From: Heptranchias perlo
Lineage: Eukaryota
NCBI RefSeq assembly: GCF_035084215.1
Contig: NC_090340.1
Span: forward strand, 3,472,001-3,536,000
Reading direction: 5' to 3'
DNA: 64,000 nt
A program made the position numbers and the translations under genes. The notes under the pieces are model-generated. The model was not told where the DNA came from and did not search any database. It saw nothing but the letters and a program-made list of their open reading frames with translations. Shown piece by piece: positions 1 to 64,000 of the stretch; within the stretch, counting starts at the first letter, position 1; the number at the start of each line of letters is the position of its first letter.

Positions 1-552
1 GCCTTGCTAGCGACATTTCATGAACGAATAGAAAAAAGAAACTATCTCGGATATCCCGCCCTAAATCTGGCGGAAGATCGGTGGAAAAGCTACAAAAACG
101 CCATGGGGGTGAAGTTCAACTGTGTGGTGGTGATGGAGGGGATGGGGTCAAAATTGGTGATAGCGGATTGTCCGTCCATTATGCACACCGCCTGCCTTTC
201 TTTTATGTTGAATGCAATGATATGAGTGCCAGATATGATCCTCTCAGTTTCCCACAGGGAGTGTTATGTTTAAACCAATCCAGAACTTTTCTCTCGGCAT
301 TTTGCGAATCATCCGCCGAAGTTGCGACGAACAGTCGAGAAAACTCGCGAAGAAAATGTAAGTCAAGTGTGTCCGGAGGTTTGCTCACCAATTCCTGACG
401 CCTGTCCTCCCAATTCCAGAGTATGCCCTTTGCGGGATAGAAGCTGTATCACAAACCTTCAAAATGGAATCGGTCCTCCAGCGATCAGAGTCCCGTATCT
501 TTGTGAAAGTGAACAGACACAGGGCACACAATACCAGTAAGGCCTCATTGCT

Positions 553-2153
553 ATGGTAGGAAATTTAATCCTTTGGCAACAGTGTAAAATGGGCGATATC
601 CAATTGGCCGCTCATTATAAGCCCTGGTCTAACATAAGAACATAAGAAATTGGAGCAGGAGTAGGCCAATCGGCCCCTCGAGCCTGCTCCGCCATTCAAT
701 AAGATCATGGCTGATCTGATCCCAACCACAAATCTAAAGAACACAAGAAGTCGGAGCAGGACCCGGCCACATAGCCCCTGGGCCCTCTCCGCCACCCACA
801 GGGCATTGACCGATCCGAACTCAGCTTCATGTCCAATTTCCTGCCCGCTCCACATAACCCCTAATTCCCTTTACTTCGAGGAAACTGTCTATTTCTGTTT
901 TAAATTTATCTAATGATGTAGCTTCCACAGCTTCCTGGGGCAGCAAATTCCACAGACCTACCACCCTCTGAGTGAAGAAGTTTCTCCTCATCTCAGTTTT
1001 GAAAGAGCAGCCCCTTATTCTAAGATTATGCCCCCTAGTTCTAGTTTCACCCATCTTTGGGAACATCCTTACTGCATCCACCCGATCAAGACCCTTCACA
1101 ATCTTATATGTTTCAATAAGATCGCCTCTCATTCTTCTGAACTCCAATGAGTAGAGTCCCAATCTACTCAACCTCTCCTAATATGTCCGCCCCCTCATCC
1201 CCGGGATTAACCGAGTGAACCTTCTTTGTACTGCCTCGAGAGCAAGTATGTCTTTTCTTAAGTATGGAGACCAAAACTGTATGCAGTATTCCAGGTGCGG
1301 TCTCACCAATACCTTATATAACTGCAGCAATACCTCCCTGTTTTTTATATTCTATCCCCCTAGCAATAAAAGCCAACATTCCATTGGCTTTCTTGATCAC
1401 CTGCTGCACCTGCATACCAACTTTTTGATTTTCTTGCACTAGGACCCCCAGATCCCTTTGTACTGCAGTACTTTCCAGTCTCTCGCCATTAAGAAAATAA
1501 CTTGCTCTCTGATTTTTCCTGCCAAAGTGCATAACCTCACATTTTCCAATATTATATTGCATCTGCCAAATCTCCGCCCACTCACCCAGCCTGTCTATAT
1601 CCCCTTGCAGGTTTTTTATGTCCTCCTCACTCTCTACTTTCCCTCCCATCTTTGTATCATCTGCAAATTTTGATATGTTGCACTCGGTCCCCTCCTCCAA
1701 ATCGTTAATATAGATTGTAAAGAGTTGGGGTCCCAGCACCGACCCCTGTGGAACACCACTGGTTACTGGTTGCCAGTCCGAAAATGAACCATTTATCCCA
1801 ACTCTCTGCTTCCTGTTCGATAACCAATCCTCCACCCATGCCAGAATCTGGCGGAAGATCGGTGGAAAAGCTACAAAAACGCCATGGGGGTGAAGTTCAA
1901 CTGTTCTCCCTCCACTGACTTCGATGGAAAGGGAAATCCGACACAATAATGGACGGCTGATTATATCGCCCGGTTTGCATCATAGCCCGAAGTTAAACTT
2001 ACCCAATGAGCGATAGTATAAAATGGGCGATAGCGAATGGACAGCCCATGAGAAATCTCTCTCGATTTTTATTTCCCTTGACTGCAATTGACTAAAACGG
2101 GCTGCCGATTCGCTATCACCTGATTTATACCATCACACAAAGTCAAATTACCC
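553..2153. mobile_element. Short MITE-like elements: one split by the CR1 (about 553-630 and 1905-2003) and an adjacent copy (about 2005-2153)
   Basis: Imperfect inverted termini (GGGGTAAATTTT.AACTT / AAGT.AAA.TTACCC type) and internal aaaatgggcgata / tatcgccc inverted motifs shared with the copies at 18039, 23700, 43724 and 47969. Confidence 0.6.
631..1844 (-). mobile_element. CR1 LINE, 5'-truncated (RT C-terminal half + 3' UTR)
   Basis: ORFs 1314..1946 and 827..1171 give CR1 RT motifs [31 protein letters not shown] and TRGHNLRI; the 3' tail is read on + as aacataagaacataagaa at 631. Confidence 0.95.
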
Positions 2154-3799
2154 GCTGTGGATTGAAATTTATAGGGCATTTGAATTTCAGAGAAATCCAG
2201 CAGTGAAAAAACACATCGTCCTCCTCAGTGTTCTCTCTTCTTCCTCTGAAACGAACTCTGCCACTAAGCAGACCCAATTCCGGTGCGGGGTCGCAGCCGT
2301 TGAAATGACGCACTTGAAGTCGGAAAGAATTAACCTTCTCGCGATGTATGAATATAAAGCAGATGTTAAAATTATATTAAAAGTGGTGTATAATAGTTAC
2401 CGTTGCTAACCACATAACTTCTTTCCACTAGGTTGAAATAAATTAAGCGCTTGAAGTACTGAAGACCGGAAAGGTGCTCACAGCCGCTTTCTCAAGTACA
2501 CGTAAACAGCGATATTGGAATAAATGCGGGGCAGCAGTTTTCAGTACAACAGAAACCACATCACGGTTTTGGTAAAAGGTCAGATTAAGTCATACCTACC
2601 TGTAAACGCCAGCAGTGGAACACCGACTCGATAACCCCTTCACTGCTGTAGATAAATATATCTGCTGTATTTCTATTTCGTCCAGTCCATCGTGGTGACA
2701 TTTTAAAGGGATAACATTTCTTTGGCCGCTATCTGCAGCCCGCTGGTTACATTGTAGATGTGTGCGTCTTCTTAGATAAGTCGTTAACGCATTAACATCC
2801 ATCAGCTTATTTAGTAACGCACACGTTCATTCTCCCAGAGCTACAGCGAACCCTCTCATCCCGTGTACACCTACCTGAGAGTCAATCTCTTCGAAAAGAG
2901 TCAAACTATTCGGGAATGACATTTATTGATAATCTGAACGATGTTACTTCAAGAGGGCGGGGTAAATGCAAGTGCACGTGAAAACAACATTTTCACCAAC
3001 AGATCAATCATAAGAAAGGCAATAATTGGATATGTGACAGATGTTCAAATCACCCCGAAGAGGCGCGGCTTGGAGCAATGACTGAAACATCCGACTGAAT
3101 CTGCACCCATATGAGTGGGAATCATCAACTGAGAGAGGACGAAATGTTTATATCTGGATTGAGCTGGTGGAGGTGAGTTATGTGGGATGCAGCTTAGTCT
3201 TTCGAAAAGTTTCAACGATATGAAACGATGTTAAATAACACAATTCTTCAGTAAATTTGCAAAAAAATCCACGTGCAAGAATTTACTCCAGTAATGAAGA
3301 TTTTATTACAGTTTAAAACAGTTTTGTTTTGGAGCCATGTTGTACAACTGTGTTCCCTGTCGCCTAACCGTTAATGTCAAAATACATTAATATGTTGGTT
3401 TCTCTTTCTCTGGTGCACCATGGACACTTTTTCTGCCTACACGTCACCACTACTGCTTCATTCATCTCATTTGCTGCCCGACTCGTTCTGCTACATTTTT
3501 AGATGTGCCGTCTTTCGGGTAAGAAGTTGGACCCAGACCCTGTAGCCCTCTGCCGATCAAATTGCCGCGCAAGATCCCATGACAGGATCGTAAGAAAAAT
3601 AAGACATTTTCTTGTGAGCTGGGTAGCATGCCTCCCAAAACCAACCCCCAAAAAATAGAATAATAGATAATTTATCTCATTGATTCTTTAAAATTGGCTG
3701 CCTACATAATAACAGCCATTACACTTCAAGAAGAAATTCCTTGTTCGTAAAAGAGGTTTGGGATATGATGAAGACGTAATATGTCACTTTATATGTTAG

Positions 3800-4252
3800 C
3801 CTATGCTCAGTTGTCGCATTCCTGCCTCCACATCAGAAGGTTGAGAGTTCAAGGCCCGCCCCCTCCCAAAGAACTGAGCACGTAGCCGAGACTGACACGC
3901 CAGTGCAGTATTGAAGGATTGCTGCACTTTCAGACATGCGGTCTTTCCAAAGAGACATTAAGCTGCTTTCTTAGGTCGACGTTAAATATCCCATGATACT
4001 ACTGGTAGAAGGGCAGGGGAGCTCTCCCTAGTTTCTTGCTTAATTTTTATTCCTCAGCCAACATCAGTAAATAAACAGATTATCTAGTCGTTATCTCATT
4101 GCTGTTTGTGTGATCTTGCTGTGCGAAAATTGGCTGTGGGTTTAATACATTACAGCAGTGAAACTTCAAAAGTATTTCATTGGCGGTAAAATGATTTCAG
4201 AGGTCCTAAGGCCGTGAAAGGCGCTAAATAAATGCAAGTTCTTTCTTTCTCT
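3800..4252 (+). mobile_element. tRNA-derived Deu-domain SINE (SacSINE1/AmnSINE1-like)
   Basis: Box A/B-like head (gctcagttg...agttcaagg), core gctgacac..cagtgcagta.tga.gga.tgctgcact, and L2-type tail gtgaaaggcgctaaataaatgcaagtt; colinear with the copies at 7853, 22976 and 62590. Confidence 0.85.
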
Positions 4253-5297
4253 CTGCTATTTCTCTGTATATTTTTCAACCTTTGCGTGTTCCTCGTCATC
4301 TTCAACTAGTTATCTTAATTATATTCGCTTTCCTTGCTGGTTTTCCTTATAAATCCTGCACAATGTGAGTTAGTAATTCCCAGTTGTTCGCCTGTTTCTT
4401 AGAAGGATCCTTCCAACCCCTCCTGAAACTGTGCAATTACAACTTCAAAGCAAACTCATTTTCTGCAGAAACGAGCTACGACCATAATTAAGGCCCAACT
4501 TGGCATTCTCGCGCTGAAATGCATACAACGGCTGTTTCTTCCTTTGGGCGCTACCGATACCGAAGTGTGCCAGCAAGGACTGCTGACCATGAAATTCGTG
4601 AGCCCATAATGCCTGATCTTCTGCCTTTAAACGTACCCTAGGCAGAAATAAAAACACTGCGGAACTAGAATTTCCTGCCCAGTGATCCTTTCAAGCGCCT
4701 TTCCACGGCAGCACCTCGAGATCAGCCCCTGCCGTGACCATGTGATGCATCGCATACGCGTTTAATGGCACCATCTCTTCCGGACAGGGTTTCAAGCGTT
4801 GGTGGTGATTCATGAGATATGAACAAGTGTTTTTAGACTGCTGACTCAGTAGTTATGATGTGAATCAATAATATATCAGAAAATGACCAGGTGTCATTAC
4901 ATCAAACAATCGGAGCATTTCCGTTAGTGACAGTTTTGAATAATGGAGACCTTGTTATTTTGAGCATGAAGGGAAATTTATCCCAGAATTGTTGGAGAAA
5001 GAGACCAAGTCGGATTCTGCAGGGAGCACGGAAATAATATTTTGGTTCATTGGGGGCTTTGTTCCGGAGCAATAAAAAAATTAAAAATACAAGCTGAACT
5101 CTGATTTTTCATCTGAATTAATCATTTTTACCCTTTACGGTGCTGCTAATATGTATGACCACGTCTATTCTGGGCGTAGTCCCACTTACTTCATAGTGTT
5201 AGGTTTGATAAATTAAGACATTCTACATTCAGCAACGGAGATAACCATAGTTGTTCCCAGAATTCGCAAAATATCTGATGCTAAATCGCTAACTTGA

Positions 5298-6645
5298 TTT
5301 TTTTTATTCGTTCATGGGATGTGGGCGTCGCTGGGGAGGCCAGCATTTATTGCCCATCCGTAATTGCACTTGAGAAGGTGGTGGTGAGCCGCCTTCTTGA
5401 ACCGCTGCAGTCCGTGTGCTGAAGGTTCTCCCACAGTGCTGTTTGGAAGGGAGGTCCAGGATTTTGACCCAGCGACGATGAAGGAACGGCGATATATTTC
5501 CAAGTCGGGATGGTGTGTGACTTGGAGGGGAACGTGCAGGTGGTGTTCTTCCCATGTACCTGCTGCTGTTTTGCTGCTAGGTGGTAGGGGTGGCGATTTT
5601 GGGAGGTGCTGTCGAAGAAGCCTTGGCGAGTTGCTGCAGTGCATCCTGTGGATGGTACACACTGCAGCCACTGTGCGCCAGTGGCGAAGGGAGTGAATGT
5701 TTAGGGTGGTGGATGGGCTGCCAATCAAGCGGGCTGCTTTGTCCTGGATGGTGTCGAGCTTCTTAAGTGTTGTTTTAGCTGCACTCGTCCAGGCAAGTGG
5801 AGTGTATTCCATCACACTCCTGACTTGTGCCTTGTAGGTGGTGGAAAGGCTTTGGGGAGTCAGGAGGTGAGTCACTCGCCGCAGAACACCCAGCCTCTGA
5901 CCTGCTCTTGTAGCCACAGTATTTATATGGCTGGTCCAGTTAAGTTTCTGGTAAATGGTGACCTCCAGGTTGATGATGGTGCGGGATTCGGCGATGGTAA
6001 TGTCGTTGAATGTCATGGGGAGGTGGTTAGACTCTCTCTTGTTGGAGATGGTCATTGCCTGGCACTTGTCTGGTGCGAATTTTACTTGCCACTTATGATC
6101 CCAAGCCTGGATTTTGTGCAGGTCTTGCTGCATGCGGGCTCGGACTGCTTCATTATTTGAGGGTTTGCGAATTGAAGTGAACACTGTGCAATCATCAGCG
6201 AATATCCCCATTTCTGACCTTATGATGGAGGGAAGGTCATGGATGAAGCAGCTGAAGATGGTTGGGCCTAGGACACTGCCCTGAAGAACTCCTGCATCAA
6301 TGCCTTGGGGCTGAGATGATTGGCCTCCAACAACCACTACCGTCTTCCTTTGTGCCAGATATGACTCCAGCCATAGAGTTTTCCCCCTGATTCCCATTGA
6401 CTTCAATTTTACTAGTGCTCCTTGGTGCTACTCTCGGTCAAATGCTACCTTGATGGCAAGGGCAGTCACTCTTATCTCACCTCTGGAATTCAGCTCTTTT
6501 GTCCATGTTTGGACCAAGGCTGTGATGAGGTCTGGAGCTGAGTGGTCCTGGCGGAACCCAAACTGAGCGTCGGTGAGCAGGTTATTGGTGAGTGAGTGCC
6601 GCTTGATAGCACTGTCGACGACACCTTCCATCACTTTGCTGATGA
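5298..6645 (-). mobile_element. Non-LTR retrotransposon of the CR1/L2 group ('family B'), 3' 1.35 kb
   Basis: ORF 5312..6406 has QGSVLGPTIF, FADDC and YKAQVRSVMEY; poly(A) is seen as the T-run at 5298-5305; highly similar to 26340-27600. Confidence 0.92.
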
Positions 6646-7852
6646 TTTTCCTGTTTCTACACTTAATATATATTATAGAACCATGACGGCCTGAAACTTC
6701 CACATAGAAAACTCAGCTTTTTATATGTTCATAAATAATCGGTAAAAAATTCTAATTTTTCATTCCCTGTGAGTCATGAGAAGCTTGGGAATTTGATCAT
6801 TGAATCTTTCCTTTGAGGTTCTTCATCACCTTCAGATAATGTACAACGACCATTATTACCCAGTATAATGAGTTTCCCACTTCATCATACTTGACAATAA
6901 ATACGCTTTTTTTTCAATTGAAATTGTTGGGTGAAGGTCAAGGATACTTGATTGTTTGAAACGAGAAGTAGAGAAAACGAGATGAATCCAAAAGCACCGA
7001 TTAGGTGATGTCCCAGGACCCCAGCTTTATCGTGATTACATCCAGACAGATTTTCAATGAATCTGATAGTGTTGGTTCTGCAGCCCCTGCTGAACAAGTA
7101 TTTCAGTCGCTGACTTGAAAAGAAAACTTCCGGATACCTCTTTATAAAAATATTTGTTATAATCTGCTTACGGCCTTGTATTTGTGTAGTCATGTAAGCC
7201 TTTTTTGATTTTAGACTTAAGAGGAATGGAAATATCTCCTGAGCTCTATGTGCAACCAAATCTTTAACTTTATCCTTACCAGAGTTGAAACGTGAAGAGG
7301 TGGTAGGAAGGAATGTGATATATTTTTATTTCACCAGAACAAAATCTTACAAGTAGATTTATTACAGAAGAAAAATCAATAAAATACAAGAAGGCAAAAA
7401 AAAATCCCCATATTCGATGATATTAATACGCTTTCCTGAGCTCATTCTGTTAACACTCGAATAACAGTGATACATTGGAAAGATCATTTCAGTTAAATGG
7501 ATACGAAGAACATGAGAAAAGTCAAGAACCAGTAAAGACCAGTCGGCTCACTGAAGCTCATCGCCCAAGTACTCCAGCTCTCCCATTAGGGCATCCAGAC
7601 ACATTTACAACGCACTTAACAGTTTTGGTTCTGTTGCTCCTTTTGTAGAAATATTCCAGCTTCTGAGTAAAAAACAACTATTTCTTATTTGTTTAGTTTA
7701 TGTTTTGTCCTCTGGTATTCCTTCCGGGATTTAGTTTGAAACTCTGCATTCATCTTATCTGTACTATTTAATGTTTTATAGATCCCAGTAAGTTCCTAAA
7801 TTAACTGCTTTCTTCCGAGCCTGCAGTGCTTGACCTCCTCTACCAGCGCTTG

Positions 7853-8312
7853 CCTTGGCTCAGTAATAGCATTCCCCTCTCTGATTCAGAAAGATAATAT
7901 TTCAATACCCACTCAAAGACTCGAGCACATAATCTAGGCTGACACTTCAAGATAGTACTGAGGGATGCTGCACTGTCGGAGGATGCCTTCTTTCGGATGA
8001 GACGTTAAATCAAGTCCCCGTCTGTCCTCTCAGATGGAAGTAAGCGATCCCATGACACTATTTCAAGAAGAGCAGCGAAGTTCTCCTGGTGTCCTGGCCA
8101 ATATTTATCGACAAATCAACGTCACTAAAACAGTTATCTGATCACAGATGTTAATTGTTGTTTATGGGATCTTGTGTGCAAATTGGCTGCCCCGATTGCC
8201 CTACTTTACAACAGTGACGACACTTCAAAAGTACTTCAGTGACTATGAATCGTTTTGGGATGAGCACAGGTCGCAGAAAGCGCTACATGAATGCAGTTTT
8301 GTTCTTTGTTCC
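7853..8312 (+). mobile_element. Deu-domain SINE
   Basis: tggctcagt head, Deu core (gagggatgctgcactgtcggagg..tttcggatgagacgttaaa) and aaagcgctacatgaatgca tail. Confidence 0.85.
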
Positions 8313-9254
8313 TTCCTAGCTGATTCCCCGTTCACTGAGATTAATTTTGCTCCACTCCTTGCACCAATCCAATCCCTATGGCCAGACTTCAATGGGACAG
8401 AAAATCCAGCAGAGTGAAAATGAGCTGCCGATTCGCCATCGCCTGTATTGTGCTATCGTTTCTACCACAAACAAATTAAATCCGCATTCCCATCAATTTT
8501 CAAATAACTCAAGTCACTGACACCTTAACGATCACGGTGTTGTGATTTAGGAAGCAGCTACCAATCAGTAATCCGCACCAAATCCAATCCTTTCCAAACT
8601 GCAGAGAATTCAATCTGCACAAAGCAGCAAAAAGCAAATGCAGGTGCGAACACGAACCAGATGCGTGGCCATGAAGGTCTATGGCCGGTTAAAACAGAGC
8701 TTGGACATTACTGTCACTTGGATTTCTGCAATCTATTTCATCATCAGCTTGTAAAATAAGGCGAAGGGGACAGTCAAACAGGAGCGCCGTTTTTACATCC
8801 ACTCTGGCCGTTAATTATTAACTATTATAAATTCGTACTCTCCACCATTCCACTTAGAATAGTTGCCATTATCTTGCCTGTTATTAATTTCAGGTTAATG
8901 AGCCTGCAGTTAGATACACTCAAACAAATAAAACGGGTTCACCATTGGTCACGAATATTACTTGGCTTTCCGTTCCTCGTAAATAACGTCTGCTCTTTGG
9001 TTTTTCATCCGAAGCTGAGCGTACTCCGTGCTTTTATCCTTACGTGGAGGCTTTGCTGTTTTTTTGGAGCTTGTCATGTCTATTGAAGCGTAGGTCAGCT
9101 GGTTTTCGGGTGCCCTTTGCTTGGTCTGTAAAATCAATGTATGGGAATCTCATCAGTTCGATAATTTAACTGTATGAAGATTAGTATTAATCAAATCATT
9201 GGAATAACCAGAACTTCGAAGAATCAGGGCTAAATACAACAGATTACCAAATAT

Positions 9255-9437
9255 CTATTGAAGCGATTTCTTGCACCATCCCGCATGTCCGTTAATTACA
9301 GGTAATTTGTGTCTCTTTGTTCTGCTCCACGGCCCTACCTGGGCATACACTGTCCTCTCTTGATGCTTTGGTCTTGGATCTTTCCGGGACTTGGTCATAT
9401 CTAGTGCAGCATAAGGCGCCATCACATCCACTGTTGC
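9255..9437 (-). CDS. IgSF receptor, putative terminal cytoplasmic exon (ITIM-like APYAAL + ITSM TVYAQV)
   Basis: Pyrimidine-rich acceptor ccttttattctatgcag followed by ATVDVMAPYAALDMTKSRKDPRPKHQERTVYAQVGPW...SLQ*. The two tyrosine motifs are spaced as in SIRP/PD-1-type tails. A second AG 7 nt downstream (exon start 9430) matches the phase-1 donor of the TM exon. Confidence 0.75.
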   Translation of the reverse strand, partial: ATVDVMAPYAALDMTKSRKDPRPKHQERTVYAQVGPWSRTKRHKLPVINGHAGWCKKSLQ

Positions 9438-10454
9438 CTGCATAGAATAAAAGGCAAAATTATATCTTGTTATGTTGTTGGGGCAGATATCGCGGTTGGA
9501 CGCTCCCTGCGAAGAACGATGCAAGCAGGCCCGGAAATCATGTGTCCAGAGTCCATCCATTAAATTAATGGATGGAAATTCAGTTGCAGCATAAACTGCG
9601 AAGATCATAACATTGTCATGATTAACAACAACAAAATAGATTAATCCATGGTCCAAGGAAGACCATAGGATAAAAGACCTGTCTTTATAAAATAATAAAA
9701 CACATCCTACTGCAAATCAAGATACATAAAACTAAACTTAAAATAGACCTTCAGGAAATCTAAAATACATAAAACTAATAGTGACAGAAAGGTAAAACAT
9801 GGAGTCGGATCCAAAATTGGCAATAACAAGGAGGGTAAAATCATAATGGACAAACCAACAATACGTAATTTTGTCGTGACTGCACCAGCGTCATTCTTGA
9901 CGGGGTCCCTTGAATTGCGAGGTTGTTCGCTCCAATCTTCCCCGGTAGGAACTGTCCAGCGAATGATGGTCGATATGAAAACATTCCTCAAAGGTCTCAA
10001 CGAGGCGGTAATAGCGGGACTGCAGGAGTCTGCCCAGGGTACGTTCCAGCTGATTACGTTTCGCTCGGGTCGCTGATTCCACAAGCGGGGATGTTGTTTC
10101 ACCGATCGTTCACTTCCGGATTGGAGCAAGCTCTCTGTTTTCCTCGTCCCCTTCTATGTGTTCTCCTGACATCACCTATTCGTGTGTTCTTTGAACGGCC
10201 GTGAGATCGCACACGGTAAACGGCGGCAGTGAAACACACAAGAGTACCACGGTTGAGAGTTCTCTGGGCAGACCATTTAGCCAATGTTTGTATGTTGTTG
10301 CCCGGCGGGACCACGAGGAGGCACGGCTCACTGCGACCGAGAACCCACAAGAAGGCCGCAGCCGCGAAACTATGGCTCTCTTGGGAGACTAACGCCAAAA
10401 ATGAATCCTAAGAGAGTCATAGTTAATCCCATATTGATGGCACCTAGTTATTGT

Positions 10455-13400
10455 GTCCCCCTCAAGTGGAAACATCTTCTCCATGTCTACCCCATCAAAC
10501 CCTTTCATAATCTTAAAGGCCTCTATCAGGTCATCCCTCTCTTCTCTTTTCCAGGGAAAAGAGTCACAGCCTATTCAATCTTTCCTGATAAGTATAACCT
10601 CTCATTCCGGTATCATCCTAGTAAATCTTTTACACCTTCTCCCGTGCCTCTATATCGTTTTTATAATATGGAGAATAGAACTGTTCGCAATATTCCAAGT
10701 GTGGTCTGACCGTGATTCTGTACAAGTTTTGCCTAACTTCCCTGCTTTTCAATTATATCCCTCTGGAAATGAACCCCAGTGCTTGGTTTGCTTTTTTATG
10801 GTCTTATTAACCTGCATCGCTACTTTTAGTGATTTGTGTATCTGTACCCCTAAATCCCTCTGCTTCTCCACTCTGTTTTGACACTTATTTTCCAAGGAAT
10901 ATGTGGCCTCCTTATTATTCCGACCAAAATGTACCACCTCATATTTATCTATATTGAAATTCATTTTCGAATTACATGCCCATTCTGCAAGTTTACTAAC
11001 GTCTTCCTGCATTTTGTCGGAGTCCTCCTCTGTGTTAACTCTACCGCACAATTTGGCGTCGGCCACAAATTTTGAAATTGTACTTTCGATTCCCGAATCC
11101 AAATCGTTTATGTAAATGGTGAACAACACTGGTCCCAGCAACGATCCTTGTGGAACACCACTTCCCACCTTTTGCCAGTTTGAGTAACTACCTTTAACCC
11201 CCACTCTCTCCTTTCTGTTTTGGAACAAACTTGTTATCTATTCTGCTACTTATCCCCTGACGCAACATGCACTGACCTTAGTCATGAGTTTACTATGTGG
11301 TACCTTACCGAAGGCCTTTTGTAAATCCAAATCTATAACATCCACTACATTGCCCTTATCTACACTTTCTGTAACTCCTTCAAATAATTCAATAATGTTG
11401 GTCACGCATGACCTTCCCTTTTGGAATCCGTGCTGACTATTCTTTATTCTCATTTTCGGTTTCGAGATGTTTCTCTATTACATCTTTGAGTAGGATTCCA
11501 ATATCTTTCCGAATACTAACGTTAAGCTAATTGGTCTATAGTTCCCTGGACTTGTTTTATCTTCCTTTTTAAATGTAGGGATCAGATTAGCTGTCCGCCA
11601 GTTCTCTGGCACTATTACTTTTTGTAATGAATTTTTATATATATATATATATGTAGAAGTGCCTCCACGATCTCTTCCTTAATGCTTTTAGTATGCTTCT
11701 GGACCTGGGCATTTATCCTCTCTAAGATTGATTACTTTATCAATTGCCTCCCCCTTTCTATCTTAAAGGTCTTTACATCTTTTTCGATCTCTTCTTCTAA
11801 CGTCATGCCCACCATATTAGTCTCCCTGGTAAATACTGAAGCAAAGTAATTACTTAATAATTCTGCCATTTCACTGTCGTTGCCTGTTGGTTTATCTTGT
11901 TTATCTATTAGTGGCCCGATCGCTAACCTGATTTTTCTTTTATAGGAACATAGGAATATAGGAACAGGAGTAGGCCATTCAGCCGCTCGAGTCTGCTCCG
12001 CCATTTGATAAGATCATGGCTGATCTGTGATCGAACTCCATATATCTGCCTTTGGCACATATCCCTTAATACCTTTGGTTGCCAAAAAGCTATCCATCTC
12101 AGATTTAAATTTAGCAATTGAGCTAGCATCAATTGCCGTTTGCGGAAGAAAGTCCGAACTTCTACCACTCATTGTGTGTAGAAATGTTTTCTATTCTCGC
12201 TCCTGAAAGGTCTGGCTCTAATTTTTAGAACGTGCCCCCGACTCCGAGAATCCCCAACCAGCGGAAATAGTTTCTCTCTATACACCCTATCTGTCCCCCT
12301 TAATATCTTATAAACTTCGATCAGATCACCCCTTAACTTTCTAAAATCTGGAGAATACAACCCCAATTTGTGCAATCTCTCCTCGTAACTTAACCCTTGA
12401 AGTCCGAGTATCATTCCAATAAACTTATGCTGCACTCCCTCCAAGGCCAATATGTCCTTCCGAAGGTGTGTGCTAGAACTGCTCACAGTACTCCAGGTGC
12501 GGTCTAACCAGGTTTTTGTATAGCTGCAGCATAACTTCTGCCTCCTTGTACTCTAGTCCTCTAGATATAAAGGCAAGTATTCCATTAGCCTTATTGATTA
12601 TTTTCTGCACCTGTTCATGACACTTCAATGATCTATGTACCTGAACCCCTAAGTCCCTTTGGACATCCACAGTTTTTAACTTTTTACCATTTAGAAACTA
12701 CCCTGTTCTATCCTTTTTTGATCAAAAGTGGATGACCTCACATTTGCCTACATTGAATTCCATTTGCCACAGTTTTGCCCATTCACCTAATCTATCAATA
12801 TCCCTTTGTAATGTTGTGTTTTCATCTGCACTGCTTACAATGCCACCAATCTATGTGTCATCGGCAAACTTAGATATGAGACTTTCTATGCCTTCATCTA
12901 AGTCGTTAATAAACATTGTGAATAATTGAGGCCGTAAGACAGATCCCTGCGGGACTCCACAAGTCACATCCTGCCAATGTGAGAACCTAGCCGTTATCCC
13001 GACACTCTGTCGCCTTTCGCTCAGCCAACTTCCTAACCAAGTCGGTACTTTTCCCTCGATTCCATGGGCTTCTATCTTAGCTAACAGTCTCTTATTTGGG
13101 ACTTTATCAAAAGCGTTCTGGAAGTCCATATAAATATCATCCATTGACATTCCCCTGTCCACTACTTTATTCAACTCTTCATAAAATTTAATCAGTTTTG
13201 TCAGGCACGACCTACCTTTCACATTTATTATTTATGTGTCTGTAGAATAATTTGCTATTTTTTTGATATTCCTTGATAATTTAATTTTGTGCTTTCTTTT
13301 TGCCTTCCTAATTGCTTTTATGACTTATTTCCTAACCCTTTCCTATTCTCTTTTGTCATCCTCTCGTTTTTTGTCTGCGTCTTTAGTGTATGCATTTTTC

Positions 13401-14765
13401 TTCAGTTTCAATTTGGCCCTTATTTCTTTATTCATCCATGGTGTGTCATTACTGTCGAGTTTTGTCTTGCTTTTTCGTGGGATATATTTCTCCTGGACTC
13501 TTGTGATCACCGTTTTATACATTTCCCACTGCCGTTCTATTTCTTTCATTGTCAGTAATTTTTTCCAGTTGATTTTTCCTAGTTCCATTCTCATCTTCTG
13601 AAAATCAACTTTTTCACCCAATTTATTACTTTTGCCTTTGTCTTACTTACATCCTTCTCAATCTTTACCTTAAACGTTTTTATGATGTGATCACGATTGC
13701 CTAGATGTTCCCCTAAGCTTTATTTTCTTATTTGTCCTGGTTCATTTCCCATTACTAGATCCAGCAGTGCTTCCTCTCTTGTTGAGCTTTCTACGCACTG
13801 AGTGAGAATCTGTCCTGCACACATTGTAAAAACTCTATTCTCTGTACCCGTTTTGTACCTCTTCTGGCCTACTCCTACTCCTATCTCTTATGGTCTCTTA
13901 TGGATTATGCTCTTTTCTTGACAGTTTATTGGGGATGGGTAAAATTGCCTACATACTTGTTCCTCTACCTCCTCCCACTATTAGGTGGTCTATAGTGGAT
14001 CCCCATTCGCGTGATCGTGATAGTGGATCCCCATTCGCGTGTTCGATCTCTTATGTATGATTTCAATCCGCATAGAATCTGTTTCTATCATTCTGTTAGT
14101 TATGTCCCTTTTTTTCTAATGCCAATATATTATCCCTAATTAGTACAGCAACTCCATCTCCCTTTCTTTCTCCCTATCCTTTGTGATTAAACCTGCAATA
14201 TTCACTTGCTAGTCCTGTTCTTTATGGAGCCATGTTTCACTTATTCCTACTACATCTGTTTCCTCATTTCGGATTATTGCCTCCAGTTCCCCCGTTTTAT
14301 TTCGGTCGCTGTGTACATTGCTGGGCAGATAGTTTAAATCGTCCTTTTTACTTGTTTCATTCAATTTTACACGTTTTACCTTATCATTTTTCTTATTTGT
14401 CACTCCCACTTTGTTGATTTCAGCTTTTTTATTGTTTCCCAGACCCGGAGTATATATGGTTTCTACAACACTGGCCTGGATTTTACTCTGGTCCCTTGTT
14501 CTTACTCTTGTTTTTTCTTTTTTACTAATATTTTTCTCTGAACCGCCCCCCTTATCGAGTTAAAGTCTTATTAACCACCCTATTTATCCTTTCCACTTGG
14601 ACCTTGCTCCCAGCTGTTTCAGATGCAGCCCGTCGCAACTGTACAGCTCCTTCCTGTCCTATTACTGGTGCCAGTGTCCCATGAAAAAGAACCCGTCTTT
14701 CCCACTCTAATCCTTCAGCCACGTGTTTATTTCCTGATCTGTTTGTCCCTATGCCATTTCGCATC
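10455..14765 (-). mobile_element. Older degraded CR1 LINE (end of ORF1, EN, RT), interrupted by a younger CR1
   Basis: Fragments VVGISETWL (EN), SQHGFQKGRSCVTN, SGVPQGSLLGP and KFVADAK lie in colinear order on the minus strand with many stops and frameshifts. Confidence 0.88.
11943..13222 (-). mobile_element. Younger CR1 3' fragment nested in the older CR1
   Basis: 3' tail taggaacataggaatatagg at 11943; RT motifs KGRSCLT and KFADDT; very similar to 49462-50362. Confidence 0.92.
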
Positions 14766-14932
14766 AATGCAGCGACTGAAGGGAATGCCGATTTCTTGCA
14801 GCATGTTTCCTCATGTTCTTAACATTGTAGCAAATTCGCCCACTCCACGATCTAAAAAATCGCGTCTGTGATCTGGGCACACGCGGGAAATGGAAATCGC
14901 TAAACTTGGCACTGCGGGCCTGTGACTTTGTG

Positions 14933-15290
14933 CTTTTTTTTCAATTCATTCTGGAGATGCGCGCATGCTGGCAAGGCTGGCATTTATTACCCATCCCTAG
15001 TTACTTTGAGAAGTTAGTGGTGGGCTTGCTAGGACACTTCAGAGGGCAGTTAAGCGTCAACCTCACTGGTTTGGGACTGCAGTCACAAAGAGGTCAAACT
15101 AGGTGAATGCGGCAGGTTTCGTTCCCTGAAGGACATTAGTGAACCACATGGGGATTTAAGACAATCCAACAGCTTCATGCTCACTCTTACTGATACCAAC
15201 TATATATACGGATTTTTAAAACTTAATTCAAAATCTCAAACTGCCATGTAGGATTTGAATTCGCATTCTCTGGGTTTCGTCCAGAGTTAT
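14933..15290 (-). mobile_element. tRNA-headed SINE sharing its head/core and its 3' tail with the family B LINE
   Basis: The minus strand reads box B-like gaattcaaatcc, core ggttcactaatgtccttcaggg..cctgcc.., then tail ..ttctcaaag..agggatgggtaataaatgccagccttgcc; these match 24200-24470 and 27520-27590. Confidence 0.8.
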
Positions 15291-15810
15291 TTAATGGACA
15301 CAAAATCATGGAGTGCGGTTGTACAATTGCGCAATATATTGCCCGCTGTGTTCAGGAGACAACAGCAGATATTTTTTTTCTGTTCACTACAGTTGATGGT
15401 AACTTTTAAGCTATATGTTGATGGTTACTTAAACTATATGTTGCTTCACAATCCTGAGGTGACAATTCGAAGTCGGGTGCCTCTGACTTACTGTCACAGA
15501 TACAGACAAGTCTAATGTTTCTACGCCTGTTTGTTGCATAATTACTGGTATCACTCTGCACTATTTTTGTATAAATCTTTACAACGACAGAATAACGCGG
15601 GGCAAATCATTTCAATGCTAGTTTTACGCTCGGACTCTTCTTTATATTTACATTCGAAATATAATGGAATAGATTATGGAAACATACCGGCTGTTTGCAA
15701 TGGTCTGAGCTTTCATCGTCGTTCTGCGCTCCTGGTAATGAACGAATTTCAAGACTTTACAATGAAGCATTTCATTAGCTTAGAAATACACTAAGTGGTG
15801 GACTTAATGT

Positions 15811-16255
15811 AAGAACATAAGAACATAAAACATAAAAAATAAGAGCAGGTGTAGGCCATACGCACTCGAGCCTACACCGCCATTTAATAAAATCAGGGCT
15901 GATCTTCGAACTCAACTCCACTTTCCCGCCTGATCCCCATATCCCTAAATTCCCATAGAGTCCAAAAATCTATCGATCTCATTCTTGAATAAACTCAACT
16001 ACTGAGCACCCACAGCCCCCTGAGTTGAAGAATTCCAAATATTCACGACCTTCTGAGTGAAGAAATTCCTCCTCGTTTCAGTCCTAAATGGTCGACCCCT
16101 TACCCTGAGACTGTGCCCCCTAGTTCTCGACTCTCCAGTCAGGGGAAATAGCGTCTCAGCATCTACCCTCTCAAGGCCTCTCAGAACCTTATGTTTCAAT
16201 GAGATCACCTCTCATTGTTCTAAACACCAGAGAGTATAGGCTCATTCTACTCAAT
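15811..16255 (-). mobile_element. CR1 3' fragment
   Basis: aagaacataagaacata tail; ESRTRGHSLRVRGRPFRTE..RNFFTQ. Confidence 0.9.
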
Positions 16256-16836
16256 GTAAAATATTACATGATCTTGATATCATATTTAAGGAATTGCTTA
16301 GATTCTGACCTGTGATTAACAATAATGACGGCATTGATCATCTACCGACGGGGTCTTGCACGCAGCAACAGGATGATTGGAAAATCCCAGGAACACTGCC
16401 CACTATTCCATGTCCATTGTCCTGAATGGATGGAAAGTCGCAGGCGATGAAAGATTGTTTTCCAATACAGATCCCGCTGAGTGCCAGTCTCAGCAGATGG
16501 CTGGGGGGTGCTGGGAAATTCCGCTGCATTTTACGCAGCATGTAAGAAATTCGAATCTACCTCCACACCAGTAGTGATAAAAATCATAGTCCACAAATTA
16601 GTTGTTGAAATTTGTATAAATGAAACAGACTGTGGTGAAAGTGAAGGGACCCTTATACTTTTCAACCTAAGGGAAATCGATAATCACCAACAGTTCCAGT
16701 TCCTGTGTGACAGCGTAACTGCACTTTGACCGTTAAGTTACAATATACTCCTTTTCTATCTACATGTAACAGGAACTTCCCGCTCTCTCTTCGAAAGTTG
16801 TGTTTACATTAATAAAAATACTAAATGATTACTTAC

Positions 16837-16947
16837 CTTTATTCTTCTTTGAGAGACATCGCTTCCCGATGATGAGAACTAATACCGCGAATACCAACCC
16901 GACCCCTGCACATGCAGAAATCAGCAAGTAACGGGTGATCTGACCAC
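16837..16947 (-). CDS. IgSF receptor transmembrane exon
   Basis: AG/GT-bounded 111-nt phase 1-1 exon encoding GGQITRYLLISACAGVGLVFAVLVLIIGKRCLSKKNK: hydrophobic span with no charged residue, then a basic stop-transfer segment; donor AG|GTAAGT. Confidence 0.9.
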
Positions 16948-17566
16948 CTATTAGATTTAGATGAAATATATAAATATGAAGTAGTACACTATTCAATTCA
17001 ACAAGATCACGACTTAAAAGATCGTGAATATTTTAATCAATTTTTGCTATTTTATTACTTTTTATTTAAAGTATAGTTTTATGAAACAAAATAAAACATG
17101 AGCTATGTTTAATTTTTCATGCTTGTGAAATAAGTTATATTTACATTATGTTTCCTTATACTCAAATCTGATTGCAATAAGACTTCGATATAAGTGTGAT
17201 AATGATTAATTTGTTACTTTATAAGAAGCTAATAACTGTTGCTAAAATTATAGATGTCTGCAGGTTGCGAGCACGGTTTAAGTGATGTAGGAAACAGCGG
17301 TCCAGCTCCGATGCGTTGCGACTTGGGGAACGGCAGGATACGGCTTACATCCCGATATTGTCACAAGCGTCAGTTCCATATCTCGACCGTGACTCCCACT
17401 GGGGCAGGTGATGCTGAACTGCTGTTGCAGAGGCTTTGGAGCAGTACACCTGGCATAAATCCACAGATTTGATGATGGAGGTGGGGCCGGGTCTGGAGGG
17501 AGGGGGGTGGGGAGCGATCACAGTAATCGGTTCTATTTGCAGGATAACTGAGATCTGCTATCTTAC

Positions 17567-17875
17567 CTATAGGATAGGTGACAATGTGAGTGGCCGTGGC
17601 TGGAATTTGTAATGTAACGTGAGACACCAGGCAGGTATAAACAGTCCCAGTTGGAACAGGCGGTGTATCATCCAAACGGCTGGAAGCTTCATATAGTCCA
17701 TCGGTGTTGAGTTGTATAACGTTACTTATCTCTGTTGTAGTTTTGGTCCCATCTTTATACCAAGTGAAGGTGATATTCTCCGGGTAAAACGGAGATGTCG
17801 CGCACACAATAGTCAGAGACGCAGATGAATCCTTTTCATGTTCTTGAGAGGTAATTTTCAGCGGAGTTGGCGGAA
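17567..17875 (-). CDS. IgSF receptor C1-set domain exon
   Basis: 309-nt phase 1-1 exon VPPTPLKI...[23 protein letters not shown]...[10 protein letters not shown]...[10 protein letters not shown], with the C1 hallmarks CxxxxFYP, W and YxCxVxH; acceptor tttttctag, donor gtaag. Confidence 0.95.
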
Positions 17876-18038
17876 CTAGAAAAATTGAGGAAAGCAACGT
17901 TCCTCGGGCATCAGTCAAGGTCATCAACAGTCGCTTTGTTTCGTCCGAATCCGGACAGCACGATGAGGGGAGATATTCACTGTGCGCTATCGGTAGCGAC
18001 ATCGTAAACGGCATCTTCGTAAATGTTCACATTATCTC

Positions 18039-18157
18039 GGGGGTAATTTTATCTTTTATCCCCGGGCGATAAAGGGTGACCGCTGATGGGAAAGAAAATC
18101 GGGCGGCCGATTAACTATCGCCTGTTTTGCGGTACCGCTGCCGACCAATTCCACCCC
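18039..18157. mobile_element. MITE-like element (intronic)
   Basis: ggggtaatttt ... aattccacccc termini; same family as 2005, 43724 and 47969. Confidence 0.6.
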
Positions 18158-18784
18158 TTTAATTATAGCAGCTGATGATAAAGTACAATTTTCCCAAACG
18201 CGAGGGACTTTGACACAAAGTTTCTGGATGATATCCTATTTACTGGAGGCTAAAAAGATGATGAAAATATGGCGTGCGTGGCTCAAGTTACTGAGTGCGG
18301 ACTTTAACTGTTAGTCACACCCGGCTTTCAACGATCTTAACATAAAGACCATTAAGTTACAAATGAGCGAATCTGAATTCCAATAGAAACGGTCAGCCTT
18401 CCCGAACCAATACAGACAAAATAAACCAACGAACTGGTTAAGATTTTGCTTACTTTGGCAGATCCGCGTTGGTATCCAATGCTGTCGAGATATATATATC
18501 CTTAACGGATACTGCAATTTTAACTTAATATGCTTGTTGTATAAATGCTGACTGTGTGTGTTTGGGCTAATATTACTACCAGATAATCCTCTTGTTGATT
18601 AATATTGCTAAAATATTGTAATACCCAATAGCATGTAACGTGTAGCAGCCTACATGCAATTTGAATTTATAAATACAAAACGATTGGAATGTAAGTTGCA
18701 ATGTGAATCCTTCAAAGCACACCAGAGAAATGATTCGAATATTACAGTCACAGAGATCGCATTCGTCGCTATTTTCATACTTAC

Positions 18785-19105
18785 CCCATACTGCTAAATA
18801 TGATCCAGTTCCGTTTCCAGCTATTCTCCCTTGATGGGCGACAGTGCAATAATACAATCCCGAGTCCTTTACAGTCACATTGATTAACCGAAGGAAGCCG
18901 CTGAATTTAGTTTTGAAGCCAGTTACTTTTCTCTCATCAGGTCCTGTGCTGAGATATTTATTATCACCCTGTTTCCACCAGTGCACGTTCACACGTGGGC
19001 CGTCTTGAAATAAGGGAATCGAGCAATGAAAGGAGACGCTTGTACCTAAGATTGCGCTCGCGCTTCCAGGGAGTTGAGTCACTTTGACCGAAGTATCGCC
19101 GGAGT
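18785..19105 (-). CDS. IgSF receptor V-set domain exon with germline-joined J-like motif
   Basis: 321-nt phase 1-1 exon DSGDTSVKVTQLP...FHCSIP...VHWWKQ...LRLINVTVKDSGLYYC...GNGTGSYLAVW; canonical C, W, DxGxYYC and a GxG G-strand; acceptor ttttcttttccgatag, donor gtaagt. Confidence 0.95.
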
Positions 19106-19277
19106 CTATCGGAAAAGAAAATCAAAAACGAATTAGCGAGATTGTGTTACAGGAGAAAAGGCGCGAGGGTAAGGGAGTCAGGCAAAGAGTCCAAACGACA
19201 GTGATACATTTTATATGAAAGTAAAGTATCTACTTGCGCGTTTTAGCTATAAAGCGGGTTGTAGAAGAAACAGGTAC

Positions 19278-19332
19278 CTATGGAAATGATTCCCAGAACA
19301 GAGATGCAATGAAGTGCAACGCTCACCAACAT
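19278..19332 (-). CDS. IgSF receptor leader (signal peptide) exon
   Basis: ATG at 19332; encodes MLVSVALHCISVLGIISI plus a phase-1 G|gtacc; joins the V exon in frame (G+AC = Asp) across a 172-nt intron. Confidence 0.85.
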
Positions 19333-20754
19333 TCTGAGCCAATTAATCACTCGGAGCGACAGACCGTGAACTGGCTGATGGTTTGTAAGAACACTGAGGG
19401 GCCGGAGTATGAAATACGTCACAATGAAGCATGATACTGTCAATGGATTCAGAAAATGCCCTTTTTTGTCTGTTTGGTGAGATTTGCTGAAACAATTGTA
19501 TATTCGCCAGAAGAGGGCGCAGCTCGGAATTTTAAGTTTGTGCAGCTGGACCGGCCCAGCCACGGGACCTTCCAACCGAAGGAAAACTGTGAAGAAAAGG
19601 TTATGCACTCGTTTCGGAATTGCAGATTACAGTGCACTGCGCCTAGTATTTCCACGGGAGTTTTCTGACGGTAGACCGGTGGAATCCCATGAAGATTGGT
19701 ATCCTGGTGTTGAATTTCCTTTGAATTTATTCGCCAAACCTGCACAATCTTAGCAGGGAGGAGTAAAACGGAGAGGGGACAGGACGTCTTGAAACACCGG
19801 CCCTTGTCCCTCACTGTGATTATCTCCAGAAGTGGAGGAGATCAGAAGAATTACAGGCACCTTATTGGCGGAGGTAAGGAAATGACGTGTGTAACAGATG
19901 ATATCACTCATTCCAAATCCGTTATTTATGCCAGGATTACCCCGTCTGTCGCTGGAGTCGATACCTGCAGCAGGGCATCGAGGTAGAAGTAACCTTTTAA
20001 AATATGTTTTTGGTTCTACAAGCACTGCCAGTAACTTGGCAATTTATGAATTGGAGCCGGCCTGCAATCTATCTATGTCTCGTCTTTGGGGTAGAAGGGA
20101 ATGTTTTCCCTTAGATCTCACACAAGCTTCACTATGGGTTTCCCAAAAGGGAATGTTCTCCACAGTATCTTAACCGGGATATAATAAGATTAGGGGATGA
20201 GCATCACAGGGAACATAGTTCATTGGGCATCACAAGATGAGAATAAGGCCTAGGCCAATCATCCCTCCAAAAAGTCTCTCAAGAGATATAACCGGGGAGA
20301 CTTCACTGACAAAAGAATCTCTGGATGAGAAGCCAGACCTGAAACCAGCTTCCACCTCTAGCACATCACTTAGTCTCGGCGGGGTCATTATCCATGGGAC
20401 AGGACAGTTGGCTCCACCACCCAGGTTGACATGATGTTCTTCCCCCAAAAGATCAGTTACCTCGACAGGAGAAGCTTCCTCTCCCTCAATGTACAGATTG
20501 TGTCTGATAACATGCACAGGATCCTACGTTTCAATGTGAGATATGCTTGAAGTTGTCACGACAGATTCATCCATTAAAATTCGACTGTCCCTGACCGCCA
20601 CTGGGAGTAAAATTACGTCAACGGATGGCTTGCAGGTGACAAAACCTACCTCCTGTTCTCATTGAAAACGATCCCATGAAGCGTGGCTTGAACAACAGCA
20701 GGGGAGCGCTACAATGAGACACATACCACTGAATGATTTGTTATTGAAATGTCA

Positions 20755-21530
20755 ATCAGTGCTGTGGATAGTACACACTGCAGCTACAGTGAAGGGAGTG
20801 GATGCTGAAAATGGTGGATGGGCTGCTAATCAAGTGGACTATTTTGCCCTGGATGGTGCGTAGTTTCTTGAGTGTTGTTGCAGCTGCACCCATTCAGCGA
20901 AGTGGAGAGTATAACATCATGCTCCTGCTTATGCATTCTGGGTAGTGGTAGTGGGGATTCTTTGGGGAATCAGGAGGTGAGCCATTCGCCACATAACATA
21001 GGGACTCTGACCAGCACTAGTACCCACGGCTTTTATGTGGGTGGCCCAGTTGAGGGTTTGATTAATGGCGACCCCCGGGTGTTTATGGTGGCGGACTCGA
21101 AGATGGTCATGCCATTGAATGTCAAGGCCAGGCGGTTAGGCTGTCTCTTGTTGAAGATGCCACTGACTAACATTTGTATGATGTAAATGTTACTTTCCAC
21201 TTATGAGCTGAAATCTGGAGCTCTCACTGCGTGCTAGCGAGGACTGTATCATGAGCTGAGGAATTGTAAATGGAGCTGCACACTGAACAATCATCAACCC
21301 CACTTATGACCTTATGATGGAGGAAATGCCATTGTTGAAGCAGATGAAGATAGTTGGGCCTCGGACTTTGCCCCGGGGACAAGATGATACTCCTCCAAAA
21401 ATCCCAATCATCTTTCTTTGTGTCAGCTATGACTCTAACCGCTGGAGAGGTTTCCCCCTGATCCCCATTGATTTCAGTTTTATTAGGGCTCTTTGGCGCC
21501 GCACTCAGCAGAATGCATTTGCCGCCTTTG
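20755..21530 (-). mobile_element. Old degraded copy of the family B LINE (RT 3' part)
   Basis: Colinear similarity to 5640-6450 (gatagtacacactgcagc, gccctggatggtg, gaagcagatgaagatagttgggcc). Confidence 0.8.
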
Positions 21531-21559
21531 TCATCTAGGTGATTACCACCTACCACTCT

Positions 21560-22900
21560 ATTAATTGGCAGCATGCCTGGTGAAGAGGGAGGTAAATAGG
21601 GTTTCACTGACGCCACTTAAAGGCAGCCAGTTCTTCTTAAAGGGGAAGTGCACTCTTCGCTGCAGACAGCAGTGAACGTTTCTGAAGAAAGAAAGGCATA
21701 CACCAGGAAATGTAAGGTGCACTGGGCAGCCTGTCAGCGGGCTTGCGAGCAGAGGGTCAGAACAAGGAGAAGTCCAGCTCCAACTTGTGTCAGGGCTGGG
21801 TGCAGAGCATGGGGACCATCCTATTCAACATTGGTTGAGTGTGAGCTCCATTAAGACCACAGTGGCAACCACCATGATGAATCCATTGCTGACAGCTCTG
21901 ACAGTTTCCATGGCAGCTCCCACTGCTGGTGTGGAAGCTTACATGGTGCCATCTTGGCTGTGGGGGGCAGTATTACCACGGGCTTCATGAATGTCACATC
22001 ACTCCTGCACTCAGTTCTCACGCAGAGCCATCGGAATGCTGAGGCAGAATCCCAGGAGATTGGACTTGGCTCCATGAGGCAGGCATTGTTGTCCTCTCTG
22101 AGAATGACCACATGACCGCTCCCTCAACACCCACTCCGCTAGTGCCACACAGCAAGCTGGGTCAGACTGCCGCGGCCCACCCTGAGATGCTGCTTTCTGC
22201 AGCCGTACCTTAAGGCACAGAGATGCGTGAGGTCGCTCACCCCGGCGATCTGAAGTGCTCTCTATGGAAGCTCAGCAGACTTCCACCTCCCAAGCTGCAG
22301 GCACTGGGGAAACACCTCGTAGGGGCAATAGGACAGATACACTAGCGCATGAGATAGGAACGAAGTGGTAGATAAGGAAAATTCTTAACTATTCTTGTGG
22401 ACAGATGCACAGATGGAATTAAGTTGTTGCATAATTTTTTTCTGGATTCGAATTCTGTGTTAATATTTGCAGTGAAATGAGCGCAAGACCCATCAGGCTG
22501 GACTGAAGGAAGGCAATCGGATGATGGAAGCAAGGACGATGGTGTTTAGGATTGTGGGAATGTTGGTATTTTGGGGATGAGAGGGATGGTTCACGTGAAA
22601 CGCTCTTGGATGAGCTGCTGTCTAAGAACTCTGGCATCTAGGGGCGCTGGTGGTCGATGTTGGTCTGTTCCTCCTCTTCTTCATGCTGCTCATCGTCCGC
22701 CTCCTTCTGCTCCTGCTGAAACCTTTGCTTCCCAGGTGGTGGCAAGTGTTGGTCCCTCATTATAGTGAAGTTATGCAGCTTACACCACATGCCCACAAAT
22801 CTAGCTACCCGGTCAGGATTGTACTGCAAAGCTCCTCCCACCAGTCCAAGCAGTGGGAGAGTTGCTTGAGCTCGCGCACTTAATTATATTTCCGGTAGTA
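21560..22900. mobile_element. PIF/Harbinger transposon remnant (HARBI1-like transposase C-terminus on the minus strand)
   Basis: ORF 22638..22841 GGALQYNPDRVARFVGMWCKLHNF plus an acidic tail matches the Harbinger DDE C-terminal motif (GGALQYxPxxVxxIxxxCCxLHN). The left boundary is uncertain. Confidence 0.72.
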
Positions 22901-22975
22901 GAATGGTACTCACTGCATGCCTGCTCTGTGGTTGTGCCCGGGTTCCTGACAGGAGTCACGAGTCCTGTTGGAGGT

Positions 22976-23292
22976 CCGGTATTTCGGATGAGGTGTTAAA
23001 CCGAGGCCCCGTCTGCCCGATCAGGTGGCCGAAAAAGGTCCCAGGCACTATTGAGAAGAAGAGCAGGGAGTTCTCCCCGGTTTCCTGACAAATATTCATC
23101 CCAACCGACATCACTAACACAGATTATCTGATCATTCATTTCATTGCTGTTTGTGGGATCTTGCTGTGCGGAAATAAGCTGTCCAATTCCCCACATCAGA
23201 ACAGTGACGACACTTCAAGAGTTCTTCATTGGCTGTAAACCGCTTTGAGACGGCCTGAGGTCGTGAAAGGAGCTATAAAAATGCCTGTCTTT
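22976..23292 (+). mobile_element. Deu-domain SINE, 5'-truncated
   Basis: tttcggatgag..gttaaaccgaggccccgtctgccc core through the gtcgtgaaagg.gctataaaaatgc tail. Confidence 0.85.
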
Positions 23293-23791
23293 AATTTTGT
23301 TCTCAACTGGGAACCAGCCACATCGCGTCCTGTGTATCAGCTTGGGCCACATCCCCACTACCACATCTGAATTAGCTGGTTGTATTTCATATTGATTCAG
23401 GCCTCATATTGTAGCTCCTGCTCCTTATCCTTATTCTTTATATAACTAATAGATCCACAAAGATTCTAATGGTAGTGCTTTATCCGACAGATTGTTTTTA
23501 CTTAAGGACAGCACCTTGAGTACTACATGCAAGTTATAAGTCTATATGCACACAAGTAGAATACCCAACGGGGTGCTCGAGCTTACACCTCACGAGACAG
23601 TTCGCAGTCTTGAGTCTCCACTTGTTCTAAAACTCACTGATATTTATACACCTGAGGACAATTCCTAAGCAGGGTCAGGTGATTTGATTCGAACCTATTA
23701 GGGTAGATCTTGACTTTGTGCCGTATGGAAATAAATATTGGGAGAAAAGTAAAACGGGCTGCCCATTCGCTATCCATTTAAATCCACGCGT

Positions 23792-24150
23792 TGGGGTTTT
23801 AACGGGTGGGAGAGGTGGTTAACGAATGCGATGGTGTTCAACCGATGGGAGAGTTGTTTAAAGGGTGGGAGTGTATGACGGATGGGAAAAGTTTTAAACG
23901 GGTGGGAGAGGTGTTTATCGAATGGGCGAGTTGTTTAAGCGGCGGTAGAATTGTTTAACGGGCGGGAGCGATGATTAATGGGTAAGGGTGTGTCTAAAGG
24001 GGGTGGGAGAGGTGTCTATGCGGTGGAAGAGGTGTGTAACGGGTGTGAGAGGTATTTTCCTTATAGGAGAGGCGTATAATGGGTGGGACAGATGTATAAG
24101 GGTGGGAGGGTGTTTAAAGAGTGCGGGATGAAGAGGTGTGTTACGGTTGG
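23792..24150. repeat. 20-bp G-rich minisatellite, left block
   Basis: Degenerate tandem copies of AACGGGTGGGAGAGGTGTTT. Confidence 0.92.
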
Positions 24151-25331
24151 AAGCATAGTGGTTATGTCACTGGACTAGTAATCCAGAGGCCTGGACTAAT
24201 AATCCGGAGTCATAAGTTCAATTCCCGCCACGGCAACTGGGGAATTTAAATTCAATTAATTAATTAAATAAAATTTGCAATTAAAAAAACTAGTATCAAT
24301 AATGGTGGCCATGAAACTACCGGATTGTCGTAAAAACCCATTTGGTTCACTAATCTCATTGAGGGTAGGAAATCTGCCGTCCTTACCCGGTCTGGCCTAT
24401 ATGTAACTCCAGACCCACAGCAATGTGGTTGATTCTTAATTGCACTCTGAAATGGCCCAGCAAGCCATTCAGTTGTAAAATCTCGCTAAAAAAGTCAGAA
24501 TAAGAATAAAACCGGACGGACCACTAGGCGCCGGACACGATAAAGGCAAACCCAGCCCTGTCGACCCTGCAAAGTCCTCCTCACAAACATCTGGGGAATT
24601 GTGCCAAAATTGGGAGAGCTGTCCACAGACGAGACAAGCAACAGCCTGACATAGCCACACTCACAGAATCACACCTTTCAGCCAACGTCCCAGAATCTTC
24701 CATCACCATCCCTGGGTATGTCCTGTCCCATCGGCAGGACAGACCAACCAGGGGTGGCAGAACAGTGATACACATTCAGGAGCGAGTGGCCCTGGGAGTC
24801 CTAACATTTACCTCGGACCCCATGAAATCTCATGGCATCAGGTCAAACATGGGTAAGGAAATCTCCTGCTGATTACCACCTACAGTCCACCCTCAGCTGA
24901 CGAATCAGTCCTCCTCCATGTTGAGCAACACTTGGAGGAAGCACTGAGGGCAGCAAGGGCACAGAATATGCTCTGGGAGGGGAATTCAATGTCCATTACA
25001 AAGTAGAGGCTAGGTAGCACCACTACTGACCGAGCCGGCCGAGTCCTGAAGGAAGTAGTTGTCAGACTGGGCCTGCAGCAGGTGGTGAGCGAACGAACAC
25101 GAGTTAAAAACCTACTTGACCTCATTCTCACCAATCTATCTGTCGCAGATGCATCTGTCCATGATATTATTAGTAGGGGTGACCACCGCACAGTACTCGT
25201 GGAGATGAAGTCTCCTATTCGCAATGAGGTTACCATCCAACGTGTTGTATGGCACTATCACCTTTCTAAATGGGATAATTGTAAACAATTTTACAACACC
25301 AAGTTATAGTCCAGCAATTTTATTTTAAATT

Positions 25332-25366
25332 CACAAGCTTTCGGAGGCTACCTCCTTCCTCAGGTG
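25332..25366 (-). ncRNA. Minimal type I hammerhead ribozyme motif
   Basis: Minus strand reads cac-CTGAGGA-aggagg-tag-cctcc-GAAA-gctt-gtg. Confidence 0.8.
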
Positions 25367-25397
25367 AACAATGTGGAAACGACATTTCCACATCGTT

Positions 25398-25432
25398 CAC
25401 CTGAGGAAGGAGATAGCCTCCGAAAGCTTGTG
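25398..25432 (+). ncRNA. Minimal type I hammerhead ribozyme motif
   Basis: cac-CTGAGGA-aggagatagcctcc-GAAA-gctt-gtg: CUGANGA and GAAA cores, stems I and II, and palindromic AAGCTT in place of stem III. Confidence 0.8.
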
Positions 25433-27600
25433 AATTTAAAATAAAATTGCTGGACTATAACTTGGTGTTGTAAAATTGTTTACAATTGTCAACCCCAGTC
25501 CATCACCGGCATCGCCACATCATGACTAAATGGGATAGATTCAGGAGAGATCTAGCAGCTCAAAACTGGGGATCTACGAGGCGCTGTGTGCCATCAGCAG
25601 CAGCAGAAACCTATTCCAGCAAAATCTGTAACCTCATGGCCTGGCATATTCCTCACTCTACCATTACCAACAAGCCAGGGCTTCAACCCTGGTTCAATAA
25701 GGAGTGTAGAAGAGCACGCCAGGAGCAGCACCAGGCGTACCTAAAAATGAGGTGCCAACCTGATGAAACTACAACTCAGGACGACATGCATCCTAAACAG
25801 CGAAAGCAACATGCTATAGACAGAGCGAAGCGATTCCACAACTAACGGATCAGATCAAAGCTCTGCAGTCCTGCCACATCAAGTCGTGAATGGTGGTGGA
25901 CAATTAAACAACTAACGGGAAGAGGAGGCTCTGCAAACGTCCCCATCCTCAAAGATGGCGGAGTCCTGCACGTGAGTGCAAAAGACAAGGCTGCATCGTT
26001 TGCAACCATCTTCAGCCAGAAGTGCGGAGTGGATATTTATCTCGACCTCCTCCCGATATCCCCACCATCATTGAAGCCAATCTTCAGCCAATTCGATTCA
26101 CTCCACGTGATATCAAGCAACGGCTGAGTGCAGTGGATACAGCAAAGGCGATGGGCCCCAACAACATCTCGGCTGTAGTGCTGAAGACTTGTGCTCCAGA
26201 ACTAGCCGCACTTCCAGCCAAACTGTTCCAGTACAGCTACAAAACTGGCATCTACCCGAAAATGTGTAAAATTGTCCAGGTATGTCCTGTCCACAAAAAG
26301 CAGGACAAATCCAATCTGACCAATTCCCGCACCATCAGCCTAATTTGGGTTCCACCAGGACAACTCGGCACCAGATCTCATTACAGCCTTGGTCCAAACA
26401 TGGACAAAAGAGCTGAGGTGAGTTGAGAGTGACTGCCCTTGACATCATGGCAGCATTTGACCGAGTGTGGCACCAAGGAGCCCTAGTAAAATTGAAGCCA
26501 ATGGGAATCAGAGGGAAAACTCACCAGTGGCTGGAGTCATAGCAAGCAAAAGGAAGATGATAGTGGTTGGTGGAGACCAATCATCTCAGCCTCAGGACAT
26601 TGCTGCAGGAGTTTCTCAGGGCAATGTCCTCGGCACAACAATTTTCAGCTGCTTCATCAATGACCTTCCCTCCATCATAAGGTCAGAAATGGGGATGTTC
26701 GCCGATGATTGCACAGTGTTCAGTTCGATTCGCAACCCCTCAGATAATGAAGCGGTCCGTGCCCGCATGCAGCAAGACCTGGACAACATCCAGGCTTGGA
26801 CTGAGAAGTGGCAAGCAACATTCGCGCCAGACAAGTGCTCGGCAATGACCATCTCCAAAAAAAGAGTCCAATCACCTCAACTTGACATTCAACGGCATTA
26901 CTATCACCGAATCTCCGACAGTCAACATCCTGGGGTCACCATTGACCAGGAACTTAACTGAACCAGCCACATAAATACTGTGGCTACAAGAGCAGGTCAG
27001 AGGCTGGGTATTCTGGGGCGAGTGACTAACCTCCTGACTCCCCAAAGCCTTTCCACCATTTACAAGGCACAAGTTAGGAGTGTGATGGAATACTCTCCAC
27101 TTGCCTGAATGAGTGCAGCTCCAACAACACTCAAGAAGCTTGACATCATCCAGGACAAAGCAGCCCGCTTGAATGGCACTCCATCCACAACCCTAAATAT
27201 TAATTCCCTTCACCACCGGCGCACTGTGGCTGCAGTGTGTACCATCCACAGGATGCACTGCAGCAACTCGCCAAGGCTTCTTTGACAGCACCTCCCAAAC
27301 CCGCAACTCCTCCCACCTAGAAGGGCAAGGGCAGCAGGCACATGGGAACAACACCACCTTCATGTTCCCCTCCAAGTCACACACCATCGCGACTTGGAAA
27401 TATATCGTCGTTCCTTCATCGTCGCTGGGTCAAAATCCTGGAACTCCCTTCCTAACAGCACTGTGGGAGAACCTGCATCACATGGACTGCATCGGTTCAA
27501 GACGGCGGCTCATCACCACCTTCTCGAGCGCAATTAGGGATGGGCAATAAATGCTGGGCTTTTCAGCGACGCCCACATCCCATGAACGAATAAAAAAAAA

Positions 27601-30600
27601 GCAGTGTATAACGGATGGGAGAGCGGTTTTACGGATGAGTGACGTGTTCAACGAATGGGAGAGTTGCGTAAAGGGTAGGAAAGTTATATTATGGATGGGA
27701 GAAGTATTTAACGTTTGAGAGAGGTGTGTACCGGTTGGAAAGGTGCTTAACGGGTGGCAGAGGTTTTTAACGGGCGGGGGAGGTGTTTAACAGACTGGAG
27801 AGTTTTTAACGGGCGGGAGAGGTGTTTAAGGGGAAGGAGAGAGAGTGGCTTGTAAAGAGTGGTTGAGATGTTTCTCGGGTGTGAGAGATGTATAAGATGT
27901 GGGATAGATATTTAACAAGGAGGAGAAGTGATTAACGGGTGAGCGGGGTGTTTAACGGTTAGGAGAGACTTCTAGCGGGTGGGAGAGAAGTTTAACGGAC
28001 GAGAGAGGCTTTTAACGTGTGGTTGAGACGTTTAACGGTTGGAAGAGGCGTGTAACGGATGACAGAGGCTTTTAACTTGTGGAGATGGTGTTTATCGTGT
28101 TGGAGAAGTTGGTAACGAATTGGTGAAGTGCTTAACTGGTAGGAAAGGTGTTTAACGGTTGGGAAAGGTTTTTATCGAGTGCCGGGGTGTTTAATGGGTG
28201 CGAACGTTATATGAGGGGGTGGAGAGGTGTTTAATGAGTGGAAGATGTGTGTTGCGAATAGAAGAGGCTGTTTAACGGTGGGAGAAATGTTTAACAAGGG
28301 GGCTGGTGTTAATTTGTGAGAGATGCTTTTAACGGGATGGATAGGATTTTGTAAGGGTGAGTGAGGTTTATAACGGATGGGAGAGGTGTTTAACTGGTGG
28401 AAGAGGTGTGTAACGTGTGATGGAGGTGTATAACGAATGCGACGGCTACTTAACGGATAGGAGAGGTGTTAAACGGATAGGAGAGTTGTGTAACGGTTAG
28501 GAGAGCGGTTTAACGGGTGATAAAGATGTTTAAAGGGAGGGACAGTTGTCCAACGGGTAGGAGAGGATTATAAGCAATGGGAGAGTTGCTTAACGGGTGG
28601 AAGAAAAGTTTAACGGATGGGAAAAGTGTCTAATGAGTTGGAGAGGTATGTATGTGGTGGAGGAGGTGTGTAACGAATGTCGAATGTGGTTAACGGGTAG
28701 GAGGTGCTTTAATGGGTGGGAATGTTTAGTGGGTGGCAGATGTGTTTAAGGGATAGGCGAGGCTACTTAACGGATGGTTCTGAGTGTTAACAACAGTCGA
28801 GGTGTGTAACGGATGGAAGAAGTGTTTAACGAGTGTGGCCGTGTTTAAGGGGTGTGGAAGTTATTTAACGGGGATGAGAGGTATTTAGCGGATGGGAGTG
28901 GTGTTTAACGGTTGGGAGAGGTGTTTTAATGAGTGGGAGAGGGGTTTAGCTGGCGGAAGAGGTGCTAAAAGAATAGGAGAGGTGTGTATCGGCTGGCAAA
29001 TGTGTTTACCGAGTGCGGCGGAGGTGTTTAAGTGGTGGGAAATTTAATTAAGGGGGAGGAGTTGTGTTTTACGGGTGGGAGAGGTGTTTAGAGTGTTGGA
29101 GATGTGTTTTCCAGGCAGGAGAGTGGTGTAATGAACGGGAGAGGTATTTAACAGCTCGGAGAGACTTTTAAAGTGAAGCGGTGTTTATCGGGTGGGAGAG
29201 GTTTTAAACGGTTGGGAGAAATGTCAATGCATTGGAAATGAGCAACGGGTGGGAGAGGTGTTTATGGGGTATGAGAATTGCTTAAGGGGTCAGAAATGTT
29301 TTTTCACGGAGATGAGAGGTGATTAACGGGTGGGAGAGGTGCCCAACTGGTGGGAGAGGTGTTTCACTGGTGGGAGAGTTGCCTAACTGGTGGAAGAATT
29401 GTCTGTCGAATGGAAGAGGTGTTTATGCGGTGGAAAAGGTCTGTAACGGGGGGAGAGGTGTTTAAACGGTCCAAGTGGTGTTTAAGTGGTGGTGGTGGGT
29501 GGGGGGGGGGGACATTAACCAATTGGAGGTATGTTTTACGGGTGGGAGAACTGTGTAACAGGTGGGAGAGGTGGTCAACGAGTGCGGGGGTGGGGTGTTT
29601 AAGGGGTGGGAAAGTTATTAATGGGGGAGGAATGGTGTTTGACGGGCGGGGGAGGAGTTTAATCGGTGGGAGAGGTGTTTAGCCGGTTGGAGATATGCTT
29701 AACGGAAGAGAGAGACTTTTAACGGGTGGAAGAAGCGTTTAACGGGTAGGAGAGTTGTGTAACGGGTGGTAGAAGTGTGTAACGCGTGGAAGCGATGTTT
29801 GATGCATGATAAAGGCTTTGAACGGGTGAAAGAGGTGTTTATCAGGTACGAGATATGTCTAACGGGTGGAAGAGGTGTGTAACGGGTGGGAGAGGTGTTT
29901 AGCGTATGCGGAAGAAATTTAAGGGGTGGCAAATTCAATGAAGCGGACGAGAAGTCTTTAACAGGTTGGAGACGTGTTTAATAGCTGGAGGAGGTGCTTA
30001 ACTTGTGAGTGAGGTGTGTCATGGGTGGGACAAGTGTTTAACCTGTTAGAGAGTTGTTTAACGATTAGGGGAAGTGTTTAATGGGTACGAGAAGTGTGTT
30101 ACTGGTGGGAGAGGTGCTTAAGGCAGGGAGATGGGGTTAACGCGTGAGTGAAGTGTATAACTGATGGGAGAGGATGTAAGGTGTGCGAAAGTTGTTTAGC
30201 GGCTGAGAGAGGTGTTTAACGTGTGAAAGAGGTTTGTAACGGGTGGGAGAGGTGCCTAACTGATGAGCTACTGTTTTAACGGGTGGAAGAAGTTTTTATT
30301 GGGTGGGAGATATGTTTAACGCGTGAGGAAGGTGTTTAACGGGTATGAGAGGTGTGTAACAGGTGGAAGAGGTGTTTACCGAATGGGAGAGGTGTTTAAC
30401 GACCAGAAGAGGTCCGTAATAGGTGGGATAGGTGTTTAACAAGTGCGGAACGTATTTAAATGGTGGGGAAGTTATTGAGGGGGGCGGGAGGGAGAGATTT
30501 TTAACTGGTGTTTAATGGTTGGAAGAGGCATCTAACGGGTAGGAGGGCGCTGTAATGGATGGGAAAGGTATGTAACGTGTGGGAGAGGTGTTTAACGGGT

Positions 30601-31055
30601 GAGAGAGGTTTGCAACTGGTAGATGAGTTGCCTAACGGATGAGAGAGGCTTTTAACGGGTGGAAGAGGTGTTATTGTGTGGGTGAGATGTTTAACGGGTG
30701 GGGGAGGTGTTTAGCTAGACCGGGAGGAATGTAAGGGTTGGGAAAGATATTTAACGGGAAGGAGAGGCGCGTAAGATTGGGGGAAGGTGTTTAACAGGTC
30801 GGAGAGGTTTTTAAGCGGTCGATGAGGTATGTAATGGGCGAGAAATGTGTTTAAAAGGTGAAAGGGGGTTGTAACGTGTGGGAGAGTTCTTTAGCTTGTG
30901 GAAGCGTGTTTTAACCGGTGGTATATGTACTTAAGGGTTTGTAGAGGTGTTTAACGGGTGGGAGAAGTATAACACGGGTGGGAGAGGTGTTTACGGGGCG
31001 CCAGAGGTATTTAACGGAGGAGAGAGGTGTTTAACCGGTGGGAGAGGTGTTTAAT
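27601..31055. repeat. 20-bp G-rich minisatellite, right block (about 170 units by length)
   Basis: Continuous degenerate AACGGGTGGGAGAGGTGTTT repeats. Confidence 0.95.
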
Positions 31056-31373
31056 TCATGGGCCAGCCGATATCACACATTTTGCACTATCGGCTAAAGT
31101 CAAAATTATCCCCGTTGTCTCCAAACAAGGCCATAATTCTTTACACGATCTCTTGCATTAAACTGACAACTCATCATATTTGTTTCTATTTTTACTGCAG
31201 AATCCCAACGTCCTAATCTAAACCACGTGTTAACCTCTATCACACAGAATACATTCTCACAATATACAGGTATTAATATTGACTTCTGTATTGTTAATCT
31301 TTTCTCATTTTTTCTCATCAGATATTCTAAGCTTTATGCGAATCACGCCCATAGTATGCCTGTGGTTTCTACA

Positions 31374-31383
31374 CTTCCCTTTT
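31374..31383 (-). other. Polypurine tract (PPT) of the provirus
   Basis: Minus strand AAAAGGGAAG directly followed by TGTAG at the edge of the duplicated (LTR) sequence. Confidence 0.7.
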
Positions 31384-32409
31384 AATGTAGCCCTCTGTGC
31401 TATCTGTAGATTAAAATAGGGATTTGGTCATAGTGGGGGGAGTTACTAGGAGATAAAAAAATATTGCACTTCCAGTAGGTACAAGATGGAAAGGGGTCAG
31501 TTAGTCTGCAACTGTAGTTTGGAGTAGAAACAGTTAACTCTTGCCTGTTAGAAGGAGGGCGAGCGAAGTGTAGTGAAAGTTAGAGGGATGGAGAAGAGTT
31601 GAAATATGAGGAAGTGAGTCGGGTTTATGGGCAGGAGAGTAAGTGTTAATCCAGCGAAAGAAGGTAGAAACTCGAACCTTGAGTGAGATAAGAACTGGAA
31701 AAGTCTCGTCTAGACATAGAAAGGGAAACATCAGTCCTGAGAGCTAATGAATAATAATAATAAATGCATTCCTATAGTAACTATACTAACTATAAATATG
31801 AGTGTCACCTGAGGGGCCAGACTTTCAAATGCGTGTTGCTCAACTACTAAGAAAAAGCGAAGTGCTAATCAGTCCATTCTCAGTGTCTGAATCTTGCTTG
31901 GAGTTGTGCATTCAAACACTAACTACCCCATGATATAATTTATCCATTCCAAGCTGTTAACCTATTAGACTATATACTATCCTACATTCCCCTCCTTGGA
32001 ACTGAGGGAAATAACCTTTTCCAGGATTGCACACTCAACTATCTCTCTGACTGTTTCCGTCATAATCTATCTTAATTTCACTTGCTTGATGTTCCGTCTT
32101 AACACTCATCACTATAATTAATATTACTCACATAATACCTTGGCCACCACGAGCAACTCAGACATAATCCGTATCCATGGATGTCTTCCAGCATTATACA
32201 TTACTTCTCATCATTCATATATCAGACACAATCGAAAGACTGTATTTCAAAGATCCTCCACTAATCTTTCACTATTATCAATAGTGCGGATAATTTTAAT
32301 ATAGGTTTTGGAGATCACCCTGAATTTGGGATTTCCAATTCTATATCCTTTTTTACTTTGAACTTCAATTAGCCTGATGAAAAACAGTGCTTTGACCCTA
32401 TGCTGGTTA

Positions 32410-34460
32410 GAATCATAGAATCGTTACAGTCCACAAGGAGGTCATTCGGCCCATCAAGCCCGTACCAGCTAATTGTAAGAGCAATCCAGTTATTCCCATT
32501 CGCCTGCTCTTTCCCCGAAGCCCTGCAATTTTTTCCTTTAAAGTATTTATTCAATTCCTTTGAAAGCTACCATTGAATTTTCTTCTTCCACACTTTCAGA
32601 CAGTGCATTCCAGATCATAACTACTCGCTGCATAAAAAAGTTTTTCCTCACATCGTCTTTAGTTAATTTGCCAATCACCTTGAATCTGTGTCCACTGGTT
32701 CTCGACTCTTACACCAATGGGAATAGTTTCTCTTTATTTACTTTATTTAAATCCTGATTTTGTCTTATATTTTCTAACTGATGATTTTGAACACTTCTAA
32801 CAAATTTCCTTTCAACCTTCTCTGCTCTAATGAGAACAACCTCAGCTTCTCCAGTCAAGCAACGTAACTGAAGTCCCTCATCCCTGGAACCATTCTACTA
32901 AATCTTTTCTGCAACCTCTCTAAGGCCGTCGCATCCTTCCTAAATTGCGGTGCCCAGAATTGGACAAAATACTTCAGCTGTGGCCAAACCAGTGTTTTAT
33001 AAGGGTCAACATCACTTCCTTGCTTTTGTACTCGATGCCTCTATTTATAAAGCCCAGTCACCCGTGTGCTTTTTAAAATCACTTTCTCAACCTGTCCTGC
33101 AACCTCCAAAGATTTGTGCACAAATGCCCCAGGTCTCTCTGTTCCTGCACCATATTTAGAATTATACCATTTAGTTTATATTGCGTCTCCTAAACCTTCC
33201 TGCCAATATTTATCCTTTCGAACTTCCCTGCATTCAATTTATTCTGCCATGTGGTGTCCGCCCATTCCACCAACCTGTCTATGTCCCCTTGAAGTCAATT
33301 ATTATCCTCCTCACTGTTTACTACACTTCCGCGTTTTGTGTCATCAGCAAGTTTTGAAATTGTGCCCTGTACACCCAAGTCAAAGTCATTTATATATATA
33401 TAAAAAACAGTGGTCCTGATACTGACCCCTGGGGAACACCATTGTATATCTTCCTCCATGATGTGGAGATGCCGGTGATGGACTGGGGTTGACAATTGTA
33501 AACAATTTTACAACACCAAGTTATAGTCCAGCAATTTTATTTTAAATCCACAAGCTTTCGGAGGCTTCCTCCTTCCTCAGCCTCCGAAAGCTTGTGAATT
33601 TTAAATAAAATTGCTGGACTATAACTTGGTGTTGTAAAATTGTTTACAATTATCTTCCTCCAGTCCGAAAAACAACCGTTCATCACTGCGCTGTTTCATA
33701 TCACTTAGCCAATTTCGTATCCATGCTGTCACTTCCCCTTTTATTCCATCAGCGTCAATTTTGCTGACAAGCATATTATGTGACACTTTATCAAACGCCT
33801 TCTGAAAGCCCATATACACAGCATCAACTGCACTGTCCTCGTCAATCCTCTCTGGTACCTCATCAAAAAGCTCAATGAAGTTAGTCAAACATGTTTTGTC
33901 TTTAACAAATCCGTGCTAGATTTCCTTTATTATTCCACTCATTTCCAAGTGACTATTAACTTTGTCCCAGGTTATCGTTTCTAAAAGCTTCCCCACCACC
34001 GATGATAAACTGACTTGCCTGGCATTAACATGTTTATCCTTAAACCCTTTTTTGAACAAGGATGTAACATTGGTAATACTTCAGTCTTCTGGCGCCACCG
34101 CTGTATCTAAGGAGGATTGGAAGAATATGGCCAGCATCTCTGCAATTTCCACCCTTACTTCCCTCATGAACTCAGGATGCATCCCATCCAGACCGGATGA
34201 CTTATTTACATTAAGCACAGCCAGCCTATCTAGTACGTACTCTTTATCATTTTTTACCCCATCCAGTCTCACAACTACCTCCTCCTTTACTGTGGCTTTT
34301 GCAGCATCTTCTTCCTTGGTGTAGAGGGATGACAAGTGCTCATTGAGAACCTCAGCCATGCCCTCTGCCTTTATGCATGCATCTTCTTTTTGGTCCCTAA
34401 CCTGCTCCAGCCCTTCTCTTATGACCCATTTACTATTTATATGCCGATTGAATACTTTTC
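32410..34460 (-). mobile_element. CR1 LINE fragment
   Basis: tagaatcatagaatc tail; MAEVLNE.., TNFIELFDEV..FQKAFDKV, SKLADDTK. Confidence 0.92.
33459..33650 (-). mobile_element. Second palindromic Penelope-derived mini-element (192 bp)
   Basis: Tail plus inverted arms; 12-bp TSD TATCTTCCTCCA at 33447-33458 and 33651-33662; minus-strand hammerhead core at 33549-33580. Confidence 0.93.
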
Positions 34461-34867
34461 GATTATTGGTTGTATTATTACTTTATGTAAAGAAGGTTTG
34501 CTTTTCTATGGAGCATGTGTCAGAACCTTGAATAAATGGTTAAAATTAGTAATGATACGTATATGTTCATATTCTTCTGAGTCACAATAATCATTTCATG
34601 TAGCGATGTTCTCAACGTGACTGAGCATGTCTGGGACCCGTTCTTCAGTACATCTTTATCGTACATTCTGCATACTGTTCGCTTCATGCACAATACTTCA
34701 ATCCTGCACATTCAGTGGTAGGCCTAGATCTTGTGAACAAGACATCAGGCACGAGGTATTCCTGCCCGTACAGTCTATCAAAAGATCAGGTATTTGGAGA
34801 TTTCAAGTAGTGGTCATGCCATATAATACAAACCCTTGGCCGTTCTGTTCTTGGAAACTACCACGAC

Positions 34868-36277
34868 ATCTCAAACCTTCCTTTCCCCTCCAAAATCCTT
34901 GAATATGTTGTTGCTTCCAAAATACAGGCCCATTTTTTCCACAATTCCATGTTTGAATCCCTCCAATTTGATTTCCACAACTGCCACAGTACTGAAACGG
35001 CCCTTCTCAGTCACGAATGACATCCTATGTGACTGTGACGATGGTAAACTATCCCACCTCATCATTCTCGACCACTCTGCAGCCTTTAACAAGGTTGACA
35101 CAGCATCCTCCTCCAATGGCTCTCCTCCGTCGTCCAGTGGGTGGGGTTGCACTTGCCTGGTTCCATTCTTATCTACCCAGTCATAGCCTGAGAATCTCTT
35201 GCAGTGACTTATCTTCCTTCCCCCACACAGTTACCTCCAGAGTCCCCCAGTGGAGCTAGCCTTCGTACCCTGCTATTTCTCATCTACATTCTGCCCCTCG
35301 GCAATATCATCAGAAAATACAATGTCAGGTTCCACAGGTACGCTGGCGGCACACATTTCTATCTCACCAGCACTTCTCTCGACCCCTCCAGAGCCACTGA
35401 TTTGTCAACCTGCTATTCTGACATCCAGCAATGGATGAGCAAAAAAAATCTTGAATTAACTATTGGGAAGGCCAAAGCCATTGTGTTCAGTCCCCGTCAC
35501 AAACTCCGTTCCCTTGTAACAACTCCATCCAGCCCCCTGGCCAGGATTTGAAGCTTATCAAGACCGTTTGCATCCTTGGCGTCCTTTTTGACTCTGAAAT
35601 GAGCTTCCAAGCACATATCCGATTCTTCACCAAAACCATGGACTTCCACCCCGGTAACATCGCCTGTCTCCGCTCTTGCCTCAGCTCATCTACTGCTGAA
35701 ACCTTCATCCATGTCTTTGTTATCTCTAGACTTGACTATTCTAATGTTCCCTTGACCGGCCTCCCATCTTCCACCCTCCATAATCTTGAGCTTATCCAAA
35801 ACTCTGATGCATGTATCCTATTCCCGTTCACATATCACCCCCTATGCTCATTGACCAACATTGGCTCCTGGTCCAGCAATGCCTCGATTTAAAAATTATC
35901 TTCCTTGTTTTCAAATCGCTCCATGGACTCGCCCCTCCCTATCTCTGTAACCTCTCTCAGGCCTACAACCTTCCTAGATCTCTGTGCTCCTCCAATTCTT
36001 GCCTCTTGCGCATGCCCGATTTCAATCGTTCCCCCACTGCCGGATATGCCTCGCAGTTGCTCGGTCCTAAACTCGCGAATTTCCCCCTCGCCCAAACCCT
36101 CTCTCCTCCTTTAAGGCACTCCTTTTCACCTACTCCTTTGACTAAGCTTTTGTTCACCTATCCTTATACCTTCTTATTTGGCTTGGTGTCACATTTTGTT
36201 TGATAACGCTTCTGTTAAGCACATTGAGAAGTCATGCTACGTTAAAGGCGCTATATAAATGCAAGTTGCTGTTGTTG
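34868..36277 (+). mobile_element. L2 LINE 3' fragment
   Basis: VTNDILCDCD..LIILDHSAAF, LLFLIYILPLG, FVISRLDYSN, HWL; tail gttaaaggcgctatataaatgcaagttgctgttgttg. Confidence 0.92.
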
Positions 36278-38699
36278 TGTTCATTATTCAAACTGATAGA
36301 GGCAACGACACGACTATTTCCAAGAGAAAGCTATCAACTGACTATTCCTAACTACACATTCCTGACTTTCACCAGATTGTGCATTGATTGAAGACTGATA
36401 CCGTTCTCGTAGGTCCTACAGTAACGCGCCTTTTCCATGACCGACAGTTGGTGCTGCAATTGACCTGCTTCTACTTTATACACTCAATAACTTCTCGTGT
36501 CCAATTAAGTTACATGTTCCCATAATATTATCATCTCCTCTCAGTCGTGAACCCAGGATGAACCTTACGAGCAAATAACTTATTAATTTTGAAAGACAGA
36601 TGAGGATTTCTCTCACAGTGTGGTCGAATACATAATTGATACTTTTACTTAAATTGCTGAGTTCTTCTGTGTACTTCTTTAAAATTATCATCAATATAAA
36701 GCATGTTGTCGATATTCAGTATCCCCTGGATCACCAGCTCTTTGATCGCATCTATTTTAGATGTATACATTTATTTTTGTTTCCTCTATTGAATTTCTCC
36801 TGGCTTTCCCAGGTTCGTTCCATATCGGATCTATTTCGCATCGCTTTTCAAGTTCTTACACCCTGGAGAACACTTCCGATTATGCCAGATGTGTCTTGCG
36901 TTTCATAATGATTCGCAGAGCTTACAGGTGGTTTAACAATGAGTTTTAAACATGCAAGTGGTACGAATTTAATATTTTAAATAATTCGTGCCGTAGATCC
37001 TAAGAGACAACAGCCTCTTATGGTACCTTTCGTACCGAAATGTCAAAATGCCGGAAACAATTGACAGGAATTCCCGGGTTCTTGGAGGCTAATATCTCAC
37101 TAGGTGACTTATTTTTCAGAGGAGAGTAACTTGCATTCTCTAGGAGCAAAAGAATTAAACAAAATCAAACACTGAAGTCTTTCCCATTCTCTACATTCTT
37201 CTGCCATTATGTGGAAAACATGAGTTTAATGTCTTTGTTCTTTATTTTGCATCCCCGAGAACTACCTCTACTCATTTAGGCTGTATTATATGAACGAGGT
37301 GCTTATTATGTTATTTAGATTCAGGAATGCCCAGTCGCTAAGGACCATTCTGTAGGGTGCACAAACCCATGTGTGGGTTTGAGTGTTCTCGACCAGAAAT
37401 CTTTAGTCGTAGCATAGAGACTCTGGAAATTCCAACGGGCTCCTTAACAATTCCACCCATCAAAACATATGATTTTGAATCAAACTTCCAGGGATATTTC
37501 AGAACAACAGTTCCCGGGTCCTAACGCCCGAACAGTTTCATTACTCCTCGCATCTCTTCACTAACTGAATCATTCTTACTTCAGTTGAAGAATTTCAACT
37601 AACTATCTTGCTTTATACTCTACAATTCAACTTAAGTATTTAGTAAGTGACAATTTTGTAAGTAGAGCTGAGGATTTGATCTTGGATTCTTAATGACTGA
37701 ATAATAGAAGTAAAGGTGTGTCACCGCCAGTACCTTTAAAACTGTCTGTAAAAGGAGGGCGGAACCATCTACAGCTACTATTAAAGGCACAAATGTTTTT
37801 TTTTCAATTTCTAACATTGTTACATTTAACGACAGCACCACAGGAACAATGTATAACTAGACAAGTAGAGGGGTTCCAAAATCGAAGAATTTCCATCTTT
37901 GGGAAATACAAGTTTGTTGAAACAATCGGAATCATTGGTTGATTGATTACATTATCACCATCATTACCCTTCATCATAAACCTGTGCAGCAAAATCCTGC
38001 AGGGGAAGAGCTAATTTTATTTGTTAATCTCATTTAAAATGTATAGTGTGTCGTTGTCTTTTTTTTATGCACACCAAATATATAATACTAAGCAGGATCA
38101 CTTCGCTGTCTGAATCGCCCATCCCAGGAAAACCAGCATTGATAATTTCATAATTTGATCAGACACTCGGTCTGTAACCTCTGGTCAATTAGCACCAATT
38201 ACTCCAATTCAGACCCAAAACGAAGGAAATCAATAACTCAAAAATATAACGCACATATTGAATTAAAAACATAATTAAAATGTAAGGCAGCACATGGTTG
38301 AAAACACACAAATGTTACAAATCATCTTCTTTCTTCGGCACACCTTGTAGATAACCTATAAATTCACTGAATATGAATGAGAAAATGTTAACTCCTGCCG
38401 GCAACATCAGAGATTGGATAATCTGTGTAACAATCTTAACGTGAACTAAATTGAGGCCTACCAAGGATTAACACCTCAGACGGAAAAGGGGCAAATTCAG
38501 CAAGAGCAAGGAAGCCCCACAAACCTGGGCTACACACACATTTAAAGGGGCAAAACAAGAGAAATGCTGCAGCCTGTAACGGTAGAAAAGAGATATTTCC
38601 CTCCTCTTTTTTCTCTCAGATTATTTATCTTTTTTTCACTCATTTCAACTTTCAATCTCTGATGTTTATTACCTAATCCAGTTTCGTTGCAATGTAAGA

Positions 38700-39170
38700 A
38701 ATGGGGCTTCTCAGGCTTATATTAACCTTTCTGTTCCTGGATAAGACCAGTGTGGGCTTTTAATTTCTCTCTCTTTTGCCTAATTCTGTTGCTACTTTTG
38801 GTATAACTAACCGAGGTTCTTCAAGTAACTGCATCACAGCCTTTGTCTCTGGTGTAAGATTCAACTCCTCATTCTCCTCCGATACAATCTCTTTTAATTG
38901 ATCACAACGTTTTGAACACTGTTCTCGTTCCTCATTTCTTCGGCTTTCTTTCATTCGAACTTTCCGTTTGTTCTACTAAGTGGAATAATCTAAGCAAATA
39001 TTCATTTTTATCTTGTGCTTTATTCAGCTTTTCTCATAATGTTCCACTTCCCTTCTTGAAGTGTTTATTACTATCTGTTACTGCTTTTGCAACAACAGAT
39101 AATCCCTGTGCTACTGCTGTTTTCGTCAATTACTTCGGGTTACTCAGGAAACCCATTTCGAGCACCTGAA
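38700..39170 (-). pseudogene. Possible gag-like remnant
   Basis: A/G-rich, charged, coiled-coil-like decayed reading frames about 200 nt downstream of the PBS; no diagnostic motif recognised. Confidence 0.3.
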
Positions 39171-39375
39171 CTAACTTGCTCACAGGGTCGATTTTATTGA
39201 AAAAGTCTCCGACTTTCAGGCGATCTCCGCCGTTGTTTGCAAGATATTTATCTCCTGATTTCTCAATTACTTCTGCCTCCTGTTTCCTTCCAAATGTTAT
39301 CCCGCATTTCTATGGGTAGAGTCAATGCGGAGATCGCCAATCTCGGACTCGACGGTCAAATAATCACTGCTTAAG

Positions 39376-39393
39376 TTTCTGCCGTGGTTGCCA
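39376..39393 (-). other. Primer binding site (PBS)-like sequence
   Basis: TGGCAACCACGGCAGAAA begins 1 nt after the LTR-terminal CA; partial resemblance to a tRNA-Ser PBS (TGGC.....CGGCAG). Confidence 0.7.
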
Positions 39394-39394
39394 A

Positions 39395-40436
39395 TGCTCG
39401 ATTTTGTATCGTATCAGGCCCGGTACTCCATGACCTGCTCCTTCTCTTATCCTTTATTTAATGAACAGTTTAAAACCCATGAGATAGTGATAGTCTTGAG
39501 ACACTATTTGTTTTAAAACTCACTGATATTTACACTTCTGATGGACAATTCCTATTAACTCTAAGACTACTGTGATTCGTGTGTGCCAAATGCGACTGCA
39601 CGAAAATGTTGCAATATTGCACTCCATGAATTTCATAATCACTGGAGCGTGAAAGATATTTCAGATAGAATGAAAGATTAGATTCACAATTTATCCCAGG
39701 AAAAGCGAGGTTGAGTGAGATGGGCCTTTATTCTCTGGAGCTTAGAACAATGAGAGGGGATCTCATTGAAACGTATAAAACTCTTAGCGGGCTTGACAGG
39801 TTGGATGCTGAGAGGCTGTTTCCCCTTGCTGGAGAGTCTAGAACTGGAGAGCATAGTCTCAGGATAAGGGGTCGGACATTGAAGACTGAGATGAGGAGCA
39901 ATTTCTTCACTCAGAAGGTTGTGAATCTTTGGAATTCTCTACCCCAGAGGGGTGTGCCTGTTTAGTCGTTCATCACATTCAAAGCTGAGATTGATAGATT
40001 GTTGGACTCTAATGGAATCACGGTATTTGGGGATCAGTCGAGAAAGTGGAGTTGAGGTCGAAGATCAGCCGTGATCTTATTGAATGGCGCGGCATGCTCG
40101 AGGGGCCGTTTGGCCTACCCCTGTTCCTATTTCTTATGCTGTTATGGTCTTATGATATTAAAAACTTAAACCAGACACGTTGTCTCCAAACTAGCCATAA
40201 TTCTTTAAAATACCCATTTATGCTTCTAAAATTGCATTAAACGTCCGGCTTGCTTAGCTTTGTCCTGCGGAATCATAATGAGTTCATCTAAACCACGTGC
40301 TAGCCTCTATCACACAGACTACATTGTCGTAATACAAAAATATTAATACTGACTTTTGTATTGTTAATCTATTTTACTCATTATTATTTCTCACATGAAC
40401 TAATCTCTCCACCGAATCACGGCCAGTGTATATCTA
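39395..40436 (-). mobile_element. 5' LTR of the provirus (interrupted by a CR1; outer end cut by a Penelope insertion)
   Basis: Aligns with both pieces of the 3' LTR; minus-strand AATAAA at 39453-39458; TATA-position motif TGTAAATA at about 39527-39534. Confidence 0.78.
39697..40150 (+). mobile_element. CR1 3' fragment
   Basis: GLYSLELRTMRGDLIETYK..NFFTQKVVNLWNSLP, followed by the 3' UTR hairpin and ttcttatg tail. Confidence 0.92.
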
Positions 40437-41068
40437 TGATGTGGAGATGCCGATGATGGTCTGGGGTGAACAAATGTAAGGAGTCGCACAACACCAGGTT
40501 ATAGTCCAACAGCTTTGTTTGAAATCACAAGCTTTCGGAGCTTTGCTCCTTCGTCAGGTGAAGTGAAGAGTTGCATAAAGGCACTGCATATATAGTCAGA
40601 GAACAATGCCTGATGATTACAGATAATCTTTCTAACTGCCCTTTATAACACCTCGGCAGAGAGATAATCACAGCAATCAAATGAGTGAATGTTGTTCAAA
40701 CAGGTTAGTCAGGGAAACATTACATCCAAGAATACTGAGGTGGGGTCACCAAGGGTCAAATGTAGCAGATGCTGGGGTATGTATTAAAAGCAGATAACTT
40801 TTTTTTGCTGGAAATTGCAGCAGGTCCTGCCGCACCTGTGTATGGAGAACAAGTCAACTACGACTTGAGTCTGGATGACTCTACGTCAGGTGGGGTTACA
40901 CGTAACGTGACATGAACCCAAGATCCCGGTTGAGGCTGTCCTCATGGGTGCGGAACTTGGCTATCAATTTCTGCTCGACGATTTTGCGTTGTCTTATGTC
41001 TTGAAGGCCGCCTTGGAGAACGCTTACCCGAAGATCGGAGGCTGAATGTCCTTGACTGCTGAAGTCGT
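40437..41068 (-). mobile_element. Penelope-like 3' fragment (GIY-YIG C-terminus + pLTR + tail) with a hammerhead at 40526-40560
   Basis: FSSQGHSASDLRVSVLQGGL..EQKLIAKFRTHEDSLNRD; minus strand cac-CTGACGA-aggagc-aaa-gctcc-GAAA-gctt-gtg; tail read on + as tgatgtggagatgcc. Confidence 0.88.
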
Positions 41069-41949
41069 TCGCAATATCCAAGTGAGCTCGTCATCACCCG
41101 TAGGAAAAACAGAGTGGCTCCATATTGAATAGGTAGCCTTTTGCATTGGTGAAATGCGCTCTCCAGTCGCTTGGGTCTTGCGGGAATTGAACACTATTTT
41201 CTGGGGTAGCACAATTGCACCAATTAGGGGAAAGCTGGTACTTCGGAAGTGTTCATGGGGGAGTTAAAGTCAGCGATTCGGTCTGTTAAGGGGTGGGGAT
41301 AGGTTTTAGGATAGTGCAAGCAAGTAATTGCTGTTATGGGAGGTGGGTAGCCATGATACCAGATCCTAAGCTCATACCCGCTTAACCAAAGTGCATTGCG
41401 AAGGATTAGTAGCTGTTGGGTTGAATTTCTGAGATTGTCTGTGAATTTGTCATCCACTAACTTCAGCAGAAGAGCCATGGAATCTTGCAAAACGGCATAA
41501 ACATTGTTTCGACTGTTCATCTGAGTTTCTGTATTTCTGCCACTGAAGTTACGGTGAAGTCTGAGAACCCCTAAGCAATTCACCGTTGAAATTTTTAGAT
41601 GGTGAAAATTTTGCTAGCTCCCAGAGTGCCCAGGGACAAAGGGGAGAATATCTGGTGATTTAACTTGCCTGCCCTGGACAGGTCACTGGTCTCATTGTGT
41701 CAGTGGTCTTCAGTTCTTATCGTTAGAGTGTTGGCACTCAGTGGTACTACCCTCCAATTGGTGCTAATGGCATTTCTGGCGGCTTTCCTGCAATGGACAT
41801 CAAGCAGTCTGTGATTCCTCATCTCAATTTTGCCAGATTCCGTGAAATTCGTGAGAAATAGGAGGTAAATTTATTTCTCTTTTCCAGCACTTCAGGTGGC
41901 AGCCATTCCAATGCATCTATCAGTCGGTGGTTCAAACCCAACAGTTTTC

Positions 41950-43330
41950 TTCTATAGACTGGGCCCACGAGATATTCATCTGTGCCCTCTGCAGCATGGC
42001 AAGGATATGAGCTCAGCCTACGGAGAGCTGGGTAAAGGGCCGTTCTAGCTTTTTCTCATCTGCACAAGTGCTCTGTGAATCACTGATCCTCTAAACAACG
42101 CCAGTATTGAATTCAGGTCGAGTGATTTTGGATCTTGAAGTGGGCTGTTCTTCTCTTCCTCTGTTGCGATAGGGCCGTGACATCAACTGGACCTGGAAAG
42201 TAAGGTGAGTGACAAGGTTTCACAGTTAGTAACAAGGGTTTGCAGCTATTTACATGGGTTAGCAGAAACCAATGAGCAGGAGCTCAAAGCAGCAACAGTT
42301 TGAATGGGGGAGAGTGTTCAGCGAGCAGCGAAAAGGAAGGTAAGATGGTCAAACAAAGATAGAACGTATGCTCCAGCCTTACCAATTGCGATCGTTCTGA
42401 CCAACGCTCTGCCGACTACATGGCGATCTGTTTAATTGTTGACACCACTTGCAATGATGGTAGCCCTCCTCCTCTCAGATATTTATGCCAACTTGTCCTG
42501 CTAGAAAAAAATGATTGCCTTAATATGTGACCTCCTGAAAGGTTGTAAATATGTGTGGCTCGAGGTTGAATCATGCGTATGATGCGTGGAAGATGCTGCA
42601 AGTATGGGATTGAGGGGAATAATTGTAAGCAGAGTAGCACGTGTAGAGAATGTTCGAAGCAGCAGAAGGTGGTTCAGTGAAATGCGCTGCTGTGAGTGCT
42701 GGGCTCCAAGTGTTTCAGGACTACGCAGAGTAAGTGGGAAGTGAGTAGGAGTCTTACCTTATCACCTCTGGTCAAATCATTGAATTGTTTCCCACATTGC
42801 TGCCAGGCCCTGGGATATATGCACCATTCATTCAACTGCTCAGCCACTTCCATGCACTGTTGGCGGGCTAGTTGCTTTGACACCCTTCTCAAGTCGTCCT
42901 CCTGCTGACCACCTCCATAAGGAGCTCCAGCACCGTCCGAGATCATTGGGGCCATTGCAGTGCTCATTCTGATTGTATTCGCCCCTTTCAAGCACAGTAA
43001 CATTCAGTACTGGCAAACTGCAGCGCCACCCATTTAAGCGGTACACGCCTTGAAATGACGCCACTGTCGTACGATTTTCCATTCTCCTAATGGGCGAGCT
43101 GACAACAACCAGCATAGTAGCACAGACAGCTTGTCCACCGTGGTCAACAGAGTCACCAAGCGAATTTGGTTCCTGCCTCTCGCACACGTCATTGTGCGGG
43201 TGCAGCATCACTTCACGCCCCTTTTGGCATACGTTGAATATCTCTCCCCACTCTCAATTACAAGCCACCTCATTTGACACCGCCCCGCACCTGGTCCTCC
43301 ATTCTGATCTTCAGTGAAAATTTTCCGACA
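41950..43330 (-). mobile_element. Harbinger-type element remnant with a Myb/SANT-like DNA-binding exon
   Basis: ORF 42674..43003 (MEVAEQLN...PRAWQQCGKQFNDLTR) followed by a splice donor (cttacc on +, about 42753) resembles the trihelix partner protein of Harbinger elements. Boundaries are approximate. Confidence 0.62.
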
Positions 43331-43723
43331 TGACCACATTGACTGCAAAGTCATTCATTAGTTGAGATTATTTTGAGCAATTCTAAAGTCCTGGAAGCTG
43401 CGGAATAAAGGCAAGTTCTTTCTTTTTAACTGCGAAGGATGATGGGATGTTTTTATGTCAAAGACGGAGACCACTGTCCCATCAATTTCATCTTCTTTCT
43501 CAAATAGGTTACATACCACGTTTTTCCCCACCCCAGCTCTGATCCTTATCACTGGGTTAGGGGGTCCCATCTACCCCTCTAACCACCATATTCATCGTCT
43601 GTTCAAAACCGACCTCCTGCTCCCTCCATCTCTTTAAACCAATAGTAGCTGCAATAGTGAGTGTGTATACACGTAACCATTATCATTACAAAATAAAGTA
43701 AATTATGAGTATTTGGAAATATT

Positions 43724-43862
43724 GGGGTAGATTTGCAACTTGCCTCCCGAGCGTAAAACTGGCGTTGAAGTCAATGGAAATTAAATACGGGCGGGGCCCA
43801 CAATTGGCGGGTGATCTGCTTCACCGGATAACTGCCTGGGCAGTTAACGTGAAACTTAGCTC
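43724..43862. mobile_element. MITE-like element
   Basis: ggggtagatttgcaactt left end and central ttgaagtcaatggaa motif, shared with 47969-48142. Confidence 0.6.
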
Positions 43863-44423
43863 TATTCTGAACTAGATTCCAGCAATAACTCACAACTCAC
43901 ATATGTCTGTTAGAGGGGTTCAACTAGTCTTTAAAGACACTTCCTTGAAAGGGGTGATGAAGCTGCATGTCTCATCTTCATGGGATCCATGTATCCATTT
44001 GGACAAAACATGTCTCCAAGGCATCCACATTCCTTTAACAACGTCTTCTCTTTCTGCAAAGAAAAGGCGGTAAACAACCACCGATGGACAACTGTATCTG
44101 ACAGATAAACGAGAAGGTTGAAAACCCACAGTCGATACGAACAGTAAGATCTGCAAATAACACGCAGTCATTCAGCTGAGGCTGTAGGAGATGTCTGGAA
44201 CAAGAAGAGTCTGGTTAATGCAGGGCAGTAGAGTTTTCACTGGATTAAATGGTGAGCAATAGTGAGAATGAGGACCGGGGCTTGAAAGAGAGGGAGAGTG
44301 TCGTTCGTGCATGGGGGGTGGAGTATGGACAGCCATGAGCTAAGGAGTCTAAGGACCCAAACTTACAGCCCAGTGTTGAAGAGTTTTATGATTAGAGAGC
44401 ATCGCTCTTAAGCGGAGGCAGTA

Positions 44424-47400
44424 GAATCATAGAAAGTTTACAGTACAGAAGGAGGCCAATTGGTCCATCGAGTCCGCGCCGGTTTATTGCAAGACAAATC
44501 TAGCTAGTCCCGCTCCACAACACTATTCCCGTAGAACGACATTTTTTTTATTTCAAGGACATATTCAGCTCCCTTTTGAAGGCCATGATTGAATCTGCCT
44601 CCACCATCCCCTCTGGCAGTGCATTCCAGATCCTAACCATTCGCTGTGTAAAAACGTCTTTCCTCATGTCACCTTTGGTTCTTTTGCCAAACACCTTAAA
44701 TCTATATCCTCTGGTTGTTGACAATTCCGCTAATGGAAACAGTTTCTCTCTATCTGCTCTGTTTAAAACCTTCATCATTTTGAATACCTCTATCAAATCT
44801 CCTCGCAACCATCTCTGTTCCAACGAGAAAAAAACCCAGCTTCTCCAATCTATCCACGTAACTAAAGACCTTCATCCCTGGAATCATTCCAGTAAATCTC
44901 TTCTGCGCGCTCTCTAAGGCCTTTACAACTTTCCTCAAGTGCGTTGCCCAGAACTGCACGCAATATTCCAGTTGCGGCCTAACCAGTGTTTTATAAAGGT
45001 TCATCATGACTTCCATACTTCTGTATTCTATGCCTCTATTGATAAAGCCCAGTATCCCGTCGGCTTTTTTAATCGATTTCTCAACCTGTCCTGCTACCTT
45101 CAACGACTTGTTCACGTACATCCCCAGATCTCTTTTTCTTGTACCTATTTTGGAGTTGTGCCGTTTAGTTTATATTGCATCTTCTCGTTCTTCCTACCGA
45201 AATGTATCATTTCGCATTTTTTGAGTTAAATTTCATCTACCACGTGCCTTCCCATGGCACCAGCCTGTCTATATCCTCTTGAAATCTATCACAATCCTCC
45301 TCACTGTTTGCTACCCTTCCAAATTTAGTGTCATCTGCCAATTTTGAAATTGTGCCCGGTACACCCAAGTCCAAGTCATAAATATATATCAAGAAAAACC
45401 CAGCACCCAGCACCGACCCCTGGGCAACACCACTGTATACCTCCCTCCAACCGAAAAACAACCGATCACCACTGCTCTCTGTTTCCTGTCACTTAACCAA
45501 TTCTGTATCCATGTTGCTACTTCACCCTTTATTCCATAGGCCGTAATCTTGAATATAAGCCTACCACACGGCACTTTATCAAATGCCTTTTGAAAGTCCA
45601 TATGCACCACATCAACTGCATTGCCCTCGTCTAACCTTTCGGTTACCTCATCGAAAAACTCTATCAGGACAGTTAAAAACGATTTGCCTTTAACAAATCC
45701 GTGCTGGCTTCCCCTAATCAATCTACACTCGATCAAGTGACTGTTAATTCATTCCCGGAATATTCTTCCTAAAAGTTTCCCTACCACTGAGGTTAAACTG
45801 ATTGGCCTGTAGTTGCTGGGTTTATCCTTACACTCTTTTTTTGAACAATCGTGTAACACTTGCAAATCTACAGTCCTCTGGCACCAACCCGTATCTAAGG
45901 GTGTTTGGAAGATTATGGCCAGTACCTCCGCAATTTCCATCCTTACTTCCCTCAGCAACCTAGGGTGCATCCCATCCGGACCGGATGAATTATTTACTTT
46001 AAGTACAGCTAGCCTTTCAAGTACCTCTTCTTTATCAATTTTCAGCCCATCCAGTATCTCAACTATATCTTCCTTCACTGAAATTCTGGCATCATCTTCT
46101 TCCTTGGTAAAGAAAGATGCTACATACTCATTTAATACTTCAGCCATCCCCTCTGCCTCCACGAGTCGATCTTCATTATGGTCCCTATTCGGCCGTACCC
46201 CTCCTCTTGCTGCTCCTTTACTGGTTACATGCCTGTAGAAGACTTTTGGATTCCCTTTTATATTGGCCACCATTCAATTCTCATTCTCTATCTCTGCCAA
46301 ACTTATTTCCTTTTTCACTTCCCCTTTGAACTTCTTTATATTCTGCCTGGTTGTCAATTGTATTTTCAACGTGACGTCTCTCATACGCCCCTTTTTTCCG
46401 TTTCATCTTACTCACTATGTCTTTTGTCATCCAGGGAGCTCTGGTTTTAGTTGCCCTACGTATTTGACTAATGGGAATGTGCCTAAACTGTACCCGAACC
46501 ATCTCCTATATAAATGCAGCCCACCGTTCAATTACAGTTTTGCCTGCCAATCTTTGATTCTGATTTACCCAGGCCAGAACTGTTCTCATCCCATTGAAAT
46601 TTGCCCTCCTCCAATTGAGTATTTTTTCTTTAGAGTGGCCAATATCCTTTTTCCATAGCTATTCTAAACCTAATGATAATATCATCGCTGCTCCATAAAT
46701 GTTCTACCACTGACACTTGCTCCACTTGTACTGCCTCATTCCCTAGAACCAAGTCCAGCAATGCCTCCTTCGCCTTTGGGGCCGAAACGTACTGGCCAAG
46801 AAAGTTATCCTCAACACACTTCAAAAATTCTTCCCCCTCTTTGCCCCATATGTTATTATTGTTATCCCAGTCTATGTTAGGATAGTTGAAGTCGCCAGTT
46901 ATCACTACTCTATACCTTTTGCAGCTCTCTTTAATTTTCCTGCCAATTTGCTCCTCTATATCCTTCCAACTAGTTGGTGGCCTATAGAATACACCCAGTA
47001 GTATAATGGCACCTCTTTTATTCCTTAACTCTAACAAAATAGATTCTGCCCTTGACCGCTCCAGAGCATCCTCCCTCTCCAGTACTGCAATATTCTCCTT
47101 AATCAATACTGACACCCCCTCCTTTCTTTCCTTCCCTATATTTCCTGAGCACCTTGTATCCAGGAATATTTTGTAACCAATCCTGCTCTTTTTAAAGCCA
47201 GGTCTTCGTTATCGCCATGACATCTATTACCATGTGGCTATTTGAACCTGCAGCTCACTAACCTTGTTTATCACGCTTCATGAATTTACGCCCATGCACT
47301 GCAAACCAGTCTTGGAATTTCTTGTGCTCTCTCTTAGTCTGATCCCACTCAATACTGTACTATTACTTGTTCTAGTGCTATCTTTTTCTACCGATCCTTT

Positions 47401-47710
47401 GTGCTCCTTGTTTCTCCTTTCTACTGCTACAACCTGGTGCCCATCCTCCTGCCAAATTAGTTCAAACCACCCTCCACCAACACACCATTAGCAAATTTCC
47501 CCACGACGACATTGGTCCCAACTCCGTTCAGGTGCAACACGTTCCAAGTTCCCCAGAACTGATCCCAATGCCCCAGGAATCTAAAGCCCTCCCTCCAGCA
47601 CCATCTCTGCAGCCGCGCATTCATCTGCTTTATCATTCATTTTCTATACATGCGAGCTTGTGGCACCGTGAGTAATCCGAAGATTACTACCTTTGCGATC
47701 CTGCTTCTAA
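44424..47710 (-). mobile_element. CR1 LINE, ORF2 nearly complete but disrupted, plus the end of ORF1
   Basis: EN (GVFYRPP, GDFNYPNIDW, LDLVL), RT (SGPDGMHPRLL, SQHGFVKGKS, LADDTK, YKTLVRPQLEYC); tail agaatcatagaaag. Confidence 0.95.
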
Positions 47711-47968
47711 AGTAGATGTGGTTCCCATTCATATAGTTACAATAATGGAGAAGTGAAACTCCTTATTGTGGGTATTGTAGCGTGGTGGCTATGGGGCCGG
47801 ACTAGCATCCAGGCGGTCATGGCAAGTTTTGAAATTGTATTAAGTTAAATTAATTTTTAATTTCTGTATAGATGACAATCTCAGAATGGTTCAGTAATGT
47901 CCCTCCGAAAAAAGAGCCTGTTATCCATACCTGGTCTGTTCAACATGCGACATTCCATCAGGCTCTTC

Positions 47969-48142
47969 GGGGGTAAAATTCAACTTCGATGGGAATACAA
48001 AACAGACAATAGTGCATTGGCTGCCCGTTACACGCACCACTTCATTTTGTTTTCCATTGAAGTCAATCGGGCGATTTGTATAACGTTCGACCGATCTACT
48101 ACCATCCTTTTTGTGCCCCATTGATGTTGAATTTCACTCCCT
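47969..48142. mobile_element. MITE-like element
   Basis: ggggtaaaattcaac ... gttgaatttcactccc inverted termini. Confidence 0.68.
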
Positions 48143-49461
48143 TAAAATTATGAGGGCAGCTATTGATGGGACCACATGCCAAGAACAGAACATTAATTAA
48201 TACGATCCACTACAAGCATCTGCAACACATTGCAGGATGTTTCCCAGGACAAAAGAAGACCCAGTAGAGAGTGACGATCCAATATGGCGCCAGGTGGATG
48301 TACAGGAGAGCAGAGATGACCTCCAGAGGGGCAGTTACCAAATCAGCCTGAGAGCATCAGATTTGATCCGATACCTGGTTGAGACGATTCTTAATGACAC
48401 TGAATAGAAGCAGCTCTGCGCTTCATCGGTGACTACTTCATTAAGACAAGAAATACATCAAGTTTCTAAGGCTCCAGACGAACCAATCTAGCCATTCACC
48501 GCTCAAACTCATCTGCCTGTAGTCGGCTCTGTGGCACTTTGAAATTGCCATGGATTTCATTACATCTTTTGCCCCTTTGTCTGTGGAAGTCTTAGTGGCA
48601 CCATGAGCCATAACTTTATAGAATAGCGCAGATCACCATTTACGCATTGGGAAATACACCTCCACAGAGCAAATCTGCATTTCCGGAAGATTTGACTAAA
48701 CAGAACAGTAAAAGTTTCAATTGACGTTCCAGAACACTAAACAACTCAAACTGGTCAGCAGACAAATTAGAACATACCTTTAGCTGCTTTGACCGAAACA
48801 GCTTAAAGTGGGATCTACCTCATAGATGACATTCTGTAGCCCATACCATCAGTTTTTGGTTGGCATGGAATTAGTGTGAATATTGTGAAAAATGGACGGG
48901 GACTGGCGACGTGTAAATGCGATGGGCCAACCAACTATGACGCTTTTCAGGGGAATGATAGGTTTTTAATGGATCCTTTGGTTCAGTCAGTTAGTGCCAG
49001 ATTTTGAGAAGGAGAAATCTCCCCAATTTTCCTTCAATTTGTGCTCCAAAATCATCTAAAATGAATGGAAAATGTAAGGAAAATACAAACATTCATTCTG
49101 CACTCGTTTCACATAAAACTTTGATTTTATATTATCTTCTCTATTAAATATAGAAAATTTGGGAAGTAGAAAGTAGTGATTAATTGGCCTTTAGAAACTT
49201 TTTCGCACAATAAGCTTAGGAGCTGTGCGATGTGGCCTGAATTCCCTCTGTGATGACTATGTAAGCTGAATTTCCTCTCTCTAAATTCACGTGCGCAGTT
49301 TGGCTGTTGCTCCGTAGTCATTACTTTTATTTTATATTTTTCTCTTGGGACCTCTCAGCTCTTTCTCTCCTGCCTCCTCTCCTTCCTGCCACCCAGTCTT
49401 GCAACCTTTCATTTCTCATTTCCAGGGCACTTTGGCCCCGAACCCCTCCCCCACGCCATCA

Positions 49462-50362
49462 CTAGGAACATAGGAACATTGGAACAGAAGTAGGCCATCC
49501 AGCCCCTCGTCCTTGCTCCGCCATTTGATAAGATCATGGCTGATCTGTGATCTAGCTCCATATACCTGCCTTTGGCCCATATCCCTTAATACCTATGTTT
49601 GCCAAAAAGCTATCTGTCTCACATTTAAATTTAGAAATTGAGCTGGTATGAATTGCCGTTTGCCGAAGAGAGTTCCAAACTTCTACCACCCTTTGTGTGT
49701 AGAAATGTTTTCTAATCTCACACCTGAAGGGTCTGGCTCTAATTTTTAGAGTGTGCCCCCTACTCCTAGAATCCCCAACCAGCGGAAATAGTTTCTCTCT
49801 ATCCACCCTATCCGTTCCCCTTAATATCTTATAAATTTCGATCAGATCACCGCTTAACCTTCGGAACTCTAGAGAATACAACCCCAATTTGTGTAATCTC
49901 TACTCGTAACTTAAACCTTGACGTCCGGGTATCATTCCATACGCTGCACTCCCTCCAAGGCCAATATGTCCTTCCGAAGGTGCGGTGCCCAGAACTGCTC
50001 ACAGTACTCCAGGTGCGGTCTAACCCAGGTTTTGTATAGCTGCAGCATCAATTCTGCCCCTTCTACTCCAGTCCTCTAGATGTAAAGGCCAGCATTCCAT
50101 TAGCCTTATTGATTACTTTCTGCACCTGTTCATGATACTTCAATGATCTATGTACCTGAACACCTAAGTCCCTTTGGACATCCACAGTTTTTAACTTTTT
50201 ACCATTTAGAAAGTACCCCGTTCTATCCTTTTTGATCCAACGTGGATACCTCACATTTGTTTACATTGAATTCCATTTGCCACAGTTTTGCCCATTCACC
50301 GAATCTAACTATATCGCTTTGTAATTTTATGTTTTCATCTACACTGCTTACAATGCCACCAA
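49462..50362 (-). mobile_element. CR1 3' fragment (same subfamily as 11943-13222)
   Basis: taggaacataggaaca tail; GLYSLEFRRLSGDLIEIYKI..RKHFYTQ. Confidence 0.93.
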
Positions 50363-51080
50363 TCTTTACTCCACTTTCCTAGTCTTGTCTCAGGCTTAAT
50401 TCCCTCATGTATATGACCCAGACTATCCTTTGTTTCTCGCTTGACATTCTCTGAAGTGCTCCCTACACAGGCAGCAATCCCAACTGCCTCATCCTTCTCA
50501 CTTGCCAACTTTCCCATTTCGTGCATTTAAGCTGGAGGCTAATCTGATACCCATCCTGTTCATCTTACCCACCACTGTCCTTTCAGATTCTGCCAATGGA
50601 AAAAAAAACAATACCTCTTCTTCCTGCATTTCCCCCCAGAATCCCCGTCTCTCGCAGTCCTTGCCATTCATGGCCTTATAGTTGACGATTGCATTCGCAT
50701 CCTGATTCTCACTGAATCTTGCCCCACGAGTGAGAACTCCTTATCTTTACTAAAGCCTTCCTCCCAAGCCATACATTACTCGACCTGCCCCAACCAAAAT
50801 ACTACAGTGGCGGCGTTGTCCATACCATCAAATCATATTTTGATCTTTCCCACTACTTCTCGGTACCTTCTTCTCCTTCGAGAATCGCAGCCTATGCCAT
50901 CTGCCTCGCCTCTCCTTTAAAATTATCGTTGTCTACTGCCCGCATAAGTCCCATCCCGCAATTCCTACCGAGTATCCTCCGTTCTTTGCGCTGTAACCCC
51001 TCAGCATCGGCAATTTAAATCACTACCTCAGCTCCCCTTGCCCTTTCTCCTCTAATTTTACTTCTCTGCTGTCTTCCCTA

Positions 51081-53546
51081 TGATGTGGAGATGCCGGTGA
51101 TGGACTGGGTTTGACAATTGTAAACAATTTTACAACACCAAGTTATAGTCCAACGATTTTATTTGAAATCTACAAACTTTCGGAGGCTTCCTCCTTCCTC
51201 AGGTAAATGTCATGAATTCATCGAAGCCGACGCATTTATAAATCAGAGAACAATACATGGTGATTACAGACTGCCCCTGCAACTGCTCGTTGCCAAGGCA
51301 ATCACCGTGTTCAGACAGAGAGGTGTCACCTACAGAACCCCCGAATATACATTCAACAAAAAAAACAAACAGGAAAAAAAACAGAGAGAGAGAGTGGCAG
51401 AAACATCCAGAAGGCAGAGAAAGCCAGCAAATGACCCGTTATATTAAAAACAGATAGCTTTTGTTCGCTGGTGGGCTTAAGTGTAGCATGACATGAACCC
51501 AAGATCCTGGTTGAGGCCATCCTCATGCGGAACTTGGCTATCAATTCCTGCTCGACAATTTTGCGTTGTCGTGTGTCTCGAAGGCCGCCTTGGAGTACGA
51601 TTACCCAAAGGTCGGTGGCTGAATGTCCATGACTGCTGAAGTGTTCCCCGACTGGGAGGGAACCCTCCTGTTTGGCGAATGTTGTGCGGTGTCCGTTCAT
51701 CCGTTATCGCAGTGGCTGCATGGTCTCGCCAATGTACCATGCTCTGGGGCATCCTTTCCTGCAACGTATGAAGTAGACAACGTTGACGGACCAGTTCAAT
51801 CAGGAACACTTCTCACCACGATGGACGTCTCGGCACTCTACACCAGTATCCCCCACGATGACGGCATCGCTGCGACAGCATCAATACTCAACACCAACAA
51901 CAGCCAATCTGAAGACGCCATCCAACAACTCATCCGCTTCATCCTGGATCACAATGTCTTCACCTTCGATAACCAGTTCTTTACCCAAACACACGGAACA
52001 GCCATGGGGACCAAATTTGCACCCCAATGCGCCAACATTTTCATGCACAAGTTCGGGCAGGACATCTTCACTGCACAGGACCTCCAACCAATGCAAAACA
52101 CCAGATACATCGACGACATTTTCTTTCTATGGACCCACGGCGAAGAATCACTGAAGAGACTACACGATAACATCAACAAGTTCCATCCCACCGTCAAGCT
52201 CACCATGGACTACTCCTCAGAATCAGTTTCTTTCTTGGACACACGAATCTCCATCAAAGACGGGCACCTCAGCACCTCACTCTACCGCAAGCCCACGGAC
52301 AACCTCACGATGCTCCACTTTTCCAGCTTCCACCCTAACCACGTCAAAGAGGCCATCCCCTATGGACAGGCCCTGCGAATACACAGGGTCTGCTCAGACG
52401 AGGAGGAACGGGATGGACACCTACAGACTCTGAAAGACGCCTTGGTAAGAACGGGATATGATGCTCGACTCATCGATCGACAGTTCCGACGGGCCACAGC
52501 GAAAAATCACGTAGACCTCCTCAGAAGACTAACACGGGACGCAACCAACAGAGTACCCTTCGTCGTCGAGTACTTCCCCGGAGCGGAGAAACTACACCAT
52601 GTTCTCCGCAGCCTTCAACATGTCATCAATGACGACGAACACCTCGCTATGGCCATCCCCACACCTCCACTACTCGCCTTTAAGCAGCCACCCAACCGCA
52701 AACTGACTATGGTGCGCAGCAAATTACCCAGCTTTCAGGAGAACAGCGTCCACGACACCACACAACCCTGCCACGGCAACCTCTGCAAGACATGCCAGAT
52801 CATCGACACAGATACCACCATCACACGAGAGGACACCACCCACCAGGTGCATGGTTCATACTCCTGTGACTCGGCCAACGTTGTCTACCTCATACGTTGC
52901 AGGAAAGGATGCCCCAGAGCATGGTACATTGGCGAGACCATGCAGACACTATGACAACGGATGAACGGACACCGCACAACAATCGCCAAACAGGAGGATT
53001 CCCTCCCAGTCGGGGAACACTTCAGCAGTCAGGGACATTCAGCCACCGACCTTCGGGTAAGCGTACTCCAAGGCGGCCTTCGAGACACATGACAACGCAA
53101 AATTGTCGAGCAGAAATTGATAGCCAAGTTCCGCACCCATGAGGACGGCCTCAACCGGGATCTTGGGTTCATGTCACGCTACACGTAAGCCCACCAGCGA
53201 ACAAAAGCTACCTGTTTTTAATATAACGGGTCATTTGCTGGCTTTCTCTGCCTTCCGGATGTTTCTGCCTCTCTCTCTCTCTGTTTTTTTTCCTGTTTGT
53301 TTTTTTGTTGAATGTATATTCGGGGGTTCTGTAGGTGACACCTCTCTGTCTGAACACGGTGATTGCCTTGGCAACGGGCAGTTGCAGGGGCAGTCTGTAA
53401 TCACCATGTATTGTTCTCTGATTTATAAATGCGTAGGCTTCGAGGAATTCCTGACATTTACCTGAGGAAGGAGGAAGCCTCCGAAAGCTTGTAGATTTCA
53501 AATAAAATCGTTGTACTATAACTTGGTGTTGTAAAATTGTTTACAA
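51081..53546 (+). mobile_element. Penelope-like element (Neptune-type), 5'-truncated RT + GIY-YIG with an inverted 5' pLTR
   Basis: TMDVSALYTSI, GTAMG, RYIDDIF, LYRKPTD, Cys linker CHGNLCKTC, NVVYLIRC..WYIGET; 51115-51785 is an inverted copy of 52876-53546; 12-bp TSD CTGTCTTCCCTA at 51069-51080 and 53547-53558; premature stop at 52952. Confidence 0.96.
53459..53493 (+). ncRNA. Minimal hammerhead ribozyme motif in the Penelope pLTR (mirror copy at 51171-51205 on the minus strand)
   Basis: tac-CTGAGGA-aggagg-aag-cctcc-GAAA-gctt-gta. Confidence 0.82.
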
Positions 53547-54109
53547 CTGTCTTCCCTAAACCTCTCCCTGAATTTCAACTCTGCCACCGATATACAAAAC
53601 CAACTCCTCGAATTTGCCCTCTCACGTTGCCTCTCTACTCCAATTGTCGAGATCACAGATTAGGCTATCTCTGACCACTTATTTGCATCCCTCACCAGCT
53701 GCTTCCCCCTAATCCATTCTAACCCCACTTCTGCCTGCATCCGTCGATGGAAAAAACTATCTCCGAGATACTTACATGTGCACTTTCAAGCTGGCAACTG
53801 CCCAGCCTCTGTCCCTCCAGTTGCTACGATACGTCTGCAGCTGTTGATCTCTTCAGGCACTTCCGTACCTCTACCTTTGGTGCCTTTTTCTCCAGTAAAG
53901 CCTTCACTGTCTCCCATGATGGTTGTTGCCTCTGGTATAGCCCCCATCTTAACTCATTCAAGTACAAGAGACGCAGATTTGAGTGTATTTGGTGCCGAAC
54001 TGGTCCAGCCATCCATTACCAGATCTGGACATTTAGCGCCCGAAGGCTTCACTCTATTCTGCCTAAACTGTCGCCTACTCCACGATCATCTTGGAGACCA
54101 AGCATATTC

Positions 54110-56278
54110 GACTACCGACTGTCTCTACCGATATGCTCAATCACACCCTCACCTCCACCTTTGATGCCCCTGTCCTCATTAAAGCCATTACTCGCTCTCA
54201 CCCTGGTCGTTCCCCCTGATATGGCCCTCATCTTCACTGCTTTAAATCCAAGGGATGCAGACTTGAACGTTTATGGTGGACAAATGATTTAGCAATTCAT
54301 CGCCAGATCTGGCTGGACTAGACAAAGCACTACCAGGTCTTGCTCTCCTCTGTCAAAACTGCTCACTATTGCAGGATCATCCTGGAATGCAAAGATAACC
54401 CACAACTTCTCTTCTCCAGTATAAACCGTCATATTTAATGCCTGTCCCTATCACCTCCACCCTCACCTCCAAAAACAGGTACTTGAGGAGCTCATACACG
54501 TCTTTGTCACTAAGATTGAGACCAAACATTCAGCTGCCTCTACCACTTTCTTCCCTTCCCCTAGACCATCAGCCCAAACGTGCCCTAAAAGTCCCCCCTG
54601 CACTGGTCCTGAATTCGCGTCTTTCTCACTTATTTCCTTCATGCTTTTTCCGAGCACATTTTGACGATGAGGCCCACCTTCTGCTCCCTCGACCCTATTT
54701 CCATCAAACTGCTGACATTCCTGGCCCCCATGTTAGCTGATATTGTTAACGATTCCCTCTCCTCAAGTACTGTCCCCCTCCCCTTCAAATCCACTCTCAT
54801 TACCCGTCTCCTCATAAAACCCACCCTTGACCCCCAACTGTCCCTGCAAACTACCGCCCGTTCTCCAAGCTCCCTCCCTTTCCTCTCCAAAGTCCTTGAC
54901 TGTGTTATCACTTCCCAAATCTTTGCCCATCTTTCCCTTAATTTCAAGCTTGAATCCATCCAATCAGTTTTCCGACATTGACACAGTATTGAAACGGCCC
55001 TATCAAAGTCACAAATTACATCCTATGTGACTGTGACCGTGGTAGACTATCACTCCTCATTCTTCTTGACCTGTCTGCAGTCTTTGACAAGATTAGCCAC
55101 ACCATCCCCTTCCAATGCGTCGCCTCCATCATCCAGCTGGGTTACACTGCGCTCGCCTGGTTCCATTCTTATCTGTACAGTCATAGCCAGAGAATCACTT
55201 GCAATGGCTTCTCACCCTGCTCCCGCACCATTACCCCTGGTGTCCCTCAAGGGTCTACCCGTGAAAACCTCCAATTTCTCATCTACATGCTGCCCTTCGG
55301 TGACATCATCCGAAAACACGACGTCAGGTTCCACGTTTACATTGACGACACCCAGCTCTAACTCATGACCACCCCCACGACCCCTCCACTCTCTCTGATT
55401 TGTCATACTGCTTGTCCGACATCCAGTACTGGATGAGCAAAAATTTCCTCCAACTAAATATTGGGAAGACCAAAACCATTGTCATCGGTCCCGGCCACAA
55501 AATATGTTCCCTAGCCTATTGACTTCATCCCACAACTTTGCCACTGTCTGAAGCTGAACGAGACCGTTCACAATCTTGACGTCTTGTTTGACCATGAGAG
55601 GAGCTTCCGACCACATATCCGCTCCATCACCTAGACTGCCTACTTCCACCTGTGTAACATTGTCCATCTCTGCACGTGCCTCAGCTCATCTGCTTCAGTA
55701 GCCTTCATCCATGCCTTTGTTTCTTCTAGACTTGACTATTCCAATGCTCTCAGGACCGGCTTCCCATCTTCACTCTCCATAAACTTGAGCTCATCTAAAA
55801 CTGTGCTGCCCATATCCTACCTCGCACCAAGCCCCATTCAACCATCACCCCTGTGCTGGCTGACCTACATTGGCTGTTGGTCCGCCAGGACCACGATTTT
55901 ACAATTCTCATCCTTGTTTTCAAATTCCTTCATGGTCTTGCCTCTCCCTATCTCTGTAACCTCCTCCAGCCCTTCAACCCTCCGAGATCTCTGCGCTCCT
56001 CCAATTATTGCCTCTTGCCCCACCCTCAATTAGAATGACTCCACCATTGTCGGCTCTGCCTTCAGCTGCCTGGGCACTACGTTCTGGAATTCCCTCCCCA
56101 AGCCTCTCCGCCTCTCTACCACTCTCTCCACCTTTAAGACGCTCCTTAAAACCCTACCTCTTTGAACAAGCTTTTGTTCACCTGTCGCTCGGTGTCAATT
56201 TTTTTTGATAACGCTCCTGTGTCGCCTCGGGTCGTTTTACTACGTTAAAGGATGCTATATAAATGCAAGTTGTTGTTG
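54110..56278 (+). mobile_element. Younger L2 LINE nested in the old L2
   Basis: CSLDPISIKLL, LPFLSKVL and RLDYSNA region; tail gttaaaggatgctatataaatgcaagttgttgttg; repeats a segment already present at 53880-54060. Confidence 0.88.
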
Positions 56279-57430
56279 ATGAAACCCAACTCCCCTTTAT
56301 CTTCAAATGTGAGGATGTCATGGACTTTGTTGACTTGAAGAGTGAGATCATCTGTTCAGCTGGCTCTGCTGTCCCATTCCCTTTTCCAATCAAATCAAAT
56401 CTTTATTCAGGCTCTGCCCTCCATTGCTTTGGTTTCGCACCGATCTCCCTTATGCATTTTTAGAAATCATATTGTCCATGAGACCCGTCTGCCGCTTAAT
56501 TGATTGCATTCCCATTAAATTGCTGCCAACTCAACTTCCCTTCCTGGACCAATGCCGGCTGACATTCTACATGTTTGTGTCCTCATGTACTGTCCTCTGC
56601 CTCCAAAAATTGCTGCCGTCGCCCGCTCCTCAGAAAGAAACACTCTCAAAACCTTTGTTATTGCAAGATACCACCCAATCTCCAATCTTTCTTTCATCTC
56701 CAAAGTGCTGGAACTTCCAAAACCCGTGTCCATCTTTCCGACAATCCCATGTTCCACTTAAACCAATAAGGTTTCCGCTACTTACACGGCAGTGAAATGG
56801 TCTAACCAACGTCATATATGACACCCTGTGTGACTGGGATCGTGGTGCATTCCCCCTCCTCGTCTTCACCGACCTCTGCAGCATTTGGTATGGTCGACAC
56901 ACATCATCCTCGAATGCCTATTTTCCATTGTGCAGTTGATTGCAACTGTCCTCAACTGGTTCCATTCTTAACCATTCAATTATAGCTGGAGCATCTCCAT
57001 CAATGCCTTCGTTTACTCTTCCTGCATCATTACATCTGGAGTCCACCAAGGATCTAATATTTACCCTTTCCTCTTCCCCACCTACATGCTGCCCCTCGGC
57101 AACATCATCTGAAGAAATCGGATCAGCTTCTACATTTCTGCTGACAATGCCCAGCTTTGTCTCCCCACCAATTCTCTAGATTGCCCCAATGCCTCTGACA
57201 TCGAGACTTAATGGGAAGCAGTCCTCCAGTTAAACATTGGAAAGACTGAAACCATCATCATTGGCTTCTACCACAACAGACTTTTGTAAACTTAGCGTCC
57301 TATTCAGCCTGAGCTGAACTTCCAACACCCACATTCTATCCAAGAATCGTCGTACTTCCACATCAAAAAGATTGCCCACCTCCATCCCTCAATCTGCCCC
57401 TCTACTGCTGAAACCGACAAATATAATTTC

Positions 57431-60400
57431 AAAGAATCATAGAAAGTTACGGCACAGAAAAAGGTCACTGTGCATCGTGTCCGTGCCGGCCGAAAAAGAG
57501 CCATCCAGCTTAGTCACACTGTCCAGCACTTGGTCTATATCCCTGTAGGTTAAAGCACTTCAAGCGCACATTCAAGTACTTTTTAAATGAGCTGAGGGTT
57601 TTTGTCTCTACCACCCTTTCATGCGGTGAGCTTTAGACCCCTACCACACTCTGGGTGAAAAACATTCTCCTTAGCTCCCCTCTAAACCTTCTACAATTAC
57701 TTTAAATCTATGCACCCTGGCCACTGACCCCTCTGCTAAGGGAAATAGGTCTGTGCTATCCATTCTATCTAGGCCCCTCGTAATATTATAAATCTCAATT
57801 AAATCACCCCTCAGCCTCATCTGTTCAAATGAAAACAACCCCAGTCTATTCAATCTTTCCTCATTGCTGAAATTCTCCAATCATGGCAACATTTTCGTAA
57901 ATCTCCCCGGTACTGTCTCCAGTGCAATCACATCTTTCCTGTAATATGGTGACCATAATTGTATGCAGTACTAAAGCTGTGGCCATGCTAGTGTTTTAAA
58001 GAGCTCAGCATAAGGTCCCTGCTCTTATATTCTATGCCTCGGCTAATAAAGGAAACTATCCCATATGACTTTTTAACCAGCTTATCTAACTGTCCTGCTA
58101 CATTCAGGGATCTGTGGACATGCATTCCACGGTCCCTCTCTTCCTCTACACACCTCAGTATCTTTCTATTTACTGTTTATTCCCTTGTCTTGTTTGCCCT
58201 TCCCAAATGCATTACCTCACACTTCTCAGGTTTGAATTCCATTTGCCAGTTTTCTACCCACCTGACCAATCCATTGATAGCTTCCTGCACTCTCCAGCTT
58301 TCCTCATCACTGTCAACCACATGGCCAATTTTTCTATCATCTGCAAACTTCTTAATCATGCCCGTTACATTTATGTCCAAATGTATAAGCAAGGGACATG
58401 GTGCTGAACCCTATAGAACCCCACTGTAAACAGCCTTCCAGTTACCGAAACACTCGTCGACATTACACTTTGCTTCCTGCCACCGAGACAATTTTGGATC
58501 CAACTGTCCACTTTCCCTTGAATACCATGAGCTTTTACTTTTCAGTCCAGTCTGCCATGTGGGACCTTGTCCAAAGCCTTGCTAACATCCACGTGCACTA
58601 CATCAAATGCGCTAAACTCATCGACCCCCCTTGTTACCTCCACAAATAATTCAATAAAGTTAGTCAGGCACGACCTTCCCTTAACAAATTCACGCTGCCT
58701 TTCTAAGTGACGACTTGTACTGTCCCCCAGAATTGTTTCGAATAATTTGCCCACGACCGAGGTAAGCCTGACTGTCCTTTATCGTTTTCTCCCTTTTTAA
58801 AGAACGGTACAACATTAGCAGTCCTCCAATCCTCCGGCACCACGTCTGTAGACAGAGAAGATTTGAAAATGATGGTCTGAGCCTCCGCTATTTCCTCCCT
58901 TGCTACTTTTAACAGCCTGGGATACATTTCATCCAGGCCTGGCGATGTATTTACTTTCAAAGATGCTAATCCTCTTAATATTTCCTCCATCACTCTGTTT
59001 ACCGCATCCAATATTTCACACTCCTCCTCCTTTACTACAATGTCTGCACCGCCCCCTCTTTTGTGAAGACAGATGCAAAGTATCCATTGAGAACCATACC
59101 CATATGCTATGCCTCCACACATAGTTATCTTTTTAATCTCTAATCGGCCTTACTCTTTCCTTAGTTATCCTCTTGCTCTTTTTGTATTCATGAAACATCT
59201 TTGTTTTTTCCTTGATTTTACTTGTCAGTACTTTTTCATGCCCTCTCTTTGCTTTCCTAATCTTTTTAATTTCACCCCTGCAGTTTATATTCTCCTCTAG
59301 GCTTTCTGCAGTATTGAGGTCCAGGTGTCTGACATAAGCTTCCCTTTTTTGCCTTATTTTACCCTATATGCTCCTTGACATCCAGGGGGGTCTACATTTG
59401 GCATTCCCATAATTTTTCTTTACGGGAACATATATGCTCTGAACCCTCATTGTCTCCCAAATGAATGCCTTCCACTGTTATGACACTCATTTATCTTCAA
59501 GTAACATTTGCAGTCCACTTTTGCTAAACCAGTTCTCAGCTTCGTACAATTTGTCTTTCCCCAATTGAGAACTTTAACTCTTGTTCTATCTCCGTCCTTT
59601 TCCATAACTATGCTAATTCTAACTGAATGATGATTACCACCACCACGATGCACTTCCACTGATACTCCTTCCATCTGCCCAGTTTCATTGCCTAAAACTA
59701 AGTCCAGAACTATCCCCGCCCTTATTGGGCTTGCTACGTACTGGTGAAAAAAGTTATATTGAAGGCATTTTAAAACTCGATGCCCTCTATACATTTTACA
59801 CTGATTCTATCCCAGTTAATATTAGGGTAGTTTAAATCCCCTACCCGAGACTGCCCCATTGTTTTGGCACTTCTCAAAAATTTGCCTACAAATTTGCTCT
59901 ACTTTCTCCATCGGACTGTTTGGAAGTCTATAGCACACGCCCAGTAGTGTGATTACACCTTTTTTGATCTTTAACTCAACGCATATGGCCTCATTTGATG
60001 ATCCTTCTAATATATCATCCCTCTTCACAGCTGTAATTTTTCCTTTACCAATATTGGCCACATCATGTTTTATCTCCGTCTCCATCTCATCTGAAAACCT
60101 TGTAACAAGGAATGTTGAGCTGCCATTCCTGCCCCTCTTTAAGCCATGCTTCAGCCATAGCAATGATATCAAACTTCCACCTGTCTGTCTGAGCCCTTAG
60201 CTCACCTGCCTTATTCACTTGACTCGTTGCATTGAAGTATACCATTTTGCAATGCCAAACTACTTTGTTGTCTATTTTCTAACCTCTGTTTCATCTGCCT
60301 TCCAAATTCGCTGACTAATTTTCTGTCCTCCATTTCTCTGCTTCGCTCCCTTCTAAATCTACGCGCAGGCTCCCATCCCCTGCCAAGTTAGTTGGAACCC

Positions 60401-60690
60401 TCCTCAACAGCACAAAACTCCCTGCGAAAATATTTGTCCCGGCCCTGTTGAGATGCAACCCGTCCTGCCTGTATTGGTCCCATCTCCCCCAGAACCGGTC
60501 CCTATTCCCCTGGAATCTAAAGCCCTTCTTCACGGATCATCTCTCCAGCGACGCATTCATCTGCTCTATCCGCCTATTTCGCAACTCACTGGCATGTGGC
60601 ACCGGGAGTAATCTGGAGTTACTACAATTGAGGTCCTGCTTATTAATCTCTTCCATAGCTCCAAAAAATCTGTCTGCAGGGCATCAACCT
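57431..60690 (-). mobile_element. CR1 LINE (C-terminus of ORF1 esterase, EN, RT; disrupted)
   Basis: ORF1 RFWGRWDQYRQDGLHLNRAG (SGNH-type DGLH motif), GVCYRLP, KGRSCLTN, KFADDRK; tail aagaatcatagaaag. Confidence 0.93.
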
Positions 60691-60694
60691 CTGT

Positions 60695-60996
60695 CTAAAG
60701 AGTCTAGAACAAGAGGACCAAGTCGCAGGATAAGGGGTCGGACATTTAAGCCTGAGATGAGGAGGAAATTCTTCACTCAGTGGCTTGTGAATCTGTGGAA
60801 TTCTCTACCCCAGAGATGATTGTGGATGCTGAGTCGTTGACAATGTTCAAGGCTGAGATAGGTCATTTTTGGACTCTAGGGAAATCAAGGCATATGCGGA
60901 TCGGGCAGGAAAGTGGAGTTGAGGTTGAAGATCAGCCATGACCTTATTGAATGGCGGAGCAGGCTCGAGAGGACGTATGGCCAACTCCTGTTCCTG
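60695..60996 (+). mobile_element. CR1 3' fragment
   Basis: ESRTRG..RIRGRTFKPEMRRKFFTQ plus the 3' UTR hairpin. Confidence 0.88.
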
Positions 60997-61904
60997 TTTA
61001 TTTATTTTACCTGCTTGCCCGCTCCTCCTTCTATACCCGCTCTCTCTCTCTCTCCACTCTCGCGCTGGTATCATCCAGACTCGATTATTCCAATGCACCC
61101 CTGGCCGGACTTTCATACTCTAGCCTCCATCAACTTCAACTGATCCAAACTGTTGCTGGGCTTATTCTATCCCGCACCATGTCCAAATCAGGGATCACCC
61201 CTGACCTCTCCGACCGATATAGTTTCCCGGTCCCCCAATTTATCCAATTTAAAATGCTCATACTTGAGTTTAAACCTCTCCCTGGTCTTGCTCCTCTCTA
61301 TCTCTATATCTCCCCACCCCCCAACAAAAAAACGCTCCACTTCTCTAACTATGGCCTCTTGTGCACCACCTCACATTGTACCAAAACTGGTAGCCGAGAC
61401 GTCAGCTCTCTGGTCCTTGTACCTTGGAATTCCTTTCCTAAACCCCTCCAACTCGCCAACTCGCTCTCCTGCTGTAAGACCCCACTTGTAACCCAACACC
61501 TTGGCCACGTTTTTGATAACCCATCCTACCATCACCTTCGTCGGCTTGGTGTCCATTTTTGCCTGATTATAACCCTGTGTAGTGAATCGGGATGTTAGTC
61601 CACGTTCAAGATGCAAAACTATAGACGCATAACGCCACCACTTGCGGAAGCTCTTTTATATGATGGAAATTTTGCATAGGAATTGTTAACTCCCAATAAG
61701 GGCGTAGTATATTATAATGGAATTGAGTTGACACAGAATTGTGATAAAAATGTGGTAATAGTGAGAAACATTTTGCAGATAGGAAGTATGTGTCGACATA
61801 AGACATTTTTAAAATAGCCTACCTAGTTTAATACCTAGAGTAAGTGATTGTCTATTGAAACAATATATTTTTCAGAAGTAACGTTCGTATATAGAATTAA
61901 ATAT

Positions 61905-63500
61905 AATCTACACCACAGAAACAGGCCATTCAACCGAACTGTTCTAAGTCGGTGTTTCGAAGCCACACGAGCCTTTTCTCATTCTAATGACCTCTCCCAT
62001 CGCTGTCCTCAAAGCTCTCATGTCTGCACGAAGCCTCCCTTTAAATGCATCAATGCTATCTGCTTCAGTCACTCTTATGTGGAAACGAGATCCACATTTT
62101 CAACACTATCTGTAAAATGAAATGTATTCTCAGCTCTTTATTTGATCTATTAGTGGCTGTCTTATAGCTGTGCCCATTCGTCGTGGACTCATCAGTGGAA
62201 ACAATTTCTCCTATCGAATCCTTTCATATTTTTATAGACCTCTATCAGTCCTCCTCTTACTCTACGCATTTTCGAGAGAAAAGAGCCGCAGCCTGCATAA
62301 ATCTTTCCTGCTATTTGCATCATCTCAATTCTGGTAATAACATTTCAAATCTTTTCTACACTTTCTCCAGTGGTTCTATACGCTTTTTATAATATGACGA
62401 CCAGAACGTCGCACATTACTCCAAGTGTGGTTCTAAATCAATTAAATATTACCTTTCCGCTTTTTTGTTCTATTCTTCGAGAAATGAACCTTATTGCTTT
62501 GTTTCTACTCTTTATGACCACCTGAACTTGTGTAGCTACTTCGAACGATTTATCTATCTTTCCTCCCTGACGTCTTTGCCCCTCTGGTGTTAGCTATGGC
62601 TCAGCGGTAGCACTCTAGCCTCTCAGTGAGAAAATTGTGGGTTCAAGTCCCATTTCTGAGAATTGAGCACATAATCTGAGCTGACACTCCAATACTGAGG
62701 AGTGCTGCTCTGTCGTGAGTTTTGCTTTTTTCTGATGAGACGTTAAACTGACACCCTGTCTTTCCTCAGAGGTGAAAACACCCCATTGCACTATTCGAAG
62801 AAGAGCAAAGGATTTCTTTCGTTGTCCTGGCCACTATTTATGCTTCAACCAACATCATTAAAACAGATTATCTTGTCAGTAACACATTGGGACATTACTG
62901 TGCGCAAATTAGTTGCCGCGTTTTATAAATTACAACAGTGACTACACTTCAAAAGTATTTCATTGTCTATAAAGTGCTTTAGGATGTCCTGATTTAGTTT
63001 CTTATCCTCCAAGGAAAATGTTGCTTCTTCCATTCTCCTACCTAAATGAACCACCTCACAGTTGCCTACATTGAATTTCATTTACCATTTATCAACCAAA
63101 TCTGCAACCCTGTTTATGAATTAATTTATTTTGGTTTTCCCCTCCACACTGTTAGCTATATCCCTCCAATTTGATACCATCTTGAAATTTTGTCACCATG
63201 CTTCCAGTTACTGCGTACAAATGATTTCCATATATGGTGAAAAATAATGGTCCCACAACCGATCCTCTGTTTTCTGTTATGTAGCCATCTTTCAATCCGT
63301 TCTGCTAACTGGTCCATGACTCCACACTCCCTGACCTTTGTCATGAGTCTCGCATGTGGCACCTTATTGAAAACCTTCTGAAAACACATGTATGCCATAT
63401 TCATTGCATTGTCCTTGTCTACTGTTTGTGTTATTTCGTCAAAGAATTGAATAAGGTTGGATGAACATGATATCTTCCCTATAGAAATCCTTGCTGACAT
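61905..63500 (-). mobile_element. Old CR1 fragment interrupted by a SINE
   Basis: SNLIQFFDEIT..FQKVFNKVPH; degenerate 3' UTR (cacagaaacaggccattca). Confidence 0.8.
62590..62992 (+). mobile_element. Deu-domain SINE
   Basis: Box A tggctcagcgg, box B ggttcaagtcc, Deu core and aacagtgactacacttcaaaagta body. Confidence 0.88.
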
Positions 63501-64000
63501 GTTTTGTTATGTTCTACTTCTCTGGATGATTTGTTTTCTCATATTTTAGCAAAGATTCTTGCATATTTCCTTTTTCTGACATTAAGACATCGCATTGTTC
63601 ATAATATTTATTTTCAGCCAGTTATTTCAAAGTAAGACAGCGTGCTACCATGAAGTGATGAATAAACTGGAATTTACAATTGATAACTTTACGTAAGTAT
63701 ACAAGTGTAATCGTTTTATACATTGCGACGGTGCACGGCCCTTTTACCTTTAGATTGAGATTGAATCTACCCCGACTGATCCTGAACGCCTCTCCAGTCT
63801 ACCTGTTGTGCAGGTGTTGGGCAAAATGTTCTTCTGCTGAGTTCCCAACGAGTGTAGGTCTACATTGTGAAATTGACATTGAATTGGTAAACAAGTTTTA
63901 AGGGCACAAGAATGGTGGGTACAGGAATTGCCAATGTCACACTTTAACAAGGCATATTTTGAGATACAATAGAAGGTGCTCTACTGTGCCACCTATATTT

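Follow-up and report, generated by a model that had tools for sequence, protein, structure and literature searches.

Structure of the insertions

The window, that is, the whole 64,000-nt stretch analysed (Heptranchias perlo, NC_090340.1, positions 3,472,001 to 3,536,000), carries at 25278–25525 a 248-bp insert consisting of two inverted copies of a Penelope-like element (PLE) 3′ end and a tail. A tail-less inverted terminus of 102 nt (25278–25379, minus strand) is followed by a 5-nt loop, CGACA, at the head-to-head junction (25380–25384, plus), by the sense terminus forming the tailed arm (25385–25486, plus) and by a one-sided tail of 39 nt (25487–25525, plus). The arms are identical at 100 of 102 positions and the hairpin was computed at −170.7 kcal/mol (z −31), with none of 200 shuffles equally stable; the ~100-bp hairpin proposed in a first-pass annotation of this DNA was thereby borne out. 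The insert is flanked by an exact 12-bp TSD, CTAAATGGGATA, at 25266–25277 (left, plus) and 25526–25537 (right, plus). Read on the minus strand, the left copy starts with TATC, in register with the TGTC of the element. Contigs of the host LINE fuse left-flank-like sequence straight to a single 12-mer; this empty site identifies the TSD as a true duplication.

A sister insertion of 192 bp with the same design is located at 33459–33650 (minus), between exact 12-bp TSDs, TATCTTCCTCCA, at 33447–33458 and 33651–33662. It has a 36-nt tail, a tailed arm of 86 nt and a tail-less arm of 72 nt (70/72 identical), joined with a 2-nt overlap and with inner ends offset by 14 nt. The tailed arms of the two short copies are 97% identical. 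The LINE paralogue at 45096–45787 matches both flanks of the 192-bp copy and contains the insertion site once (45438–45449, plus), so that this TSD is also a true duplication. For both short copies, the earlier description as inverted Penelope termini with a tail of ~35 nt and a clean 12-bp TSD was confirmed, the tail measuring 36–39 nt when counted from where the TSD places the end of the tail-less arm.

The third inverted copy is longer (51081–53546, minus; 2.5 kb; TSD at 51069–51080 and 53547–53558) but has the same design. Its tailed arm (51081–51785, minus) spans ~0.7 kb and its tail-less arm (about 51786–53546, plus) ~1.76 kb; ~1.1 kb of RT sequence in the latter is missing from the former. 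The terminus found in the short inserts is 91% identical to the end of this element over 128 nt.

Using BLAST with the arm, four related insertions were found within 28.3 kb of the window. This agrees with the four in about 28 kb counted previously as a dense set of hairpins; an inverted arm is present in only three of them, and two are short hairpins. The fourth (40437–41070, minus) is an older related PLE copy with a terminus about 80% identical, a tail and one hammerhead motif; no inverted arm was found, nor, with as many as 2 mismatches allowed, a TSD within 3.5 kb. It belongs to an older subfamily, with compensated hammerhead helices, a CUGACGA core and a different helix II, and aligns to the long copy only in parts of its 3′ region. 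In a self-comparison of the whole window, only three inverted pairs within 5 kb were detected, all of this PLE family.

Outer anatomy is alike in the three inverted copies: each has a 12-bp TSD and a one-sided tail of 36–39 nt, and the tail-less arm ends at one site within 1 nt. The three junctions all differ, in line with the independent events suggested earlier; this view at the level of individual sequences is based on three copies. An inverted truncated copy with a 30–40-nt tail is typical of PLEs (PMC8557442), and the same insertion design has been described in PMC3846280 and PMC8969392. Having a link to RT and GIY-YIG sequences, a tail at one end and an inverted 5′-truncated copy within one TSD, as EN+ PLE insertions do, the short inserts behave as ordinary PLE insertions in which both units are truncated to an extreme degree. 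The three TSDs (25266–25277, 33447–33458 and 51069–51080) are exactly 12 bp long and purine-rich on the element sense strand, where they end in GATA, GATA and GACAG; this likeness suggests a target preference. A scan for the terminus pattern gave no match in viral contigs, one in metagenome contigs, whose printed context does not continue as the element, and two in bacterial genomes, taken as chance.

Coding capacity and clade

A frame in the tail-less arm of the long copy (51788–53190, plus) encodes a 5′-truncated PLE RT, a CX4CxxC linker and a GIY-YIG endonuclease, interrupted by two in-frame stops. Over 465 aa it is 91% identical to P0001, and its best homologues are shark proteins with 80–91% identity. 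The RT was matched by RVT_1 (Pfam, E = 1e-10). The GIY-YIG-type region reads YLIRC..WYIGET, and PF01541 is present in several homologues; Pfam gave no match for the 45-aa endonuclease piece alone. The linker between RT and endonuclease, CHGNLCKTC, fits CX2-5CxxC, which is a trait of Neptune and Nematis and is given as absent in Penelope and Poseidon in PMC8557442. As judged from its linker, the element is compatible with Neptune, to which it had been assigned, and also with Nematis.

In their common coding part, the arms of the long copy show a 4-nt gap and 16 substitutions, of which 3 are synonymous, 13 are not and 6 fall at CpG; neutral decay of initially alike arms would give such a pattern. 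Two different source templates for these arms received no support from the substitutions.

Hammerhead motifs

Both strands of the 248-bp copy contain a complete hammerhead motif, as the first-pass annotation had reported; the motifs are of the minimal type I, with cores at 25401 (plus) and 25363 (minus), and each has a 6-bp helix I, CUGAGGA, GAA-AGCU and a CUU site. The minus-strand motif (25329–25369) reads helix I, CUGAGGA, helix II and GAA-AGCU-U; the plus-strand motif (25395–25435) is predicted to be cut after 25429, which lies 96 nt upstream of the tail end. A complete pair occurs in this copy only. In the 192-bp copy the motif is incomplete on either strand, helix I being lost on one and the core on the other, and one of the two motifs of the long copy has lost its AGCU palindrome. 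Rfam assigned no family at gathering score in the window; at E ≤ 10, the 21 matches on 25200–25600 included no hammerhead and were mostly miRNA or sRNA hairpin models far below gathering. The hammerhead call is therefore based on motif inspection. Like metazoan PLE hammerheads (PMC4209133), the motifs have a CUGANGA core with an extra unpaired base before helix II, a palindromic 15.2–16.2 and no loop 3. Dual hammerheads on opposite strands, 100–700 bp apart, were ascribed in 2014 to truncated PLEs in Schistosoma (PMC4209133), whereas the predicted cores in the shark 248-bp copy are only 38 nt apart and lie inside a near-perfect hairpin.

Folding predictions gave a helix I pairing probability below 1e-42 in the palindrome, with a cost of 63–68 kcal/mol if the helix was forced. 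In both polarities, transcription passes through the complement before it reaches the ribozyme arm. The hammerheads of the 248-bp copy are thus predicted to be sequestered inside the hairpin in read-through RNA. Because the motifs lie on opposite strands, a dimer in cis is not possible. A swapped double-hammerhead fold was computed at −19.3 kcal/mol; two monomers (−20.2) and the best co-fold (−24.6) are more stable, so that it is possible but not favoured. In PMC4209133, minimal PLE motifs of this kind showed no activity as monomers and weak activity as dimers. The arms span the predicted cut site, which means that the template was uncleaved at the hammerhead. If the 248-bp locus is transcribed, long dsRNA would form. 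The idea that such inserts seed ribozymes was overstated, given motifs on opposite strands that are predicted to be buried and a 192-bp copy without a complete motif; a role as a source of ribozymes or small RNAs is hypothetical.

Contig depth

Contigs of four runs were mapped on 25360–25560, representing one arm and 20 nt of the other; these 20 nt can be covered only by contigs that span the loop. X4 and X1 are DNA runs from a single sample of the organism that matches best, which may be the source species of the window. Summed depth on the arm was 5.5–11.9 million (X4) and 1.9–4.9 million (X1), while that beyond the loop (25360–25373) was 19–28 (X4) and 79 (X1), so that the loop junction is rarer than the arm by 2 × 10^4- to 6 × 10^5-fold. 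Summed depth does not give copy number, since contigs are collapsed and identical copies merge; from one to some tens of copies with the 248-bp loop are consequently possible. For comparison, the listed contigs of 0.8–1.3 kb had depths of 29–44 (X4) and 7 (X1).

Family contigs align from 25383, and depth collapses ~1000-fold left of about 25381. The loop CGACA is thus at least partly natural sense-strand sequence. Given this fall in depth, a natural hairpin in a master element at the position of the 248-bp loop was rejected.

Among the loose ends listed (24, with 360 more), 15 and 16 contigs leave the element behind 25491 for long unlike flanks, and 36 and 45 do so behind 25522/25523. These two classes of 3′ ends correspond to the pair of RT start sites on either side of the tail in PMC11167929. 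In the joint table none was labelled a strand change; 12 joints at 12 different coordinate pairs (depth 7–109) were of unstated kind, one of them doubling as a skip, and were not counted as loops. No tandem array was present at the insertion sites. Run X5, tentatively labelled RNA, yielded 3462 contigs, which give neither ends nor expression level; contigs of organism B (run X6) did not cover the element at 85% likeness, an outcome that carries no weight either way.

An amplified palindromic family is not supported by these data. Such a family, retrozyme- or MITE-like and non-autonomous, would have its palindrome transcribed and re-inserted whole by the PLE protein. It would account for the clean TSDs, for the retention of the tail and start sites needed in cis and for the 97% identity between the short copies' tailed arms; the X1 loop depth of 79, higher than the 7.3 of the 1.3-kb contig, also leaves room for a few loop-sharing copies. 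Three junctions in three copies, a loop 10^4- to 10^5-fold below the arm, the lack of a tandem array, the impossibility of a hammerhead dimer in cis and the predicted burial of the hammerheads nevertheless make it highly improbable, and the retrozyme-like family of the first-pass annotation is not supported, given the same loop depth and the missing head-to-tail array.

Two other joints were observed in the contigs. An X5 contig (depth 40.6) joins the tail end to a point just upstream of the hammerhead, giving a 132-nt unit (25397–25528) that is absent from the joint tables of both DNA runs. The PLE terminus could here form a retrozyme-like head-to-tail unit or a circle. An X4 joint connects the tail end to 25483 (25483–25521) with 11 other letters in between, about one TSD length, and may represent two PLE units side by side at one target.

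Origin of the palindromes

On balance, the palindromes are probably head-to-head pairs of PLE 3′ ends, made anew at each insertion by priming from both nicks and not copied from a palindromic parent. The PLE protein would make a 12-bp staggered cut in the target. One nick would prime cDNA synthesis at the tail end of the element RNA, and the other would prime internally, 36–39 nt upstream, likely aided by T[A/G]TC, which matches the RNA over 4 nt. The two cDNAs would end early and then be joined end to end with an overlap of 0–2 nt. When both stops are near the hammerhead, a palindrome of 190–250 bp would result; other stops would produce a longer, often lopsided inverted element such as that at 51081–53546. 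The hammerheads would be passengers, and the hairpin is predicted to silence them in read-through transcripts.

In vitro, the purified PLE protein of Anolis cuts both target strands and extends each of them, using two RT start sites that flank the tail, and hammerhead cleavage is unnecessary for its activity (PMC11167929). At all three tail-less ends, T[A/G]TC occurs inside the TSD in register with the RNA, as was noticed post hoc; the element reads ACAAT-TGTC and the targets TATC, TATC and TGTC. The motif has a frequency of 0.8% per site in the window. The match could reflect priming, endonuclease preference or end-joining. Unlike this match, the in vitro start site of the Poseidon element is described in PMC11167929 as not homologous to the cut DNA.

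The junctions overlap by 2 nt in the 192-bp copy, with none evident in the 248-bp and long copies. In both short copies the inner ends lie 5–14 nt from each other, near the hammerhead. Such close inner ends are more simply explained by fold-back or self-priming than by two independent cDNAs; for double priming, a common stop has to be assumed, such as the 5′ end of the RNA or pausing at the hammerhead. In the fold-back alternative, a truncated cDNA (or antisense template) would snap back at each insertion, be copied to 36–39 nt from the start and join the target by microhomology, again without giving rise to a family. The near-symmetric junctions (a 5-nt loop in the 248-bp copy and a 14-nt offset in the 192-bp copy) and the features shared by both arms of the 248-bp copy and absent from the other copies speak for it; in rotifer Penelopes, the palindromes found at inverted junctions have led to a proposal of self-priming (PMC3846280). 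Against it, no abundant natural stem exists at the 248-bp loop, where depth drops ~1000-fold, and since ~1.1 kb is present only in the tail-less arm of the long copy, its arms cannot have arisen from one another by fold-back. Fold-back is accordingly rather unlikely; of the earlier proposal of extreme fold-back truncation products, the absence of a family stands, while pure fold-back fails for the long copy.

Events after insertion were also considered, either a second stub landing exactly head-to-head or a longer inverted element losing its interior. Microhomology-mediated deletions are known in Penelope copies (PMC3846280) and the 192-bp junction has its 2-nt overlap, but one TSD common to both arms in all three copies excludes two separate insertions, and an internal deletion would need almost exactly symmetric breakpoints in both short copies. 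Of the explanations weighed here, we regard this as the least probable, and a very improbable one.

Double priming may be extended, tentatively, to a joint reading in which it is guided by sequence and combined with run-off of cDNA at the transcript 5′ end in shark PLEs. The target would be selected such that a T[A/G]TC end is exposed by the second nick, at a distance of 12 bp from the first, and this end would pair with the RNA at a fixed internal start. The cDNAs would begin in the 5′-most hammerhead-tail module of a tandem transcript and, in the manner of strong-stop DNA, terminate by run-off at the transcript 5′ end, a short way upstream of the hammerhead. If true, mini-palindromes across the genome would record the two RT start sites as well as the transcript 5′ end, and the origin of PLE inverted repeats would become directly testable.

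Relation to known elements

The insertions resemble inverted-pLTR EN+ PLEs such as Pen2a/Pen2 (PMC8557442; PMC3846280) in having an inverted 5′-truncated copy, a 30–40-nt tail at one end, a TSD and a palindrome at the junction. Unlike in those elements, both shark units are cut to 70–140 nt of terminus only, and the TSD is 12 bp, compared with 8–10 bp in rotifer copies (PMC8557442; PMC3846280). As in Poseidon PAc of Anolis, two RT start sites bound the tail, both strands would be cut and extended, and uncleaved RNA serves as template (PMC11167929); the shark element differs from PAc in its CX2-5CxxC linker of the Neptune/Nematis type and in the 4-nt match of the target to the RNA at the internal start, PAc being reported to lack one (PMC11167929). 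For the formation of PLE inverted repeats, self-priming has been proposed (PMC3846280) and second-strand steps are described as unvalidated in PMC11167929. The mini-inserts carry only the parts that are at issue in the formation of inverted repeats and one-sided tails, and the PLE terminus is extremely abundant in this shark genome.

Animal non-LTR retrozymes are head-to-tail repeats with at least two hammerheads on the same strand and a circular RNA (PMC7229834; bioRxiv 10.64898/2026.07.22.740005). The shark inserts are similarly short, non-coding and PLE-related, with a type I hammerhead and a TSD of more than 4 bp, but are arranged head-to-head with at most one motif per strand. Neither head-to-tail units with at least two same-strand hammerheads nor amplification as a family was found, a few loop-sharing copies still being possible. 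By definition, the 248-bp insert is not a retrozyme.

In twin priming of L1, microhomology allows priming from the second nick of the target at an internal position of the RNA, resulting in an inversion within one TSD; the inverted part is upstream, non-overlapping sequence with variable positions. In the shark copies, by contrast, the inverted part is a second copy of the same 3′ end, begun at a fixed internal position. Neither mini-palindromic PLE inserts nor target microhomology at the internal start was found described in the main texts of the open-licence literature. The insertions are a real feature with a known anatomy in a new host family and offer a modest mechanistic lead; for the most part they are an ordinary by-product.

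Additional features of the window

Two inverted, RT-bearing LINE fragments (5298–6562 and 26344–27599), about 90% identical and 20 kb apart, are ordinary young LINE copies. A degenerate, G-rich 20-bp minisatellite is present in about 16 copies at 23798–24117 and in about 173 copies at 27604–31054, and shows a strong GC skew.
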